Part shown: positions 1 through 64,000 of the stretch, piece by piece
Layout: the number at the start of each line of letters is the position of its first letter
Position numbering within the stretch: position 1 is the first letter of the stretch
From: Candidatus Moraniibacteriota bacterium
Lineage (GTDB): Bacteria; Patescibacteriota; Minisyncoccia; Moranbacterales; UBA1568
Reading direction: 5' to 3'
NCBI GenBank assembly: GCA_030648835.1
Contig: JAUSGT010000001.1
Location: forward strand, 69,010-133,009
Length of the DNA stretch: 64,000 bases
The notes under the pieces: generated by a model
What the model saw: only the letters and a program-made list of their open reading frames with translations
What the model was told of the DNA's origin: nothing
Databases searched by the model: none
Translations under genes and position numbers: made by a program

Positions 1-397
1 GGCGGCGCGCAATGTGGCTGGACGAGTGGTCTTGTACGCGGAGCGTGTGACCGGTTCGATGCAATATGCCTTGAACGAAACCAATCGCCGCAGGAAATTG
101 CAGATGGCTTACAACGAAAAGCATGGCATTACTCCTCAGACAATCAAAAAAACCATTCATGATATCACCGAGCACTTGGAAAGTGAACATGACAAGGCGG
201 TGCGGGCCAATGTGGTCTTGGACCGGGAAATCTTCGCGAAGAATCCGGAGAAACTTATCAAGCTGAAAGAAAAAGAGATGCAGGCCGCAGTGAAGATTCT
301 GGATTTTGAGACGGCAGCTATTCTCCGTGATGAAATCCGCGCGCTTGAAACGCCTTTGGGTAAAAATGGGAAACAAAAAAAAACACGCAGGAACTGA
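1..397 (+). CDS. uvrB: Excinuclease ABC subunit B, C-terminal fragment (gene starts upstream of window)
   Basis: Frame is open from nt 2. Translation ...AERVTGSMQYALNETNRRRKLQMAYNEKHGITPQ... and the terminal UVR motif (ETAAILRDEIRALE) match the UvrB C-terminus. Confidence 0.85.
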   Translation, partial: AARNVAGRVVLYAERVTGSMQYALNETNRRRKLQMAYNEKHGITPQTIKKTIHDITEHLESEHDKAVRANVVLDREIFAKNPEKLIKLKEKEMQAAVKILDFETAAILRDEIRALETPLGKNGKQKKTRRN

Positions 398-627
398 AAT
401 CATTCTGTTATAAATAGTTTTCACTCAAGAGCAAGCTCTTGCCACTGATTCGCTTCGCTCATCCGTTCCGACAGCAAGCTGCCGAGTTTTACTCTTTGAT
501 GTCTTCACTCGCTCGAAAATGAAAATGAATTTTCATTTCGCTCGCTTCGTTTGACAATAAAAAATTCACGACCCTGACTTTCTTGGCAATCGCAAGAAAA
601 GTCAGTATGAGAAGAATAAAAAAACCG

Positions 628-658
628 CCTCCCTGGAAGTTCTCCGGGGAGGGTTTTT
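628..658. terminator. Bidirectional rho-independent terminator between convergent uvrB and the 681..1289 gene
   Basis: GC hairpin CCTCCC...GGGAGG followed by TTTTT on +, and preceded by an A-run (a T-run on the minus strand). Confidence 0.55.
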
Positions 659-680
659 GTTGTGGGTGAGTACGGATTTC

Positions 681-1289
681 TTAGTGACGTTGTGTCGTGT
701 GGAATGCACCCGGATAAGATCGATAGATTCCTTGTTCATTGGAAAAGTCTCTCAATTCAGGGAAATTTTCCAACGTGACGTGTCTCACTTGAGCTATCCC
801 TGCCATCCAGCGCCGACCTCTGAGTAATTTCTTGGTTACTTTTTCTTTGAAGCGGGAGTAGGCATCTTGTTCATTTCCTGCCGAAAGGGCTCCGCTGGCG
901 AGGCAGTAGTTTGCCGGGTTTTTGCTATCGTATCCGAGCCCCATAACGCTGATAATGAAGAACTTGAGATAACCATCGTTGAAGTGATTCCCTCTGATAT
1001 GCTTTTCCCATTTTTTTGATATGTCGCAGTAGGTTCCTTGTTGGTAAGCCCACCCGTCTGTCGGAGAACAGAACCCCATGAAAAGATCCCGAGTTTTTTC
1101 ATCAGCTTCATTTATGTCTTTAACAATGATGATCTGGGGTGGAAACAGCACCATGCGGTGAATAGCAAATTGTTCCAATAGAAGACGCCCGGTATCGTTC
1201 TCAAAGTCTCTTATTCGCTCTTTCTCGGCCGGAATATCCTGATCTTCCGGTATTTTCGCCGCCAGCAGTATGGAAAAGATTTTAGGCAT
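681..1289 (-). CDS. Hypothetical conserved protein (202 aa)
   Basis: Clean ORF on the minus strand, convergent with uvrB, with a terminator 20 nt downstream. No family recognised with confidence. Confidence 0.55.
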   Translation of the reverse strand: MPKIFSILLAAKIPEDQDIPAEKERIRDFENDTGRLLLEQFAIHRMVLFPPQIIIVKDINEADEKTRDLFMGFCSPTDGWAYQQGTYCDISKKWEKHIRGNHFNDGYLKFFIISVMGLGYDSKNPANYCLASGALSAGNEQDAYSRFKEKVTKKLLRGRRWMAGIAQVRHVTLENFPELRDFSNEQGIYRSYPGAFHTTQRH

Positions 1290-1463
1290 TTTTGCCTCCC
1301 AGATTGTTAACGAAGGGTTGTTTGGTTTCTTGACGGTATACTATCAGAGTTTTTCCATAAAAGGAAAATTTGCTTTATATGGACTTTTTTGGGAAAATGA
1401 CAAGTATTGCGCCGTGAAGGCAAACCTCGCGGTGAGATATTTGGTATTGACGTATTTCTTGCG

Positions 1464-2162
1464 ATGACAAAAAGTATTCGTGAAAGTTTTGTGGTGGCAG
1501 CAGACGACTACGGTATCCGCCAGACGGCGGAGCCGATTTTGCGTTTGGTACATGAGGGGAAAGTGGATCGCGTCGCGGTGCTCATTCATTATGTTTCTGC
1601 CGAACAGGCAGCGGCGCTCCTTGCGACGGGGGTAAAAATCGATTTGCATTTGGAGCTTATCCGTCTTTTGAAAAGCGGTGAGAAAGTGAGGGACAACATC
1701 TTGGCGAGGGGCATCCGTTTTGTTTTTCGTTATTTTTCCGGGCAAGTGACCCAGAGGAAGGTTGAGCGGGAGTGGCGAGAGCAAGTTGAGCGTTTTCGGG
1801 AATTGTTTGGCCGGCTGCCTGACGGGCTGAACTCGCATGAGCACGTGCACTCTTTTCCTGTATTTTTTAGAACGTTTCTTAAACTGGCAGAGGAGTACAA
1901 TATAGCGCATATCCGCTTTGGTAAACGAGGGACGTTGATTCCTCTTCATGGAGCTTTCATTGGCAGAGTGCTTTCTTTTTTTTGGAAGCAAACATATGCT
2001 TTGTATGCCAAGACACATTTGGTTACCTCTGATTATCTTGTGAGTCTGGACTGGCTTCCGGATTTCAAGGTTTTCAGTGAACACCTGCCGGAGGGGAGTA
2101 TCGAACTTGTGGTTCATCTGGAACGCGAAGAGGAATACCGTACCGTATTGGAATATTTCTAA
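1464..2162 (+). CDS. ChbG/YdjC-family carbohydrate deacetylase
   Basis: MTKSIRESFVVAADDYG ... LNSHEHVH ... ELVVHLE motifs are typical of the YdjC/ChbG family. Start chosen at an internal ATG inside the 1407 ORF. Confidence 0.7.
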   Translation: MTKSIRESFVVAADDYGIRQTAEPILRLVHEGKVDRVAVLIHYVSAEQAAALLATGVKIDLHLELIRLLKSGEKVRDNILARGIRFVFRYFSGQVTQRKVEREWREQVERFRELFGRLPDGLNSHEHVHSFPVFFRTFLKLAEEYNIAHIRFGKRGTLIPLHGAFIGRVLSFFWKQTYALYAKTHLVTSDYLVSLDWLPDFKVFSEHLPEGSIELVVHLEREEEYRTVLEYF

Positions 2163-2206
2163 ATTTTTCCAAAAATTCCGATGCGTTATATCTGACTATT
2201 CAAAAC

Positions 2207-2352
2207 TTTTTCCACAAGCAACCTTTCCGGGAGCCGTTCGCTTGTCCAGCGACGAACTCCACTTATGAACTTTTTTTGATCCATCCCGTAAGAACGGGAT
2301 GGCACCGTGCTCAAAAAAACTTCAACTCTCCCGGAAAGATTCTTGTGAAAAA
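2207..2352 (+). repeat. Family-A ~145-bp structured intergenic element, copy 1 (MITE-like or ncRNA)
   Basis: Terminal inverted repeats CACAAG...CTTGTG and CTTTCCGGGAG...CTCCCGGAAAG. Conserved core GAACTTTTTTTGATCC-hairpin-CACCGTGCTCAAAAAAACTTCAA. Similar elements at 12623, 15729 and 24605. Confidence 0.7.
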
Positions 2353-2417
2353 CGTAAAATTTTTATCTTCGTCTTGATACTATCGCTTTTTACTGTTATA
2401 CTACCTCTTCTCTGTTT

Positions 2418-5045
2418 TTGCTTATGCCAAAAAATATTGTACGGAAAAATGCCACCGACAAATTTGGTCCATCGGAGTGGATCATTGTCAAAGGCGCCCG
2501 CACTCATAATCTGAAAAATATCACCGTCGAGATGCCTCGCAATAAAATGGTGGTGTTTACGGGACTGTCCGGTTCGGGAAAATCATCATTGGCTTTTGAC
2601 ACGATTTTTGCCGAAGGACAACGGCGCTATGTCGAATCTCTTTCCGCTTACGCGCGGCAGTTTTTGAACACCATGCAGAAGCCGGATGTGGATGAAATCG
2701 TCGGTCTCTCACCGGCCATTTCCATCGATCAGAAGTCCGCCAGCCGCAACCCGCGTTCGACCGTGGCGACGGTGACGGAAATATATGATTATTTGCGTGT
2801 GTTGTACGCGCGTCTCGGCCGGCCACACTGTCTCGTCTGCAAGAGAGAAATAGAGAAGCTTTCAACGGAAGAAATGTTGGAAGTCGTTTCCGAGAAAGTA
2901 CAGCAGATTCTGGTAGAGAGTAAAAAAAGTCCCATAAAATCCCGTAAGACGGGATCACGGGGTAAACAGCGTCTTATGATTACGGCACCTCTGGTGCGTG
3001 GACGCAAAGGAGAATACTATCAGTTGCTCTATAATGCGCTCGGTCGTGGTTTCGCGGAGATCTTGCTTGATGGAGAGCGCAAGAGTCTGCGTGAACGGAT
3101 TCTGCTTTCCAAAAACAAAGCCCATGATATCGATCTCGTCGTGGATGAATTGCCACTTCTGGAATTTGAGAAGTTTCCGGAGACATCCGAGGAGCGTCTT
3201 TCGGAGGCGGTACAGCGCGCGCTCGAAGAAAGCGACGGGCTGGTGAACATCCATATCGGATCGGAAAATTTTGTTCTCTCATCGAAGTTCGCTTGTCCGT
3301 ATGACGGATTCTCATATCCGGAAGTGGAACCGCGATTATTTTCTTTCAACTCCCCCTACGGTGCGTGCGAGGCTTGCCATGGTCTGGGGACGAAACATTT
3401 TTTTGGCGACGATCCTTGTGAAGTCTGCCATGGGTCGCGTTTGCGCGAAGAAGCACTCCATATTTTTATCGGTGGGAAAAATATCGTGGAAGTGACGGCG
3501 CTTATGATCGGGGACGCGAAGAAGTTTTTCGATGGTTTGAAATTGACTACGCGTGAGAAACAGATTGCCGCGGTGGTATTTCGGGAAATCGGCGCGCGGT
3601 TGCAATTTCTTCTCAATGTCGGTTTGAATTATCTTTCTTTGGATCGACGTTCCAACACGCTTTCCGGTGGTGAGGCTCAACGTATCCGACTGGCGTCGCA
3701 ATTGGGTTCGCAATTGGTCGGGGCACTCTATGTGCTTGATGAGCCGACGATTGGCTTGCATCGACGTGACAATGATCGTCTCATTGAAACGTTGAAAGCG
3801 CTACGCGATTTGGGGAATACGATTATCATCGTCGAGCATGATGAGGATACGATTTTCGCTTCCGACTATATCGTCGATATCGGTCCGGGAGCGGGGGTGC
3901 ACGGCGGAGAAATCGTGGCATCCGGTTATCTGGACGACCTGCTTCTTGCCGATGCTTCAGAAACCCAGTCGCTCACTCTGCGCTATTTGCGTGGTGAAGA
4001 AAAAATCGCCATCCCCGAAAAAAGGCGGAGCAAAGAAAAGGGTCAGCTCAAAATTCGTGGCGGTGAACTTTTCAATATCAAGAATATGAATGTGGAGATT
4101 CCATTGGGGCGTTTGAGCGTCGTCACGGGAGTTTCCGGTTCCGGGAAATCCACATTTCTCTACGAGATCGTTCACAAGAATCTTCAGGCGCGTTTTGATC
4201 GGCGTTACAAGTTGAATGAGGTGTTCCATTGCCAATCGTTTAGCGGAAGCGAATATTTGTCTCGGGTGGTGCTTATCGATCAGAGTCCGATCGGGCGTAC
4301 CCCGCGTTCCAACCCGGCGACGTATACCGGAGCCTGGACGCATGTGCGCGATCTTTTCGCCGCGGCAGAAGAGGCGCGCGTGCGTGGATGGAAGGCCGGA
4401 CGTTTTTCCTTCAATCGCCCCGGCGGACGCTGTGAAACCTGCGAGGGCAACGGGTTTATCGCGGTGGAGATGCATTTTTTGCCGACGGTCTACGTGCCGT
4501 GCGATGTCTGTGACGGCAAGCGTTTCACCAAAGAAACACTTGAGGTGAAATACAAACACAAAAATATCTATCAGATACTCCAGATGACGATCGAAGAAGC
4601 TTTTTCATTCTTCACGGATATTCCGGCGATTGCCGATCGTCTGAAAACACTGAATGAAGTCGGCCTGGGGTACTTGAAACTGGGCCAATCGGCCACGACT
4701 CTTTCCGGTGGTGAGGCTCAGCGAGTGAAGATTTCCTCGGAACTCTATCGGCCACACGTGGGACGTACGATCTATCTTCTCGACGAGCCGACGATCGGAC
4801 TGCATTATGAAGATGTGAGGAAACTTTTGGAAATTCTCGAAACACTCGTGGTCAAAGGCAATACAGTCTTGGTCATCGAACACAATATGGATTTTATCAA
4901 ATCGGCCGATTATGTCATCGATATCGGGCCGGAAGGCGGGGCCGGAGGCGGAAAAATCGTGGCGGTCGGTACGCCCGAAGAAGTGGCACAGGTGTCGCAT
5001 TCTCACACAGGTCAATATTTGAAGAGAATCTTGAAGAAAGGTTAA
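2418..5045 (+). CDS. uvrA2: UvrA paralog (class-II-like, lacks UvrB-binding domain)
   Basis: Two ABC ATPase modules and Zn-finger Cys pairs, with the UvrA N-terminus [11 protein letters not shown]...[14 protein letters not shown]. Only about 9 aa lie between ACEACHGLG and [11 protein letters not shown], where the canonical UvrA at 12922 carries a ~115-aa UvrB-binding domain. Begins with TTG at 2418; the first ATG is at 2424. Confidence 0.85.
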
Positions 5046-6233
5046 TTACTTTTTCTTCGCTGCTATCACTTCTTTGTACAGCGCGCTCCAGTCGGAGGCG
5101 ATTTTGGCACGAGAAAATTGTTTGACAGTGTGGAGCCCTCCTTGACCCAAACGGATACGTTCCTCGGGGTGGGTGTAAAGAAAGAGAATGTGCTCCGCGA
5201 GTGTTTTCACGTCGCCCGGTTCGATGAAGAAGCCATTTGCCTCTGTAATATATTCTGCCAAACCTCTGGCTTTGGCTCCGATGACGGGGAGACTCGTTGC
5301 CATAGCTTTCATAAGGCTCAGACTTTGCGTTTCCGCCGTACTGGCGATAGCAAAAACATCCGCAGCTTTGTAGATCAAGGCGTGTTTCTCGGTGGAAAGT
5401 GTTCCGAAGAATTTTACTTGTTCGTTTACTCCGAGTTCTTCCGCCAGTTTTTTGAGTGAGACTTCTCCTTCGCCATGGCCGGTGACGGCAAAGTTGATTT
5501 CCGGTATTTTCTCCTTGACCATTGCTATGGCGCGGATGATGATATCAATGTGTTTTTCCGGCGCCAAGCGACCCGTGTAGAGGACAGTGAAGGGAGAAAG
5601 CCGGAAAAATGTTTTGGCGGCGTGGGCTTCTTCTTGCGTTGGTGGGGAAAAGCTGTCGAGATCTATGGGATTGGAAATGACTCGGCAGGGTTTGTGAAAT
5701 CCATGTCGTTTCATTTCGTCTAAGATGCCCTGTGATGGCGCGGTGACGAAATCACAATGGTTGTAGTACCACGAGACGAAATTGAGAGCCAGTTTTTCGA
5801 GTAGGGGGCTTTGGACAGGACCGTAGCGCATGAATTCTGTGATAGGTGTATGACTGGTGCCGACGAGCGGTACGCGCAAGAAAAAGCTGGCTGCCAACCC
5901 TTCCATACCGCAACCGAAAAAAAGATGGGTGTGGATGATATCGGGCTTATTCTTGATAAAAAACGAGCGGAGAAAAGTTGGGATGACCATGCGCCCCTGT
6001 TTGGTTGGGGCAGGGTACGGAAAAGAAAAATACCGATGAATCTTGACTCCTTCGCTGATGTTTGGTTCGCTGGGCGGGACATTAGAGGTAGCGAAATCCT
6101 TTTTGGAATAGTGAGGGACATAAAAATCGATGTCGTGTCCCAAGCCGGAGAGTTCGCGGGCAGATTCGATGAGCGAATCCGATATGCCGGAAAGTTCCGG
6201 ATAAAAATTTTCCGAAAACATGGCTATTCTCAT
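5046..6233 (-). CDS. Glycosyltransferase family 4 (GT-B)
   Basis: N-terminal MRIAMFSENFYPELSGISD and a C-terminal GT4 core (EGFGLP-like region). Confidence 0.8.
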   Translation of the reverse strand: MRIAMFSENFYPELSGISDSLIESARELSGLGHDIDFYVPHYSKKDFATSNVPPSEPNISEGVKIHRYFSFPYPAPTKQGRMVIPTFLRSFFIKNKPDIIHTHLFFGCGMEGLAASFFLRVPLVGTSHTPITEFMRYGPVQSPLLEKLALNFVSWYYNHCDFVTAPSQGILDEMKRHGFHKPCRVISNPIDLDSFSPPTQEEAHAAKTFFRLSPFTVLYTGRLAPEKHIDIIIRAIAMVKEKIPEINFAVTGHGEGEVSLKKLAEELGVNEQVKFFGTLSTEKHALIYKAADVFAIASTAETQSLSLMKAMATSLPVIGAKARGLAEYITEANGFFIEPGDVKTLAEHILFLYTHPEERIRLGQGGLHTVKQFSRAKIASDWSALYKEVIAAKKK

Positions 6234-6338
6234 AAGAGAAAATGGCAGATTATTGTTTATACTGTCCGAGACTCTGTCTCGAAGGATAGAAGAGAACGTA
6301 GTTTTTGTCTACATACGTTTGTGGTAGAATAGGGCTGT

Positions 6339-7079
6339 ATGAAGCTCTCTATTATCGTTCCGGCCTACAATGAAGAGGCCTATATCGGAAAGTGTCTCGC
6401 ATCGATAGCGGCTGAGCAGGCACGCGGTCGTTTTGAAGTGGAAACGATTGTTGTCAACAATGCGAGTACCGATCGGACTGCCGATGTCGCTCGGACTTTT
6501 CCATTTGCTCGGGTGATTGATGAACCAAAAAAAGGTCTGGTACGTGCCCGCCAAACGGGTTATCAAGCATCCAGTGGTGAATTGGTCGCAAACGTGGATG
6601 CGGATACGCTCATGCCGGAAGGCTGGATTGCGCAGGTGTTCAAAGAGTTTTCCGTTCATCCGGAACTGGTAGCGCTTTCCGGTCCCTATATTTATTATGA
6701 TTTGTCGTCGGTGACAAACTGGTTTGTGAGTTTCTGGTATCGGATGGGACAAGGAGTGAGTTTTCTCGATAGTTTGGTTATGGGGCGGACCGGTACCATG
6801 CTCCAGGGTGGAAATTTCATTTTGCGGCGGAGCGCTTTGGAGAAGGCTGGCGGATTTGATCTCAACTTCGATTTCTATGGTGAAGATACCGCTATCGCGA
6901 AAGAAATGGGTCGTCAGGGCAAGGTAAAATTTACGTTCTGTCTTCCGATGTATACCTCCGGTCGCCGGTTGCGGGGAGAAGGGATTTTTACGATGGCTGG
7001 GAAGTATGGGATAAATTTTTTCTGGACAATAATTTTTGGTAGAGCCTACTCAAAGGAGTATAAGGATATTCGGTTATGA
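6339..7079 (+). CDS. Glycosyltransferase family 2
   Basis: MKLSIIVPAYNEE...VVNNASTD...DADT are GT2 signature motifs. Confidence 0.85.
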   Translation: MKLSIIVPAYNEEAYIGKCLASIAAEQARGRFEVETIVVNNASTDRTADVARTFPFARVIDEPKKGLVRARQTGYQASSGELVANVDADTLMPEGWIAQVFKEFSVHPELVALSGPYIYYDLSSVTNWFVSFWYRMGQGVSFLDSLVMGRTGTMLQGGNFILRRSALEKAGGFDLNFDFYGEDTAIAKEMGRQGKVKFTFCLPMYTSGRRLRGEGIFTMAGKYGINFFWTIIFGRAYSKEYKDIRL

Positions 7080-9472
7080 AAGAACAGTCTTGGCTGGAGA
7101 ATTTTCTGAAAAAGTATCAAGATCTCGGCTACATCATTGCGCGCAATGTTTTTTTGTTCACCAATGGTGTCATCGCGCTCGTGGTTGCACTTCTTATTGT
7201 TTTCGGAGACATTCAAGCGGGGATTTTTTTGGGGCTGGTGCTTTTCATCAATATGACCTTGGGGCTGGGGCAGGATATCCGGGCTTGGTATGCTTTGAAA
7301 AAGCTCCAGCTTTTGACGGCTCCCCGTTCGCTCTGTGTCCGTTCTGATGGGGCAGAGGAGTCGGTGCTGACGGAAGAGATAGAGAAAGGAGATAGGCTCA
7401 AAATCAAGACGGGCGATGAAATTCCGTGTGACGGAACATTGATGGAAGGACATTCATTGGAACTCAATGAAGGATTGCTCACCGGTGAGGCAGCTTCATT
7501 CTCGCGGAAGAAGGGGGATCATATTTTGGCCGGAAGCATTATTACCGCCGGAAGCGGTCTTTTGTCCGTGGATACTGTTTTTAAAAACAGTCGTATTGCC
7601 CGTATGACAGAGGGGATCAAGACGTATCAAGTAAACGAGAGTCCGATTCAGAGAGCGGTCAATCAAGTCATTCAATATTCGGGATATATTTTGGTTTTGG
7701 TTATGGGGTTTATTGTGTGGCGCGGCGTGTTCACGCATACGTCGCAATTGACTATCATCAAAAACATCGGAGCGCTCGCCAGCACTATCGTTCCGCAAGG
7801 ATTGGCCTTCGCGATGACACTCCTTTTCGCTTATGGAGCGGCACATCTCTATCGGCGCAATGTCTTGCTCCAAGAGGTCAACGCGACGGAAAAACTGGGG
7901 CGGATAAAGAATTTGTGCATGGACAAGACGGGGACACTGACGGAGAACAAACCGACAGTGGAAAAAATGATGATTCCCCGAGGGATGAGTGACGCGGATG
8001 CGAGGACAGCGATAGCGCTCTATATCGGTGGATCCGGTGATTCTTCGCAGACTCTTTTGGCGCTGCGCGAATATGTCGGTGATGTGAAAACCACCGGGCA
8101 AGTCATCGATACGACTTCTTTCTCTTCCTGGCATCCCTATGGAGCGCTCGAGACGGTCGTTATGGGAGCGACGCATATTCTCATACTGGGGGCAGGAGAG
8201 TCGCTCTTGCCGCATGTGGCGGACGAGACGGAAAGGGCGTGGTTTGCAAACATTGAAAAACAGGAGGCAGAGCAGGGCAAGCGTATCGTGTGTTTGGCGC
8301 GGGCGCAAGCGGAACACTTACCCAAAGATTTATCTCAGGTGAAACTTTCCCTTCTCGCCGTCTTTGTCTTATCGAGTCGTTTGCGTCCGGGGATCAGGGA
8401 GGCCATCCAGTTTTTCCAAGACCGCAAAGTGCATATTCGCATTATTTCCGGTGATCATCCTGAGACCGTGCGCGCTGTCGCGCTTGGGGCAGGGGTGAAA
8501 TATTGCGATCAGATAGTGACCGGTAAAGAAATGCAGAGCTGGACAGCGGAAGATTTTTTCAAGCGAGCCGGCCGGTATTCGATTTTTGCCCGCACTCTAC
8601 CGGAACAAAAAGAAAAAATCATTGAAGCTTTGAAAAAAGACGGATTCACGGCGATGGTGGGGGATGGCGCCAATGACGCTTTGGCTATCAAGAAAGCCGA
8701 TCTGGGTATTGCTATGTTCGAGGGCGCGCCCGCTACTCGACAGCTGGCCTCCGTCGTACTTATGAACAACAGTTTCACGGCTCTGCCGGGTGGCGTGGAA
8801 CTGGCCGACAGTATCATCAAAAATGCGGAAATTTTTGCCAGTTTGTTTTTTGGCGTCGCTTTGACCGGCTTCTTGCTTTTTATTGGAGTGAGCGCACTCG
8901 GTTATCCATTTCCGCTTACCCCACTCAATATCACGCTCATCAATTATTTTACGGTTGGTTTTCCCGGCATATTGGTTTCCTACTGGACGATCCGTCCGGC
9001 AGAAAAAGTGAAGACCCCAAGCACCGGAGCATTCCTCAATATCATCTCCCCCTTCATTATTTGGTCGGCTGTCCTCCAGGTTGTGACGATCCTCACCGTT
9101 TTTATCCTGAGTCCGGAAAGTATGAAGGTGGCGGCATCCAATCTTTTCGTCATTTTTGCTTCTATTATTGTCGGGTATGTTTTTTTCCTGTTTGCTCCCG
9201 GTATCTATCGGGGTACGCTTCTCGCCACTCAAAGGAGGGATCTCATTATCCTTACCGTCGTGGAAATTCTTTTTCTCACGCTTGTTTTTCACATTCCTTT
9301 TTTTCTGCGATTTTTTGAGATTATGGGAAGTCTCTCCGGTTCCCGTATTCTTGTCCTGGCGGCCGTCTCTTTGGGAATATATGGACTACTTCAATATGGG
9401 GTTGCCCGTTTGTTCCGAAAGTTTTCGCCCGTGTCTTCCGGAATCGGACAGAATTCTTTCTTGGACACCTGA
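7076..9472 (+). CDS. P-type cation-transporting ATPase
   Basis: DKTGTLT phosphorylation motif (CMDKTGTLTEN), the GDGANDALA hinge motif and multiple TM segments. ATGA overlap with the upstream GT2 gene. Confidence 0.85.
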   Translation: MKEQSWLENFLKKYQDLGYIIARNVFLFTNGVIALVVALLIVFGDIQAGIFLGLVLFINMTLGLGQDIRAWYALKKLQLLTAPRSLCVRSDGAEESVLTEEIEKGDRLKIKTGDEIPCDGTLMEGHSLELNEGLLTGEAASFSRKKGDHILAGSIITAGSGLLSVDTVFKNSRIARMTEGIKTYQVNESPIQRAVNQVIQYSGYILVLVMGFIVWRGVFTHTSQLTIIKNIGALASTIVPQGLAFAMTLLFAYGAAHLYRRNVLLQEVNATEKLGRIKNLCMDKTGTLTENKPTVEKMMIPRGMSDADARTAIALYIGGSGDSSQTLLALREYVGDVKTTGQVIDTTSFSSWHPYGALETVVMGATHILILGAGESLLPHVADETERAWFANIEKQEAEQGKRIVCLARAQAEHLPKDLSQVKLSLLAVFVLSSRLRPGIREAIQFFQDRKVHIRIISGDHPETVRAVALGAGVKYCDQIVTGKEMQSWTAEDFFKRAGRYSIFARTLPEQKEKIIEALKKDGFTAMVGDGANDALAIKKADLGIAMFEGAPATRQLASVVLMNNSFTALPGGVELADSIIKNAEIFASLFFGVALTGFLLFIGVSALGYPFPLTPLNITLINYFTVGFPGILVSYWTIRPAEKVKTPSTGAFLNIISPFIIWSAVLQVVTILTVFILSPESMKVAASNLFVIFASIIVGYVFFLFAPGIYRGTLLATQRRDLIILTVVEILFLTLVFHIPFFLRFFEIMGSLSGSRILVLAAVSLGIYGLLQYGVARLFRKFSPVSSGIGQNSFLDT

Positions 9473-9516
9473 TGGGGGTGATTTCACGAAAAGTGCCCTT
9501 GGTGGTATACTTTTAT

Positions 9517-9613
9517 CCAGCACCTTCCAGAATACCCCGTGATCTTGCCACGGGGATGAATGGAAATATAAATCCTTTCCATATGGCTTAATACCCCGTG
9601 GTGAAGGTGCTGG
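9517..9613 (+). promoter_or_regulatory. Candidate cis-regulatory structured RNA (riboswitch/attenuator-like) upstream of 9653 gene
   Basis: Outer stem CCAGCACCTTC/GAAGGTGCTGG encloses the element. Inside, CACGGGG can pair with either of two CCCCGTG copies, giving mutually exclusive hairpins, and there is an ATGGAAA/TTTCCAT hairpin. No known riboswitch class recognised. Confidence 0.3.
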
Positions 9614-9652
9614 ATTTACCAGAGTCAAATAACCTATTCTTAATTTAATACT

Positions 9653-10225
9653 ATGGAAAACTTTCCTACGGAGGCTCCCTTGGTGCCTCAAAAGAAAAAA
9701 TCCAGCATTATCAAGTGGGCGCTCATCATCGGTATCGCGATCGTAGTGAATCTTTTCATCACGTACCTCGTCGATGTTATTTACCACGCGCCGGAATTCA
9801 CGACGTTTTGTCCGGATCGCCAGGTGAATCGGGCTATCGAGTCCGAGGCGGCTTGTTTGGAAGTCGGTGGGCAATGGAATGAAAACATCAATATGAAAGA
9901 CATCGTTCCTCAGACGGCCCCGGCAGCGCCCGGCTATTGCGATGTCAACTACACCTGCAACAAGTTGTTCGGAGACGTTCTGAATGTCTATAACCGTAAT
10001 GTCTTCGTGGTCTTCGTGGTGGCAGGCATCCTGCTTTTGATCGGCAGTGCCTATTTGGCCGGATCCGAAGCGGTCTCTCTGGGACTCTCATTCGGTGGTG
10101 TGTTGGCTCTCGTTATCGGCTCGATACGCTATTGGTCGGATATGAATGATATCTTGCGGGTTATCATTCTCGGTATCGCGCTCGCGGGACTGATATACGT
10201 CGCGTGGAAGCAGTTCAAAGACTAA
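9653..10225 (+). CDS. Hypothetical membrane protein with Cys-rich extracytoplasmic segment
   Basis: N-terminal TM helix, a Cys-containing loop (FCPDRQ, CLEVGG, GYCDVNYTCNK) and C-terminal TM helices. Confidence 0.55.
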   Translation: MENFPTEAPLVPQKKKSSIIKWALIIGIAIVVNLFITYLVDVIYHAPEFTTFCPDRQVNRAIESEAACLEVGGQWNENINMKDIVPQTAPAAPGYCDVNYTCNKLFGDVLNVYNRNVFVVFVVAGILLLIGSAYLAGSEAVSLGLSFGGVLALVIGSIRYWSDMNDILRVIILGIALAGLIYVAWKQFKD

Positions 10226-10271
10226 AAAATACAGCAGTCCGACCGCTGTAAGTACACGTTTATAATTTCGT

Positions 10272-10315
10272 AAAAGCCGCCCTAAGTTTATCGAAGGACG
10301 GCTTTTAATTTTTCT
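10272..10315. terminator. Bidirectional rho-independent terminator
   Basis: AAAAGCCGCCCT...AGGACGGCTTTTAATTTTT: a hairpin flanked by an A-run and a T-run. Confidence 0.5.
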
Positions 10316-10359
10316 CGAGAGGGGTAATGAAGAGACAGACGGGGATGAGTAACGAAAAG

Positions 10360-10590
10360 TTACCTTCGTTTTGGCTGAAACGGAAGATTGGTGTTTGGCT
10401 CTTTCAATTCTTCCAGGCGGAGACGGGTTACCTCATCATCTGGTTTTTTAATAGCAGTATGGAGAGCCTCGTCGGTGAGGCCGAAGGGAGGGATGACGCC
10501 AACAGCCGTTTTGTATTCAGCTTCCAATTTGCGGCGGGCTTCTTTCGGATCGGGGGAAGTTTCAAGATTCAAATCCAATTGTTGCGGCAT
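10360..10590 (-). CDS. Small hypothetical protein (76 aa), tentative
   Basis: Internal ATG of the 10360..10899 minus ORF, giving a charged, non-repetitive peptide (MPQQLDLNLETSPDPKEARRKLEAEYK...). A plausible -35/-10 (TTGTCT ... TATACT) lies upstream on the minus strand, but the RBS is weak. Confidence 0.3.
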   Translation of the reverse strand: MPQQLDLNLETSPDPKEARRKLEAEYKTAVGVIPPFGLTDEALHTAIKKPDDEVTRLRLEELKEPNTNLPFQPKRR

Positions 10591-10644
10591 AGGATTGATA
10601 TAGAGGATTATTTGTGTCTCAAGTATAGCATTTTTCAAAGTTGA

Positions 10645-10698
10645 GACAAAAAAAGAGGGGATACCACGCGCGTGTTGCTGTTTGCGTGTGGTATCCCC
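10645..10698 (-). terminator. Rho-independent terminator for the minus-strand gene 10767..11093
   Basis: Hairpin GGGGATACCACGCG...CGTGTGGTATCCCC; on the minus strand it is followed by a U-run (the A-run on +). Confidence 0.5.
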
Positions 10699-10766
10699 CA
10701 AAGGCTGGCTCCGCCTAACTGCCCCAGCAGGGAGGTGACTGGAATAGGGGAGCCAACAGAGAGAGG

Positions 10767-11093
10767 TTAGAACAGACGAAGCTGTTGTCCGGGCGTTGAA
10801 GTGACACCTTTCTTTGTTCGCCGACACTCTTGCTTGGCTTTTTTTGTCAGGTATTTTGCACGGCGATTGATACGAAATATAACATGTGCTTTTACCCACC
10901 TTAAAAGGTCATTGTAATAGGTGTTTTCGGGTGTTTTGTATTCAGGTTGCTTATTTTTGTGGATACCACGGGTACCCGCTTCTTTGGCAAATGCAGATAC
11001 AAACACTGTTTCGTTGAATTCTGATGGGGAGCCGATGGCATTAAATATGGATGCTCCCATTTCTGCAATCCTCGGATCTTTTCTTGAACTCAT
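10767..11093 (-). CDS. Hypothetical basic small protein (108 aa)
   Basis: Strong SD (GGAGGAGCC before ATG on the minus strand) and a lysine/arginine-rich C-terminus. No family recognised. Confidence 0.55.
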   Translation of the reverse strand: MSSRKDPRIAEMGASIFNAIGSPSEFNETVFVSAFAKEAGTRGIHKNKQPEYKTPENTYYNDLLRWVKAHVIFRINRRAKYLTKKAKQECRRTKKGVTSTPGQQLRLF

Positions 11094-11185
11094 GGCTCCT
11101 CCCTGGAAGTTGTCAAAATAACTACATTTCGTATATTATACACCTTTTTTGCATTTTTGTAAAGGGTCGTGTATGATAGGAAACT

Positions 11186-12604
11186 ATGCCAAAGTTATGG
11201 GAGAAAATTCAAACGTTTGAGGCGTTTCGGAAAAAAAATAGCCTACCGGAAGTCCCGGGAGTGTATTTCTTCTTGGACGAGAAGAAAAAACTGCTCTATA
11301 TCGGCAAGGCGACGTCACTGCGTGATCGGGTAAAGAGCTATTTTTCGTCAGATATCGGCAGAACACGGGGACTCAAGATCGAGCGCATGCTTGAAAAAGT
11401 GGGTTTTGTGGCGCACCGGAAAACGGACTCGGTATTGGAGGCGCTCATTCTGGAAGCCAGTCTTATCAAGGTTCACCAACCTTCATATAATACCGACGCG
11501 AAGGATGATAAGAGTTACAATCACGTCGTCATTACCAAGGAGTTATTTCCCCGAGTACTTATTGTGCGCGGCCGCGACCTTGGGAGGCAAGAACCAATAA
11601 CCAATAACCAAAGACCAAAGACTGACAATCAACAGCAGAAAATGCGATATAAATATGTATTCGGACCGTTTCCGGCTGGGGGAGCGCTGCGTGAAGCGAT
11701 GAAGATCGTTCGCAAGTTGTTTCCTTTCCGAGACAGATGTATTCCGTTTGAAGAAAAAAGTATTAGTCATCTTGAACGTAGTCGAAGCCTGCCTGCCGGC
11801 GGGCAGGGATCTCGAGGGAGGAGAAGGAAGAACAGCAGCGAGATTCTTCGCGTTGCTCAGAATGACAAACCTCCCGCGTGTTTCAACAGACAAATCGGTT
11901 TGTGTCCCGGCGTGTGTACGGGAGAAATAACGGCGAGGGAGTATGCGCGCACCATCAACCATATCCGTTTGTTTTTCGAAGGGCACAAGGGAATGCTCAT
12001 AAAAAAATTGGAACGCGAGATGAAAACGGCGGCAAAAAATCTGGAATTCGAGTCAGCTGGGGGGATCAAAAAAACGCTTTTCGGATTGCGACATATTCAG
12101 GATATGGCGCTTATCAAGAATGACCAACAGCCAATAACCAATGACCAACAAGAAAAGATGCGGATTGAGGCGTATGATGTGGCTCATTTGGGCGGTAGTG
12201 CTAGCGTGGGAGTGATGGTCGTTTTGCAAAATGGCAGGTCAGCGAAAGAATTCTACAGAAAGTTCACATTACGTGGTGGGCACGAAGGCAACGACTTGAC
12301 GGCTTTGGAAGAAATCTTGAAGCGGCGCTTGAAACATCTTGAGTGGCCTCTGCCGGAAATTATCGTGGTGGACGGGGCACTCCTCCAACTTGGCGTGGCG
12401 GAGCAAGTGTCGCTCTCTTTGGGAATTACTATTCCTATTGTCGGGGTGGTGAAGAATACCAAACATCAGCCGGAACGTTTGATTGGTCCGGAAACATTGA
12501 CCAGGCGTTTCAAAAAAGAAATTCTTCTGGCCAATAGCGAAGCCCACCGCTTTGCTATTACATTCCACCGTGTGCGTCGGGGAAAGGAGTTTTTGAACAA
12601 GTAG
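11186..12604 (+). CDS. uvrC: UvrC-like excinuclease subunit (no C-terminal HhH domain; contains inserted repeats)
   Basis: GIY-YIG domain (PGVYFFLDEKKKLLYIGKATSLRDRVKSYF), Cys-rich region, UVR-like helix and RNase-H-like endonuclease domain (IEAYDVAHLGGSASVGVMVV...EAHRFAITFHR). The protein ends about 100 aa short of a canonical UvrC. It carries a ~35-aa in-frame insertion around 11780-11830 and two QPITN(D/N)Q short repeats. Confidence 0.8.
   Translation: MPKLWEKIQTFEAFRKKNSLPEVPGVYFFLDEKKKLLYIGKATSLRDRVKSYFSSDIGRTRGLKIERMLEKVGFVAHRKTDSVLEALILEASLIKVHQPSYNTDAKDDKSYNHVVITKELFPRVLIVRGRDLGRQEPITNNQRPKTDNQQQKMRYKYVFGPFPAGGALREAMKIVRKLFPFRDRCIPFEEKSISHLERSRSLPAGGQGSRGRRRKNSSEILRVAQNDKPPACFNRQIGLCPGVCTGEITAREYARTINHIRLFFEGHKGMLIKKLEREMKTAAKNLEFESAGGIKKTLFGLRHIQDMALIKNDQQPITNDQQEKMRIEAYDVAHLGGSASVGVMVVLQNGRSAKEFYRKFTLRGGHEGNDLTALEEILKRRLKHLEWPLPEIIVVDGALLQLGVAEQVSLSLGITIPIVGVVKNTKHQPERLIGPETLTRRFKKEILLANSEAHRFAITFHRVRRGKEFLNK
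11786..11806. repeat. Family-B GC-rich palindrome copy inside uvrC (in-frame)
   Basis: CCTGCCTGCCGGCGGGCAGGG, followed by AAGAACAGCAGCGAG. It matches the intergenic copies at 12877 and 57630. Confidence 0.5.
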
Positions 12605-12622
12605 AGTTTCAAAACAGCTTTC

Positions 12623-12770
12623 TGCCACAAGAATCTTTCCGGGAGGCTTGAAGTTTTTTTGAGCATGGTTCCGGCGTTTCGACGGATCAAAAAAAGTTCA
12701 CGCAAAGAGTTTGTCCGCTGGGGCAAACGAATGGCTACCCGGAGAGGTTGCTTGTGGTCGGAAAGCTCAA
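12623..12770 (-). repeat. Family-A structured element, copy 4 (inverted orientation)
   Basis: The reverse complement aligns along the full length with copies 1-3 (CCACAAG...CCGGGAG...TTTTTTTGAGCATGGTTCC-hairpin-GGATCAAAAAAAGTTC...CTTGTGG). Confidence 0.65.
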
Positions 12771-12876
12771 CGACAGAGAGGTGTGAGGAAATAAGTTTTT
12801 GTCCACAGAGGGGTAGTCTTGCCAGCACGCGAAAAAGAGAGTATCCTAAGAAACGACCATATCTTTTTTCGGACAT

Positions 12877-12898
12877 ACCTGCCTGCCGGCAGGCAGGT
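12877..12898. promoter_or_regulatory. Perfect 22-bp palindrome ACCTGCCTGCCGGCAGGCAGGT upstream of uvrA (Family B; operator candidate)
   Basis: Perfect dyad symmetry, 24 nt upstream of the uvrA start. Confidence 0.45.
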
Positions 12899-12921
12899 CT
12901 CAAGAATAGCAGACGCTCTTT

Positions 12922-15720
12922 ATGCCAGGAAAAAAATCGGTGATTGAAATTCGCGGCGCACGAGTCAATAATTTGAAGAACGTGGATGTTGATATTCCGC
13001 GTAACGCGCTCGTTGTCGTGACGGGACTTTCCGGTTCGGGGAAATCTTCTTTGGCTTTTGATACTCTTTTTGCGGAAGCGAATCGGCGTTATGTCGAATC
13101 GCTTTCTTCGTATGCGCGCAATTTTCTTGATGGCTTCGACAAACCCGATGTGGATGCTATTCACAACCTCAGTCCGGCAATTTCCATCGATCAGAAGAGC
13201 GTGTCACGCAGTCCACGCTCCACGGTCGGTACCATGACGGAAGTCTACGATTACTTGCGTATTTTGTTTGCCAAACTCGGGGTACCGCATTGTCCCACAT
13301 GCGGGAAGCGGCTCATGCGAAAGAGTGTACGGGAAATTTTGGAAGAGATTCTCAATTTGCCCGATCAGACACCTTTGGTCTTCATTTCCTACAGCAAGGC
13401 GCTGAAGGAAAAAACCGAAGCGTCCGCGCTCGCGCAGATCGGTGTGTGGGGGTATGTGCGGGTATTGTTTCATGGAGAAGTCTTACCGATCGGAGACGCG
13501 CAGGCTGTGGCTTCGGCCACGGAGATTTCCGATATAGCGGTCGTCGTGGATCGGCTGACAATCAATCTGACTCGGCCCGACAAAGAGCGTATCCTCGATT
13601 CTCTCCAGACGGCCTTTCGCGTGGGACAGGGAACGCTCACGCTACGTATCAATGGGACCGGCGAGGAGCGTTTGTACAATGAGGAATACCGCTGTGAAGA
13701 ATGCGGCATCGGTCTGCCTCAGTGTACGCCGAGTCATTTTTCTTTCAATAGTCCCGAGGGGGCGTGCGAGAAGTGTGCGGGGCTCGGCGTGACACTCGAA
13801 TTCGATCCGGAGCTGGTTATTCCCAACAAAAATCTTTCCTTGGCCGAAGGAGCAATTCGTCCGTGGAGCAAGATGAACGGGGATCGGCATACCGGACAAG
13901 GACCGATGCATTGGTTGCGCGATTTGAGTCGGCAGATGAAGTTTTCATTCGATGTGCCGGTGAAGAAACTTTCCGCCAAATATTTTTCTTTCATACTGTA
14001 TGGCGATGGGAGGAAAGAGGAAGACGCTTTCCCCGGGGTGATCGCGCTCCTCGAGAAAAAATACCGTGAGACAAAATCGGATCATCTGCGGGCCGATATT
14101 GAGGCGTATATGTTGACCAAACTCTGTCCCGTCTGTCTCGGGAAACGTCTGAAAAAGAGTTCGCTTGCCGTGAAGATAGAAGGGTTGTCCATTAATGACT
14201 TGGTATCCGAGAGTGTGGAGAGATTTTTGGTACTCGAAAAATCATTGCGTGAGAAGCTTTTGAAAACCGGGGAAAAAGAGTTGATCAATCCTCTGTTTCG
14301 CGAAATGGAAACCCGTCTCATGGCGGTGGAAAAAGTGGGCCTCGGTTATCTGGAATTGTCCCGTGGCGCCGATACGCTTTCCGGTGGAGAGGCCCAGCGC
14401 GTCCGTTTGTCGGTGCAGATGAAATCGGGGCTTTCTGGCATCATCTATGTCCTCGATGAGCCATCGGTAGGCTTGCACAGCCGCGATACGGAAAGGCTCA
14501 TTCGCGCGTTGGAAGACCTGCGTACCGCCAACAATTCGCTCGTGATCGTCGAACACGACGTGGCGATTATGCGCAAGGCGGACTATATCATCGACTTGGG
14601 TCCGGGCGCCGGGAGCGAAGGTGGGGAAATTATTTTTTCCGGTACGCCGGAGAAACTGATGCATTCGAAACTTCTCACCGGTCAGTATCTTTCCGGTAAG
14701 CGCAAGATATCCGACAAAAAGAAAGCGCGGCCAATAAGCGCGGAAGCCATTACCATTTTTGGCGCGACGGAACACAATTTGAAAAATGTGGATGTCAAAA
14801 TCCCTCTCGGAATGCTCGTCGCCGTTTCCGGAGTTTCCGGGTCGGGTAAATCAAGTCTGGTGCATGATATTTTGTCGCGGGCGCTCTCCAAATATTTCTA
14901 TCATGCCAAGGCCGAGCCGGGCGCCCACAAGAAGATAGAGGGACTTTCCCACATCGACAAGGTGATTGCCGTGACACAGGATCCTATCGGTCGTACACCG
15001 CGTTCCAACGCGGCGACGTATACCGGTGTGTTCAGTCTGATCCGTGATTTGTTTGCGGCGACGGTAGAGGCAGGACGGGAAAAATATTCCGCCAGTCATT
15101 TCAGCTTCAATATGCGGGGTGGGCGCTGTGAATCCTGTCAGGGTGGCGGATTGAAAAAAATCGAGATGTATCTTTTGCCCGATGTCTACGTGCCGTGCGA
15201 AATCTGTCAGGGGACACGCTACAATGCGAAGACGTTATCTATCGAATACCGCGGAACGAATATCGCGTCAGTGCTCAAGATGACCGTCACGGAAGCGCGG
15301 CGTTTTTTCTTGGACCAGCCGATGATCGAAGAAAAGTTGCGCGTGTTGGAAGAAGTTGGTTTGGGTTACCTGGTTTTGGGACAGAGCGCCACCAATCTTT
15401 CCGGCGGAGAAGCCCAGCGGATCAAATTGGCGACGGAGTTGGCGCGCAAATCAACCGGTAAGACGCTCTATATTCTCGATGAACCGACCATTGGGCTCCA
15501 TTTCGAGGATGTGCGGCGTCTTTTGGAAGTGCTCGAAGTGTTGGTGGACAAGGGCAACAGCGTCCTGGTTGTGGAGCACAACCTCGATGTTATTGCCTCG
15601 GCTGATTGGGTGTTGGAGTTAGGCCCGGATGGGGGAGCCAAGGGCGGAGAGCTTATTTTCTCCGGACCACCGGAAAAATTGAAGAGCTGCAAGCGCTCTT
15701 TCACTGCAAAGTATCTGTAG
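12922..15720 (+). CDS. uvrA: Excinuclease ABC subunit A (canonical, with UvrB-binding domain)
   Basis: [40 protein letters not shown] ~115-aa insertion between AGLG and CPVCLGKR is the UvrB-binding domain. Two ABC signature motifs (LSGGEAQR) are present. Confidence 0.95.
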
Positions 15721-15728
15721 TTTTTTTG

Positions 15729-15876
15729 GGTCTTTTCTCGCAAGCAACCTTTCCTGAGGTCGTTCGTTCACCCAGCGGTGAACTTCTCTTATGAGATTTT
15801 TTTGATCCGTCAGAACGACGGCACCGTGCTCAAAAAAATCTCAACTCCTCCGGCAAGATTCTTGCGAGAAAAGACC
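15729..15876 (+). repeat. Family-A structured element, copy 2
   Basis: Perfect 16-bp terminal inverted repeat GGTCTTTTCTCGCAAG / CTTGCGAGAAAAGACC. Conserved core with a covarying central hairpin (CCGTC/GACGG). Confidence 0.7.
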
Positions 15877-15921
15877 AACGTGGATTTTATTAGAAATTAG
15901 GTATTAGAAATTAGATACTTT

Positions 15922-16851
15922 TTGCTTATGTCCTATCGTTTGGGGAAAAATATTGTGGTGACGGTGACGTATTATGATGTGCTCGATATGCCGCTTTCGG
16001 CGTTCGAGATATGGAAACACCTTATTTCCCAGAAGGATGACGATGTTTCTCATAACCAGCCATGTACTTTGGGAGACATCTATAAATTTCTTGCGTCGGG
16101 GCAATTGGATGCGAAAATCGAGGAGAAAAACGGTATGTATTTTTTGCGCGGACGCGAGGAACTTGTCGCCAGGCGCATCCAGGCGGAGAAAACCTCTGTT
16201 TCAAAATTGAAACGGATGCGGCGTTTAGTCTTTTTGCTTGATTATATTCCTTATATTCGGATGATTGGCGCGACGGGGAGTCTGGCGATGAAACAGGGTA
16301 CTCGGAAAAGCGATTGGGATATGTTTGTCGTTTTGCGTTCCGGAAAAATTTGGACCGGTCGTACCTTGCTCACGGGGTTTCTCCATCTGATAGGTAAGAG
16401 GCGACATGGAAGAAAAATTCAGGATCGCGCCTGTCTTAATTATTTTGTGACGGACGATAATTTAAAAATTTGCAATAGGGATTTGTTTACTGCCCACATA
16501 TTCCATTTTTTTATTCCTTTACTCCATTTTCCGCTGTTTCAGAAATTTGAATTAAAAAATCACTGGATACGGGAATATCGTCCGAATTTCATACCTGCAG
16601 AATTGCCAAGCCGATGGACTGTAAAAGAGAATATTCGTACACGATATATTAAAAACAAAATAGAGCGTTTTTTTGATTTTTTTAATCTAGAAAAATGGCT
16701 TGCTTCCTGGCAAAAAGAAAAAATTCGTCGTAATCCGAAGACGTATTTGGAAGGGGGATTGATTGAGGCACATGACCACGCTTTAATTTTCTTGCCTTCT
16801 CCGCCAGGACCGCGCGTTTTTGAGAAGTTCAAGGAACGCTTGAGCGCGTAA
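15922..16851 (+). CDS. Hypothetical protein (309 aa)
   Basis: Long clean ORF directly upstream of pilC. No family recognised. Confidence 0.55.
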   Translation: MLMSYRLGKNIVVTVTYYDVLDMPLSAFEIWKHLISQKDDDVSHNQPCTLGDIYKFLASGQLDAKIEEKNGMYFLRGREELVARRIQAEKTSVSKLKRMRRLVFLLDYIPYIRMIGATGSLAMKQGTRKSDWDMFVVLRSGKIWTGRTLLTGFLHLIGKRRHGRKIQDRACLNYFVTDDNLKICNRDLFTAHIFHFFIPLLHFPLFQKFELKNHWIREYRPNFIPAELPSRWTVKENIRTRYIKNKIERFFDFFNLEKWLASWQKEKIRRNPKTYLEGGLIEAHDHALIFLPSPPGPRVFEKFKERLSA

Positions 16852-16863
16852 AGTGTGCTATAA

Positions 16864-18117
16864 TTGATGAACAAAACACAAACAAAGCATTTGGATATGC
16901 CGAAATTTTTATATACCGCAAAAAATATCACTACCGGGGAGAGTTCCGGTGGTGAGATGGACGTCAAGGATGAGAAGACACTGGCTCAGGACCTGCGAGA
17001 GCGGGGGTTGTTGCTGACTTCACATAAGGAAATCGAGACGACCAAATCCATCAACATCAAATTTTTTGATCGTTTTACCTCCATTCCGCTGAAAGAAAAA
17101 ATGGTGTTTATGCGGAATTTGGCGGTGATGGTATCGTCCGGATTGACGGTTTCCCGATCGATCCACAATTTGAGCGTTCAGACAAAAAACAAAAGATTTA
17201 ACAAAATCCTTTTGAGTGTCTACGATGATGTGCAGAGCGGGAAGACGCTCTCGGACGGTCTGGCTCGCTACCCGAGTGTTTTTGATGAGCTTTTCGTCAG
17301 TATGATCGGTGTCGGCGAAGTGAGCGGCAATCTCGAAGAGGTGCTCGAAATTCTGGCGCTCCAATTGGAAAAAGAGAGTGATTTGAGAAGCAAGGTGCTG
17401 GGAGCCCTTATTTATCCGGCGGTGATTGTGGTGGCGATGATCGCTATCGCTATCCTGATGCTTACATACATTCTTCCGAAAATCACCGGTGTCTTTCAGG
17501 ATATGGATGTGAAATTGCCGGCCACGACGCTGTTTATTATGGGCATGAGTGATTTTCTTCGCAACCACGCCATACTGAGCGTGGTGGTTTCCATAACAGT
17601 GGTGTTCGCGGTAAAGATCTTTTCCGGAACAAAACCCGGCAAACGTTTTTTCAGTCTGGTCTTCGTTTCTCTCCCGATTGTCGGCAATATTGTTATCAAG
17701 GTGAATTGCGCGCGGTTTGCCCGTATCTATAGTTCTCTTCTGAAAAGCGGTATCTCGGTGGTGAGCGGCCTGGCTATTGTATCCAAGACATTGGGAAACG
17801 TGTACTACAAGGAGGCTTTGGCGGAGAGCATAGCGGAAGTCCAAAAGGGCGTTGACTTGAGTAAAGTCATTTATCGGTATCCGCGGATATTTCCGGTTCT
17901 TGTACCACAGATTCTCGAAGTGGGTGAGGAAACCGGGAAAACAGAATCGGTGTTGCGACGTTTGGCGGAATTCTATGAAGAGGAAGTGTCGCAGATTACC
18001 AAGAATATGTCGTCGATTATTGAACCGATTCTCATGCTTCTTATCGGCACGTCGGTGGGATTTTTCGCGGTCGCGATGTTACAGCCGATGTATAGTGTCC
18101 TCGAAAACATCAAGTAG
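16864..18117 (+). CDS. pilC: Type IV pilus assembly platform protein PilC/GspF family
   Basis: Two GspF-type repeats (...SMIGVGEVSGNLEEVL... and ...ILEVGEETGKTESVL...) and three TM segments. Confidence 0.85.
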   Translation: MMNKTQTKHLDMPKFLYTAKNITTGESSGGEMDVKDEKTLAQDLRERGLLLTSHKEIETTKSINIKFFDRFTSIPLKEKMVFMRNLAVMVSSGLTVSRSIHNLSVQTKNKRFNKILLSVYDDVQSGKTLSDGLARYPSVFDELFVSMIGVGEVSGNLEEVLEILALQLEKESDLRSKVLGALIYPAVIVVAMIAIAILMLTYILPKITGVFQDMDVKLPATTLFIMGMSDFLRNHAILSVVVSITVVFAVKIFSGTKPGKRFFSLVFVSLPIVGNIVIKVNCARFARIYSSLLKSGISVVSGLAIVSKTLGNVYYKEALAESIAEVQKGVDLSKVIYRYPRIFPVLVPQILEVGEETGKTESVLRRLAEFYEEEVSQITKNMSSIIEPILMLLIGTSVGFFAVAMLQPMYSVLENIK

Positions 18118-18261
18118 GTTCGAAATATTTTTTTAGAAAATTTCTTTGTTGCAGCTTCCAGTGCTCGACGCTGTATGCGACATACAGCTTACTTCGCGCT
18201 TCAGCTGTGCCGCGAACTTTTCTCAAAAAAATACTTCGAAAGTATTAGAAAGTTTTTTCTT

Positions 18262-19659
18262 ATGCAGACTAGTAGTTATCGGTTACCGGTTATTAGCTAC
18301 AAAGGTTTCACGCTTATTGAATCCTTGGTTTTTTTGTTTATTTTTGCCATTGTGTCGATGGTTTTTCTTCAGACGTACGCCGTTGGAACGCGCCTCATCA
18401 TCGAATCCAAGAATCGTCTCGGCGCGACCGCGCTGGCAAACCAGAAAATGGAAATTGTTCGGAGTATTGATTATACGACTATCGGGACCAAACACTGGAA
18501 TGGCACCGCGTGGGTGTATGGCATTCCGGCGGGGGATATTCTGGAAAACGAGACAATCAATGTGAATACGGTGCACTACAGCGTCGATACGGACGTTCGC
18601 TATGTGGATGACGCGTTTGACGGGAAATCAGGCGACAGTCCCAACGATACGATACCCAACGACTACAAGCGTGTGAAAATTTCCGTCTCATGGGGGGCTC
18701 AAGGCGCGGATCAAACCGTGATACTGACGAGCGATGTCGCTCCGGATGGTCTGGAAACGGCGGGGAGCGGCGGAGTGCTTTCCATCAATATATTGGATAT
18801 GCCGGGGGCGGGTGTATCGGATGCGACCGTGCGTATTGTCAATACATCCGCGGGCGTGGACACGACGACACAGACCGACGCGGCAGGCAATATCACTTTG
18901 CCGGGTGCGGCCGTCGGTGATCAGGAATACGCCCTGACAATTTCCAAGAACGATTATTACGGGGCGGTGACCTATCCGCCGTATCCGACTTCATCTTTCA
19001 ATCCGGTGGATATTCATGCTTCCGTCGTCGCCAACGCGCTCAATCCGGATGTCGTCAGGATAGATCGGGCGGCGGATATCGAGATCGATACGAAAGATCC
19101 TTTTGGTACAGCTGTTTCGAATATCAACTTTTCAATCACGGGAGGGAGAGTTATCGGAAATGTGCCAAATACCAATCCGGTTCAGCCGGTGTACGATTTT
19201 ACCCAGGATACGAGTACGGATGTTTCCGGGCAGAAGACATTTGCGAATCAGAGTTTTGGTACATACACGGTGGCTGTCTCGGGTTCCGGGTATACTTTTT
19301 ACAAGATCAGTCCGGAGAGTTCTCTCGTGAACGGCTTGGATGTTTCACCCGGCGAGGATTTTGTGGGGCAGGTGATTCTTCTTGATAACGCTCTTGGCTC
19401 GGTTTTTGTCAAAGTGACCAATGCGGCTGACGGAAGCGCCATAGAGGGGGCAGCGGCGCATCTGACCAATGCTATCGCCGGATATGATACGACACAAACT
19501 ACCGACAAGTTTGGCTTCGCCTATTTTCCGACAGCCCTTCCGGGGCTTGTGGCCGGAACATACACTTTGGAAGTCAGCAAGTCCGGTTTTCAGACGGATA
19601 ACGGGACATTTAGTGTCGGCAGCGCGCTTGTCACACGGACTATTCAGTTAGCACTTTAG
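18262..19659 (+). CDS. Large prepilin-type N-terminal domain protein (pilin-like) with Ig/carboxypeptidase-regulatory-like repeats
   Basis: Short leader then KGFTLIESLVFLFIFAIV (class III signal). Repeated beta-rich modules follow (TVRIVNTSAGVDTT..., TYTLEVSKSGFQTD). Confidence 0.65.
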   Translation: MQTSSYRLPVISYKGFTLIESLVFLFIFAIVSMVFLQTYAVGTRLIIESKNRLGATALANQKMEIVRSIDYTTIGTKHWNGTAWVYGIPAGDILENETINVNTVHYSVDTDVRYVDDAFDGKSGDSPNDTIPNDYKRVKISVSWGAQGADQTVILTSDVAPDGLETAGSGGVLSINILDMPGAGVSDATVRIVNTSAGVDTTTQTDAAGNITLPGAAVGDQEYALTISKNDYYGAVTYPPYPTSSFNPVDIHASVVANALNPDVVRIDRAADIEIDTKDPFGTAVSNINFSITGGRVIGNVPNTNPVQPVYDFTQDTSTDVSGQKTFANQSFGTYTVAVSGSGYTFYKISPESSLVNGLDVSPGEDFVGQVILLDNALGSVFVKVTNAADGSAIEGAAAHLTNAIAGYDTTQTTDKFGFAYFPTALPGLVAGTYTLEVSKSGFQTDNGTFSVGSALVTRTIQLAL

Positions 19660-19663
19660 GCAT

Positions 19664-20299
19664 ATGGTATCAATGAAAAAAAATCCGAAGGCGATGACAC
19701 TCATAGAATTGTTGATGGCTATCGCAGTTATGTTGATCGTTATGGAAGGGTTCACCCTGTTGCTTGTTCGCAGCTGGGATACAAACAAGTTTATTCTGGA
19801 AGAGGGAATGGCTTCCGCGGCTGCTTCACGCGCGAGTAATAAGATTATCAGCGAACTGCGACGCGCCCGGCAGGGAGACGATGGTGATTTTCCGGTAGAG
19901 TCCGGTTCGTCTTTCGATTTGAAAGTATATCTTGATGTCGATAATGACGGTGTGACGGAACGGGTACATTATTATCTGGACAAAGATGCCGACGAATTGA
20001 AGAAGGGAATCGCCAACCCGCTTGGTACGACACCGATTACCTATCCGGAAAACGACGACAGCGTGTCGACGATGACGACGTACGTGGTCAATGCCGACAG
20101 TGACCCGGTGTTTTACTACTACAACCGGGATTATCCGGGTGACACGGTGAACAATCCGCTTGCGGTACCGCTCGGTAGTGGAGTCTCCGAGGTGAGGTTG
20201 GTCAGGGTGCATCTTTTGGTGAATATCGATCCGGTCCACGCGCCGAACAATGTTAACATTGAATCCTTCGCTGATTTGCGTAATCTGAATTCGTTATGA
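19664..20299 (+). CDS. Prepilin-type N-terminal domain protein (minor pilin/pseudopilin)
   Basis: N-terminal KKNPKAMTLIELLMAIAVMLIV. Confidence 0.65.
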   Translation: MVSMKKNPKAMTLIELLMAIAVMLIVMEGFTLLLVRSWDTNKFILEEGMASAAASRASNKIISELRRARQGDDGDFPVESGSSFDLKVYLDVDNDGVTERVHYYLDKDADELKKGIANPLGTTPITYPENDDSVSTMTTYVVNADSDPVFYYYNRDYPGDTVNNPLAVPLGSGVSEVRLVRVHLLVNIDPVHAPNNVNIESFADLRNLNSL

Positions 20300-21717
20300 A
20301 AATACGAGAAAACAAAAGTGGGGTCAGAGGGTCGGCGCTGGTATACGGTCTTGTTATTTTGACGGTGGTTTCGATTGTCCTGACATCGATTATCGGTTTT
20401 GTGGCATCGCAGACCAAATATTCATTGCAGGTTCATTCTCGCGAAGAGGCGTTTCAGGTTGCCGAAACAGGCGTTCATTTCTATCGCTGGTATCTGGCGC
20501 ATACCGTGGATGGTCGGACGACGCAGCAGGTGAAAACTTTTTGGGCAACGGGCAACCCATACGGTGTCGCGACGCCCTATGAAGTGGAATACAAAGACCA
20601 ATCGGGAGTAGCCATCGGCAAGTATCGTCTGGAAGTCACTCCGCCGAGTGGTGGATCGACTATCGTCACGGTCAAGTCGACCGGGTGGCTGTACAAATAC
20701 CCGGAGGCTACCCGTGTTTTGGAAGTGCGTTTCAGACGGCCATCGTGGAGCGAGTACGTCGTATTGTCGAACAATAATATCCGCTTCGGGTCCGGCACGG
20801 ACGTACAGGGAAAAATCTTTTCCAATGGCGGTGTCCATTTCGACGGGGTTACGAACAATATCGTGTATAGCGCCGTGGGTACGTACTATGATTCGGATAA
20901 CGATGTACACGCCACCAAGCCTGGTGTCTGGACATCCTGGGCCAACGAATACAATACCACCATGGGAAGCGACGTTTTTTTGGCCGGGAAACGTTACCCG
21001 CCGGACTATTCGATCGCGACTATCCCGTTCAGCTCGGTGTATGGAGATCTCAATCTGATGAAAGCGGATGCGACAACGGGCGGGACATATTTCGACAATA
21101 GCGGGCAGGGGAGACATATTATTCTGAAAACGAACGGCACATTCGATATCCGTATTGTGCAGAGCACCAACAGCAGCACCAACAACATCAATAATTATTC
21201 CGGGGCGTGGCAAAATCGTTCCATTCCGCAAGACGGGATTATCTTTGTTGAGGACAATGTCTGGTTGGAAGGGCAGGTCGATGGCCAGCGGGTGACAATC
21301 GCCGCCGCGAACCTCACTTCTTCAGCTTTGAAAAGTGTCTATATCAATGGAAATATCCGTTATACCAACTATGATGGGACGGATGGTATCGGCATCGTGG
21401 CTCAGAATGATATCGAAATCCCCAAGAACTCCCCGACCGATCTACGTATCGATGGAGCAGTGCTTTCACAGGAAGGCCGTGTTGGTCGCCAGCATTACAC
21501 GAATTCCAATTGTCATTCCTGGGCCTGTGAGGACCACAAGAACAGCATCACTATCTTTGGCGCGATGGCGAGCAATCAGCGCTACGGCTTCGCGTGGACG
21601 GACGGTACCGGCTATACGACGCGCAATCTCTACTATGACAATAATCTGTTTTATTTCCCACCGCCATATTTTCCGACCGGTACGCAGTACCAGATGGATT
21701 TGTGGGAGGAGAAATAG
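20296..21717 (+). CDS. Pilus-associated membrane-anchored protein (hypothetical)
   Basis: N-terminal hydrophobic anchor (ALVYGLVILTVVSIVLTSIIGFV). Translationally coupled (ATGA overlap) to the preceding pseudopilin gene. Confidence 0.5.
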   Translation: MKIRENKSGVRGSALVYGLVILTVVSIVLTSIIGFVASQTKYSLQVHSREEAFQVAETGVHFYRWYLAHTVDGRTTQQVKTFWATGNPYGVATPYEVEYKDQSGVAIGKYRLEVTPPSGGSTIVTVKSTGWLYKYPEATRVLEVRFRRPSWSEYVVLSNNNIRFGSGTDVQGKIFSNGGVHFDGVTNNIVYSAVGTYYDSDNDVHATKPGVWTSWANEYNTTMGSDVFLAGKRYPPDYSIATIPFSSVYGDLNLMKADATTGGTYFDNSGQGRHIILKTNGTFDIRIVQSTNSSTNNINNYSGAWQNRSIPQDGIIFVEDNVWLEGQVDGQRVTIAAANLTSSALKSVYINGNIRYTNYDGTDGIGIVAQNDIEIPKNSPTDLRIDGAVLSQEGRVGRQHYTNSNCHSWACEDHKNSITIFGAMASNQRYGFAWTDGTGYTTRNLYYDNNLFYFPPPYFPTGTQYQMDLWEEK

Positions 21718-21720
21718 TGA

Positions 21721-21816
21721 GAGCTTTTTAGCTGATTAGCTTCTTAGCTGGTAGGTCACGGAGAATCTGGTTTTATGAATTATTTACAAGCTAAAAAGCT
21801 ACCAGCTACCAGCTAG
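21721..21816. repeat. AGCT-containing direct/inverted repeat cluster between pilin genes and pilM
   Basis: TTAGCTG/TTAGCTT/TTAGCTGG triplet on one side and AGCTACC x3 on the other, mutually complementary. Possible attenuator or protein-binding iterons. Confidence 0.35.
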
Positions 21817-21859
21817 AAATGTGATACAATGAGTAAGAGAAAAATACATATCAAAAGCA

Positions 21860-22954
21860 ATGAGTATATTGCAGAAAAAAATTTTTGATCTTTTCCCGAG
21901 CGCCTTCGGACTGGACTTGAGCGATCTTTCGATGAAAGCGGTGTGGCTCAATCGGACCAGACAGAACGACTCTATTGCCAGTTTTGGGACGGTGCCACTT
22001 CCCGCGGGTAGCGTGATTGACGGTGAAATTATGAATAGCGAGGCGGTGGAGAGCGCCATTGCCACCTTGCTGGAAATATCCGGTCCCCAGAAAATAAAAA
22101 CTCGCCAAGTGGTGTGTTCATTGCCGGAAACGAAAGCTTTTCTGCGGATTATCTCTCTCCCCGCGATGGAAAAGGACGAGGTCAAAGAAGCCATCAAATG
22201 GGAGATCGAGGCGAACATCCCTCTGACACTTGATCAGGTGTACTATGATTGGCAGATTCTGGATCTCAACCTGACTCAGGAAAAAGGCAAGATAAGCGTG
22301 CTCGTGGTGGCGGTGGCGCGGAGTGTGGTGGATCAGTTCCAGACGGTACTGGCGACAGCCGGCTTGGAAGTGGTCGGTCTCGAAACGGAGTCTATTGCTC
22401 AGGCTCGGAGTCTTTTGGCCGAAAAAAACGAGAAACGCACGACGCTTATCATCGATATCGGCGATCGTCGGACGAGCTTTCTCATCGCTATCGGAAGTAC
22501 GCCGTGCTTCACCTCGAGCGTACCGCTTTCTTCACAGATGGTGACGGATGCCATTTCCAAGTCGCTGCATATTTCTTTCGATGAAGCGGAAGCGATCAAA
22601 ATTAGCCAGGGTTTGGGGTCACTCGCGCTCAAGAGCCCGGTTTTGAAAGCGGTCCTCCCGGTGCTCGAGAATATAGCCGTGGAAATCGAGAAGTCCATCG
22701 ATTTTTATCTGAGCAACCTCCACTATTCGGAAAATATCGACTCCATTGTGCTGTGTGGGGGAGGATCGAATATGCAGGGACTCTTGCCATTCCTCTCGCG
22801 CCGTTTGGGGAGACCGATCGAATTCGGCAATCCTTGGGTGAATGTGCGGCTTGGGGAACAGCTGCCGCTTATCGATCGCAAACATTCCGTACAGTATTCA
22901 ACCGCTATTGGCCTGGCGCTTCGAGGCCTCGATGAATATGAAGACTTTGCTTAA
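21860..22954 (+). CDS. pilM: Type IV pilus assembly protein PilM (actin-like ATPase fold)
   Basis: PilM-like N-terminus (GLDLSDLSMKAV...) and the length match. It is followed by overlapping pilN- and pilO-like genes. Confidence 0.75.
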   Translation: MSILQKKIFDLFPSAFGLDLSDLSMKAVWLNRTRQNDSIASFGTVPLPAGSVIDGEIMNSEAVESAIATLLEISGPQKIKTRQVVCSLPETKAFLRIISLPAMEKDEVKEAIKWEIEANIPLTLDQVYYDWQILDLNLTQEKGKISVLVVAVARSVVDQFQTVLATAGLEVVGLETESIAQARSLLAEKNEKRTTLIIDIGDRRTSFLIAIGSTPCFTSSVPLSSQMVTDAISKSLHISFDEAEAIKISQGLGSLALKSPVLKAVLPVLENIAVEIEKSIDFYLSNLHYSENIDSIVLCGGGSNMQGLLPFLSRRLGRPIEFGNPWVNVRLGEQLPLIDRKHSVQYSTAIGLALRGLDEYEDFA

Positions 22955-23501
22955 CCTCCTGCCGGAGGAAAACAAGAAAAATATCCAGCGCAAGCTCCAC
23001 TTCCGCTTTTTTCTGTGGCAACTTTTTCTTATGTGTACTCTGGGAGTATTCTATCTGAGTATGCTCATGAGCATATATGTCATTCTCGATTTTCAGCTGG
23101 GGAGCCTGCAGGTGGCTGGAGAACAATATGATGTGACATACACGGAACAGGGGACGCTCAGCGTGTATCAGAAAAAATTCAAAGACACGAACGCGACCGT
23201 CGAGGTGATCGGAAAAATCGAAAAAAATCATTTCTCTTTTACGCAGGTATTTTTGATTCTTGATACACTGCTTCCGGAAGGGGTTGCTCTGGATCGTCTG
23301 ACCACCAAGAATTACACAGTTATGTTGGCCGGGCGCGCGGCTACACGGGACGATATTCTGACTCTGGAATCCCGTCTCGAGGAAACAGTCTGTGTAAAGA
23401 ACGTCAATGTGCCACTCTCCAACCTTTTTTCGCAGGAAAATATTGATTTTCAGATTGATTTTGAGATGCAAAAAGAGTGTTTGCAAAAAAGTACCTTATG
23501 A
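22932..23501 (+). CDS. pilN: PilN-like bitopic membrane protein
   Basis: MNMKTLLNLLPEENKK... then a single TM helix. Overlaps the pilM 3' end. Confidence 0.55.
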   Translation: MNMKTLLNLLPEENKKNIQRKLHFRFFLWQLFLMCTLGVFYLSMLMSIYVILDFQLGSLQVAGEQYDVTYTEQGTLSVYQKKFKDTNATVEVIGKIEKNHFSFTQVFLILDTLLPEGVALDRLTTKNYTVMLAGRAATRDDILTLESRLEETVCVKNVNVPLSNLFSQENIDFQIDFEMQKECLQKSTL

Positions 23502-24238
23502 TATTTACTCCATACAAAAAATATACCACGCGCATTATTCTCTTCGTCCTGCTTTTAGGCATGGTGGGCATTATTTGGTATGGTATAGTGCCTCTCAAAC
23601 AGGCCATATACGAAAAAATGAGGAGCATTCAGGAATTTTATGCCATGCGGGAGAATCGACAGAAACAAGTAGTGAGACTGCCGGAGCTCAAGGCACAATA
23701 TGACGTGATTCTTCAGAATGAAAAACTGCTTGACGTTCTCATTTCGGAAAACGAAATAGTGAATTCCGTGAAAACATTTGAAGGGATCGCCGATGAAACT
23801 CATGTCGAAATGAGCATTACTGCGAAAGAGAATGGGCAGATTACCGAATCGAAGAAGATCGTTGCCAAAGCGGATCAACCGGTCAAAGGAGACGCCGATG
23901 TTTCTTCAAAAAACAGCGCGGGCAAAGAGAAGTCCACGGATATCTTGAGTGACATCCCATTCGATTGGTACCTGTATCTGAATGTCAGAGTCCGGGGGCG
24001 CTACGAGGATGTTGTCGTATTTTTGCACAAGATGGAAACGCTTCCCATGGGACTCGACGTTATTCGCCTTGAGATGAGGAGGGGAGAGGCAGCGGATGCA
24101 GTTGGAAGCGTTTCCGGAAGCGGTATCAATCCTTTCCTGCTGTCGAGTGGCGATACACAAGCGGAACCTTCGGTTGCACAAAAGGATGTTTTTGAAGCGG
24201 TGTTCGATGTTTTGATATATGTGGATAAAAAAAATTAA
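23498..24238 (+). CDS. pilO: PilO-like bitopic membrane protein
   Basis: ATGA overlap with pilN, an N-terminal TM helix and a coiled-coil segment. Confidence 0.5.
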   Translation: MIFTPYKKYTTRIILFVLLLGMVGIIWYGIVPLKQAIYEKMRSIQEFYAMRENRQKQVVRLPELKAQYDVILQNEKLLDVLISENEIVNSVKTFEGIADETHVEMSITAKENGQITESKKIVAKADQPVKGDADVSSKNSAGKEKSTDILSDIPFDWYLYLNVRVRGRYEDVVVFLHKMETLPMGLDVIRLEMRRGEAADAVGSVSGSGINPFLLSSGDTQAEPSVAQKDVFEAVFDVLIYVDKKN

Positions 24239-24241
24239 TGT

Positions 24242-24586
24242 ATGACTATCCCATTCCCTCCCATTTTTAAAAAGTTATTGGGGAACTCTTCCTTGAGAGG
24301 CGCCATATTTTTCTGGTATCGGCGTTATAAAGTGGTTTTCTTTTTTGGTTTTCTTATTGTACTTTCGATCGGCGGATGGAATTGGTATCAGAGTCTCTAT
24401 CAATATCATTTCAGCGATGATGAGAAAAAACAATACATAGACTCATACTTCAGAGAAACAACTTTCAAGGAAACACAATTTCGCGAAACAATAGGCGATC
24501 TCAAGGCACGTGCTCTTCTGCACGAAAAGTGGCTTCCCCTGACACGCAATATCTTCGAGGGAAAAGGGATCCAGCCGAGAAAGTAG
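24242..24586 (+). CDS. Small membrane protein (114 aa), last gene of pilus operon
   Basis: Single TM helix (VVFFFGFLIVLSIGGW). No family recognised. Confidence 0.45.
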   Translation: MTIPFPPIFKKLLGNSSLRGAIFFWYRRYKVVFFFGFLIVLSIGGWNWYQSLYQYHFSDDEKKQYIDSYFRETTFKETQFRETIGDLKARALLHEKWLPLTRNIFEGKGIQPRK

Positions 24587-24604
24587 TTTTCTCTCTGTTT
24601 TGAT

Positions 24605-24753
24605 TCTCCTCATCACAAGTAACCTCCCCGGGCAGACACTCATTTCCCCCAGCGGGGAAACTCGTTGCGTGAACTTTTTTTGATCCGCCTGAGACGGCGG
24701 AACCGTGCTCAAAAAAACTTCAAGCCTCCCGGGAAGATTCTTGTGAGAGGAGG
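24605..24753 (+). repeat. Family-A structured element, copy 3
   Basis: TIRs CCTCATCACAAG/CTTGTGAGAGGAGG, conserved core and a covarying hairpin (CCGCC/GGCGG). Confidence 0.7.
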
Positions 24754-24832
24754 GTATTTTGAGGCTCTCTCCATTGAATTTTTTGCGGGTTGAGATTGAC
24801 CCTATAGTTTTTTTTGGCTATACTGTCTGACT

Positions 24833-25879
24833 ATGATGCCAATTGCCAGAAAAGAACAATTTTTTTCACTCTTCCCCGAAGCGCCGGCATTCCGCTTTCG
24901 GCAGTTTGAAACGGCCCTTTTCGACCCGACTCTTCGGGATTTTTCCGGCATTTCCAATATGCCGCTTCCGATGCGTGAGACACTTGATAAACAGATGGCA
25001 TGGCTCAGTCTTCATCCGGCGCATGTTTTGGAGAGCGTAAAAAAAGATACGTATAAGGCCATTGTAGAGCTCGGGGATAAAACACGCGTGGAGACGGTGC
25101 TTATGCATAATGCCCGGGGACAATGGACCGTATGCGTTTCGGCTCAGGTGGGCTGCGCTATGGGCTGTACTTTTTGCGCTACGGGGAAAATGGGTTTCAC
25201 GCGCAATCTTCTTTCGGATGAGATCGTCGATCAGTATCGTTTTTGGAAAATATTCCTCCATAAGCAATCTGAAGCTTCCGGACGGATCAGCAATATTGTT
25301 TTTATGGGTATGGGAGAGCCTCTCGCCAACTATGACCATGTCAAAGAGTCCATCGGGCAGTTGCTGAGAGAGACGGACCTCGGGCCGACCCATATCACGG
25401 TCTCTACCGTCGGTCTGCTGCCCATGCTCCGGAAAATTGTCAAAGACCCCGAGTGGCCAGCCGTGCGATTGGCGGTGTCACTCCACAGCGCCGACTCCGA
25501 TACGAGAAAAGCTATGATGCCGAGCTCTTTCGATACGTTTTTGGAGGAGCTTCTGGAGTGGGCGAAAAGTTATTTCGAGAAGAACGAGAGCCGGCGCCGT
25601 CACCTCACTTTCGAGTATGTGATGCTCTCTAAAATCAATGACACAGAAAAACATGCGGAGGCGCTTATCCGTTTCGCACGCCGGGTCGGCAAAGTGCGTA
25701 TCAATCTGATTCCCTATAACTTTACCGGAAGCGTTTATCGGGACAGTCTGCCGGCTGATTTCGCGCGTTTCGAAACATTGCTCAAGGATGCCGGAGTGAC
25801 AGTGATGCGGAGGCGTACGATGGGCGATGATATTGCCGCCGCCTGCGGTCAACTGATCGTGGAAAAAGAAAAACAGTAA
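24833..25879 (+). CDS. rlmN: 23S rRNA m2A2503 / tRNA m2A37 methyltransferase (radical SAM)
   Basis: The CAMGCTFCATG radical-SAM cluster within an RlmN-like framework. Confidence 0.85.
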   Translation: MMPIARKEQFFSLFPEAPAFRFRQFETALFDPTLRDFSGISNMPLPMRETLDKQMAWLSLHPAHVLESVKKDTYKAIVELGDKTRVETVLMHNARGQWTVCVSAQVGCAMGCTFCATGKMGFTRNLLSDEIVDQYRFWKIFLHKQSEASGRISNIVFMGMGEPLANYDHVKESIGQLLRETDLGPTHITVSTVGLLPMLRKIVKDPEWPAVRLAVSLHSADSDTRKAMMPSSFDTFLEELLEWAKSYFEKNESRRRHLTFEYVMLSKINDTEKHAEALIRFARRVGKVRINLIPYNFTGSVYRDSLPADFARFETLLKDAGVTVMRRRTMGDDIAAACGQLIVEKEKQ

Positions 25880-25892
25880 ACGAGGAGAAATT

Positions 25893-27041
25893 ATGGCAGA
25901 AACATATTTTATCAAAACTTTCGGGTGCCAGCAGAATGTGGCCGATTCCGAGCGCCTCGAGAGCTATTATACATCGCGAGGTTTCACGCGAGCGTCAGTG
26001 ATGGAAGAAGCGGATGTGCTTGTTTTGAATACCTGTGTCATTCGTGATCGGGCCGAGGAAAAAGTGTACGGGATGATCAAGAGTCTGCGTTTGCGATTGA
26101 AGGAAAAGTCGCCGCGTATCGTGGTGACCGGTTGTCTCATCGGCGCGGCCGCGCGGGTGCCGGGGGGAAAAATGATGAAACGACTGACCGGTCGTCTGCC
26201 GGATGTGGAGTTCCTGCCGCTGGAAGACGTGGGATTCGAATACGCCCCGGAGCGCGCCCCAGGCAAGATGGCGTCCATCGTCATTTCCAACGGCTGCAAC
26301 AATTACTGCGCTTTCTGTATCGTACCGTTTTCCCGGGGGCCTGAACGCTCGCGTCCGCTGGAGGATATTGTGGGTGAAGTACAGCACGCGGCAGCGGCAG
26401 GGTATAGCGAGGTGATGCTTTTGGGTCAGAACGTGAATTCTTATGGCGCTGATTTTTTGACCGAGACGATGAAGAAGAAAGAAAAGTATCGGCTGCCGAG
26501 TGGCGAGGAAGTCGTTCCTGTCATGGTCAAGCATCTCAACCGCCATCGCATCCCGACCCTCTTTCCGCATCTCTTGGAGCGGGTGGCGCAGATTCCGGGA
26601 ATCAAGGAAGTCTCTTTCATCTCTGCCAATCCGTGGGATTTTTCCGATGAGCTGATTGATGTGATTGCTCGTAATGAAAATATTGATCGTGTACTCCATC
26701 TGCCGGTGCAGGCGGGGAGCGATGCCGTATTGAAAAGTATGAATCGTTGGTACACCCGCGCCGAATATTTGGCATTGATCGACAAGATTCGCGCTCGCGT
26801 TCCGGGAGTGGAGTTCACGACGGATATCATCGTGGGGTTCCCGGGAGAAACGTTGGAACAATTTCAAGAGACGATCGATCTGGCCAAACAAGTCAATTTC
26901 GCAAAAACGTATATTGCCTGGTATTCGCCCCGGCCCGGGACAGCCGCCACCAAAGGAATGCGAGATGATGTGCCAATTATGGAGAAAAAGAGACGTTATA
27001 CCGAGCTAGATACCGTTACTTTCAAAGGAAAAAAGGCTTAG
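25893..27041 (+). CDS. MiaB/RimO-family radical-SAM methylthiotransferase (no TRAM domain)
   Basis: UPF0004 N-terminal domain (FGCQQN...LNTCVIRD) and radical SAM CNNYCAFC. Confidence 0.8.
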   Translation: MAETYFIKTFGCQQNVADSERLESYYTSRGFTRASVMEEADVLVLNTCVIRDRAEEKVYGMIKSLRLRLKEKSPRIVVTGCLIGAAARVPGGKMMKRLTGRLPDVEFLPLEDVGFEYAPERAPGKMASIVISNGCNNYCAFCIVPFSRGPERSRPLEDIVGEVQHAAAAGYSEVMLLGQNVNSYGADFLTETMKKKEKYRLPSGEEVVPVMVKHLNRHRIPTLFPHLLERVAQIPGIKEVSFISANPWDFSDELIDVIARNENIDRVLHLPVQAGSDAVLKSMNRWYTRAEYLALIDKIRARVPGVEFTTDIIVGFPGETLEQFQETIDLAKQVNFAKTYIAWYSPRPGTAATKGMRDDVPIMEKKRRYTELDTVTFKGKKA

Positions 27042-27148
27042 AAAAGCCACTATCTGTCAACCATATTTGACAGATAGTATTTTTTAGAGTATAATGTGAA
27101 ATCAGTACCTAAATTTTTTTAATGTCATGCCTACTTGAGGAGAGATCT

Positions 27149-27253
27149 ATGGATTGGGTATTCTGGATCAAAATGCTCCTGGTCATCGCATGTGTGGGGT
27201 TGGCAGCTGACATGCTTTACAATCCTTCAAAGAGAAAGGAGGGAGAAGAATGA
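27149..27253 (+). CDS. Small hydrophobic peptide (34 aa), tentative
   Basis: Strong SD GAGGAGAG 5 nt before the ATG. MDWVFWIKMLLVIACVGLAADMLY... reads as a single TM helix. A terminator follows immediately. Not in the ORF track (too short). Confidence 0.4.
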   Translation: MDWVFWIKMLLVIACVGLAADMLYNPSKRKEGEE

Positions 27254-27261
27254 AAACGACG

Positions 27262-27307
27262 AAGCCGCCAAGGGTATCAATCCGAGGCGGCTTTAAATTT
27301 TTTCTTG
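27262..27307 (+). terminator. Rho-independent terminator
   Basis: AAGCCGCC...GGCGGCTT hairpin, then a T-rich tract. Confidence 0.5.
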
Positions 27308-27340
27308 TCGTTATGAAAGGGGAGGTGGTAGTATGGGTGT

Positions 27341-28153
27341 ATGCCAAAAAAACCACTCACCATCATCTCCTGGAATGTGAACGGCATCCGGGCAGTACAT
27401 AAGAAAGGCCTGTTTTTGCCGTTCATAGAAAAATACCGGCCGGATATTTTGTGTTTGCAGGAAACCAAAGCCCTCGAGGGTCAGGCGGAGATCGATTTGC
27501 CGGACTACGAAGAGTGTTGGAACTCGGCTGAGAGGAAGGGTTACTCCGGTACGGCCATATTCACTAAAGAAAAACCGTTAACTATTATCAATGGATTGCC
27601 TCAGGATATAATTAAAAAATTCCGTTTGGCACACGACGGCTATGGAGACCCGACGACGGAGGGGCGAGTTATTGCGGCTGAGTATCCGGATTTTTTTGTG
27701 GTGACGGTCTATACGCCCAATGCCAAAGAAGACTTGAGCCGTCTCAAGCTTCGCCACAAAGAGTGGGATCCGGCCTTTTTGGCATTTTGCAAAGAGTTGG
27801 AAAAAAAGAAGCCGGTCATATTTTGTGGAGACCTCAACGTCGCCCATACGGAAGATGATCTTGCCAATCCGAAACAAAATGTCGGCGAGCATGGTTTCAC
27901 GGACGAGGAACGGGGAGGTTTCGAGAATTTTATCAGTGCGGGATTTGTGGACACGTTTCGTCTGTTCCATCAGGGGAAAGGATTTTATTCGTGGTGGTCG
28001 CACTTCGCCAATGCGCGAGCCCGCAATGTGGGATGGCGCATCGATTATTTTTTGGTGAGTAGCGCACTCCAGTCGCGTGTGAAAGACTCTTTCATCCTTC
28101 CGGAAGTATTGGGGTCTGATCATTGCCCGGTAGGCATTACTCTAAAAATATGA
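27341..28153 (+). CDS. xth: Exodeoxyribonuclease III (AP endonuclease)
   Basis: LTIISWNVNGIRA...LCLQETK...SDHCPV are canonical ExoIII motifs. Confidence 0.9.
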   Translation: MPKKPLTIISWNVNGIRAVHKKGLFLPFIEKYRPDILCLQETKALEGQAEIDLPDYEECWNSAERKGYSGTAIFTKEKPLTIINGLPQDIIKKFRLAHDGYGDPTTEGRVIAAEYPDFFVVTVYTPNAKEDLSRLKLRHKEWDPAFLAFCKELEKKKPVIFCGDLNVAHTEDDLANPKQNVGEHGFTDEERGGFENFISAGFVDTFRLFHQGKGFYSWWSHFANARARNVGWRIDYFLVSSALQSRVKDSFILPEVLGSDHCPVGITLKI

Positions 28154-29376
28154 ATCCAAGTAAAAATACACCGCTCGCGGAGCGACTCAGACCGCAGACG
28201 ATAGAAGAATTTCTCGGGCAAGAGAAAGTTTTTGGCGAGGGGTCGTTTCTTCGCGATGCTATCAAGAATAACCGAGTTCCCTCGCTCGTCTTGTGGGGGC
28301 CGCCGGGGAGCGGCAAGACGACTTTGGCGAGGATCCTGTCAAATGCTCTCCAAGCGGAATTCATCCAGCTTTCTGCCGTCAGCAGCGGCAAAAAAGATCT
28401 ACAGGCGGTGCTCATTTGCGCTGAGGAGAATCATGAAAAAAATAAACAGACGATTTTGTTTCTCGACGAAATCCATCGTTGGAACAAGGCCCAGCAGGAC
28501 GCTCTCTTGCCGTTTGTCGAGTCAGGAAGATTGACCTTGATCGGCGCGACGACGGAGAATCCCAGTTTTGAAATAAACGCCGCTCTCCTTTCTCGGACAC
28601 GGGTGCTCGTTTTGGAAAAGCATACCAAGGATACGCTTGTCATTCTCCTGAAGCGGGCAGTAGCTGATGATCCGGAACTGAAGAAGAAAAAAATTACGGC
28701 ATCGGATGATACGCTGGCTTTCATCGCGGAAGTGGCGGGTGGTGATGCCAGGCAAGCGCTCAATATTCTCGAGGCTTGTGTCTCGCAGGAAAAAAATATC
28801 ACCCCGGAGTTGGTGGAGAAAATTGTGGCGCGTTCGCACATCCTCTACGACAAGGGCGGGGAACAGCATTACAATATCATTTCGGCGCTTCATAAATCCC
28901 TGCGGGGTAACGATGCCAACGCGGCACTCTACTGGCTCGGGCGGATGCTTGAGGCGGGGGAAGACCCGCTTTATGTGGCAAGGCGGCTGGTGCGTTTCGC
29001 CTCGGAAGATGTGGGGCTGGCGAATTCCTTTGCCCTGCCCCAGGCCGTGGCGGCTTTTCAGGCCTGTCAGATGCTCGGGATGCCGGAGTGCGAGATTCAT
29101 CTGGCACAGGCAGTCGTCTATCTGGCAGAGGCCAAGAAATCAAACGCCCTCTACATCGCCTACGGCAAGGTCAAGGAAGATGTGAGGAACTTCCCCAACG
29201 AGCCGGTGCCCTTGCATTTGCGCAATGCCAAGACATTGCTCATGAAAGAACTCGATTACGGCAAGGATTACAAGTATACGCCGGAGTACAAAACCAAAGA
29301 AGCCGCACAGCAGGAATATTTCCCCGACAAATTGAAAGGCAGGAAATACCTCGCTATCAAGTCGACAGAGAAATAA
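28123..29376 (+). CDS. rarA: Replication-associated recombination protein A (AAA+ ATPase)
   Basis: Walker A ([16 protein letters not shown]) and the MgsA/RarA C-terminal domain ([16 protein letters not shown]). Confidence 0.9.
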
Positions 29377-29434
29377 CGGGGCTTGACGCTTGGGTTACTT
29401 TCCGTTACTCTTCAGCTGCGTTGCATCGGACTAC

Positions 29435-29516
29435 CCCTGGCACTGAGCCGTCAAAGCTGCCTGGGAACCTCCTCCTCCCTTGCGCCGAGATCTCTCAGTG
29501 CTGGGGACCTTTTTTA
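29435..29516 (+). terminator. Long-stem hairpin + U-run in 455-nt intergenic region (terminator or 3' end of a structured RNA)
   Basis: CCCCTGGCACTGAG ... CTCAGTGCTGGGG (a 13-bp stem around a 45-nt loop), followed by ACCTTTTTTATT. Confidence 0.4.
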
Positions 29517-29832
29517 TTCATCAAGATTTTTGAGATGGGGCGGGTCCGCCCGCTTGACGGAAGAACAAAACTTTGCTATCCTTCTTTGGCTCAGAATATG
29601 GGCGAAGGAGCTCTATCGGGCATAATAACGACCCCCACGAATTGTTTCGGGCCGTTTTAATTTTTCTGGTTCTTTTGACAGGGAGTAGTGATGCATCCGC
29701 AACAGCAGATTATACAAGAACAAGGTTCTCTTGAACCGCATTTTATCGCGCGATTCTTACACCACGCGAAAACGTATCTGGGTACGGAAGGTATCCGGAC
29801 CTGGCCGGAAGACAAGACAGAGGAGGAAAACA

Positions 29833-30048
29833 ATGGCGGAAGATGAATGGAGAAAAATGACGATAGCCGCGGAAGCTGCCATCAGGGAGAAGAATATCGC
29901 GCGGGCGCTTGAAATCAGGAGTGAACTCTCGCAAGTCGCTGATCGCAGTCCGAAGATCAATCAATATTACCGGACTTTTTACGATCTCGTTTTGGCCATT
30001 CATTTTGGCCAGCCTGTACAGATTGAAAGGCTCTCCGCTTTGGCCTAG
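29833..30048 (+). CDS. Small hypothetical helical protein (71 aa), tentative
   Basis: Good SD (AGGAGGAAAACA ATG) and a charged helical sequence. Internal start of the 29731 ORF. Confidence 0.4.
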   Translation: MAEDEWRKMTIAAEAAIREKNIARALEIRSELSQVADRSPKINQYYRTFYDLVLAIHFGQPVQIERLSALA

Positions 30049-30191
30049 AGCCAGCCGGAAATCGGACGGAACGTCGGCATGTACATTCGGGGTTAGGAGA
30101 ACGTTTCCTGGCCCCGAGTTTTTGTTTTCTGGCGGGAACGAGCGGCAATGTGCTAGAATAATACATTCCTCATTCATTAAGGTTTTATACT

Positions 30192-31586
30192 ATGGATATA
30201 CGGATTGCTCGGGAAAATATGGGGTATTTTACAAAAAAGGGAGCACTGGCATTTCGCTTTGACGCGACCGGCAAGGATGGCATGGTTGTCTCGCAGGGGA
30301 ACAAACACACCTGTGTGCTGAAGATTGATGAGTCGGAGAAAGTAACGAGACGAAAGCTTATTCTTCTCGTTCGGCGGGTGGTGTACGAGGCGCTGGCTAA
30401 AAAATACACTACCGTCGTTCTCGATTTCAAACAATTTCGTTTTCCCAAAATAGTCATTACCGATGAAGAACTGGCGGAACTCATGGCTACGAATTTTCTC
30501 ATGGCTCACTTTGCTTTCCGTGATTTTCTTACCAAACCCAAAGAAGGCTGGCCGGAAATCAAGACTATTGTTCTGACAAACGCCGGTACAAAAGAAGTGA
30601 AGGCAGGTATTGAGCGAGGAAAGATAATCGGTGAGGAAGTCAACCGTTCGCGGCATATCGCGACCATGCCGGGCGGACATATGACGCCGGAAATCCTAGC
30701 CAAGCATGCAGAAGTGTCTGTCAAAGGCTTGCCGGTCAAAGTACGGGTGCTGGGTGTCCCGGAAATGACTCGTTTGAAAATGGGAGGGGTGCTCGGCGTC
30801 GGCAAAGGATCGGATGCCAAACCGTGTTTTATTATTTTGGAATATTTTGGCGGTAAGAAAAATGAGAAGCCGGTGGTGCTGGTGGGTAAAGGTGTGACGT
30901 TCGACACCGGAGGAATCAATCTCAAGCCCAGCGACTATATTCTCGGTATGAATATGGATATGTCCGGCGGGGCAGCTGTGATTCATTCGCTAGCTGCTGC
31001 GGCACGTTTGAAACTGAAGAAAAATGTTGTGGCCCTTATTCCGGCGGTGGAAAATATGCCCTCCGGATCGAGTTATCGTCCCGGAGACATTTTGCATTCT
31101 ATGTCGGGAAAAACCATTGAAGTATTGAATACCGACGCGGAAGGGAGAATTATTTTGGCGGACGCTCTTATCTATGCGAAGCGTTATCATCCGGCACTTG
31201 TCGTGGACGTAGCGACGCTGACAGGCGCGGCCATGGGGGCGCTTGGAGAGCGTGCCTCGGCGCTCTTTACTCAGGATGAAAAATTGGAACTCCAGATACG
31301 TCATCTCGGCGAAGCCACGGGCGACTATGTGTGGCCCATGCCGCTCTGGGATGAGTATGACGATGAAGTGAAGGGGACGTTTGGTGATGTAGCCAACCTC
31401 GGCAAGACTCGTTACGGAGGGGCTGTGACGGCGGCCGTGTTTCTCAAACAATTCGTGGATAATAGCTATCCCTGGGTGCATCTTGATATCGCGCCGCGCA
31501 TGACGACCTTGCCCGATGAATTTCTCGCCAAAGGTTCTGCCGGCGCCCCGGTGAGACTCCTGGTGAAGATTCTTGAGAAATTGTAA
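30192..31586 (+). CDS. pepA: Leucyl aminopeptidase (M17 family)
   Basis: NTDAEGRIILADAL signature and M17 metal-binding residues. Confidence 0.9.
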   Translation: MDIRIARENMGYFTKKGALAFRFDATGKDGMVVSQGNKHTCVLKIDESEKVTRRKLILLVRRVVYEALAKKYTTVVLDFKQFRFPKIVITDEELAELMATNFLMAHFAFRDFLTKPKEGWPEIKTIVLTNAGTKEVKAGIERGKIIGEEVNRSRHIATMPGGHMTPEILAKHAEVSVKGLPVKVRVLGVPEMTRLKMGGVLGVGKGSDAKPCFIILEYFGGKKNEKPVVLVGKGVTFDTGGINLKPSDYILGMNMDMSGGAAVIHSLAAAARLKLKKNVVALIPAVENMPSGSSYRPGDILHSMSGKTIEVLNTDAEGRIILADALIYAKRYHPALVVDVATLTGAAMGALGERASALFTQDEKLELQIRHLGEATGDYVWPMPLWDEYDDEVKGTFGDVANLGKTRYGGAVTAAVFLKQFVDNSYPWVHLDIAPRMTTLPDEFLAKGSAGAPVRLLVKILEKL

Positions 31587-31603
31587 AGTAAAAAAGAAAA
31601 ATA

Positions 31604-31632
31604 AAGCCCCGGAGGATTTCCGGGGTTTTTTA
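31604..31632. terminator. Bidirectional rho-independent terminator
   Basis: AAAGCCCCGGA ggattt CCGGGGTTTTTT. Confidence 0.6.
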
Positions 31633-31660
31633 AAAGAGACAAGACAGGGTGTTTTTCCGG

Positions 31661-32110
31661 CTATCCTTTTTTGAAAACACGGCTATTTTTTAATTGCTCC
31701 AGAGCTGCACTTTCGCCTTTCATGCGCAGAACCTCAGTGAGGAGTTGCGGATCGCCCATAACAGCTAGCTTGTCCGGAATCTCCGGCGTATGATAATGAT
31801 CCCGTAATATGGCGTAGAGCCGCAAGACATCGTTTGATAATTTTATTTCAGCCACACCCGCGTACACCTGGGCATTGGCCATGTATATTTCACTGACGGA
31901 TGCCCCCGCTTTTTCGTCTATTATTTTCTTGACGATTTCATATTCCGGCAGAGCCAGGCATCCTTCGAGCGTGTGATAAGCATCATATTCCCTATTGATA
32001 TAGGTAACATTGGAATCTTTCTTTTCTTGTGGTACCGCGGGGGTCTGCGGTTCCTTCTTATCTTCGGGAAGTTCGGAGGGGAGTTCAAAAGCTTTGGCGG
32101 GGGTTGCCAT
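31661..32110 (-). CDS. Hypothetical protein (149 aa)
   Basis: Clean ORF convergent with pepA. No family recognised. Confidence 0.5.
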   Translation of the reverse strand: MATPAKAFELPSELPEDKKEPQTPAVPQEKKDSNVTYINREYDAYHTLEGCLALPEYEIVKKIIDEKAGASVSEIYMANAQVYAGVAEIKLSNDVLRLYAILRDHYHTPEIPDKLAVMGDPQLLTEVLRMKGESAALEQLKNSRVFKKG

Positions 32111-32256
32111 AGGATTTTGTATTAATGGATTGTCTTGTATTATAGCATGGACAAAAATCCTATAAGTTGTGGGTATTTGGCGTGGGCGTGGTAGGATGGG
32201 GGTATCAGAGGGGGAGATGGCGAGATATGGGTATTAAATAATTAATATTTAAAGTT

Positions 32257-32655
32257 ATGAAAGGATTCCACGCAAACATAGAAAAAGACACGCTCGAGAA
32301 CACCGACTTCCGTCGCGTGCTCTACACAGGCAAACACAGCCAGCTGGTACTGATGAGCTTGAAACCCAAAGAGGAGATCGGTCTCGAAACACATACCGAA
32401 AACGACCAGTTTTTTCGGATAGAAAAAGGCCACGGTATGTGCATCCTCGATGGCCATGAATACGCACTCGCCGACGGTTCAGCCATTGTGGTCCCGTCCG
32501 GCGCCAAGCACAATATCATCAATACGTCGGAGACAGAAGACCTCAAGCTCTATACCGTCTACTCTCCGGCACACCATAAGGACGGCATTGTCAGGGCTAC
32601 CAAAGAAGAAGCCGAAGCCAACGAAGCGGAGTTCGACGGCACAACTACCGAATAA
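32257..32655 (+). CDS. Cupin-domain protein, copy 1
   Basis: Small cupin barrel (GLETHTENDQFFRIEKGHGMCILDGHEYAL...VVPSGAKHNIIN). About 95% identical to the 37045 copy. Confidence 0.75.
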   Translation: MKGFHANIEKDTLENTDFRRVLYTGKHSQLVLMSLKPKEEIGLETHTENDQFFRIEKGHGMCILDGHEYALADGSAIVVPSGAKHNIINTSETEDLKLYTVYSPAHHKDGIVRATKEEAEANEAEFDGTTTE

Positions 32656-32677
32656 ATATTGGCCATTGCCAAAAATG

Positions 32678-32717
32678 AAAGCCAGGGGCAGGCATAATAA
32701 ATATACTGAGCTGTGAA
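32678..32717 (+). repeat. Family-R 40-bp repeat, copy 1
   Basis: AAAGCCAGGGGCAGGCATAATAAATATACTGAGCTGTGAA. Five copies, all coding-capable for (K)AK(G/S)R(H/Q)(D/N/S)KYTE(Q/L)*. Confidence 0.6.
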
Positions 32718-32739
32718 TCGATAGAATAGTATTGATGAT

Positions 32740-32767
32740 ATTCTCACATTCTGCAGAATGTGAGAAT
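32740..32767. promoter_or_regulatory. 28-bp perfect palindrome P1 (ATTCTCACATTCTGCAGAATGTGAGAAT), candidate ArsR operator
   Basis: Perfect dyad 11 nt upstream of the arsR-family gene start. Two more copies at 33051 and 36936. Confidence 0.55.
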
Positions 32768-32778
32768 GTTGAAAAGGT

Positions 32779-33057
32779 ATGAAGAAGGTATTGAAGACAG
32801 CCAAACAATTGGAACGGCATTTCAAGGGAGCGGCCAATCATCGCCGCATCGAGATTTTGCTTTTGCTCGCTGATGATGAGGGTATGAGTTTGGACGGGAT
32901 TGCCGAGCGGTTAGATTGCAACATCAAAACCATTTCAGAACACACACGCAAGCTGGTGCAAGCCGGCTTGGTAAACAAGGCATACAAGGGGAGATCGGTC
33001 GAACACACGCTTTCTCCGTACGGAAAATCATTCTGCCGTTTTATAAGAACATTCTGA
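32779..33057 (+). CDS. ArsR/SmtB-family winged-helix transcriptional regulator
   Basis: HRRIEILLLLADDEGMSLDGIAERLDCNIKTISEHTRKLVQAGLV is a typical HTH_5 fold. Confidence 0.8.
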   Translation: MKKVLKTAKQLERHFKGAANHRRIEILLLLADDEGMSLDGIAERLDCNIKTISEHTRKLVQAGLVNKAYKGRSVEHTLSPYGKSFCRFIRTF

Positions 33058-33078
33058 CATTCTGCAGAATGTCAGAAT
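33051..33078. promoter_or_regulatory. 28-bp perfect palindrome P2 (ATTCTGACATTCTGCAGAATGTCAGAAT)
   Basis: Overlaps the arsR stop codon and lies ~70 nt upstream of the kinase-like gene. Confidence 0.55.
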
Positions 33079-33147
33079 GTCTGGGGTGGGTGGTTTTCGG
33101 GTGGGGGAGGTGGTAGGATGGACGTAACGAGTTAGGTAACAGGAATT

Positions 33148-34023
33148 ATGTCGGAATTCTCTCCAATTGAAGCGCTCAAAGTGCCCGTGAAGAAAGTGGC
33201 CAGGGCGGCGGAAAACGCGTTTTTTAATTATGAAAGGAATCAAAGTACTGAGGCGTCATGGGACACTCTTTTTGACAACAAAGCGGGAAAATTCCTGCGC
33301 ACCCAAGCGCTCTTCACGGTGATTCGCGATATGGTGCCGGACAGCCTCTTCGAAAAATTGACCGGGAGATTTTACAAATATCAGAAAGGTGGTCTGCCGA
33401 TTGATCCGGAGAAATATACTTTTGACGAAAAAAGGGTTGGTGGCGGTGGCGAATGCAATGTTTACAGGCTCAACTCGCTTGATTCGGATCTTCCGTCACT
33501 CGTGATCAAAATTGATCAATTCATTTCCCGCAGTACCGATAAAATGCTCACTCGGGCCAAGGCGGTAAAAAGTGAGTATGAAGAGAAAAAAGAATTATAT
33601 CGGGATCTGCCGGAATTGATTCCGGACGAGTTCCACTTTATCGGAAAAAGTCCGCGTGGGGGAAAGCCGGCCCTTCTGACGATCCAGGAGTTTCTCGGTA
33701 ATGAGAATGAAATGAGAGATCTCTTCCGAGGTATCAGTAAAGAAGAATTATTGGAAATCTTGCGGCAGAACTCTCGATTGCAGGCAGACTTTCGGAAATT
33801 TGCAGGAATTACGCTTGAGCGTGCTCGTGAAAAGGATGAGATGATCGATACTTTGGGAGACAAAAACCTGGTGCTTATACAGAGAGAAGGGAATACCTCT
33901 CTCATCTTTCTTGACCCGCATGTTACCAAGCATCCCGTTGCCGATGTGAAAGAGAGCGCGAGGATCCGGGCGGATCTCGATTATCTGGAGGGTATCGTCG
34001 CGACGCTCGATAATGGCGAGTAA
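33148..34023 (+). CDS. Protein-kinase-like fold protein (atypical kinase), tentative
   Basis: Gly-rich loop VGGGGECNVY, a VIKI (VAIK-like) lysine, and catalytic-loop-like GDKNLVL...IFLD. Not a P-loop kinase. Confidence 0.4.
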   Translation: MSEFSPIEALKVPVKKVARAAENAFFNYERNQSTEASWDTLFDNKAGKFLRTQALFTVIRDMVPDSLFEKLTGRFYKYQKGGLPIDPEKYTFDEKRVGGGGECNVYRLNSLDSDLPSLVIKIDQFISRSTDKMLTRAKAVKSEYEEKKELYRDLPELIPDEFHFIGKSPRGGKPALLTIQEFLGNENEMRDLFRGISKEELLEILRQNSRLQADFRKFAGITLERAREKDEMIDTLGDKNLVLIQREGNTSLIFLDPHVTKHPVADVKESARIRADLDYLEGIVATLDNGE

Positions 34024-34051
34024 TCGTCCGGGATGATAGGATGGACGTACT

Positions 34052-34669
34052 ATGAATTACAAACGCTACGATATTGTCGTCATCCCGCCAAAAGATATTA
34101 CCGAACAAGCCATCGAGATGAGCCGGGCATTGGAGCGGTTTGATTCTTTTTTCGTTCTCGATGATGAGACATTCCATCCGCACATTTCGCTCTACCATGC
34201 GCCCTTCGACGAGTCAGCGCTCGAAACCGTGATTGCTGTAGTGGGAGACATCGCGGCCGCTACGCAGTCATTTTTGTTACAGCAGGAAACGTATTATCCG
34301 GATCAAGGAGTATGGGTCGGAGTGCGCTATGTCGTCGACAAAGCCATTCTCGATCTGCATACCGCTGTCATCGAAGCGACGAAAGGCTATCGTGTGATAG
34401 AGGATGACGCCCGCTACAAGGCGCGCTGGGCGGATCTCGGCCCGCAGCAACGAAAAAACATAGAGGATTGCGGCTGGCCGGATGCCTTTACCGCTTATTT
34501 TCCGCATATCAGCTTTACGAAACTGAAGCAACCGAAAGCGGATGTCCTCGCCCATCTCCCGCAACACGACTTCTCATTTCTTGCCGACCATATCGGTTTG
34601 TATGAACTGGGGGCAGACGGGACATGCGCCAAGCTCGTGGCGGACTTCCGGCTTGAAAAGAGGGACTGA
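34052..34669 (+). CDS. 2H phosphoesterase superfamily protein (LigT/CPDase-like)
   Basis: Two H-x-S motifs (HPHISLY and FPHISFTK) spaced as in the 2H fold. Confidence 0.65.
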   Translation: MNYKRYDIVVIPPKDITEQAIEMSRALERFDSFFVLDDETFHPHISLYHAPFDESALETVIAVVGDIAAATQSFLLQQETYYPDQGVWVGVRYVVDKAILDLHTAVIEATKGYRVIEDDARYKARWADLGPQQRKNIEDCGWPDAFTAYFPHISFTKLKQPKADVLAHLPQHDFSFLADHIGLYELGADGTCAKLVADFRLEKRD

Positions 34670-34784
34670 AGGGGAGTTATAGTTCCTATATATAGTTATT
34701 GGCAATAAATGTGTAGGTTACTGTATATTTAGGTAGATTTACATACTACTTGTGTAGATTTAGATCGTATGATAGTATCATTAT

Positions 34785-35504
34785 ATGGAAGAAGAATTAC
34801 TTACAATCGGTCAAGCTGCTGAATATCTTGGGGTCGCTCTGAACACGTTACGTCGTTGGGACGAAAGTGGTAAATTGGTTGCGATCAAAAAGGATGGTGG
34901 CACTCATCGATATTATCGTGAGAAAGACTTGGAAATTTTTGCCAGTGATTTGATGATGTTTGCTTCTGGGTGGATCGAGAGCGGAGTTGAGTTTCCAGGG
35001 ACATTCTATTGTTCGACCAGCTCGATTTTCAATGCCAGACTGACGAAAATGGAGTACGTGCTCATGCAGAAGCCGGGATTTGAAAAATTATATTCCTTGA
35101 TTGTTCTCGTTACCGGAGAGATTGGTGACAATTCGTTTGCTCACAACTTGGGGAAGTGGCCGGATACAGCAGGAATTTTTTTCGGTTACGACCTAGAGAA
35201 GCGGATCATTGTCCTGGCTGATCGAGGACTGGGTGTATTGGAGACGTTGTGCCAGGTGCGTCCAGACCTTCCGAGTCATGTGGCGGCGGTGGAAGTTGCC
35301 TTTACCGAATTTATTTCTGGCCGGGCACCGGAAAAGCGAGGTAACGGACTGAAACTCGTTCGCGAGGTCGTCACGGATCAGCCAATTGATTTATTTTATA
35401 CCAGCGGGGATGCCGAGGTGCGCATGCAAGGCGCGGATAAAGTGTTTCGTGTTACGCGCGGGCAACATATCTTGAGGGGATGTTTAGCAAAGATAGAATT
35501 TTAA
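34785..35504 (+). CDS. MerR/excisionase-type HTH fused to GHKL (histidine-kinase-like) ATPase domain
   Basis: N-terminal LTIGQAAEYLGVALNTLRRWDESGKL. ATPase N box (GEIGDNSFAHNLG), G1 (DRGLGV) and G2 (RGNGLKLV). Confidence 0.6.
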   Translation: MEEELLTIGQAAEYLGVALNTLRRWDESGKLVAIKKDGGTHRYYREKDLEIFASDLMMFASGWIESGVEFPGTFYCSTSSIFNARLTKMEYVLMQKPGFEKLYSLIVLVTGEIGDNSFAHNLGKWPDTAGIFFGYDLEKRIIVLADRGLGVLETLCQVRPDLPSHVAAVEVAFTEFISGRAPEKRGNGLKLVREVVTDQPIDLFYTSGDAEVRMQGADKVFRVTRGQHILRGCLAKIEF

Positions 35505-35812
35505 TCCATTGTAAAAAGCATATGAAATTACAGCTAGAAAAATTTGGCACGACGCTCATATCGCGGGAATTGGGGAGCGAGGCCTTCAAGGCATTCCAGT
35601 CGACTCTGCGCGAGCTTTCTCCTGATGAAGAGCTAGAAATAGATTTTTCTGGTGTACTGACATTGTCACCGTCATGGGCTGATGAATTTTTAAGTCCATT
35701 GCTGAATCAATTGGGTGACAGATTAATTCTTTTACCGAGTGACAATCTTTCAGTACACGCAACGCTCCGAATTCTTCAAGAGGCTAATAAGCAGAGTTTT
35801 ACGATGAAGTAA
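35480..35812 (+). CDS. STAS-like DUF4325-family protein (putative partner-switching antagonist)
   Basis: LEIDFSGVLTLSPSWADEFLSPLL resembles DUF4325. 25-nt overlap with the GHKL gene. Confidence 0.5.
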   Translation: MFSKDRILIHCKKHMKLQLEKFGTTLISRELGSEAFKAFQSTLRELSPDEELEIDFSGVLTLSPSWADEFLSPLLNQLGDRLILLPSDNLSVHATLRILQEANKQSFTMK

Positions 35813-35882
35813 TGTACCCCGCCCGCCGTGCTTGCTCTGTGAAATTGCAAAGCACCGACGGAGTCGGATTCCGCTTCGGAAA

Positions 35883-35922
35883 AAAGCCAAGAGCAGACAG
35901 AGTAAATATACTGAGCAGTGAA
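35883..35922 (+). repeat. Family-R repeat, copy 2 (variant AGCAGACAGAG)
   Basis: AAAGCCAAGAGCAGACAGAGTAAATATACTGAGCAGTGAA, followed by the conserved leader GTATTAAGGACTGGAAGAAATAAGAAT ATG. Confidence 0.6.
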
Positions 35923-35949
35923 GTATTAAGGACTGGAAGAAATAAGAAT

Positions 35950-36591
35950 ATGGCGTATATCTTTCTTGATGAAAGTGGTGATTTGGGGTTTGACTTCAAA
36001 AAGAAGGGCACTTCCAAGTTTTTTATTGTTACCATTCTCTTTACCGAAGACTCCAGAGGAGGGATTGAAAAGGTGGTGAAGAAAACACATTCAGAACTTG
36101 CGAAGAAATTCAAAAGACGTGTTGGTACATTGCATGCGGTTCAAGAAAAGCCCATTACCCGTACCCGTTTTCTGAAACGGATTGCCGAGAAGGAATGTGG
36201 TGTTATGGCTATTTATCTCAACAAGAAGAAGGTACATACGCATCTCCAGGACGAAAAACAAGTGCTTTACAATTACGTGACCAATATTCTCTTAGATAGA
36301 ATCTATACGAAAAAAATTCTTTCCCCGGATCTTGTCATAGAGCTCATCGCATCTCGGCGCGAAACCAACAAGTTTCTTAATGAAAACTTCAAAGATTACT
36401 TGAGCCGGCAAATAAAGAATAACCACAAAGGTCTTATGAAAATTTCCATTAAAACACCGGCTGAAGAGAAGTGTCTTCAGGCAGTAGACTTTCTGAGTTG
36501 GGCAATTTTTCGTAAATATGAGCGCGGAGATGAAAGTTACTACAATCTTTTCAAGAGAAAAATCATCGAGGAGAATCCTTTATTTCCGTAA
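35950..36591 (+). CDS. DUF3800-family protein
   Basis: N-terminal MAYIFLDESGD and C-terminal LQAVDFLSWAIFRKYE are DUF3800 hallmarks. Internal start of the 35812 ORF. Confidence 0.65.
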   Translation: MAYIFLDESGDLGFDFKKKGTSKFFIVTILFTEDSRGGIEKVVKKTHSELAKKFKRRVGTLHAVQEKPITRTRFLKRIAEKECGVMAIYLNKKKVHTHLQDEKQVLYNYVTNILLDRIYTKKILSPDLVIELIASRRETNKFLNENFKDYLSRQIKNNHKGLMKISIKTPAEEKCLQAVDFLSWAIFRKYERGDESYYNLFKRKIIEENPLFP

Positions 36592-36873
36592 AAACAAAAC
36601 CTCGTACGCTGTCTAGAGCAACCATCCGGAAGCCCACGTACGAGGATTTACTTGTATGCCTGTATTGTAGTAAATAAAACAAGACTTGTCAAGGGAAGGG
36701 GGCTGACGTATTTTTGCGTAAAAAATGGAATATTTTGGCTTGTTTTCTTTACGGAAGGGGGCATTTGGAGTAGATTGGTGATAGGTTTATCCCGCTTGCC
36801 GCGTTGCTGTACGAGATAGTCATGAATTTTCGGATTATACGGTAAAAGTATTGAGTTTATTCATTTTCCGTAA

Positions 36874-36913
36874 AAAGCCAAGAGCAGACAGAGTAAATAT
36901 ACTGAGCAGTGAA
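36874..36913 (+). repeat. Family-R repeat, copy 3
   Basis: Identical to the copy-2 variant. Immediately preceded by a stop codon in the peptide frame, so not part of an intact gene. Confidence 0.6.
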
Positions 36914-36935
36914 TCCATAGAATAGTATTGATGAT

Positions 36936-36963
36936 ATTCTCACATTCTGCAGAATGTCAGAAT
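36936..36963. promoter_or_regulatory. 28-bp palindrome P3 (hybrid of P1/P2, one mismatch) upstream of cupin copy 2
   Basis: ATTCTCACATTCTGCAGAATGTCAGAAT, about 80 nt upstream of the 37045 start. Confidence 0.5.
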
Positions 36964-37044
36964 GATTGGGTGGGTGGGGGGAGGTGGTATGATGGGTGTA
37001 CCAGAGGGGAAGATTCGTGTATTAAATAATAATATTTCAATACT

Positions 37045-37443
37045 ATGAAAGGATTCAACACACACATAGAAAAAGATACGCTCGAGAACACCGACTTCCG
37101 TCGCGTGCTTTACACAGGCTCGCACAGCCAGCTGGTATTGATGAGTTTGAAACCCAAAGAGGAGATCGGCCTCGAAACACATACCGGAAACGACCAGTTT
37201 TTTCGGATAGAAAAAGGCCACGGCATGTGCATCATCGACGGCCATGAGTATGCACTCGCCGATGGTTCGGCTATCGTGGTCCCGTCCGGCGCCAAACACA
37301 ATATCATCAACACGTCGGAGACAGAAGACCTCAAGCTCTATACCGTCTACTCTCCGGCGCACCATAAGGACGGCATTGTCAGGGCTACCAAAGAAGAAGC
37401 CGAAGCCAACGAAGCGGAGTTCGACGGCACAACAACCGAATAA
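37045..37443 (+). CDS. Cupin-domain protein, copy 2 (duplicate)
   Basis: Near-identical to 32257..32655, including ~80 bp of upstream leader and ~60 bp downstream. Confidence 0.75.
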   Translation: MKGFNTHIEKDTLENTDFRRVLYTGSHSQLVLMSLKPKEEIGLETHTGNDQFFRIEKGHGMCIIDGHEYALADGSAIVVPSGAKHNIINTSETEDLKLYTVYSPAHHKDGIVRATKEEAEANEAEFDGTTTE

Positions 37444-37465
37444 ATATTGGCCACTGCCAAAAATG

Positions 37466-37505
37466 AAAGCCAAGGGCAGGCATGATAAATATACTGAGCT
37501 GTGAA
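37466..37505 (+). repeat. Family-R repeat, copy 4
   Basis: AAAGCCAAGGGCAGGCATGATAAATATACTGAGCTGTGAA, then the leader GTATTAAGGATTGGAAGAAATAAAATT ATG. Confidence 0.6.
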
Positions 37506-37532
37506 GTATTAAGGATTGGAAGAAATAAAATT

Positions 37533-38018
37533 ATGAAAAAAACTAGTAGCAAGGGGATTGTTGGCGTATCTGGTGAATATTTTGTGGCTGCGGAACTTTC
37601 TCAGCGAGGCATTGTGGCTACCTTGACTCTCAAAAACACTCCCTATATCGACATACTTGCCACAAACTTAGAAAAGGGCACAACCGCCAACATTCAGGTG
37701 AAAACTATGTCTGTCGATAACAATGCTGGTTGGAGATTGGGGGAAAAAGATGGATTGCCTTCAAATATAAAGAATCACTTTTATGTGCTCGTTGATTTAC
37801 ATGGACCTGGTAAATTGCCCGAATATATAATCATACCCAAGAAAGTATTAGCAGATTTTATAAATAAGGGTCATGCTGAATGGCTTTTAGGAAAAAAGAA
37901 GGATGGCTCCTCTAGAAAAAATACTGGCGTTAGAGTTTTTGATCCAAACAGAAAAGTGTCTACTCGAAAATTTGCCGAAAAATACGTAAATAATTGGAGC
38001 ATATTAGATTTGTGGTAG
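37533..38018 (+). CDS. PD-(D/E)xK nuclease-fold protein (putative)
   Basis: GVSGEYFVAAEL...IDILATN...ANIQVKT matches an E...D...(Q/E)xK arrangement. Internal start of the 37482 ORF. Confidence 0.45.
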   Translation: MKKTSSKGIVGVSGEYFVAAELSQRGIVATLTLKNTPYIDILATNLEKGTTANIQVKTMSVDNNAGWRLGEKDGLPSNIKNHFYVLVDLHGPGKLPEYIIIPKKVLADFINKGHAEWLLGKKKDGSSRKNTGVRVFDPNRKVSTRKFAEKYVNNWSILDLW

Positions 38019-38026
38019 TAAAAGTT

Positions 38027-38374
38027 ATGGATAAGATAAAAGATTTGACTAAAAGAATACTAGCTTTCCGCAATGCTCGGGACTGGAAGCAATTTCACAA
38101 TCCGAAAGACGTGGCGCTCTCGCTGGTTTTGGAAGCGGCGGAGGTTATGGAACATTTCCAGTGGAAGAACCCGGCGGAAATTGAAGAGTATGTAAAAAAG
38201 CATAAGAAAGATATAGGCGAAGAATTGGCTGATGTTTTCAATTGGGTGTTGCTGCTGAGTCATGATTTGGGGATAGATATTGTAGAAGCGGCCAAAAAGA
38301 AAGTTAAAAAGAACGAAAAAAAGTACCCCGTAGAAAAAGCCAAAGGCAGGCATGATAAATATACTGAGCAGTGA
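38027..38374 (+). CDS. MazG-like nucleoside triphosphate pyrophosphohydrolase (small all-alpha NTP-PPase)
   Basis: ILAFRNARDWKQFHNPKDVALSLVLEAAEVMEHFQWK...ELADVFNWVLLLSHDLGIDI. The C-terminal tail is encoded by Family-R copy 5. Confidence 0.75.
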   Translation: MDKIKDLTKRILAFRNARDWKQFHNPKDVALSLVLEAAEVMEHFQWKNPAEIEEYVKKHKKDIGEELADVFNWVLLLSHDLGIDIVEAAKKKVKKNEKKYPVEKAKGRHDKYTEQ

Positions 38375-38375
38375 A
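38336..38375 (+). repeat. Family-R repeat, copy 5 (forms C-terminus of MazG-like gene)
   Basis: AAAGCCAAAGGCAGGCATGATAAATATACTGAGCAGTGAA. Confidence 0.6.
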
Positions 38376-38420
38376 TTGATTACCTCGCTGAGCAGGATTT
38401 CGCTAGGAATGTTAGGATAT

Positions 38421-38436
38421 ACGTAACGAGTTACGT
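38421..38436. promoter_or_regulatory. Palindrome ACGTAACGAGTTACGT upstream of AbrB-like gene (autoregulatory operator candidate)
   Basis: A 7-2-7 dyad. A related leader (GGTAGGATGGACGTAACGAGTTAGGTAACAGG) precedes the kinase-like gene. Confidence 0.4.
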
Positions 38437-38456
38437 AACAGGTTACATAACAAACT

Positions 38457-38615
38457 ATGAACAAAGAAATTAGAAAACTCACTAAGTTAGGGGGAAAATC
38501 CATCGGGCTGACCTTGCCGATTGAATTAGTTCGGGAGTTGGGGTGGAGGGAAAAACAGAAAGTGACCGTCAAGCGTGTTCGTGGGGGTGTGATGATTAAA
38601 GATTGGAAGAAATAG
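38457..38615 (+). CDS. AbrB/MazE/SpoVT-family small DNA-binding protein (antitoxin- or controller-like), 52 aa
   Basis: LTKLGGKSIGLTLPIELVRELGWREKQKVTVK fits the swapped-hairpin beta-barrel family. Not in the ORF track (under 60 aa). Confidence 0.45.
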   Translation: MNKEIRKLTKLGGKSIGLTLPIELVRELGWREKQKVTVKRVRGGVMIKDWKK

Positions 38616-38658
38616 GACTAATCTTGCAATAATATTAATGACGTGTTATTATTAGTGT

Positions 38659-39621
38659 ATGTCTGGTAAACAAGAAATAAAAATAATTCAAGAAACTTTC
38701 GACATAAACGCTATTTATGCAAGACGTGTTTTTGCTTCGGTGAATATTTCAAACTTTTTAGAGGAAGCGAGACAAATTATAACGAGCAAACCAAAGCCAT
38801 TTGTGAAATGGGTTGGGGGGAAGCGACAATTACTCAAGCAGTTTCGACTCCTTGATCTTTATCCACCGGACGAGTTTGATCCTGAGAAGGCAAGATATTT
38901 TGAGCCGTTTGTAGGGGGAGGCGCAGTGTTCTTTGATTTACTTCCGAGAAAGGCTTATTTGTCTGATCTTAATTTTGAGCTTGTCACAACTTATAATGTT
39001 ATTAAAAATGATGTTGAAAAGTTGATTACATCGTTAAAAAAACAAAAATATAATAAAGAGTATTATCTGAAAATCCGTTCAAAAAATCCTGAAAGGTTGT
39101 CTGATCTACAAATTGCTACTCGTTTTATATTTTTGAATCGCGCCGGCTTCAATGGGATGTATCGTGTAAATAGTAAAGGAGGGTTTAATGTTCCTTTCGG
39201 TAAATACGAGAATCCGCTTATTTGTGATGAAAAAAATCTTCGGAAAGTTTCGAAGGCGTTGCAGAATGTTGAAATAAAACACCAAGACTATAAGTTCGTT
39301 TTGAAGAAAGCAAAGAAAAGAGACTTTATATATTTTGATCCGCCATATCATCCAGTAAGTAAAACGGCAGCGTTTACTTCATATACCTCACAAGGTTTTG
39401 GGGAAAAAGAACAAATAGAATTACGTGATACATTTTTGAAACTTCACAAGAGAGGTTGTTTTGTGATGCTTTCAAATTCTGATGCGCCTTTTATTAATAA
39501 AATTTATTCTGAAATTAAAAAATATGGTGTCAGAATTAATAAGGTTGAAGCAGGGCGCGCAATAAATTCAAAGGCTTCTGGAAGGGGTAAGATCACAGAA
39601 ATATTGGTAACTAACTATTAA
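38659..39621 (+). CDS. Dam-family N6-adenine DNA methyltransferase (alpha class)
   Basis: FVKWVGGKRQLL, EPFVGGGAVFF, FLNRAGFNGMYRVN, IYFDPPYHP and LSNSD align with Dam motifs. Confidence 0.9.
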   Translation: MSGKQEIKIIQETFDINAIYARRVFASVNISNFLEEARQIITSKPKPFVKWVGGKRQLLKQFRLLDLYPPDEFDPEKARYFEPFVGGGAVFFDLLPRKAYLSDLNFELVTTYNVIKNDVEKLITSLKKQKYNKEYYLKIRSKNPERLSDLQIATRFIFLNRAGFNGMYRVNSKGGFNVPFGKYENPLICDEKNLRKVSKALQNVEIKHQDYKFVLKKAKKRDFIYFDPPYHPVSKTAAFTSYTSQGFGEKEQIELRDTFLKLHKRGCFVMLSNSDAPFINKIYSEIKKYGVRINKVEAGRAINSKASGRGKITEILVTNY

Positions 39622-39625
39622 TCTT

Positions 39626-40384
39626 ATGGCAAATAATAATTCGTGGAATAAAATTTTCGAAGATAATAATATTTTAGAGCACGATTTTTCTAAAAGCCCT
39701 TTTTATTTGTCTGCAGAAATGATAAAAAAATCAGTACAAGAGTTTAAGAAAACTAATGAGAAAGAGGTGCGTTGCTTATGTAAGATGGATACGCGAGAAA
39801 GCGTTCCAGAAATAATGAGAAGAAATGGATTGGTTTTGTTGCCAGTCAAAAATAAATATTATGTGATAGTAAACGGCGAAGGATATGTCGATATACCTGA
39901 AATCAATAGTGAAGCCGAAATCTACAACACTAAATTGGATTTTGATTTAGACACAGCGAAAATTGGAAACTCAGAAATGCAGCATCTTGATTTTGCTTAT
40001 GCTTCAAGCCTTATTAGAACATTCATGAGCGATCCTTCGCTAGTTCTAACAATTAGAGGGAGGAAATATACACCAGAGTTTAGTTATAAAATTGGTAACA
40101 ATATAATTGATACGAAGGGTGTTCAAACTGAAGTTGATGCCGGTTATGAAGGAAAGGACAAGATTGTTTTGATAGAAGCAAAGAACTCATCTACTAAAAA
40201 TACAATCATTAGACAATTGTATTATCCATATAGACAATGGGCAGAACACACAAAAAAGGAAGTCTTCTTATTATTTTTCGAGAAGAGGATTGATGAATAT
40301 TTGATATGGCAATACAGGTTTGCTGATAAAGACAGCTACGATTCTATTAAATTAGTTAGATCTAAAAAATATAAAATTGTTTAA
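39626..40384 (+). CDS. Putative type II restriction endonuclease (between two MTases; MboI/DpnII-like gene order)
   Basis: Sits between two DNA MTases in an M-R-M arrangement and has a PD-(D/E)xK-like VDAGYEGKDKIVLIEAK. Family not verified. Confidence 0.5.
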   Translation: MANNNSWNKIFEDNNILEHDFSKSPFYLSAEMIKKSVQEFKKTNEKEVRCLCKMDTRESVPEIMRRNGLVLLPVKNKYYVIVNGEGYVDIPEINSEAEIYNTKLDFDLDTAKIGNSEMQHLDFAYASSLIRTFMSDPSLVLTIRGRKYTPEFSYKIGNNIIDTKGVQTEVDAGYEGKDKIVLIEAKNSSTKNTIIRQLYYPYRQWAEHTKKEVFLLFFEKRIDEYLIWQYRFADKDSYDSIKLVRSKKYKIV

Positions 40385-41137
40385 GTGTCTGAAAAAGAGA
40401 TAAAACTGCATCCGGATGAGTTTGAAATGGAGTGCACTACAGTATGGGCATTTCCTCGTCGTGGTAATTGGGCTACACACAAGTCGGATTGGCGTGGTAA
40501 TTGGGCGCCAGAAGTTGCTCGAAATTTGATATTGCGTTATTCAAAGGAGGGTGATCATCTACTAGATTGCATGATCGGTGGTGGAACAACGGCAATAGAG
40601 GCAAAAATATTGAATCGTCATATTACTTGCGTTGATGTTAATGAAGAAGCTCTCAAACGGACAAGAGACGCTTTGAAATTTGATGTTGATAACAAAGCAA
40701 AACAACGAATAATAAAGTGCGATGCTCGAAACATGAGTTTTATCAAGGACGGAGAAATAGATTTTGTTCTCACTCATCCACCATACGCGGATATTATAAA
40801 ATATAGTGATGGAAAATTAGAGGATGACTTATCAGGTATACATAATATAGATGCCTTTGTAGATGAGATGGAGAAAGTTATCAAAGAAATGTTTCGAGTA
40901 CTAAAGAAAGGAAAATATTGTGCGATTTTGATGGGGGATACAAGACGGAATAAAATGTATCAGCCTCTCGCATTTAAGGTAATGGGTAGATGTCTGAGCG
41001 CAGGATTTGTCTTGAAAGAAGATATTATTAAAAGGCAGTTTAACTGTAAAGCAACTGGTTTTTGGGTGAATAGGTCAAAAGAGAGCAACTTTCTTTTAAT
41101 TATGCATGAACACTTATTTATTTTTCAGAAAATTTGA
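40385..41137 (+). CDS. DNA methyltransferase, N4/N6 family (second MTase of R-M module)
   Basis: AdoMet motif LLDCMIGGGTT and catalytic LTHPPYADI. Confidence 0.8.
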   Translation: MSEKEIKLHPDEFEMECTTVWAFPRRGNWATHKSDWRGNWAPEVARNLILRYSKEGDHLLDCMIGGGTTAIEAKILNRHITCVDVNEEALKRTRDALKFDVDNKAKQRIIKCDARNMSFIKDGEIDFVLTHPPYADIIKYSDGKLEDDLSGIHNIDAFVDEMEKVIKEMFRVLKKGKYCAILMGDTRRNKMYQPLAFKVMGRCLSAGFVLKEDIIKRQFNCKATGFWVNRSKESNFLLIMHEHLFIFQKI

Positions 41138-41250
41138 GATGCCAAAAAAGATACCATGAAAGATGTGAAAGATAAAGTAAAAAGATTTATTAATTGCATA
41201 GGTGAAAAACGTGGTGACGTTAATGAAATATTGATCATAAATTATTAAAT

Positions 41251-42924
41251 ATGCTTAACCTATTTAAAACTAAAAAAATACTTCAAGGCCCAGACTGGTC
41301 TTTTCAAGACGAAGCCGTAAAAAAAGTAGTTTCTGATTTTTTAAAGGAGCCACAAAGCAAAAAATTATTAGTCATCCCAACTGGAGGGGGGAAAACTATT
41401 GTTGGTTTTAAGGTCATTAACGAACTAATCGAAAAAGGCTTTCTTAAAAATGGCAAAAAAGCAGTTTGGATAGTTCATACAAAATGGTTAAAAAAACAAA
41501 CTGAACTAAAGCTAGTTTCAGCAATTGAAAAATTTCATTTTAATAAAGAAATACTCAGTATTCTTGAAATAAGAATGAAGTCAGATGCGCGTAATAATAT
41601 TTTTTTAACTCAAAAATCAAAAGAATATAAGATGGTAGTTATTGATGAGGCTCACCATTCAGCTGCAAATACTTACAAAGATTTTTTTAGACCTGATGTA
41701 AATGTACTTGGTCTAACAGCTACGCCCACAAGAACTGATGATCTCACGCTTGATTTTAAGGATATATCGTATGCAATTACTTTTAACGAACTTGTAAAAA
41801 GAAAAGTTATACTTTTACCAAAATTTATTACTGTAGAAACTGGGTTAACTATTGACGCCAGATCATTAAATTACTATTCGGAAAATGATTTTATTAAATT
41901 CGATATTGATGAAAGAAATAATATTATTGCCGAGAAAATATTCTTACTTAAAAGAAATAATAAAAGATCTTTTAATAAAATAATAATTTTCGTTGGATCT
42001 AATGCACATGTTAAGGAATTGTATGAAATACTGAAGAGAAAAAATAAGTTTTATGGAAACTTGTTCAAGTATGTTGGATACATATATAGTGGTGATAATA
42101 ATGATTTAAATATAGATAATGACTCATATTTAGAGAAACAACAGGGAATCAGCTCGTCAATATTAGTTAATTGTATGATTTTAAATGAAGGATACGACGA
42201 TCCTTCTATTGACACGGTAATAATGGCTACACCAAGTAACTCTATACTTTACTATATGCAATGCGTCGGGCGCGTGGTGCGTAATCCGGGTGGGTATAGC
42301 TCGAATGCAAATGTGGTGGAGATGGTAGATAAATTACCAAACATAAATTATAGGATTGATAACCGCTGGCTTTTTGCTGAAATTTCAGATCTCCTAGAGC
42401 CCGAGGTCATTGACGTTAGTTATGACTTTAACAACAAGGCCTCAGTTATTAGGAAGATTCTTTTGGAACACAAGGTCAAAGCTAAATATATTGATTTATT
42501 TGATGAGAAACAAAGCTTAGAGGATTTCACCTTACTCCTATTTGCAGACGCGCCAAATTATGAAGCTTCGACATGGAAGCCAATATATTTATTTGAAAAA
42601 AATCGTTCCAAATATATAGATGCTTTTAATAAAATCTCTGCTAATGTTTCTGAATATTCACGCTATAATGATGAATTTGTTTTTTTCCAGACTCTCAATT
42701 TTTCTAAAGACAATTATTATTTTAGGTATCCAGAAATGCGAATATCTCTCATACTAGCCCTTGAAAGAGCTAATAATTTAAAAAATTTAAAACAAAAGGT
42801 TGATTGTATTAAATACTATACTTTTCATGAAACACAATATAAAGCTTGGTGGAAAATTATTATTTCTTTGCTATTTAAATCATTAACTAAAATTTATGCA
42901 AACCTTAAAGGAAGTAGAGCTTAA
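41251..42924 (+). CDS. SF2 DEAH-box helicase (ResIII-like)
   Basis: Motif I VIPTGGGKT, II VIDEAHH, III LGLTATP and VI QCVGRVVR. Confidence 0.8.
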   Translation: MLNLFKTKKILQGPDWSFQDEAVKKVVSDFLKEPQSKKLLVIPTGGGKTIVGFKVINELIEKGFLKNGKKAVWIVHTKWLKKQTELKLVSAIEKFHFNKEILSILEIRMKSDARNNIFLTQKSKEYKMVVIDEAHHSAANTYKDFFRPDVNVLGLTATPTRTDDLTLDFKDISYAITFNELVKRKVILLPKFITVETGLTIDARSLNYYSENDFIKFDIDERNNIIAEKIFLLKRNNKRSFNKIIIFVGSNAHVKELYEILKRKNKFYGNLFKYVGYIYSGDNNDLNIDNDSYLEKQQGISSSILVNCMILNEGYDDPSIDTVIMATPSNSILYYMQCVGRVVRNPGGYSSNANVVEMVDKLPNINYRIDNRWLFAEISDLLEPEVIDVSYDFNNKASVIRKILLEHKVKAKYIDLFDEKQSLEDFTLLLFADAPNYEASTWKPIYLFEKNRSKYIDAFNKISANVSEYSRYNDEFVFFQTLNFSKDNYYFRYPEMRISLILALERANNLKNLKQKVDCIKYYTFHETQYKAWWKIIISLLFKSLTKIYANLKGSRA

Positions 42925-44044
42925 GTTTGATCAACTTTTACTTGACCCAAATAATCCTCGTTTTGCTAAGCATAGCGATGAGCTTGTTGCTGAAGATGAC
43001 TATGAGGAAATGCAGTCCGAGACCTTTTCAAAGATGATTCAGAGGGAAAACAACTTTGAAATTGCGGAGCTTGCAAAAAATATTAGCAAAAATGGGTACC
43101 TAGGTTTTGACAGGATGTTTGTTAAAAAATTAAAAGGATCTAAGTTTCTAGTTATTGAAGGCAATAGAAGGTTAGCTGCCATTTATTTTCTTCTAAAGCA
43201 GGAAGAATCACACCGCACAAGAGGAGCTCTCGCCCCAGAAATTAAAAAAACATTTTTAAAGATACCCTGTGTTGATCTTACAAATTGGGAAACGGAAGAT
43301 ATAAAGAGGTTGCTTGGCCTCAGACACTATGATTCTGTAAAAGATTGGAGGCCCCTGCCAGGTTCATTCAATCTTTTCTTAACGTATATGGCGGAATATG
43401 CAAAAGTGAACAATATTGAAATCTTGAATAGCGACCACGCAAAGCATTTTATTTATGATCAAAATATTAGTAGAAAGATAGCAGATATCTATGCAATGAA
43501 GGAAGCGAGGGTTAAGTCAATGATCTTAACTTACAGAGTATATCTTCAAGTTTTGGAATATCACAACGATATCAACTTTGAAACAACGAATCTTTTTTCC
43601 ATAATTGAAGAGACTATAAGTAAGGAAATTTTGAGGAAAAGATTTGAGTTTGATCCATCCGCGGGCCAGTTTTCTGAAAATGGACTAGAATTGTTTATTG
43701 ACTTATGTATTGGAAAAGATGGAAGTGCCCCAGTTATAACTGAAGTGTCACGCGGCGAATCTACTCTAAGAGACTATGCTTATGTTCTACAGGAAGGGAG
43801 TGACTACGATCGTGAACGAATAGAGCTGAACAAAGAAAAAAGTGGTGATGTGAAAGCAGATGTTAAATCAAGTCAAAATCAAAGAAATTTAATAAATACT
43901 CTGAAGCAAATTAAATTAGAATTAGGAAAAATTAATCTTGACCAGATAAAGATTGATGATATTACAGACCGTGAAAAAGAAATTATCGATGATCTACAGG
44001 AAACACTGAACAAGCTAAAAGGGGCATCAGGGGGAAAACTTTAA
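42896..44044 (+). CDS. ParB/Srx-fold nuclease-like domain protein
   Basis: LLLDPNNPRF (ParB box I-like) and VIEGNRRLAAIYFL (GxRR motif). 29-nt overlap with the helicase gene. Confidence 0.7.
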   Translation: MQTLKEVELKFDQLLLDPNNPRFAKHSDELVAEDDYEEMQSETFSKMIQRENNFEIAELAKNISKNGYLGFDRMFVKKLKGSKFLVIEGNRRLAAIYFLLKQEESHRTRGALAPEIKKTFLKIPCVDLTNWETEDIKRLLGLRHYDSVKDWRPLPGSFNLFLTYMAEYAKVNNIEILNSDHAKHFIYDQNISRKIADIYAMKEARVKSMILTYRVYLQVLEYHNDINFETTNLFSIIEETISKEILRKRFEFDPSAGQFSENGLELFIDLCIGKDGSAPVITEVSRGESTLRDYAYVLQEGSDYDRERIELNKEKSGDVKADVKSSQNQRNLINTLKQIKLELGKINLDQIKIDDITDREKEIIDDLQETLNKLKGASGGKL

Positions 44045-44049
44045 ATAGT

Positions 44050-44991
44050 ATGAGTGATCTTTACTTTCGAAAAACTTACAGTGAATTCGTTGAGTTTGTT
44101 TCCAACACTAATGATGAACTTATTATCTTATGTCCGTATATAAAACTAGAACCATTAAAATTGCTATTAGAAAAAGTTAAACCAGGAATAAAGGTAATAG
44201 TTGTAGCAAGATGGAAAATTAGTGATTTGGTATTTGGGAGTTCTGATATTGAGGTTTTTGAATATTTGAAAAGTCTTAATCATAGTTTTTACATTAACAA
44301 TAAAATACACCTTAAGGTCATTATTAAAGATAAAAGGAATATATTAATTGGAAGTGCAAATATAACAGGATCTGGGCTTGGGCTGTTTGATAGTTCAAAT
44401 ATTGAGGCTATTGCCATCGAGAGCTTAGATGAGAAGTATTTACCATCAGTATATTCAATACTAAGAGAATCAATAGAAGTCGATGATGTTTTGGTTAATA
44501 CAATATCTGAAAAGTTAGAAGGGTTTCAAAATGTTAGAGAAGAAAAAGACAAAATTACTGCTGAATTGGGGGAATTAGAAAAACAGATATTTATAAAAAA
44601 GAAAAAAGGGATTTTGGTTTATGATTTTCCTTTTACAGGATCGCCGGCAGTACTCCTTAAAGCTATAAATGAAAAAGATATTAATGATACTGTCCAACAT
44701 GATCTTCAGGTATTAAAATTAACTACTAGAGAGATTAATCTTAGTTTATTGAGGGAGGCATTTTTAACGTCAGACGCCTATATTTGGCAAGAACAAAATA
44801 TCCCAGAAGAAGCTCTCTTTGGAAAGTATTCGGAGTTACTTCATAATGCTCTAATTGATGATCCTAAGCCTTATCGAAAACAGGTAAAGGAGTTAGTAGT
44901 AAATATGTTTGTTTGGACATCAGAACTTTCAGACGATTATGTTATAAAAAAATATAATCATACCCAATCTCTAGTCAGGAGACAAAATTAA
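44050..44991 (+). CDS. PLD-family (HKD) nuclease-like protein
   Basis: A single HKD motif HLKVIIKDKRNILIGSAN (H-x-K-x4-D-x6-GSxN). Confidence 0.75.
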   Translation: MSDLYFRKTYSEFVEFVSNTNDELIILCPYIKLEPLKLLLEKVKPGIKVIVVARWKISDLVFGSSDIEVFEYLKSLNHSFYINNKIHLKVIIKDKRNILIGSANITGSGLGLFDSSNIEAIAIESLDEKYLPSVYSILRESIEVDDVLVNTISEKLEGFQNVREEKDKITAELGELEKQIFIKKKKGILVYDFPFTGSPAVLLKAINEKDINDTVQHDLQVLKLTTREINLSLLREAFLTSDAYIWQEQNIPEEALFGKYSELLHNALIDDPKPYRKQVKELVVNMFVWTSELSDDYVIKKYNHTQSLVRRQN

Positions 44992-44999
44992 TATACGGA

Positions 45000-45467
45000 A
45001 TGAAGAAAAGTATTACTGATATCAATTGGATGAGGTTCAAAACGACTAAAGGTCAAGAGTTTGTTGTGGGTGTAGATTTTACCGCAGAAGACGCATTCAT
45101 TAAAGCTAAAGAATTGCGACAAGAAGGAAAAGCAATAGATGCTCTAGGTGTAATCGATGTATCACTTTATTTAGATTGGAATAGGCCTGCTGCACATAAT
45201 ATTAAGGCAAGCATTTTACTTACTTTAAAGCGATTTGGTGAAGCAATTAGTTCGTGTGATGAAGCAATTCGACTGAATCCGAATTTGGCGGAGTCTTTTA
45301 ATAATAAAGCAGTAATATTAAAGGCATCTGAGAATTATGAGGATGCACTTACCTTGATTGAGAAAGCCCTTGATTTAAATCCAGATAATCCCGCACTTAT
45401 TTATAATAAGGAGAGTATTTTAGAAGCTCTGCGAAATCAAAATGGTCTAAATAGGAAAATGGGCTAG
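45000..45467 (+). CDS. TPR-repeat protein
   Basis: Three or more TPR-like repeats (AISSCDEAIRLNPNLAESFNNKAVIL...ALDLNPDNPALIYNK). Confidence 0.7.
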   Translation: MKKSITDINWMRFKTTKGQEFVVGVDFTAEDAFIKAKELRQEGKAIDALGVIDVSLYLDWNRPAAHNIKASILLTLKRFGEAISSCDEAIRLNPNLAESFNNKAVILKASENYEDALTLIEKALDLNPDNPALIYNKESILEALRNQNGLNRKMG

Positions 45468-45543
45468 GTACTTTTTTCTTGCAAAAGGAGTACAAAGGCG
45501 GCACAACTGAATAGCGAACTATCGAGAGAGTGGCGGTGGGGGG

Positions 45544-45572
45544 CTTGCTATTTTCATAAAAGTATGCTATAA
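45544..45572 (+). promoter_or_regulatory. Sigma70-like promoter (TTGCTA-17-TATAAT)
   Basis: Near-consensus -35 and a perfect -10 with 17-nt spacing, about 125 nt upstream of the AbiEii-like gene. Confidence 0.5.
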
Positions 45573-45654
45573 TGGGTGTGTAAAAGAAGAAAAAAATAAA
45601 AACCATCCAAAATATTAAAAGAAGTTAGGAAAGAGCCATATTCACAAGATATTC

Positions 45655-45687
45655 CACACCCCAGTCTTCTGGGGTGTTTTTATTTAT
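45655..45687 (+). terminator. Rho-independent terminator-like hairpin between promoter and AbiEii-like gene
   Basis: ACACCCCAG tctt CTGGGGTGT followed by TTTTTATTTATT, 12 nt before the start codon. Confidence 0.5.
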
Positions 45688-45699
45688 TAACCCACTAGT

Positions 45700-46908
45700 A
45701 TGTTAGGTAAAGAAGAAATTGATCAGAAAGCGGCGGAATTTGGTTTAAATCCTGTAGATGTAGAAAAGGATTATGTTTATGGATGGCTTTTAAATTCCAT
45801 TTACTCGGACTCTTCTTTGGGGGACCTGCTTGTGTTAAAAGGTGGAAATGCTTTAAGAAAAGGTTATCTGCTAGGGACACGGTTTTCTAAAGACCTAGAT
45901 TTTTCTCTAGAAAAAGGAATACAAATAGATTTTCTTCACGAAGAATTAGATAAAGTTTGTTCAGTAGTCAATGCTCAAACTCAAGTAAAATTTGAACTAG
46001 ATCGGACTAGGGTTGAACCTAAGAATCTGCCGATTGCTAACCTTGATGTGTTGGAGGCAAGACTCTATTTTAAGGGTTTTTATGGGGAAGAGACTATTTC
46101 TCTTAAAACGCAACTAGATATCACCCAGTTTGATAAGATCTACCTCCCAGTTCAGTCAAGGAAAATTCTGCATCCTTATTCAGACGCAGAAGCTTGTAGT
46201 GGAAATATCAAATGTCAAAAAGCTGAAGAAATTGTTGCTTCTAAACTTAATAGTCTTCTCCATAGAAGGAAAGTCTGTGATTTATTTGATCTTCTTAAGT
46301 CTACGATGTTTACCAACGATGTTTTGTTGGATAGATCAGAGGTAGTTAAAACTTTTCTGAAGAAGACTATTTATGAGGCTACTCCAGATACACCAAAACA
46401 ACAGCTTCTTAGCACTCCTTTGGAAGAGTTCCGTCCATTTTGGGGAAGTCTGGTGACTCCAAATGCTAGTATCATCCAATTTGATGATGTGGTGGCAAAC
46501 TTCGGAGTTTTAATTAGTAGTTTTTTTGACTTGGTAGCTCCTTTATCTCCACAATTTGTTCCAGCTGGAGCTTTTGGTGGCTCCAGAAGATATGGGTCGT
46601 CTATGATGCGGTATGGGAGTGTGCCTAGTTTTTTCTCAGCTGGTATACGAAATATCATTATTAATGCCGGAAGAACTCAGAAGCTTATTCAGCTTACCTA
46701 TGACAACTATACAAGGTTAGTAGAACCGTATTCAATGGAGTATTATGTTCGAAAATCAGACGGGGTAGGATTGGAATATTTTTGGGGATATGATACAACT
46801 GGTGGAAAATCAGGAGAACAGTCGATAAAGAGGTTCATTTGTGACAAAATACAATTTGCCAAAGAAACAGATAGGGGCTTTAATCCAAGGTTTGCGGTTG
46901 AATTTTAA
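45700..46908 (+). CDS. AbiEii/DUF1814-family nucleotidyltransferase (abortive-infection toxin-like) with ~100-aa C-terminal extension
   Basis: EKDYVYGWLL...LVLKGGNALRKGYLLGTRFSKDLDFS is the AbiEii signature. No AbiEi-like gene is adjacent. Confidence 0.8.
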   Translation: MLGKEEIDQKAAEFGLNPVDVEKDYVYGWLLNSIYSDSSLGDLLVLKGGNALRKGYLLGTRFSKDLDFSLEKGIQIDFLHEELDKVCSVVNAQTQVKFELDRTRVEPKNLPIANLDVLEARLYFKGFYGEETISLKTQLDITQFDKIYLPVQSRKILHPYSDAEACSGNIKCQKAEEIVASKLNSLLHRRKVCDLFDLLKSTMFTNDVLLDRSEVVKTFLKKTIYEATPDTPKQQLLSTPLEEFRPFWGSLVTPNASIIQFDDVVANFGVLISSFFDLVAPLSPQFVPAGAFGGSRRYGSSMMRYGSVPSFFSAGIRNIIINAGRTQKLIQLTYDNYTRLVEPYSMEYYVRKSDGVGLEYFWGYDTTGGKSGEQSIKRFICDKIQFAKETDRGFNPRFAVEF

Positions 46909-46922
46909 TTAGATAGGAAAGT

Positions 46923-47528
46923 ATGAATAATGCCTTTGATGAAATTTTAGAGAAATCGAAACGAGATATGAAAGAAATCTCGGATGAATTTAATGTCAAA
47001 TTTAGAGAATTCGATACTAAGTTGGAATCATCACGGAAACTAAGTATTTCAGCAATATATCAAATAGTTATTCTGTCATCTAGTATCGTTGGATTTTCAG
47101 TGTCCCTTTTTTCGATCCCTGTCTTGCAGTCTAGATTAAATTTGGATAACCTCCGTTTTTCTTGGTATTTTTTTATGTCGGTTATTATGTTAGGATTCTT
47201 TATTCTAATTTTTGAGGGAAGAGCAAAATATGCAAAAACATGGAAAAATTTTCAAGTGAGTAGATTTCCAGATGCGGGTGATTATAATTACACGATTAAA
47301 GAAAAAATTATTGCAACATCTATTGTTATATTAACTATCTTTTATCCTGCGAATTTAATATTCAACAGGGTTTACAAGGAGGAAAGTGAAAAAGCTTTTA
47401 AGCAAAGAATAAACGGATTTGTAGTACACAAATTAGCGAGTATAGAAAACGCATTAATTTTTCTAGAAAACATCCTTTTTATATTATTTATATGTGGATT
47501 AATTATACTAGTTTCAAGTTTTTCATAG
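46923..47528 (+). CDS. Hypothetical membrane protein (201 aa)
   Basis: Four predicted TM segments, AT-rich codon usage like the island. Confidence 0.45.
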   Translation: MNNAFDEILEKSKRDMKEISDEFNVKFREFDTKLESSRKLSISAIYQIVILSSSIVGFSVSLFSIPVLQSRLNLDNLRFSWYFFMSVIMLGFFILIFEGRAKYAKTWKNFQVSRFPDAGDYNYTIKEKIIATSIVILTIFYPANLIFNRVYKEESEKAFKQRINGFVVHKLASIENALIFLENILFILFICGLIILVSSFS

Positions 47529-47669
47529 ATGAAGAAAAGAGAGTCAGATACCTTTTTGATACGAATTTCTCAGTCTCTGGGCTTCCTCCATAGGCGGACA
47601 GGGGGTTTTTGTTTGGGTGTATACTGAACAAATGCAGATGTCATTCAATAATTAAGGCAATAAAAGAAT

Positions 47670-47924
47670 ATGGATGAGCACGTTGAGAAGGAAGGACTCA
47701 AACATCTTGAGAACATAGAGCAGGACCTCGACGAGATAAAAGAACGCACGCCGACGCCGCGGCGTGCTTTTACCTATGGTCTGTGGCAAGGGGCAGGGGC
47801 ACTCATCGGAGGCATTCTGGCGCTGACTCTCTTGGGCTGGGCATTATCGTTCTTCGGGATCATTCCCGGCTTTGCCGATGTTGCCAAGTACTTCCAAGAT
47901 ATTGTGAGCAACTTTCGCCGCTAG
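47670..47924 (+). CDS. Small membrane protein (84 aa)
   Basis: Charged N-terminus plus a double TM hairpin (GLWQGAGALIGGILALTLLGWALSFFGII). Confidence 0.45.
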   Translation: MDEHVEKEGLKHLENIEQDLDEIKERTPTPRRAFTYGLWQGAGALIGGILALTLLGWALSFFGIIPGFADVAKYFQDIVSNFRR

Positions 47925-47952
47925 CCAATCCAACAAAAACTCAAGAAAAAAA

Positions 47953-48213
47953 ATGAGCTATTATCTCTATATTCTCAAATGTGCGGATGGGACGTTGTAT
48001 ACGGGAATCACCGTTGATTTGAAGAGAAGAATTATCGAACACAATAGTTCGGCGCTCGGAGCGAAGTACACGCGGGGTCGTCGGCCGGTCACACTTATTT
48101 TTTCCAAAAAATTTCGCACGCGTTCCACTGCATCCGTTGCCGAATCCCGTATCAAGAAACTTTCTCGCGAAGAAAAACTCGATGTAGTAAAAAAATATGC
48201 AGATCGAATATGA
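47953..48213 (+). CDS. GIY-YIG nuclease superfamily protein (UPF0213-like)
   Basis: YYLYILKCADGTLYTGITVDLKRRIIEHN. Confidence 0.75.
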   Translation: MSYYLYILKCADGTLYTGITVDLKRRIIEHNSSALGAKYTRGRRPVTLIFSKKFRTRSTASVAESRIKKLSREEKLDVVKKYADRI

Positions 48214-48775
48214 GGCGACGTTTCCAGATGTAGAGAAGGAAGTCGTGCGCGAAAAATTGAAACAAGCCGGAGCGGTTTTGGTGCGGCCGGAATTCTTGCA
48301 GAAGCGGGTGGTATTCGATATGCCTCTCGGGCATGAGCTTGCCGGCGGCTGGGTGCGGGTACGCGATGAGGGAGACAGAGTGACTATGAGCATCAAGATC
48401 GTGAGCGGCGATAAGATAGACGATCAGAAAGAAATGTGTCTCACAGTGGATAGTTTCGAACAAGGGGAAGCATTTCTCACGACGCTCGGATGCCGGAAAA
48501 AATCGTACCAGGAAACCAAGCGTGAACTGTGGACGCTCGATGGTACGGAGATCACCATTGATGAGTGGCCGTTTCTCAATCCATTTGTCGAAGTGGAAGG
48601 TAAGTCCGAAGCAATGGTGAAACGAGTGGCGGAGCGCATCGGTTTCGATTATCGGCAAGCGCTTTTCGGAGCGGTGGATGTACTCTATATAAGGCAGTAT
48701 CCGCATCTGACTTTCAAGCGTATCAACAAAACGCCGCGCATCGTTTTCGCTGGTGAAAATTCTTTTCTCAATTAG
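48197..48775 (+). CDS. CYTH-domain (triphosphate tunnel metalloenzyme) protein
   Basis: N-terminal MQIEYEATF (EXEXK-like), RVR...ExK pattern and the length. 17-nt overlap with the GIY-YIG gene. Confidence 0.65.
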   Translation: MQIEYEATFPDVEKEVVREKLKQAGAVLVRPEFLQKRVVFDMPLGHELAGGWVRVRDEGDRVTMSIKIVSGDKIDDQKEMCLTVDSFEQGEAFLTTLGCRKKSYQETKRELWTLDGTEITIDEWPFLNPFVEVEGKSEAMVKRVAERIGFDYRQALFGAVDVLYIRQYPHLTFKRINKTPRIVFAGENSFLN

Positions 48776-48961
48776 AGAATTTTTGTTTTACATGTCAACG
48801 GCTCAAGGGAGCTGTTTTTTGGTGCACAAAGAGTGCATAACTTTTTGGCTTGTTCCACTCACATTGGCAGAAAATATTGCTATTTACGCTTCATATAAGC
48901 CTTCAAACGCCTGTTTATCAGGCGTTTTCTTTGCGTGTGATTTTGGGCATTTTCGGCGAGG

Positions 48962-49035
48962 TTGACGCTTTCCCAGAGAGTGGCGTAGAATGGGGACATA
49001 TTGAACTAAAGTGGGTTGAAGTGGGGAAAGCCATA
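48962..49035 (+). promoter_or_regulatory. Putative dcw promoter (TTGACG-18-TAGAAT) with TGGGN direct repeats (MraZ-box-like)
   Basis: TGGGG / TGGGT / TGGGG repeats, the last two exactly 10 bp apart, immediately downstream of the -10. Confidence 0.4.
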
Positions 49036-49135
49036 AAAACTTACGGCACACAACTTGTGACTCACAACGCAGTCATGTTGTGCATTTCAAGAATATAAGG
49101 ATTTGTTTCCGATTGTTGGTCGTCAGTAAAAAATT

Positions 49136-49570
49136 ATGTTCATCGGAGAATACTCACACACGATCGATCCCAAAAAGCGCCTGGCGCTTCCTTCAAAGTT
49201 CCGAGGCGAATTGGGAAACAAAGTGGTGGTGACGCGCGGACTGGATTCCTGTCTCTTCGTCTATCCGATGAAAGTGTGGGAAGAACTGGCGGCGAAGATC
49301 GGTACTCTGCCGGTGGGTGGAGCGGGGACACGCAGTTTCACTCGGCTGATGCTCGCCGGCGCCACGGATGTGGAACTGGATAGTCAGGGGCGGGTACTCC
49401 TTCCGGAATATCTGAAGCAAGACGGCGGACTGAAAAAAGATGTTACCATCGTGGGGCTCTACAACCGTTTGGAAATCTGGGATACGAACAAATGGAATAA
49501 GTATAAATCGCAAGCGGAAAAGAATACCGGAAAGATTGCCGAAGAGTTGGGCAAGTTGGGAGTGTACTGA
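49136..49570 (+). CDS. mraZ: Transcriptional regulator MraZ
   Basis: MFIGEYSHTIDPKKRLALPSKFR... with the duplicated DXXXR motif. Confidence 0.9.
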   Translation: MFIGEYSHTIDPKKRLALPSKFRGELGNKVVVTRGLDSCLFVYPMKVWEELAAKIGTLPVGGAGTRSFTRLMLAGATDVELDSQGRVLLPEYLKQDGGLKKDVTIVGLYNRLEIWDTNKWNKYKSQAEKNTGKIAEELGKLGVY

Positions 49571-49692
49571 CATTTAATACCTAATATCTAATACCTAATA
49601 AAAATCAAACATCAAAATTCAAAATGAGAAGGGCGATTCAAAAATCAAACATCAAAGTTTAGCAAGAATAAATTTTTAAGTTTGAGGGTTGG

Positions 49693-50691
49693 ATGAAGAG
49701 TATGAAGGAAACGTTGCATGTGCCAGTTCTTTTGCAAGCAGCAGTTGCCGGGCTCGAGGTACTGCCGGGGTCTGTTGTCGTTGACGCGACGCTCGGCGGC
49801 GGGGGACATACGCGCGAAATCCTCAGGCGTGTGTCTCCCGGAGGCTCGGTCATCGCATTGGATACTGATGCCGATGCTCTCGATCATTTTCGCAAAGCGG
49901 CTCGGTCCGATGAGTTTCTTGCCAAGGCGCTCGCGAAGCGCTCGCTCATACTCGTGCACAAGAATTATTCTTTATTGGGAGGGGTGCTCGAGGATGAGGG
50001 AATCGAGACGGTAGATGCCATTTTGGCCGATCTGGGATTTTCTTCGGATCAAATCGAGGATGGCGAACGGGGGTTCAGTTTTCAGAAGAGTGGCCCACTC
50101 GATATGCGGCTCGACCAGGAAACAGAGCTCACGGCAGGGACGATAGTGAACACGTTTTCACAAGGAGAGATTGAAAAGATTCTCCGTGAGTACGGAGATG
50201 AGAGTGAGAGCCGGCGTATCGCGAGAGCCATCGTCGTAGCGCGGGAAAAGAAACCCTTCGTGATGACTAGCGAGCTTTCGGAGATAATCGAGAGCGCGTA
50301 TCCGAAAGGCAAACGTTATCGATCCGTTCGACCAGGCTCACGGCAAGGAAGCATTCACCCGGCGACCAAGACTTTTCAGGCGCTCCGCATCGCGGTCAAT
50401 CGGGAATTCGAGCATTTGGAGCAGTTCCTTTCGGAAGCGGTGAAACATTTGCGCCCAGGCGGACGGTTGGCGGTTATCACGTTTCATTCCGGCGAAGATC
50501 GCATTGTGCAGCAATTTTTCAAGAAACAGATTCAAGGTTGCATTTGTCCTCCGGGGTTTCCCCTCTGTCGTTGCGGAAAGAAATCCATTCTCAAGATACT
50601 GACGAAGAAGCCAATTGCACCGGATGATCAGGAAGTGAAAGACAATCCGCGCTCGCGCAGTGCCAAGCTCCGCATCGCGGAAAAACTCTGA
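49693..50691 (+). CDS. rsmH: 16S rRNA m4C1402 methyltransferase
   Basis: HVPVLLQ...VDATLGGGGH are RsmH/MraW motifs. Confidence 0.9.
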   Translation: MKSMKETLHVPVLLQAAVAGLEVLPGSVVVDATLGGGGHTREILRRVSPGGSVIALDTDADALDHFRKAARSDEFLAKALAKRSLILVHKNYSLLGGVLEDEGIETVDAILADLGFSSDQIEDGERGFSFQKSGPLDMRLDQETELTAGTIVNTFSQGEIEKILREYGDESESRRIARAIVVAREKKPFVMTSELSEIIESAYPKGKRYRSVRPGSRQGSIHPATKTFQALRIAVNREFEHLEQFLSEAVKHLRPGGRLAVITFHSGEDRIVQQFFKKQIQGCICPPGFPLCRCGKKSILKILTKKPIAPDDQEVKDNPRSRSAKLRIAEKL

Positions 50692-50744
50692 GGAGCGATC
50701 GGAAAAGAGCAATTTCTCTCAAAAAACCCTCCTTCGCTAAAGCT

Positions 50745-51185
50745 ATGGACGGGCAGGCAAAAATAAATATACAATTTATGCGCGCGTACTCTCGTCAAAC
50801 GAGTGACGTCTCATTCACGAGACAGAAAAAAGGGCTTCCCTCGGAACTCGCGGGTTCGGTGCATATGCCGCTCTTGGGAGTACTTATGGCAGTCTTTGTC
50901 ATCGGCGGGTGTTACCTGTATTACGTCAATCGGAGCGCGGTGCAAGGCTACCATTTGCGGACTTTGGAAAAAGAGATAAGCACGTTGAAACAAGAGAACG
51001 CGGAATTGAAGATTTCGGAAGCCGATCTCAGGTCACTCTATCGGATCGAAGCCTCGGGAGAGGAACTTCACATGCAGAAATTCGATACGGTGACATATCT
51101 TGAAGAGCGCACTCCGGCCTCACTGGCTACCTCGGATCGACCGAGTCAAGATCAGAGTCTGGGCGGGCCGGTGGCTCTGAAGTAG
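50745..51185 (+). CDS. FtsL-like cell division protein (tentative)
   Basis: Its position between rsmH and ftsI, a single TM helix and a coiled-coil (LEKEISTLKQENAELK). Confidence 0.5.
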   Translation: MDGQAKINIQFMRAYSRQTSDVSFTRQKKGLPSELAGSVHMPLLGVLMAVFVIGGCYLYYVNRSAVQGYHLRTLEKEISTLKQENAELKISEADLRSLYRIEASGEELHMQKFDTVTYLEERTPASLATSDRPSQDQSLGGPVALK

Positions 51186-51304
51186 ATGAAGAGTCTGTTC
51201 AAAATCTCCATATTCTGCCGCGAATCATAAATTTCGGTTATCGGTTTCGGTAGCGAGACGGGTAAGCTCCGGATAGGGATTTTTTAAAGAGACTCTGAAG
51301 GAAT

Positions 51305-53080
51305 ATGCGCATTTCCGGAAATCTACGATCAAAAACAGGGAAAAAAGAGAACGGCGTCCGGAGCGGGCAAGGGCGGATGTGGATACTCCAGGCCGCTATT
51401 TTTTTTGTTGGTTTGGTTTTGATTTTTCGTTTGTATTTTATCCAGGTTGTAAGTCACGACAAGTGGGTGGCGATGGCAGAGGGGCAGTACAATGCTTTTC
51501 AAGAGTTGGCGGCTGATCGGGGGGAGATCTATATGCACGACGGAGAGGAGCGGTATCCTCTGGCGGTGAATCGCGAATATCAGATGGTGTATGTCTCGCC
51601 CAAAGATGTCGTGGAAAAAGATCGGGCAGCAGTGGAACTCTCCCGTATTCTGGGGGTAGATGCCTTGATGATTCGGGACAAGTTGGCCCTCGTGGATGAT
51701 CCTTTTGAAATCATCAAGAAGCGTTTGAGTGATGATGAAGTGGCACAGGTCAAAGAGCTCCGTCTGAAAGGTGTGGCGCTCATTCCGGAAAAATATCGGT
51801 ACTATCCGGCTGGAGAACTGGCTTCGCAGGTTATCGGTTTCGCGAGTCTGGGAGAACGGGGCGGCGCAGGCGGGTATGGGATAGAATCGTCCCAGGATGA
51901 TCGCTTGCGCGGCGCCGGAGGAACGGTATCGCAGGAAAAAGATGCCGCTGGGCGGTGGATCCCGCTTTCCGATCGCAACATCATTTTCCCCAGGAATGGC
52001 GACAGCTTGGTCCTGACGATCGATCGGGTCATTCAGTATGAGACGGAGAAGATATTGAAAGATTCCATGGAGAAATACGAGGCGGATAGCGCGTCGGCGA
52101 TTGTTATGGATCCCGCTAGCGGAGACATTCTTTCCATGGCGTCGGTTCCGCAGTTCGATCCCAACAACTATTCTCAGGTAGAAGATTATTCGGTGTTTAT
52201 GAATCAGACTGTCAGTATGACGTACGAGCCGGGGTCGGTGATGAAACCACTGGTGATGGCGATGGGTATCGAAGAAGGGAAAGTGACGCCGCAGTCGGAA
52301 TTTGTCGATACCGGTTCGGTGAGCGAAGCCGGCTATACCATCCACAATTCGGATAACAAAGTGTATGGCCGGAGCACCATGACCGAAGTTTTGAATCAGT
52401 CGATCAATACGGGGGTGATTTATGTGGAAAAGCTTTTGGGCAACAAGACGTTCGGCGAGTATTTCACGCGTTTCGGTTTTGGTGAACGGACGGGGATCGC
52501 TCTGCCGGCAGAACTGGCGGGGAATATAAAGAATCTCGACAATACGCGATCAACAATCAGTTTTTTTACCGCCGCGTTCGGTCAGGGTGTGACAACCACC
52601 CCGCTTCAGATGACCGCTGCCTATGCCGCGCTAGCCAACGGAGGCACGCTTTTCAAACCGCATATCATCGATACGGTCATTCACTCGGATGGGAGTGAGG
52701 AAAAAATCCAGCCGGAAATAGTTCGCCAAGTCGTGAGTGAGGAAACGAGCAAGACCATGGGGACTATGCTTCGGGACGTGGTGGTGAACGGTCACGGGAA
52801 ACGAGCCAATGTTCCGGGCTATCTGGTCGGTGGCAAGACCGGTACGGCGCAGGTGGCCAAAAACGATGCCAAGGGATATGAGGAGGGTATGAGTATCGGA
52901 TCGTTTATTGGGTACGCGCCAATCGATGATCCGCGTTTCGTCATATTGGTGAAGTTGGATAATCCGAAAAATGTGGAATGGGCCGAATCGAGCGCCGCTC
53001 CGACGTTTGGCGAGATTATGAAGTTTCTCTTGAGCTATGCCAAGATCAAGCCGACAGAAGTCACTGCCCCTATAAAGTAA
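51305..53080 (+). CDS. ftsI: Peptidoglycan D,D-transpeptidase FtsI / PBP2-type
   Basis: SVMKP (SxxK), SxN and KTGTA motifs. N-terminal TM anchor. Confidence 0.85.
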   Translation: MRISGNLRSKTGKKENGVRSGQGRMWILQAAIFFVGLVLIFRLYFIQVVSHDKWVAMAEGQYNAFQELAADRGEIYMHDGEERYPLAVNREYQMVYVSPKDVVEKDRAAVELSRILGVDALMIRDKLALVDDPFEIIKKRLSDDEVAQVKELRLKGVALIPEKYRYYPAGELASQVIGFASLGERGGAGGYGIESSQDDRLRGAGGTVSQEKDAAGRWIPLSDRNIIFPRNGDSLVLTIDRVIQYETEKILKDSMEKYEADSASAIVMDPASGDILSMASVPQFDPNNYSQVEDYSVFMNQTVSMTYEPGSVMKPLVMAMGIEEGKVTPQSEFVDTGSVSEAGYTIHNSDNKVYGRSTMTEVLNQSINTGVIYVEKLLGNKTFGEYFTRFGFGERTGIALPAELAGNIKNLDNTRSTISFFTAAFGQGVTTTPLQMTAAYAALANGGTLFKPHIIDTVIHSDGSEEKIQPEIVRQVVSEETSKTMGTMLRDVVVNGHGKRANVPGYLVGGKTGTAQVAKNDAKGYEEGMSIGSFIGYAPIDDPRFVILVKLDNPKNVEWAESSAAPTFGEIMKFLLSYAKIKPTEVTAPIK

Positions 53081-53095
53081 CTCCGGGTATGAAAT

Positions 53096-54409
53096 ATGAG
53101 TAAGAAAAAACTGCTTGAAAAAATGTTGCGTTTTATGGCGCGGATGGTCCTTCGAAAGTATCACCCGCTCATTATCGGTGTGACGGGTTCGGTAGGCAAG
53201 AGTCTGACCAAAGAGGCGGTGGCGCTCGTTGTTTCGCGGGCGTATGTCACGCGCAAAACGGAAGGCAATGACAACAATGAAATCGGCGTGCCTCTCACGA
53301 TTATCGGCGTCTCAAGCGTTGACGGATCATTGTTTCGTTTGGCTTTGATATTTTTTAGGTGGCTTTGGATGATGATGTATCCTACACGTTATCCGGAAGT
53401 CTTGGTGCTCGAAATGGGTATTGATCGTCCGGGAGATATGGACTATCTTCTGGAGTTCGTACCGGTAAAAATCGGCGTAGTGACCGGTGTGTCGGCCAGT
53501 CATTTGGCATTTTTCGGGACAATTGCAAACATCGCCAAGGAAAAAGGAAAGCTCGTAGCGTCTTTGCCGGAAGACGGTTATGCCATCCTCTCTGCCGATG
53601 ACAAACGAGTGGAAAAAATGCGAGAGAAAGCATCGGCCAAAACGATCACCTACGGTTTCGATACGGAGGCGATGATTCGCGTGGACCATCTGCTTTTTCA
53701 TCGTGATGCGAAACGTGTGGAAGGTTTCAGTTTCAAACTCAATTATAACGGGAAGACAATCCCGGTGCGTTTGCCAAAACTCGTGGCGCGTCATCACATC
53801 GCGGCGGCCTTGGCGGGAGCGGGAGTGGCGGTGGCGCTCAAGATGAATCTGGTGGAAATCGCGGAGGCGCTTGAGAATTTCGAGCCGCTTTCGGGACGTC
53901 TACGTTTACTTCCGGGGAAAGAGGGGATTATCCTTCTCGATGACACCTATAACGCATCGCCGGTGTCGGTTGTCGCCGCCCTGGATGTGGTGAAAGATCT
54001 GGTGGCGCCCCGCAAAGTATTGATTGTCGGCGATATGTTGGAATTGGGAGCCAATACGAAGCAGGAACATATGGCGCTCGCGACGGCGGTTCTGGAAGCG
54101 GGCGCGCATATTGTGGTGACTGTCGGAGAACATATGCGTTCACTTTTTGATGAGCTCTCCACCCTCGGTTTCTCGCACAAGCAGATGTTCTGGTTTCCCG
54201 ATCCGCTCTCGGTTCTTCAGAATCTGGAAAATATCGTCCGAGCAGAAGACCTCATTCTCATCAAAGGGTCGCAAAGCATGCGGATGGAAAAAATTACTGA
54301 AGCGCTGTTGGTCGATCCGCGGGAAGCAAAGACACTCCTCTGTCGGCAGTCGCGTGTATGGCAGGACAGACCGTTTGTGCCGCCGGCAGAGTGGACGAGC
54401 GAGGTATAG
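53096..54409 (+). CDS. murF: UDP-MurNAc-tripeptide--D-Ala-D-Ala ligase
   Basis: Mur ligase P-loop IGVTGSVGKS. DDTYNASP matches MurF (DDSYNANP) rather than MurE (DYAHTP). Confidence 0.7.
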   Translation: MSKKKLLEKMLRFMARMVLRKYHPLIIGVTGSVGKSLTKEAVALVVSRAYVTRKTEGNDNNEIGVPLTIIGVSSVDGSLFRLALIFFRWLWMMMYPTRYPEVLVLEMGIDRPGDMDYLLEFVPVKIGVVTGVSASHLAFFGTIANIAKEKGKLVASLPEDGYAILSADDKRVEKMREKASAKTITYGFDTEAMIRVDHLLFHRDAKRVEGFSFKLNYNGKTIPVRLPKLVARHHIAAALAGAGVAVALKMNLVEIAEALENFEPLSGRLRLLPGKEGIILLDDTYNASPVSVVAALDVVKDLVAPRKVLIVGDMLELGANTKQEHMALATAVLEAGAHIVVTVGEHMRSLFDELSTLGFSHKQMFWFPDPLSVLQNLENIVRAEDLILIKGSQSMRMEKITEALLVDPREAKTLLCRQSRVWQDRPFVPPAEWTSEV

Positions 54410-54519
54410 TACTGTTGACAGGCGCTTCTTGCGCGCCTCGAGAAAAAACGTTATTATATTTGTGAGGGAGCAGGTCAATCTCCTTTACAGTAAATGCTTA
54501 ATCCGTACAATCAAGTCTT

Positions 54520-54897
54520 ATGACAGACAATGTGAAGGACAAGGATTTTATCGAGTATGCGGTCAAGATGCTCGTGGATAATCCGGACGATGTGAAGGTG
54601 GAAAGGAAGATAGATGAGATGGGGGTGCTCATAACGCTCGATGTGAATCCCAAGGATATGGGAATGGTCATCGGTCGCGAGGGGATGACTGCCAAGGCGC
54701 TCCGCACGCTCCTGCGTGTCATCGGAGCTCGCAACAACGCGCGTGTCAATTTGAAAATCAATGAGCCGGAAGGTTCCGAGCGTCCGCCCCGCGAACCGCG
54801 TGAATTTCGCGGCGCAGTGCGCGAAGAGCGAGTAGCTCCAGCCGCGCCGGAAGAGAAGAAGACCCTCGATGATGTGATGAACGACATCCAGATCTAG
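54520..54897 (+). CDS. KH-domain RNA-binding protein (KhpA-like) with C-terminal extension
   Basis: VKMLVDNPDDVKV...DMGMVIGREGMTAKALRTLL is a KH fold. Confidence 0.7.
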   Translation: MTDNVKDKDFIEYAVKMLVDNPDDVKVERKIDEMGVLITLDVNPKDMGMVIGREGMTAKALRTLLRVIGARNNARVNLKINEPEGSERPPREPREFRGAVREERVAPAAPEEKKTLDDVMNDIQI

Positions 54898-54917
54898 CTA
54901 TTTTTGTGAAATAAAAA

Positions 54918-54948
54918 AGCCGCTCCAGAAAGAGCGGCTTTTGCTTTT
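54918..54948 (+). terminator. Rho-independent terminator
   Basis: AGCCGCTC cagaaa GAGCGGCT then TTTGCTTTT. Confidence 0.6.
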
Positions 54949-55537
54949 CTTGAGAGGGTATCTTACAATGGAGAGTATGCATACAGAAAAAACGGCATTA
55001 GAGGGGGTAGTGATCATCGAACCGGATGTCTTCGCGGATGAACGGGGGTATTTTTTTGAGATGGCAGAGGAAAAAAGATATCAAGAGATCTTGGGAGTGG
55101 GGGTCACATTCGTTCAGGACAATCTTTCCGTATCCAATAAAAATGTTTTGCGGGGACTGCATTACCAGGTGCCACCGTTCGCTCAGGGAAAACTGGTGCA
55201 GGTCTTGCGAGGCAAAGTACTCGATGTGGTTCTGGATGTGCGTTTTGGTTCACCGACCTTTGGCAAACATATCACGATGGAACTTTCCGATGAAAATCAC
55301 CGCCAGTTATTTATTCCCGTTGGTTTCGCTCACGGATTCTTGGCGCAAACCGATAGTGTCATTTTTTCTTACAAGTGTACGAATTTTTATTCCAAAGAGC
55401 ATGAGCGCGGCATTCTGTGGAATGACCCGGCTCTCGGTATAGAATGGGGTATTGATAATCCTCTGGTCTCTGATAAGGATAAGGTTTTGCCGTTGTTAAA
55501 AGATATTGCGAAGGAATTTGTTTTTAAGACCAATTAA
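54941..55537 (+). CDS. rfbC: dTDP-4-dehydrorhamnose 3,5-epimerase
   Basis: RmlC cupin motifs (GVVIIEPDVFADERGYFFE...RGLHYQ). The start could be the internal ATG at 54968. Confidence 0.9.
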   Translation: MLFLRGYLTMESMHTEKTALEGVVIIEPDVFADERGYFFEMAEEKRYQEILGVGVTFVQDNLSVSNKNVLRGLHYQVPPFAQGKLVQVLRGKVLDVVLDVRFGSPTFGKHITMELSDENHRQLFIPVGFAHGFLAQTDSVIFSYKCTNFYSKEHERGILWNDPALGIEWGIDNPLVSDKDKVLPLLKDIAKEFVFKTN

Positions 55538-55633
55538 TTTTCTTGTCATCCTCGGGCTTGACCCGGGGATCCAGAATATGTTTGTGTAACCTGGATTCCC
55601 GCTTGCGCGGGAATGACAAAAGAAAAATCTTTT

Positions 55634-56635
55634 ATGAAATTACTTATCACCGGTGGAGCCGGCTTTATTGGTTCCAATTTCATTCATTACATTTTGAAAA
55701 AGTATCCCGATTATCAAGTGGTCAATCTGGATGCTTTGACATACGCCGGAAATTTGGAGAATCTCAAAGTTTGGGAAGGTGACGAGCGTTACCGCTTTGT
55801 CAAAGGCGACATCACTGATATGACAGCGGTCGGACCGCTGATGGAAGAGTGCGACGTTGTCGTCCACTTTGCGGCGGAGTCGCACGTAGATCGCTCCATT
55901 ATGGATCCGGGTGTTTTTATCGAGACGAATGTCCGCGGAACCCTCGTCCTCTTGGAAGCCGCCAGGAAATACGACAAGCGTTTCCATCATATTTCGACCG
56001 ATGAGGTCTTCGGCGCCTTGGAACCTGGCGACAAGCCGTTCAATGAAGAGACGCCGTATGACCCACGCAGTCCCTACAGCGCTTCCAAGGCCAGTGCCGA
56101 TCATTTGGTACGCGCCTATTTTCATACCTATGGCTTGCCTATCACTATTTCCAACTGTTCCAATAATTATGGACCGTATCATTTTCCGGAAAAATTGATC
56201 CCGCTGGCTGTTACCAATTTGCTCGAAGGAAAAAAAGTTCCGGTGTACGGTGATGGCCTGCAAGTGCGCGATTGGCTCTTCGTGGAAGATCATTGTAAAG
56301 CCATAGATGTGATTCTTCATCAAGGAAAAATTGGCGAGACCTACTGTATTGGCGGAGGAAGTGAGCGGGAAAACATTTGGATCGTAAAAAAACTGATTGA
56401 GATGCTCAGCAAAGACGAGAGCTCCATAGAATACGTAGAAGATAGGCCGGGACACGACCGGCGCTACGCGATGAATTATTCCAAAATCGAGCGCGAGCTC
56501 GGTTGGCGACCGGAAACAAATTTGGAAGTTGGACTTCCAAAAACTGTGGAGTGGTTTCGAGAGAATGAATCTTGGTGGAAAGGCGTTAAATCGGGTGATT
56601 ATCAAAAATACTACGAAAAACAGTATGGCAAGTAA
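55634..56635 (+). CDS. rfbB: dTDP-glucose 4,6-dehydratase
   Basis: MKLLITGGAGFIGSNF Rossmann motif and YSASKASADH catalytic motif. Internal ATG of the 55613 ORF. Confidence 0.9.
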   Translation: MKLLITGGAGFIGSNFIHYILKKYPDYQVVNLDALTYAGNLENLKVWEGDERYRFVKGDITDMTAVGPLMEECDVVVHFAAESHVDRSIMDPGVFIETNVRGTLVLLEAARKYDKRFHHISTDEVFGALEPGDKPFNEETPYDPRSPYSASKASADHLVRAYFHTYGLPITISNCSNNYGPYHFPEKLIPLAVTNLLEGKKVPVYGDGLQVRDWLFVEDHCKAIDVILHQGKIGETYCIGGGSERENIWIVKKLIEMLSKDESSIEYVEDRPGHDRRYAMNYSKIERELGWRPETNLEVGLPKTVEWFRENESWWKGVKSGDYQKYYEKQYGK

Positions 56636-57596
56636 AAAGGTCTTGATTTTGGGGGCAAGAGGAATGTTGGGACAGGAGCTCGTAAGAGTTTTTTCTTTAG
56701 ACGAGCAATATGAAGTAGCGGGGTGGGATCGGGAAGATATTGATATCACGGACTTTGCAGCGGCGGAAGAAAAGGTTCGAGCGTATAAGCCGGAGATTAT
56801 TGTGAATGCTGTCGCGTACAATGCGGTAGATGTCTGTGAAGAAAATGATGAGGAATATAAGAAGGCTCTTCTTCTCAACGTCGAAGTGCCGAAGTTTCTG
56901 GCGCGCGTGACGAAAGAGATAGGGGCGACACTGATACACTACTCGACGGATTATGTTTTTGATGGCGCTTTGGAAGGAACAAAAAAAGAAGCGGGCGGTT
57001 GCGCGACAGGAAGTTGTTGCGGTGGCAATTGTCACGGTAAGGTGGAGGCAGGCTATGATGAGGCCGCTTTGCCAAACCCACTTTCGCGTTATGGGATGAG
57101 CAAATACTTGGGTGAGCGGGAGGTACAAAAAGAAGCGGAGAAATACTATTTGATTCGTCTCTCCAAACTTTTTGGTAAAGCAGCGGCTAGCGCAATCGCC
57201 AAAAAGAGTTTTTTTGAGAAAATGTTTAACATTGCCCGCCTTGCCGAAGAGGGCAAGTCGAGGCAGGCGCAAGAGAAGTCAGAAGTAACCGTCGTAAATG
57301 ACGAGAAGAGTTGTTTTACCTATGCGCCTGACTTGGCTGTGGCTACGAAGGAGCTTGTCGAATCGGGGGACAGTTTCGGCATATATCACCTGGCAAATAG
57401 CGGAGCCGCTACCTGGTATGAAGGTGCTCGAGAGCTCTATGCACAGGCTCATATTGGGGTTACAATACAGCCTGTAGGGAGTGATGCTTTTCCGAGCAAA
57501 GCTCTCCGTCCGAAGTGTTCCGTTTTGCTCAATACTAAACGTCCGCCTCTTCGGCCGTACCAGGAAGCATTAGGTGAATACTTAAAAAATATCTGA
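56625..57596 (+). CDS. rfbD: dTDP-4-dehydrorhamnose reductase (with Cys/Gly-rich insertion)
   Basis: MASKKVLILGARGMLGQ and the RmlD framework. Unusual insert GGCATGSCCGGNCHGKVEAG around nt 57000-57060. Confidence 0.8.
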   Translation: MASKKVLILGARGMLGQELVRVFSLDEQYEVAGWDREDIDITDFAAAEEKVRAYKPEIIVNAVAYNAVDVCEENDEEYKKALLLNVEVPKFLARVTKEIGATLIHYSTDYVFDGALEGTKKEAGGCATGSCCGGNCHGKVEAGYDEAALPNPLSRYGMSKYLGEREVQKEAEKYYLIRLSKLFGKAAASAIAKKSFFEKMFNIARLAEEGKSRQAQEKSEVTVVNDEKSCFTYAPDLAVATKELVESGDSFGIYHLANSGAATWYEGARELYAQAHIGVTIQPVGSDAFPSKALRPKCSVLLNTKRPPLRPYQEALGEYLKNI

Positions 57597-57629
57597 GTAT
57601 GGTGTAGAATGTCAAAATCCAAATTTTAA

Positions 57630-57649
57630 ATGCCAAGTCCCTGCCTGTC
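57630..57649. repeat. Family-B GC-rich palindrome copy (CCTGCCTGTCGGCAGACAGG) inside a ~140-bp AT-rich inverted-repeat element
   Basis: An imperfect dyad related to 12877..12898, flanked by GTCAAAATCCAAAT / ATTTGGATTTTGA inverted repeats (57609-57750). Confidence 0.45.
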
Positions 57650-57778
57650 GGCAGACAGGAAATTCGAAGAACAAATGTTCAAAAAGTTGGTTTTGGGATT
57701 CTGAAATTTAGTCATTGATTTGATATTTGGATTTTGAGTTTTGACATTTTCTTTATATTTACAGTTTAATTTTGTCTT

Positions 57779-59020
57779 ATGAAATATACACATTTGAAAA
57801 AGCAGGATAGTGCTGTGTATAAGGCGCTTCTCGGTGAACAAAAGCGTCAGGAGGAAGGAGTGGAAATGATCGCATCGGAGAATTATGTTTCTGTGGCCGT
57901 GTTGGAAACGTTGGGAACCGTCTTTACGAACAAATACTCCGAAGGGTACCCAGGACGACGGTATTACGGTGGGCAGGAATTTACCGATGTGGTGGAGACG
58001 CTGGCAATTGAACGGGCGAAAAAACTTTTTGGAGCGGAACATGTCAATGTCCAATCGCATGCCGGCGCGCCGGCCAATTTGGCGGCCTACGCGGCCATCC
58101 TTAAACCGGGAGACACGGTGCTTGGGATGAATCTCTCGCATGGCGGACACCTGACGCATGGGCATCCGCTGACGCTTCCCGCTCAAATATATCGCTTTGT
58201 GGGCTACAAGACAGAAGCGGACGGAACGATTGATTACAAGAAATTGGAAGCGCTGGCAAAAAAAGAAAAGCCGAAGCTGGTCTTAGCGGGATTTTCGTCC
58301 TACACGCGGCAACTGGATTATGCCAAAATTTCCGCTATCGCCAAAAAAGTGGGAGCCTACTCCATGATGGATATGGCGCATATCGCCGGTCTGATAGCCG
58401 GGAAGGCCGTGCCGAATCCGGTGCCATATTTTGATATTGTGACGACGACAACTCACAAGACGCTCAGAGGTCCGCGAGGCGGGATGATTCTCTGTCGGGC
58501 AGAGTTAGCCAAGGCGATAGATAGAGCGGTATTTCCGGGGGTGCAAGGGGGGCCGCTCATGAATACTATCGCGGCCAAAGCGGTCGCTTTCGGTGAGGCA
58601 CTCCGGCCGGAGTTTAAGAAGTATGCCAGGCAAATTTTGAAGAACGCCAAAACACTGCAAAAAGAAATGGAAAAGTATGGGGCTCAAGTGCTTTTTGGCG
58701 GGACAGAAAATCATATGATTATGCTCGATGTCGTGAAGAGTTATGATGTATCGGGGAAAGAAGCGGAAAAGTATCTGGACGCGGTGGGTATCACTATCAA
58801 CAAAAATGTGGTTCCGGATGATCCGCGGGGTCCGATGGACCCGAGCGGCATACGTATCGGCGTGCCGGCAGTGACGACGCGGGGTTTCAAAGAAAAAGAA
58901 ATCAAACTGATAGCGAAATACATTCACCGAGCGCTGTCTTCCAAGGGAGAGGTGAAATTGTTGAACAACATCCACAAAGAAGTGAAGCAATTGTGTAAAA
59001 AATTTCCGGTATATCTATGA
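57779..59020 (+). CDS. glyA: Serine hydroxymethyltransferase
   Basis: MIASENYVS..., the PLP lysine region TTTTHKTLRGPRGG. Confidence 0.95.
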   Translation: MKYTHLKKQDSAVYKALLGEQKRQEEGVEMIASENYVSVAVLETLGTVFTNKYSEGYPGRRYYGGQEFTDVVETLAIERAKKLFGAEHVNVQSHAGAPANLAAYAAILKPGDTVLGMNLSHGGHLTHGHPLTLPAQIYRFVGYKTEADGTIDYKKLEALAKKEKPKLVLAGFSSYTRQLDYAKISAIAKKVGAYSMMDMAHIAGLIAGKAVPNPVPYFDIVTTTTHKTLRGPRGGMILCRAELAKAIDRAVFPGVQGGPLMNTIAAKAVAFGEALRPEFKKYARQILKNAKTLQKEMEKYGAQVLFGGTENHMIMLDVVKSYDVSGKEAEKYLDAVGITINKNVVPDDPRGPMDPSGIRIGVPAVTTRGFKEKEIKLIAKYIHRALSSKGEVKLLNNIHKEVKQLCKKFPVYL

Positions 59021-59811
59021 AAGGAATTATTTTGGCAGGCGGGACAGGAACGCGACTGTTACCGCTGACGGCGGTCACTTCTAAGCAACTGTTGCCGGTA
59101 TACGATCGGCCGATGATATTCTATCCCTTGAATACTCTTATCAAGGCGGGGATCAAAGACATCCTTGTTATTGTCGCCCCTGATCATTCGGGACACTTTT
59201 TGAATTTGCTGGGTTCGATGTTTGAAAAACTCGGTGTGCACATTTCCTTTATGGTGCAGAAACAGCCGCGTGGGTTAGCAGAAGCTTTCATTTTGGCCGA
59301 AGATTTCATCGATGGTGATGAGACAACGCTTGTTTTGGGGGATAATATTTTTGAAGATGATTTTACCGAAGCCATCCGGACATTCGCCGGTGGTGGGCGC
59401 ATTTTTGCCAAGGAAGTCACCGATCCGGAGCGTTTCGGCGTGGTGGAATTCGGTAGCGATCATCAGGTGCTGTCCATCGAAGAAAAACCGACTCATCCGA
59501 AAAGTAGTTTTGCCATTCCCGGTATTTATATTTTTGACGCTCTTGTGGTCGAGGCAGCCAAGGGGTTGACGGCCTCCGCTCGTGGCGAGTTGGAAATCAC
59601 CGATTTGCACAAGTATTATTTAGGTAAACAGGCGCTCGATGTTCGTATGATAGAAGGGGCATGGTTCGATACAGGGACGCCTGACTCCCTCTTGGCGGCG
59701 AGTGTTTTTGCCAAGGAACATAATTTTTCCGAGCGTTTTCATGCAATGGTCAATGAGGCTATTGTGGCGTTTAATGGCGAGTATAAGAAGATGGTTTCTC
59801 TCAAGAAGTAA
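59017..59811 (+). CDS. rfbA: Glucose-1-phosphate thymidylyltransferase
   Basis: MKGIILAGGTGTRLLPLTAVTSKQLLPVYDRPMIFYPL. Confidence 0.85.
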   Translation: MKGIILAGGTGTRLLPLTAVTSKQLLPVYDRPMIFYPLNTLIKAGIKDILVIVAPDHSGHFLNLLGSMFEKLGVHISFMVQKQPRGLAEAFILAEDFIDGDETTLVLGDNIFEDDFTEAIRTFAGGGRIFAKEVTDPERFGVVEFGSDHQVLSIEEKPTHPKSSFAIPGIYIFDALVVEAAKGLTASARGELEITDLHKYYLGKQALDVRMIEGAWFDTGTPDSLLAASVFAKEHNFSERFHAMVNEAIVAFNGEYKKMVSLKK

Positions 59812-59833
59812 TTCTTTTAAAAAATGTAGGCGT

Positions 59834-60721
59834 ATGCAAAATGAAGGACATCAAAAGGTAAAAAAAGCCATTATTCCGGTCGCTGGTTTCGGGACGCGCT
59901 TCTTGCCGGCCACCAAGGCTCAGCCGAAAGAGATGCTGCCAGTAGTGGACAAACCGGTAGTGCAGTATCTGGTTGAGGAGGCGGTAGCTTCCGGTATCGA
60001 AGAGATTATCTTCGTGACAGGGCGGGGCAAGCGGGCTATTGAAGACCATTTTGATGTTTCTTATGAATTGGAGGATACGCTGGTGGAAAAGAATAAGCAC
60101 GATCTCCTTGAGGTAGTCCAAAAAATATCGACACTGGCGAAGTTTTCTTATGTGCGTCAACCGGTGCCACTCGGTGACGGGCACGCCATACTGCAAGCGG
60201 CACATCTGGTGGATGACGATGAGTCGGTGCTTATTATTTTCGGTGACTGCATCTATGACAGTGTTGTACCGGCATCTCGCCAGTTGATCGAAGCGTATGA
60301 GAAATATCGGGCACCGATTATCGGTCTTTCGGAGGTGGCGGAGGAAGATGTGTCAAAATTTGGCGTGATTGACGGTGAGAAAGTAAGCGAATGCGATTGG
60401 AAGGTGACGCACATAGTGGAGAAACCAAATCCGGGAGAAGCGCCGAGTCGCGCAGTCGCGGTGGGAAAGTATATCATTACCAACGCGGTGTTCGATGTGT
60501 TGGCGAAAATGGAATCCGGAAAATCAGGCGAGATCCGTCTGGCGGATGCTTTTGATATTATGCTTGAGAGAGGGATGCCTCTGTATGGCCGGAAACTCGA
60601 AGGGGAGTGGCTCGACACCGGGGACAAGTTCAATTTTTTGAAGACGACCATCCATCTTGGGCTCAAGCATCCGGAAATTGGGGGAAAGTTACGTAGTTAT
60701 TTGAAAGGTCTCACATTGTAG
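59834..60721 (+). CDS. galU: UTP--glucose-1-phosphate uridylyltransferase
   Basis: KAIIPVAGFGTRFLPATKAQPKEMLPVVDKP. Internal ATG of the 59702 ORF. Confidence 0.85.
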   Translation: MQNEGHQKVKKAIIPVAGFGTRFLPATKAQPKEMLPVVDKPVVQYLVEEAVASGIEEIIFVTGRGKRAIEDHFDVSYELEDTLVEKNKHDLLEVVQKISTLAKFSYVRQPVPLGDGHAILQAAHLVDDDESVLIIFGDCIYDSVVPASRQLIEAYEKYRAPIIGLSEVAEEDVSKFGVIDGEKVSECDWKVTHIVEKPNPGEAPSRAVAVGKYIITNAVFDVLAKMESGKSGEIRLADAFDIMLERGMPLYGRKLEGEWLDTGDKFNFLKTTIHLGLKHPEIGGKLRSYLKGLTL

Positions 60722-60775
60722 TTTTGGTTCGGACATAACGAGAGAGATATTTTTTCAGGTGTCTCACAACACAGT

Positions 60776-61489
60776 ATGTACTGGATATACCTCACCCTCT
60801 TCATTCTCGTCGTTCTCACTCCGAAAATCATTCAGGAAGGAGCTCTTTTCCTTCGTGAGGAAGACGTGGAGTCGCTCATCATATTTTGTTTTGGGCTTTT
60901 CGGTTTTGTCCTCTATCTGGCGAAAGAAAAGGCGCTCCTTCGGGTTTTTCGGGAAAAGCTACATCTGCAGAAACGCGCCAATCTTATCACGAAGGACCTG
61001 TCCGATTCTTACTCATATATTGGTGGACTGAATCGGAAGTTCGATATCGTGAAAGACCTCATCTTCTATTTACCGAAAGACACGGCGGAAGTGCTTTCCA
61101 AAAGAGAACCGGAGACATACCAGCCGATTATTCAGGCCGTGAAGCTTCTGGCCAAAACGAAGACCGTATCGCTCCGTTTCGTCAACACGAAAACAAAAGA
61201 AGTCGAAAAAGTGGTGGAAGACGACTCGGAGAATGTTTTTTCCTCCTTTGACGCGAAAACGCTTGTGGCATCCAAAAAAACATTTTGGGAAGAGGGTAGC
61301 TCTGTCGTTGTGCGTTCACCGCGTCAGGCGAAGAGTATGGCGGCGTATATTATTTTCTCCAAAGCGACAAATCGTGTGGATGATATAGAAATTTTCAAAA
61401 TTCTTGCGTCACAGGCGTTGCTCTTATTCTGTGTCGATTGGTATAGTACGGGAGAAAGAAGAAACAAATCTCTTTCTGACCAGAAATAA
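60776..61489 (+). CDS. Hypothetical membrane protein (237 aa)
   Basis: Two N-terminal TM helices and a charged C-terminal domain. Confidence 0.5.
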   Translation: MYWIYLTLFILVVLTPKIIQEGALFLREEDVESLIIFCFGLFGFVLYLAKEKALLRVFREKLHLQKRANLITKDLSDSYSYIGGLNRKFDIVKDLIFYLPKDTAEVLSKREPETYQPIIQAVKLLAKTKTVSLRFVNTKTKEVEKVVEDDSENVFSSFDAKTLVASKKTFWEEGSSVVVRSPRQAKSMAAYIIFSKATNRVDDIEIFKILASQALLLFCVDWYSTGERRNKSLSDQK

Positions 61490-61494
61490 AATAT

Positions 61495-62670
61495 ATGCGT
61501 ATAGGTATTGATGCCCGTTTTTACGGTTCGGTCGGGAAGGGACTCGGTCGGTATACCGAGAAACTCATCGAACATCTGGAGAGTTTGGATACGGACAACG
61601 ATTACGTTGTTTTTTTACGCCGAGAGAACTTTGACGAGTATGTTCCGAAGCATGCGCGTTTTAGAAAAGCGTTGGCGCAGTATGCCTGGTACGGTTTTTC
61701 CGAGCAGTTGTTTTTCCCCTTTCGTTTGCTTTCTTTTCGTTTGGATCTCGTTCATTTTCCGCACTTCAATGTTCCTTTCCTCTACCCGAAAAGATTCATA
61801 GTGACTATTCATGACCTCATCCTTCTTCATTATCCGACATTTCAAAATACGACGAGAACGAAGTTTTTTTATTGGTTGAAGTTTGCGGCATATCGTTTTG
61901 TTATTGCTGCCGCCATCCGGCGCGCCCTGCATGTCATTGTTGTTTCGCATTTTACCGAGAGGGATATCCTGGATCGGTATCCGCGCGCGCGTGGCAAAGT
62001 GTCGGTAACGTATGAGGCTGCCGATGCGTCGTGTCAGATTCTTCCTACACAAAAGAGAGGACCTCTTTTTGACCGGCTCGGGTTGCTGCGAGGGGCTCCG
62101 GTGGATGCTCGTGGGGTCGTTACCCGTGATATACTGAAGCCATATCTTCTGTATGTAGGGAATGCTTACCCGCATAAAAATCTCGAGGCGCTTCTGCGGG
62201 TGGCCCCTCTTTTTCCGGCATATCAATTCGTGCTTGTCGGTAAGGAAGATTATTTTTATCGGCGTCTCAAAAAAACAGTCGAGGAACAAGCACTGCGCAA
62301 CGTCATTTTTGCGGGGTTTCTCGGTGATCAAGAACTGAGTACCTTGTATCGTTTCGCCCTTTGCTATGTTTTTCCGTCGCTCTACGAAGGCTTTGGGCTG
62401 CCGCCGCTCGAAGCGATGGCGCATGGGCTCCCAGTCCTCTCTTCTCGCTGTGGTTCGCTTCCGGAAATTTTGGGTGATGCGGCACGTTATTTCGACCCTC
62501 ATATGTCCGGTTCATTCGAGACTGAACTTTCGGAAATGCTGCGTTCGGAAGCCGTGCGGCAGGAACTCTCTCTTCGCGGTTATCGTCAAGTAGCTCGCTA
62601 CAGTTGGGATCGGATGGCTCTCGAGACGCTCCGACTCTATCGTCAAACTCGACCTGCCGGTGGGGCGTGA
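61495..62670 (+). CDS. Glycosyltransferase family 4
   Basis: MRIGIDARFYGSVGKGLGRY and a C-terminal EGFGLPPLEAMAHGLPV. Confidence 0.85.
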   Translation: MRIGIDARFYGSVGKGLGRYTEKLIEHLESLDTDNDYVVFLRRENFDEYVPKHARFRKALAQYAWYGFSEQLFFPFRLLSFRLDLVHFPHFNVPFLYPKRFIVTIHDLILLHYPTFQNTTRTKFFYWLKFAAYRFVIAAAIRRALHVIVVSHFTERDILDRYPRARGKVSVTYEAADASCQILPTQKRGPLFDRLGLLRGAPVDARGVVTRDILKPYLLYVGNAYPHKNLEALLRVAPLFPAYQFVLVGKEDYFYRRLKKTVEEQALRNVIFAGFLGDQELSTLYRFALCYVFPSLYEGFGLPPLEAMAHGLPVLSSRCGSLPEILGDAARYFDPHMSGSFETELSEMLRSEAVRQELSLRGYRQVARYSWDRMALETLRLYRQTRPAGGA

Positions 62671-63008
62671 AGATATCAAAAACAAAGATTAAAGAGATCA
62701 CAGTGGTTACTCCATATCGGCGACAACCTTCCCATATTTCCGATATCCAGTTGCCCAAGCGGCCGCCGGTTTCTTCGTGGCCGGAAGCAGAGCTCGGAAA
62801 AATAGACGAATGGTACATTTCTTCGCCGTCCGAACTTCCGTCTCGATCCGATTTACCCGAGGTGGAATCGTCTCGATTTGATCCGGCCCCGATTCGTTTT
62901 GATGAAGTGAACGAAACAGACAGTGAAGCTGTCCCGCCACGAGAGGCCCCCTTCTTGTCTCTCCTGTCGCAATATATTTCCGGTAGCGTTTCCTCTATCG
63001 GGAAAACG

Positions 63009-64000
63009 ATGTCTTTTTTCAGACGATTACGATATCCCGGTTTGATGGTCTTTTTGGCCTTTCTCATAGCCAGTGGGATATTTTTTGGGATGCGCAAGGT
63101 GACAGATGTGAGAAGTACCGTACTCCAAGATGGGGAAAACGGGTATGAAAATCTGTCCAAGGCCATGGAAAGTATGCAATCCGAACGTTTTGGTGTGTCA
63201 CTCAATCGTTTCAACGATGCGCATGAAGCATTTTCTCATGGAGTGGACAGTCTTTCTTTGTGGGGAGGATCGCTTCTCGATCTCACTCGTTTTGTCCCGG
63301 GGCTTTCCAAAGTAGCTTCAGGAAAATATATGTTGGAAGCCGGAAAGCATTTTGCCGCCGCCGGTATTCCGCTTGCCCGAATAACCGAAGAACTCGCGCT
63401 TTCCAAAGGAGCTTACACACAAGGGGAAAAAATTTCGCTTCTCAATCTTTTCAGGCGTATCAAGATACCGCTTGGTGGGGCTCTTGCCGAACTGGAAGCG
63501 GGAAATCAAGCGCTGAGAGAGGTGGATATCGAAGATATCCCCAAAGAGAAGCAGGCTCAATTCTCACTGGTGAAACAGAGCTTGCCGACATTTATCGGTC
63601 TGGTCAAAAGTTTTGATCAGCACGAGATGCTCTTTGAGGAGCTCCTGGGAGGCAATGGTCCGCGCAAGTATCTTTTTCTTCTTCAAAATAATCAGGAAAT
63701 GCGCGCCACCGGCGGTTTTATCGGAAGCTACGCGCTTATGGATATGGAAGACGGTGTCATGCGGCGTTTTTTTGTGGATGGCATTTTCAATCCCGATGGT
63801 CAGCTGAAAGAAAATATTGTGCCGCCGAAAGCCATACAGAAGGTGAGTGCCGCGTGGAGTCTCCATGACAGTAATTGGTTTCCGGATTTTCCCGTATCGG
63901 CAGAGAAGGCGATGTTTTTTTATGAAAAAACCGGTGGGCCGACGGTGGACGGTGTCATCACGCTGACGCCGACCGTTATGCAGAAACTGCTTTCCGTCAC
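63009..64000 (+). CDS. DUF4012-like membrane-anchored protein (3'-partial; not in ORF track because it has no in-window stop)
   Basis: Hand translation MSFFRRLRYPGLMVFLAFLIASGIFFG...YLFLLQNNQEMRATGGFIGSYALMDMEDG... runs open to the window end. The frame is also open upstream, with a possible GTG start at 62703. Confidence 0.55.
   Translation, partial: MSFFRRLRYPGLMVFLAFLIASGIFFGMRKVTDVRSTVLQDGENGYENLSKAMESMQSERFGVSLNRFNDAHEAFSHGVDSLSLWGGSLLDLTRFVPGLSKVASGKYMLEAGKHFAAAGIPLARITEELALSKGAYTQGEKISLLNLFRRIKIPLGGALAELEAGNQALREVDIEDIPKEKQAQFSLVKQSLPTFIGLVKSFDQHEMLFEELLGGNGPRKYLFLLQNNQEMRATGGFIGSYALMDMEDGVMRRFFVDGIFNPDGQLKENIVPPKAIQKVSAAWSLHDSNWFPDFPVSAEKAMFFYEKTGGPTVDGVITLTPTVMQKLLSV

What the first reader, a model, noticed from the sequence alone, without database searches (positions are those of the whole stretch)
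41251..45467. Four-gene operon (SF2 DEAH helicase, ParB/Srx-fold, PLD-HKD nuclease, TPR) in an AT-rich island: candidate uncharacterised defense system
Seen: four + strand genes that overlap or abut each other (helicase end 42924 over ParB start 42896; gaps of 5 and 8 nt thereafter). Helicase motifs I/II/III/VI, the ParB GxRR box and one HKD motif are all readable in the sequence. Context: the operon sits directly after an M-R-M restriction-modification module and before an AbiEii-like gene, inside a ~9-kb segment that is visibly much more AT-rich than the rest of the window. Inference: helicase + ParB-like NTPase/nuclease + PLD nuclease is a typical architecture for anti-phage systems (e.g. 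PLD in DISARM DrmC, ParB-like DUF262 in GmrSD/SspE). This exact four-gene split combination does not match a named system I can recognise.
Basis: partly seen in the sequence, partly recalled or inferred. Interest (0 to 1): 0.8.

Follow-up and report, generated by a model that had tools for sequence, protein, structure and literature searches.

The report
Dam-linked helicase–ParB–PLD restriction module
Three of the four flagged genes (helicase, ParB-like protein, PLD nuclease) form a rare, unnamed gene module that is almost always next to a Dam-type DNA methylase, so it most likely cuts unmarked foreign DNA; no experiment has tested this.

Summary
All four ORFs, their overlap and gaps, the helicase, GxRR and HKD motifs, the flanking genes and the AT-rich island are as described.

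The interpretation needs correcting in two ways.

1. The TPR gene is not part of the conserved unit. It occurs only in this window. Relatives carry HEPN, EVE plus PD-(D/E)XK, HNH or DUF1232 genes in that position.
2. The module is probably not autonomous. A Dam-family (D12) methyltransferase lies within 4 kb in 11 of 13 distinct helicase–ParB loci, against 5 of 135 loci with more distant ParB-like genes (p = 2.5e-11). In one locus its stop overlaps the helicase start. The window's Dam gene (38659-39621) is 68-75% identical to those methylases.

More distant versions of the module sit beside phosphorothioate (Dnd or Ssp-like) modification genes. In the Ssp-like versions a GHKL ATPase replaces ParB. 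Helicase::ParB fusion proteins exist.

Structure models show a ParB/Srx fold followed by an HTH domain, and a Nuc-like HKD nuclease followed by a winged helix.

PADLOC, NCBIfam and the literature searches give no named system. The best reading is the restriction half of an ATP-dependent, restriction-modification-like system: a new variant of a known kind. Defence activity and sensitivity to methylation are inferred, not shown.

The parts
38659..39621 (+). Dam-family (D12 class) N6-adenine DNA methyltransferase, the proposed modification (self-marking) partner of the module
   Evidence: Pfam MethyltransfD12 2.5e-61. NCBIfam TIGR00571 'dam' 290.5 bits against a cut-off of 114.85. It is 70% identical to the D12 gene whose stop overlaps the HEL start in L089, 68% to L257 and 75% to L166. 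A D12 gene lies within 4 kb of HEL-ParB in 11 of 13 loci.
39626..40384 (+). Type II restriction endonuclease-like gene (DUF6996/DUF6997) sitting between the two methylases. It is not conserved with the module.
   Evidence: Pfam DUF6997 6.7e-51 and DUF6996 3.2e-20. PADLOC REase_II 1.5e-30. Present only in the window lineage (L010/L166, L257). Only 24-39% identical there, while the flanking MTases are 68-85% identical. It is 252 aa against 423 aa and lacks DUF7226.
40385..41137 (+). Second methyltransferase (N6_N4 class). It makes an M-R-M cassette with two methylases, as in the DpnII cassette of L002.
   Evidence: Pfam N6_N4_Mtase 7.5e-23. PADLOC MTase_II 1.1e-89. 83-85% identical in L166 and L257, 70% in L255.
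41251..42924 (+). SF2 (ResIII / Rad25 / RadD-like) DEAH helicase-translocase with a family-specific C-terminal region
   Evidence: Pfam ResIII 1.6e-16, DEAD and Helicase_C. Closest NCBIfam models are the EcoAI-type HsdR and RadD, both far below cut-off. Motifs I, II, III and VI plus YRIDNxWL..SDxLEP (42349-42402) are conserved in 18 relatives. Fused in frame to the ParB-like protein in P0173, P0176 and P0239.
42896..44044 (+). ParB/Srx-fold protein: NTP-binding-type N-domain with an invariant GNRR box, then an HTH domain, then a helical C-terminal region
44050..44991 (+). Single-HKD (Nuc-like) PLD-superfamily nuclease with a C-terminal winged-helix domain, the proposed DNA-cutting effector
45000..45467 (+). 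Small TPR protein, a lineage-specific accessory gene in the variable position after PLD. It is not part of the conserved module.
   Evidence: Pfam TPR_1 1.7e-15 and related families. No PADLOC hit. No homologue in the same position in any related locus.
45656..45677 (+). Terminator-like hairpin with a T-run, 189 nt after the TPR stop. It could be the end of the operon transcript, or of a short transcript from the promoter-like site at 45545-45573.
   Evidence: Consensus scan and sequence. No Rfam match.

Best explanation
Genes 41251-44991 (SF2 helicase, ParB/Srx-HTH protein, HKD-winged-helix nuclease) are most likely the restriction half of an ATP-dependent, restriction-modification-like defence module. 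Its modification half is most likely the Dam-family methyltransferase at 38659-39621. The TPR gene is a local add-on. Proposed mechanism: (1) the Dam-family enzyme marks host DNA, probably at GATC. (2) The ParB-like subunit, which works physically with the helicase, is an NTP-gated DNA-binding or loading subunit. (3) On DNA that lacks the mark, the helicase translocates using ATP. (4) The helicase delivers or licenses the dimeric Nuc-like HKD nuclease, whose winged helix holds DNA, and the nuclease cuts. Shown here: the gene content, folds and catalytic motifs; conserved gene order; linkage to modification genes; helicase::ParB fusions; exchange of the nuclease and of the middle NTPase. Inferred: anti-phage function, protection by methylation, the order of events, and which nucleotide ParB binds.
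For: Conserved core: every ParB homologue of 33-57% identity whose locus was read directly follows a helicase homologue. Fusion evidence: P0173 (905 aa) and P0239 (914 aa) are in-frame helicase::ParB fusions, with PLD as the next gene or further downstream. Linkage to modification genes: a D12 MTase lies within 4 kb in 11 of 13 distinct loci against 5 of 135 controls, p = 2.5e-11. In L089 the D12 stop overlaps the HEL start, no type II REase is present, and that D12 is 70% identical to the window's. In L007, L009 and L087 an HTH-Dam pair converges on HEL-ParB and a housekeeping gene lies beyond it. The variant with three or four ParB copies abuts dndBCD(E). The P0023 locus reads DndCDE-DUF262-HEL-ParB. 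Full-length PLD homologues and helicase-core homologues lie beside Ssp-like genes, with a GHKL ATPase in ParB's position. Effector exchange: PLD is replaced by an HNH protein in L002, and a PD-(D/E)XK gene abuts HEL in L086. Folds: Nuc, SauUSI and BfiI-like HKD plus winged helix; ParB-N, PadC and KorB-like fold plus HTH. All catalytic motifs are intact. Mobility: the module is AT-rich relative to its flanks in several hosts. Precedent in papers: HKD plus SF2 helicase is described as the restriction component of Type I/III-like systems and as PbeA (PMC10853773); MORC plus SFII helicase plus nuclease plus methylase systems are described in PMC2292703; PD-lambda-5, whose two proteins have PADLOC models that match the N-terminal part of the ParB-like protein and a D12 methylase respectively, is experimentally active (PMC9519451).
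Against: There is no experimental evidence. In the window a complete type II R-M cassette lies between the Dam gene and the helicase, with a 113-nt gap before HEL, so the Dam gene could serve only that cassette. Four of 16 single-ParB loci show no D12 gene (L013, L086, L253, L255); L253 and L255 are short contigs and L013 has a transposase in ParB. No domain was found that is known to read m6A. ParB-superfamily proteins in the Dnd and Dpd systems (DndB, DpdB) act on the modification side (PMC10853773, PMC10164549), so ParB's role could be regulatory. GATC specificity of the methylase is inferred from family membership and from DpnII neighbours only.
Confidence: 0.6

Rival explanations
1. An autonomous, modification-independent defence system. 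Helicase, ParB, PLD and perhaps TPR would sense infection and degrade DNA or cause abortive infection. The methylases would be neighbours only because defence genes cluster.
For: The window has a self-sufficient M-R-M cassette and a 113-nt gap before HEL. Some loci lack a visible D12 gene (L086, L013, L253). Variable accessory genes (HEPN, EVE, AbiEii nearby) are typical of defence islands. PD-lambda-5 was described as 'RM+Abi' (PMC9519451).
Against: D12 enrichment is 11/13 against 5/135. The D12 and HEL genes overlap in L089 with no REase present. More distant versions of the module lie beside two other modification machineries, Dnd and Ssp-like. TPR is not conserved.
Confidence: 0.2
2. A split Type IV (modification-dependent) restriction enzyme of the SauUSI kind. 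PLD plus helicase would attack DNA carrying foreign base modifications, with the ParB-HTH or winged-helix domain as the reader.
Against: No SRA or TRD-type reader domain was found. A Type IV enzyme does not predict tight, sometimes overlapping linkage to Dam, Dnd or Ssp modification genes. The matches to SauUSI-type models cover only the generic catalytic domains.
Confidence: 0.08
3. Not defence. The genes would be a maintenance, partition or repair module of a mobile element: a ParB-type DNA-binding protein, a RadD/XPB-like repair helicase and a plasmid-type Nuc nuclease, with Dam as the element's own anti-restriction methylase.
For: The closest solved helicase by sequence is RadD. Nuc is a plasmid nuclease. 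Serine recombinases lie near L007 and L009. The module is AT-rich and horizontally mobile.
Against: No ParA, replication, conjugation or phage structural genes lie in the window island. In IMG/VR only N-domain hits of at most 35% identity were found, none full length. Exchange of the nuclease, and association with Dnd, Ssp, HEPN and AbiEii genes, fit immunity and not partition.
Confidence: 0.05

Closest known systems
PD-lambda-5 (Vassallo et al. 2022, PMC9519451; PADLOC PD-Lambda-5_A/B)
   Same: It pairs a protein whose PADLOC model matches the ParB-like N-terminal region with a protein whose model matches a D12 methyltransferase. It is experimentally anti-phage, had to be cloned in an mrr-deleted host, and was described as a compact 'RM+Abi'. 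The window's ParB-like protein hits 19 PD-Lambda-5_A models (best 2e-15), and its D12 MTase hits PD-Lambda-5_B at 7.3e-17.
   Different: Only about the first 100 residues align (query 6-118 to model 4-106 of 466). PD-lambda-5 has two genes, with no helicase and no PLD gene. The window MTase matches ordinary type II MTase models far better (1e-95).
PbeA of the PbeABCD / CxC-ABC ATPase systems (PMC6459918; re-annotated in PMC10853773)
   Same: It combines an HKD endoDNase with an SF2 helicase as the restriction component, next to a DNA modification module. The window helicase's best PADLOC hit is PbeA (1.8e-16).
   Different: In PbeA, HKD and helicase are one polypeptide. It works with a CxC ABC ATPase, a DndE cognate and a small protein, none of which is present here. 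Here the two activities are split around a ParB-like protein, and the partner is a Dam methylase.
SauUSI (Type IV ATP-dependent PLD-helicase restriction enzyme, PDB 7clg, PMC3141236)
   Different: SauUSI is a single chain with a C-terminal target-recognition domain. It cuts modified (5mC/5hmC) DNA and has no cognate methylase. There is no ParB component.
MORC/paraMORC restriction-modification systems (Iyer, Abhiman & Aravind 2008, PMC2292703)
   Same: A three-part design: Rad25-like SFII helicase, an NTP-dependent DNA-manipulating ATPase, and a nuclease (RE fold or HKD), often with a methylase. Relatives of this module (Treponema saccharophilum pTS1 in L251, and L170) have a GHKL ATPase in ParB's position.
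   Different: The window has a ParB/Srx-fold protein and no GHKL ATPase. The PLD-winged-helix protein is a separate gene.
DISARM (DrmA/B/C plus DrmMI/MII)
   Same: Methylase plus helicase plus PLD nuclease. The PLD gene gives weak DrmC hits (3.9e-9 in PADLOC; 22.5 bits in NCBIfam).
   Different: The NCBIfam DrmC score is far below its cut-off of 133. There is no DrmA and no DUF1998 DrmB. The methylase class differs.
PDC-M38 (PADLOC candidate system)
   Same: It gives the best PADLOC hit of the ParB-like protein (1.2e-25). The roughly 365-aa ParB-like proteins of the wider family align over their whole length to the N-terminal half of PDC-M38A.
   Different: PDC-M38A is 715 aa with a C-terminal AbiLi/OLD-type ABC ATPase, and it pairs with a protein of about 280 aa, PDC-M38B (instance L150). 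Neither is present here.

Membership tests
ParB/Srx superfamily | ParB N-terminal fold with a GxRR-type phosphate-binding box | tested here: met
ParB/Srx superfamily | CTP (or other NTP) binding and hydrolysis, and clamp behaviour | not testable with these tools
   Fold similarity only. The nucleotide preference is unknown.
PLD/HKD nuclease (Nuc-like) | HxK(x)4D(x)6GSxN motif on a Nuc-type fold | tested here: met
SF2 helicase (ResIII type) | Motifs I, II (DEAH), III and VI, and Pfam ResIII above its cut-off | tested here: met
   ResIII 61.1 bits against 22.5. Motifs conserved in 18 relatives.
Dam-family methyltransferase (TIGR00571) | Score above the curated cut-off | tested here: met
   290.5 bits against 114.85. 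GATC specificity itself was not tested.
PD-lambda-5 | Full-length match to PD-Lambda-5_A | tested here: not met
   Only query residues 6-118 align to model positions 4-106 of 466.
PD-lambda-5 | Two-gene unit of ParB-like protein plus D12-like methylase | tested here: inconclusive
   A D12 MTase is linked, with a PD-Lambda-5_B hit at 7.3e-17. The unit here also has helicase and PLD genes, and the MTase is 1.6 kb away in the window.
PDC-M38 | A protein carries a C-terminal ABC ATPase, and a B protein is present | tested here: not met
   The match covers model positions 9-235 of 715 only. No PDC-M38B hit among 9 island proteins. A true instance (L150) has both.
DISARM | DrmA helicase, DrmB (DUF1998) and DrmC above cut-off | tested here: not met
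   No DrmA or DrmB hits. DrmC NCBIfam 22.5 bits against a cut-off of 133.
PbeABCD / CxC-ABC system | HKD-helicase fusion plus CxC ABC ATPase plus DndE cognate | tested here: not met
   The PbeA hit covers the helicase C-lobe only (1.8e-16). No ABC ATPase or DndE gene in the island.
Type IV SauUSI-like enzyme | Single chain of PLD, helicase and modified-base recognition domain | tested here: not met
   The genes are split. No TRD or SRA-type domain was found in the models or in Pfam.
Type III R-M | Res subunit with a PD-(D/E)XK nuclease, working with a Mod subunit | tested here: not met
   The ResIII ATPase domain is present, but the helicase has no PD-(D/E)XK nuclease domain. PADLOC REase_III scores only 5.5e-5.
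Restriction-modification-like system (functional class) | The methylase protects self DNA from the nuclease module | not testable with these tools
   Supported only by gene linkage.

The most novel reading that the evidence does not exclude
The ParB-like subunit is a nucleotide-gated (possibly CTP-gated) DNA clamp that has been recruited into immunity. It would load on DNA lacking the host's epigenetic mark and license a coupled SF2 translocase and HKD nuclease. It would be functionally interchangeable with MORC-type GHKL clamps, and the same restriction cassette would be able to read three different self-marks: Dam m6A, Dnd phosphorothioate and Ssp phosphorothioate.
Probability: 0.2. Interest if true: 0.85.

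Novelty: new variant of a known kind. Interest (0 to 1): 0.6.

Why it matters
If the reading is right, this is an uncharacterised modification-linked restriction system with an unusual third subunit: a ParB/Srx-fold protein that is fused to the helicase in some organisms.

The same helicase and PLD-winged-helix cassette appears next to three unrelated self-marking machineries (Dam methylation, Dnd phosphorothioation and Ssp-like phosphorothioation). A MORC-like GHKL ATPase takes the place of ParB in the Ssp-like relatives. That makes it a compact test case for two open questions:
- how ATP-dependent restriction complexes couple recognition of a mark to translocation and cutting;
- what ParB-fold NTPases do outside chromosome segregation.

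It could also supply candidate restriction partners for the many 'orphan' Ssp and Dnd modification loci noted in PMC8092258 and PMC10853773. Several of the named source genomes are small-genome, uncultured lineages (Moranbacteria, other Patescibacteria, Saccharibacteria, an archaeon, Undinarchaeota).

Tried and rejected
- **E. coli genomes:** megablast of the operon against complete E. coli genomes gave no match.
- **tRNA and RNA families:** no tRNA gene marks an integration site, and Rfam found nothing over 37000-48500.
- **Named families:** NCBIfam has no family above cut-off for helicase, ParB-like or PLD.
- **Solved structures by sequence:** the ParB-like profile and its N-domain find nothing useful. 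PLD finds only weak PLD hits.
- **Viral contigs (IMG/VR):** only matches to the N-terminal domain at 35% identity or less, none full length.
- **Plasmids:** no close ParB-like homologue, but the search led to the Treponema saccharophilum pTS1 relative.
- **TPR as a core component:** rejected, because no homologue occupies that position in any related locus.
- **The conserved 72-aa protein found before HEL in some relatives:** absent from the window.
- **GATC avoidance in the window:** none seen (270 observed; 243 expected from base composition, 314 from a second-order Markov estimate).
- **P0148 (D12 N-terminus joined to PLD C-terminus):** it lacks the HxK residues. I read it as a deletion or assembly chimera, not as a functional fusion.
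- **SspFGH as the identity of the Ssp-linked relatives:** rejected; SspF, SspG and SspH are different proteins.
- **Literature:** searches for PDC-M38, PD-lambda-5, PbeABCD, SspFGH and combinations of ParB, HKD, helicase and Dam found no description of this gene combination.
- **Not run:** a homology search with the helicase as query, so whether close helicase homologues occur without ParB or GHKL was checked only through the PLD and ParB searches.

Full report
**Observation.** The first two overlap by 29 nt, and the later gaps are 5 and 8 nt. The motifs can be read directly: helicase PTGGGKT, DEAHH, LGLTATP and QCVGRVVR; ParB-like LLLDPNNPRF and VIEGNRRLAA; and a complete PLD motif, HLKVIIKDKRNILIGSAN. 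Upstream lie a D12 MTase, a DUF6996/DUF6997 type II REase and an N6_N4 MTase. Downstream lie an AbiEii gene and a 201-aa ORF with no family match. GC is 0.33 across 38659-47528 and 0.485 in the rest of the window. An identical ParB-like protein is recorded from a Candidatus Moranbacteria MAG. To the right of the island lie a CYTH-domain gene and then the mraZ-rsmH-ftsI-murE cluster.

**What databases call the genes.**
- Pfam finds ResIII, DEAD and Helicase_C for gene 1 and nothing for gene 2. It finds PLDc_2 just under its cut-off for gene 3, and TPR families for gene 4.
- PADLOC gives only partial or generic hits. The helicase hits PbeA (1.8e-16, C-lobe only) and mREase_IV. The ParB-like protein hits PDC-M38A (1.2e-25, model positions 9-235 of 715) and PD-Lambda-5_A (2e-15, first ~100 residues). 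PLD hits DrmC weakly. TPR hits nothing.
- NCBIfam has no family above cut-off for any of the three core proteins. The D12 MTase is a clear Dam-family member, at 290 bits against a cut-off of 114.85.
- A true PDC-M38 instance (L150) has a 708-aa ParB-like protein with an ABC ATPase half, plus a 276-aa B protein. The window system is therefore not PDC-M38.

**Gene neighbourhoods.** I collected relatives in two ways: look-ups of homologue-encoding contigs, and scans of genome and metagenome collections with a ParB-like alignment. I then annotated the loci with profiles built from the window proteins.
- Every ParB homologue of 33-57% identity whose locus was read directly follows a helicase homologue.
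- Sixteen distinct single-ParB loci were found. PLD follows ParB in the window, L004, L010/L166, L012, L086, L089, L253, L255 and L257.
- In L002 an HNH plus DnaA_C-HTH protein takes the place of PLD.
- In L007, L008, L009, L011 and L087 no nuclease gene follows. A conserved protein of about 72 aa precedes HEL in L002, L007, L009, L013 and L087.
- The gene after PLD varies: TPR in this window only; HEPN_Swt1 in L089 and L257; EVE plus PD-(D/E)XK in L010/L166; a small Cys-rich protein in L255; a convergent DUF1232 gene after PLD in L004, L012, L086 and L253, and after ParB in L011.
- TPR is therefore an occupant of a variable position and not a core gene.

**Link to DNA modification.**
- A Dam-family D12 MTase lies within 4 kb in 11 of the first 13 distinct helicase-ParB loci. 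The figure is 5 of 135 for loci with more distant ParB-like genes (Fisher p = 2.5e-11). L257 adds a twelfth case.
- In L089 the order is sigma-70 gene, D12, HEL, ParB, PLD, HEPN. The D12 stop overlaps the HEL start, and no type II REase is present. That D12 is 70% identical to the window's and has the same 320-aa length.
- In L004 the order is D12-HEL-ParB-PLD.
- In L007, L009 and L087 an HTH-D12 pair converges on HEL-ParB. In L007 the next gene beyond it is a P-type ATPase.
- The window's six-gene block D12-REase-N6N4-HEL-ParB-PLD recurs in L010/L166 (its PLD protein is recorded on at least 74 contigs) and in L257. L255 is a truncated contig that shows only the N6N4-to-PLD part of the block.
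- Identities across the complete blocks (L166 and L257) are: D12 68-75%, N6N4 83-85%, PLD 57-63%, HEL 41-44%, ParB 34-38%, REase 24-39%. The methylases are far better conserved than the putative restriction genes.

**More distant versions of the module.**
- A variant with three or four ParB paralogues, HEL-ParB-ParB-ParB-PLD, occurs in L014, L015, L016, L091, L093 and L254. It abuts dndBCD in L014 and L015, and dndC, dndD and dndE in L254.
- The P0023 locus reads DndC-DndD-DndE-DUF262-HEL-ParB.
- Full-length homologues of the PLD-winged-helix protein (HMM positions 5-312 of 316) and helicase-core homologues lie beside Ssp-like genes in L170 (DUF4007, a BrxC/PglY_N-like protein and a PAPS reductase). 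In Treponema saccharophilum pTS1 (L251) they follow a class V aminotransferase gene. In both loci a GHKL (HATPase_c_3) ATPase replaces ParB, and in pTS1 the order is HEL-GHKL-PLD.
- The same helicase and PLD cassette is thus combined with three modification machineries and two kinds of middle NTPase.

**Fusions and rarity.** An exhaustive phmmer search of 1.84 billion cluster representatives found 1003 relatives at E<=1e-3 but only 26 at E<=1e-30. The close clade is therefore rare. Three hits are fusions. P0173 (905 aa) and P0239 (914 aa) carry a complete helicase followed in frame by the ParB-like protein, and P0176 is a partial fusion of the same kind. In L253 the fusion is followed by PLD and DUF1232. 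In L254 the fusion sits inside the Dnd-linked multi-ParB variant. The fusions are strong evidence that helicase and ParB work together as one complex.

**Structures.**
- The invariant residues are D17-P-N-N-P-R22, E88-G-N-R-R92 and H144.
- The helicase's nearest solved relatives by sequence are RadD, a type I R subunit and XPB/Rad25. It also has a family-specific C-terminal motif, YRIDNxWL..SDxLEP.

**Most likely mechanism.** The Dam-family enzyme marks host DNA. GATC is likely, because DpnII REases accompany related D12 genes in L002, L019, L024 and L070. The ParB-HTH subunit, coupled to the SF2 translocase, binds or loads on DNA. On unmarked DNA, ATP-driven translocation delivers or licenses the HKD-winged-helix nuclease. 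Only the anatomy and the linkage are shown here. Defence activity, protection by methylation, the nucleotide ParB uses and the order of steps are all inferred. I put this at about 0.6.

The rivals are:
- an autonomous defence system co-located with R-M genes (0.2);
- a split SauUSI-like Type IV enzyme (0.08);
- a mobile-element maintenance or repair module (0.05).

A caveat within the best reading: ParB-superfamily proteins in the Dnd and Dpd systems (DndB, DpdB) act on the modification side (PMC10853773, PMC10164549). The ParB-like subunit could therefore be regulatory.

[quoted passage not shown] It also describes MORC plus SFII helicase plus nuclease plus methylase systems (PMC2292703). PD-lambda-5, whose two proteins have PADLOC models that match the ParB-like N-terminus and a D12 methylase, is experimentally validated (PMC9519451). 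The window system works like these, but it fails the membership tests for PD-lambda-5, PDC-M38, DISARM, PbeABCD, SauUSI and Type III R-M (see the membership table). I found no paper describing the combination of Dam, helicase, ParB and PLD. The PADLOC copy dates from 2023 and DefenseFinder was not available, so a recent naming cannot be excluded.

**Verdict.** This is a rare, unnamed, modification-linked helicase-ParB-PLD restriction module, a new variant of a known kind. TPR is a local accessory gene, and the upstream Dam methylase is the probable functional partner. Interest 0.6.

Noticed in passing
window 32680-32720, 35885-35945, 36874-36913, 37466-37527, 38336-38375, 38595-38614: A direct repeat of about 40 nt (AAAGCCAAGGGCAGGCATGATAAATATACTGAGCWGTGAA) occurs five times. 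It is often followed by a 20-nt box (ATTAAGGATTGGAAGAAATA). The copies lie at the boundaries of successive small accessory genes (ArsR-type HTH, DUF3800, cupin, a 178-aa ORF, MazG-like, AbrB/MazE-like). The last partial copy ends 45 nt before the Dam gene. Two copies share a longer right arm with a perfect hairpin. This looks like a cassette-boundary or shared promoter element of an accessory-gene array.
   Followed up: partly
window 45545-45700: Between the TPR stop and the AbiEii start lie a good promoter-like site (TTGCTA-17-TATAAT with TG, 45545-45573) and a strong terminator-like hairpin (45656-45677). Together they would give a transcript of roughly 80-100 nt. There is no Rfam match. The AbiEii gene (402 aa) has no AbiEi antitoxin gene upstream.
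   Followed up: partly
window 39626-40384; L166 3126-4397; L257 3527-4336: The type II REase between the two methylases is 252 aa here, against 423 aa in L010/L166. It lacks the DUF7226 C-terminal domain and is only 24-39% identical to its counterparts, while the flanking methylases are 68-85% identical. This suggests fast divergence, replacement or decay of the REase.
   Followed up: partly
L014 8046-19404; L015 2113-13373; L254 3747-13639: A variant with three or four tandem ParB-like paralogues between the helicase and PLD lies directly beside dndB/C/D(E) phosphorothioate genes. A NERD-UvrD helicase gene is next to it in L015 and L254.
   Followed up: partly
L251 (Treponema saccharophilum pTS1, NZ_AP025289.1 145939-151648); L170 2504-12420: Ssp-like genes are followed by a helicase, a GHKL (HATPase_c_3, MzaB-like) ATPase and a full-length homologue of the PLD-winged-helix protein. 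This is a candidate restriction partner for 'orphan' Ssp loci, and it occurs in a cultured organism.
   Followed up: partly
L017 9953-11884 and 91 other loci (cluster 1): The wider family of ParB-like proteins of about 365 aa (25-30% identical to the window protein) is followed by a conserved protein of about 278 aa in 92 of 156 loci. These ParB-like proteins align over their whole length to the N-terminal half of PDC-M38A. The partner gives only weak PDC-S02 hits.
   Followed up: partly
L002 6095-6361, L007 8098-8382, L009 8170-8391, L013 8162-8380, L087 8155-8376: A conserved small protein of about 72 aa (RFKRLA..RTN..L.KLR.LSNCSNRSAY.YSE.DI.KIF) precedes the helicase in the relatives with a short helicase and no PLD. 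It has no Pfam family and is absent from the window.
   Followed up: partly
L013 9980-12127: An ISL3-family transposase gene immediately follows a ParB-like ORF truncated at 267 aa, so the insertion appears to interrupt it. No D12 gene is visible at this locus, which looks like a decaying copy.
   Followed up: no
P0148 (357 aa, 2.9-kb contig): A chimeric protein: the first ~130 residues are from a D12 methylase and the last ~225 from the PLD protein, without the HxK residues. It is probably a deletion of HEL-ParB or an assembly artefact.
   Followed up: partly
window 47746-47767: A GC-rich palindromic hairpin that reads as a terminator on both strands lies inside the 84-aa ORF 47670-47924. It sits at the right-hand edge of the AT-rich island, just before GC returns to about 0.48.
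   Followed up: no

Follow-up and report, generated by a model that had tools for sequence, protein, structure and literature searches.

Our analysis of a defence-gene locus in a Moranbacteria genome points, with a probability of about 0.5, to two separable things: a stand-alone nucleotidyltransferase-WYL (NTase-WYL) enzyme of the defence or toxin type and, in front of its gene, a portable, attenuating unit that consists of a promoter, a leader RNA and a terminator. The features concerned lie on the forward strand of the window, that is, of the whole 64-kb stretch of DNA that was analysed:

45000..45467, + strand: TPR protein gene, upstream; the last gene of a methylase-helicase-ParB-like-PLD cluster
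45545..45573, + strand: sigma-70-type promoter; -35 TTGCTA at 45545-45550, 17-nt spacer, -10 TATAAT at 45568-45573
45580..45627, + strand: 5' part of the predicted leader RNA, rich in purines and in A; holds both TAAAAGAAG 9-mers
45628..45655, + strand: conserved core; GGAAAGAGCC, then hairpin P1 (AUAUU-CACAA-GAUAU), closed by GGA...UCC
45656..45689, + strand: intrinsic terminator; stem ACACCCCAG/CUGGGGUGU, loop UCUU, U-run UUUUUAUUUAUU
45700-46908, + strand: AbiEii-family open reading frame, 402 aa
45700..46545, + strand: AbiEii/DUF1814 nucleotidyltransferase domain (aa 1 to about 282)
46546..46617, + strand: low-complexity linker of variable length (aa 283-306, pLDDT below 50)
46627..46878, + strand: C-terminal WYL domain, as modelled (aa about 310-393, one helix and a five-stranded barrel)
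46923..47528, + strand: gene for a 201-aa membrane protein, downstream; begins 14 nt past the NTase-WYL stop, with a Shine-Dalgarno sequence

The locus is part of an AT-rich island at about 36-48 kb (GC 0.29-0.40, against about 0.48 outside), which Pfam and PADLOC annotation found to be rich in defence-type genes. These encode two DNA methylases, a DUF6996/6997 protein, a ResIII helicase, a ParB-like protein (a PADLOC match to PDC-M38A / PD-Lambda-5_A), a PLD/DrmC-like protein and the TPR protein. The TPR gene ends at 45467, which leaves a gap of 232 nt before the NTase-WYL ATG, in line with the roughly 230 nt of the first-pass annotation; its product is no AbiEi, and homologues of the NTase-WYL protein do not keep it as a neighbour. 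The membrane protein gene that follows is probably co-transcribed with the NTase-WYL gene in the window. It is no conserved partner: each of the other loci has a different gene at that place (one for a DUF4238 protein at L057, the locus of the closest homologue), and no homology links the window's downstream membrane protein to the one at locus L140, described below. Many genes in this Moranbacteria genome have no Shine-Dalgarno sequence, and the absence of one is an uninformative clue.

The promoter, with its TTGCTA and TATAAT hexamers 17 nt apart, is as strong as the first-pass annotation had claimed (at coordinates 1 nt off): it matches the consensus at 10 of 12 positions, carries an extended -10 element (TG at 45565-45566) and is the top site in a 3-kb scan (44800-47800). 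Transcription would start near 45580, to judge from the position of the -10 box. The stretch from 45574 to 45655, previously described as A-rich and about 80 nt long, measures 82 nt and holds 42 A (51%). It leads into a GC hairpin and U-run (45656-45689) whose presence before the open reading frame had likewise been called correctly: the stem at 45656-45677 has 9 bp, 6 of them GC, around a 4-nt loop, with TTTTTATTTATT behind it, and 12 nt separate the end of the U-run from the ATG at 45700. Terminator-like sites number five in the scanned region, against 1.8 expected from shuffles. In the window and at L057 alike, the promoter scans reported no further promoter-like site in the interval from terminator to ATG, so that the gene would be expressed only by read-through of the terminator. 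The leader unit is present in one copy in the 64-kb window, and an Rfam search of 36-49 kb gave no match at E<=1.

Several finer elements within the leader did not hold up. The two weakly similar segments of about 36 nt that had been noted in the A-rich stretch have only the 9-mer TAAAAGAAG in common. A repeat of that length arose in 155 of 2000 dinucleotide shuffles (8%), and the identity beyond it (12/26) was reached in 290 of 2000; Tandem Repeats Finder (TRF) reported an 8-nt A-rich period and none near 36 nt, and the pair of 9-mers is absent from the homologous leaders of L057 and L140. The resemblance is thus best ascribed to chance. A candidate antiterminator pairing of 45574-45583 (5' GGGUGUG) with 45652-45661 was rejected, since it is not conserved and its 5' arm, probably upstream of the start site, is likely to go untranscribed; no conserved alternative was found among the leader instances. 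A leader peptide after the Shine-Dalgarno-like GGAAAGAG was also discarded, since its frames, compared by eye, are not conserved: L140 carries an indel of 1 nt, and L057 reaches a stop after four codons. Antisense pairing of the 5' part of the leader with the downstream mRNA was either not significant or not conserved, the fractions of shuffles reaching the observed energies being 0.05, 0.77 and 0.2.

The same order of promoter, leader and terminator precedes the gene of the closest homologue, P0002 at L057 (76% amino-acid identity). Its promoter reads TTGACA-17-CATACT with the TG element, and its leader is A-rich with GGAAAGAGCU, a hairpin, CCACACCCC...GGGGUGU and a U-run, the ATG following 16 nt later. 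The genes of the two loci have a third-codon identity of only 0.47 and the DNA upstream of the promoters does not align (its score of 8 is the mean of the shuffles), and still the leaders reach a local alignment score of 27, where the highest shuffle scored 20; for this reason we conclude that the leader is under constraint and conserved beyond neutral expectation.

A permissive pattern scan of metagenomes returned at least 120 matches and, among the matches listed, one true instance, L140, which was identified by nhmmer (E 5e-7); L174 and L155, also among those listed, are chance matches in non-coding contigs. The promoter of L140 is homologous (TGgTACAAT), and the 54-nt stretch that opens with GGAAAGAGCC, takes in the terminator and stops where the U-run starts is identical to that of the window at 51 of 54 positions. 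The purine-rich 5' segment of the window (45580..45627) is similar to that of L057 and unlike that of L140. The L140 unit precedes a different gene, which encodes a coiled-coil membrane protein of about 448 aa, and a promoter-like site with 9 of 12 matches is located there between terminator and ATG. Relatives of the coiled-coil protein are mostly encoded between hsdS and hsdR in type I restriction-modification operons, without the leader, and the gene is therefore regarded as defence-associated cargo. An independent assembly of the same gene, L242, has the leader unit too; the 1167 nt of coding sequence are identical between L140 and L242, and the differences fall inside the terminator hairpin, which could reflect strain-level tuning or assembly noise.

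The known instances therefore number four, in three lineages (window, L057, L140 and L242), a narrow distribution within the Patescibacteria, and in all four the unit is on the strand of the open reading frame, 12-45 nt upstream of it. A covariance model built from the window and L140 only recovered L057 with an E of 7.6e-5; in this alignment L057 has a 25-nt insertion at the apex of P1, which forms its own stem in RNAfold, and a 13-nt terminator loop. The terminator is kept in L057, L140 and L242 with one compensatory change from A-U to G-C. Pair counting gave 98% paired cells and one compensatory pair, a score that 164 of 500 shuffles reach and that comes from three distinct sequences only, which leaves the proposed structure without statistical support. 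The same model found nothing in about 60 other loci, including nine sequence sets (L229-L232 and L237-L241) that represent three more NTase-WYL loci, and the leader RNA is absent from about 45 other NTase-WYL loci. The first-pass annotation had proposed conservation of the upstream region with homologous AbiEii genes as a check; the region is conserved in L057 and absent from the other AbiEii-WYL loci checked, which have plain promoters and no terminator. Blastn searches of phages and plasmids gave no match, and 17-mer matches in viral contigs were attributed to chance. Terminators close to the start codon were seen at two more homologues: the one at L009, 6 nt before the ATG, belongs to an upstream hydrolase gene, and the one just before the ATG at L004 was assumed to be that of the upstream open reading frame, which ends 66 nt before the ATG.

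The 402-aa protein itself matches Pfam AbiEii (PF08843, E 1.8e-19) and PADLOC AbiEii (E 7e-45), with a full-length match to PDLC02317 (E 1e-41). Its AF2 model (mean pLDDT 85) comprises the NTase domain, the disordered linker, and a helix with a five-stranded barrel. The NTase domain is matched in Foldseek by the DUF1814 nucleotidyltransferase JHP933 (4ok0/4o8s, E 1e-7), and GG48-49, S63-K-D65-L-D67, K182, R189 and D194/D197 are invariant across 27 homologues. The C-terminal 100 residues or so, listed in the first-pass annotation as an extension of unknown function, are identified by the AF2 model and Foldseek as a WYL domain. In the model a helix at 314-325 is followed by five strands, with pLDDT of about 83-94 (10-residue block means), and the Foldseek matches are BrxR (7qfz), DriD (7tzv/9cu3/8tp8) and CapW (9c5g), at probabilities of 0.98-1.0 and E of about 1e-3. 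The Pfam WYL HMMs do not match this domain, whose conserved motifs are VEPY, EYFWGYD, GGKSG and IKxFxCDKI.

A search of 5.8 billion proteins returned 1391 matches at E<=1e-5. The best 120 of these 1391 come from Patescibacteria, Acidobacteriota, Proteobacteria, Planctomycetota and others; each has a length of about 400 aa and aligns from end to end at 52-76% identity, so that the C-terminal 100 residues are a trait of the family. With the WYL domain alone as the query, 178 representative clusters were found; most of their full-length members measure 385-470 aa and carry the domain at the C-terminal end. The viral contigs of IMG/VR yielded no NTase-WYL relatives. A WYL domain fused to an "AbiGII-like nucleotidyltransferase (DUF1814)" is already in the list of Makarova et al. 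2014 (PMC4012209), and our literature search found no experimental study of the fusion. The NTase-WYL protein is a variant of a known toxin family that has no partner and is as yet uncharacterised, with an architecture that had been noted before.

The lack of an AbiEi partner, remarked on from the sequence of this locus alone, was confirmed for the eight neighbouring proteins in the window by Pfam and PADLOC and extends to the whole subfamily. An all-versus-all comparison of open reading frames of at least 60 aa within 3.5 kb of 38 full-length NTase-WYL loci, drawn from many phyla, revealed no neighbour family common across loci, the sole multi-locus clusters being antisense shadows of the NTase-WYL gene, and none of 20 upstream open reading frames of homologues contains an AbiEi domain. 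On these two results, we call the NTase-WYL family solitary.

AbiE and MenAT are toxin-antitoxin systems with a DUF1814 nucleotidyltransferase toxin, classed as type IV and now proposed as type VII. The NTase-WYL protein resembles AbiE (AbiEi/AbiEii of Lactococcus and Streptococcus agalactiae) and MenAT (M. tuberculosis) in its N-terminal DUF1814 domain with GG, S-x-D-x-D, K...R and DxxD, and in the defence-island setting of its gene. It differs in that no upstream AbiEi or MenA (COG5340) is present in the window or in the 38 related loci, in the fusion of a WYL domain to the toxin, and in that the operon is not autoregulated by AbiEi. Being solitary, it falls outside the two-gene definition of AbiE and MenAT, although its enzyme domain belongs to the family. 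The WYL fold and the defence-island context are shared with the WYL defence regulators BrxR, CapW, DriD and PafBC and the Cas13d accessory protein WYL1. Those are HTH-WYL transcription factors or accessory proteins, whereas here the WYL domain is carried by the effector enzyme itself, which lacks an HTH.

The leader unit is most likely a portable 5' leader that gates transcription, which is the best-supported reading, its mechanism being unproven. It appears to share with terminator-based leaders such as riboswitches and attenuators a conserved 5' UTR element that abuts an intrinsic terminator and an expression that depends on read-through. It differs from them in having no Rfam match (E<=1), no conserved antiterminator and a very narrow distribution. 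The attenuator that the first-pass annotation had offered as one option is accordingly plausible in so far as the layout is real and conserved, and it is weakened by the missing antiterminator.

The other option put forward at that stage was a locus of the type III toxin-antitoxin kind, in which the terminated RNA of about 105 nt would act in trans as an antitoxin that neutralises the NTase-WYL protein, for example via its WYL domain, and the terminator would set the ratio of RNA to toxin as in ToxIN. Like ToxIN, CptIN and TenpIN, the locus has a promoter, a short non-coding RNA, an intrinsic terminator and a toxin-like open reading frame on one strand; in addition, the locus lacks a protein antitoxin, the WYL domains of the DriD and CapW structures bind single-stranded nucleic acids, and the purine-rich 5' part of the leader is alike in both AbiEii-WYL loci and different in L140. 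Yet tandem repeats are absent, the toxin is a nucleotidyltransferase rather than an endoRNase of the ToxN fold, and the RNA is not specific to one protein, as the conserved core also precedes the unrelated coiled-coil membrane protein (L140, L242), while about 45 other NTase-WYL loci without the RNA imply that the family does not need it. Because of the missing repeats, the non-RNase toxin, a core that stands before two unrelated proteins and a family that mostly does without the RNA, an RNA antitoxin of the ToxI kind that is specific to this toxin is unlikely. Less probable again is a repeat-free variant, in which the WYL domain would bind the purine-rich, single-stranded 5' tail and thereby keep the NTase off until a phage-induced loss of the RNA, taken to be unstable, freed the toxin; if true, this would be functionally similar to type III with a new class of toxin.

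The self-contained nature of the unit, with its own promoter and strong terminator, and the variation of both flanking genes between loci would also be consistent with an autonomous small-RNA gene, or with a conserved junction, or hotspot of recombination, between defence-gene cassettes; the unit would then stand before open reading frames by coincidence, and the downstream genes would use weak or leaderless promoters of their own. At L140 the promoter-like site after the terminator means that read-through may not be needed, TGnTAnAAT boxes a few nucleotides 5' of an ATG are frequent in the Moranbacteria genome, and the L140 and L242 differences cluster in the terminator beside 1167 nt of identical coding sequence. 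We consider this explanation doubtful all the same, in view of the window's gap of only 12 nt between U-run and ATG with no promoter-like site listed in it, the lack of a recombinase near the locus in the window, the lack of significant complementarity to the downstream mRNA and the single copy in 64 kb. There is, finally, little chance that the unit has no dedicated function, the hairpin being simply the terminator of the upstream methylase-helicase-PLD-TPR operon through which an ordinary AbiEii-WYL promoter leaks. No other terminator follows the TPR gene, and the terminator at L009 is plainly that of the gene upstream; here, however, the promoter lies upstream of the terminator and not downstream of it, and the promoter-core-terminator block is kept in three lineages with different upstream genes.

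Under the preferred reading, of a stand-alone enzyme behind a gating leader, the strong extended -10 promoter would fire and most transcripts would stop at the hairpin and U-run, so that only read-through transcripts would express the potentially toxic gene. The GGAAAGAGCC/P1 element that abuts the terminator may tune this read-through and could be the site at which a factor or ligand acts, and the unit as a whole would sit before otherwise promoter-poor defence effectors in a narrow lineage of the Patescibacteria. The catalytic domain, by analogy with MenT and AbiEii, would add nucleotides to the 3' ends of tRNA and so block translation; DUF1814 toxins are known to modify tRNA 3' ends, and in MenT1, MenT3 and AbiEii the binding of the antitoxin induces Ser/Thr autophosphorylation beside the DxD motif, which turns the toxin off (PMC11375011; bioRxiv 10.64898/2026.01.19.700257). 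The corresponding position may be Ser63, to judge from its place in the motif: it is invariant in the 27 homologues and stands two residues before D65 of DxD. We conjecture that the WYL domain fused to the enzyme takes over, in cis, the regulatory role of the missing AbiEi. Such a domain might hold the enzyme off until a nucleic-acid-type ligand is bound, possibly via the conserved Ser63 as phospho-acceptor.

DUF1814 toxins such as AbiEii and MenT are currently understood as two-gene systems that are switched off by a partner antitoxin, and the widespread single-gene NTase-WYL form raises the question of how it is kept harmless and what signal releases it. Low, gated expression suits a toxic effector that is complete in itself. 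In the conserved leader we see a candidate for a new RNA motif in the Patescibacteria, a group whose regulatory RNAs have hardly been explored. The leader seems to move between defence genes that are unrelated to each other, which hints at a shared transcriptional gating of toxic effectors.

Upstream of the gene for the NTase-WYL protein (an AbiEii-type nucleotidyltransferase fused to a C-terminal WYL domain) lies an AT-rich defence island at window 35812-45467, in which the following genes were identified.

Genes of the defence island (all within window 35812-45467)
DUF3800 gene
Dam-type methylase plus DUF6996/6997
N4/N6 methylase
ResIII helicase
ParB-like protein (PADLOC PDC-M38A, 1e-25; PD-Lambda-5_A, 2e-15)
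PLD/DrmC-like protein
small TPR protein

The helicase-ParB-PLD-TPR block of this island may constitute a separate multi-gene system. Directly 3' of the TPR stop codon, at 45468-45493, is a 10-bp hairpin (GUACUUUUUU...AAAAGGAGUAC) that, as read from the sequence, is not followed by a U-run. A perfect, GC-rich palindrome at 47746-47767, scored as a bidirectional terminator, falls within an 84-aa DUF5665-like ORF (47670-47924) and coincides with the GC-content boundary of the island.

The subtype of WYL-like domain found at the C-terminus of the nucleotidyltransferase also occurs in two large proteins, as seven tandem copies both in P0200 (826 aa) and in P0289 (1780 aa). In some distant members of the NTase-WYL family (loci L015, L017, L018, L022 and L005), an upstream ORF runs 4 nt into the NTase-WYL gene, overlapping its start codon in an ATGA-type arrangement. 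These overlapping ORFs encode 87-442 aa, have no Pfam match and share no detectable similarity with one another; they could represent lineage-specific partners.

The coiled-coil membrane proteins (P0121-P0160), one of which is preceded by the same promoter-RNA-terminator leader in the metagenome loci L140 and L242, form a Patescibacteria family of about 445 aa with coiled-coil and transmembrane segments, and their genes usually sit between hsdS and hsdR in type I restriction-modification operons.

Members of the coiled-coil/transmembrane family
L224, 3001-4350
L225, 42-1373
L226, 3001-4335
L140, 11979-13146

This family is a candidate defence effector embedded in restriction-modification operons. 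The L140 and L242 assemblies are identical in coding sequence across 1167 nt, whereas their leader terminators (L140 11908-11935; L242 70-97) differ by A to GG beside the loop and by loss of TGT before the U-run, differences that possibly reflect strain-level tuning of terminator strength or an assembly error at the hairpin.

A TGnTAnAAT-type box ends 0-8 nt 5' of the start codon in several genes of the window, listed below by gene start.

Genes with a TGnTAnAAT-type box near the start
window 6339
window 16864 (box overlapping the TTG start)
window 24833
window 34785

Many genes of this Moranbacteria genome also lack a Shine-Dalgarno sequence and, together with the start-adjacent boxes, this pattern in the sequence suggests that leaderless or near-leaderless mRNAs would be frequent in this organism.
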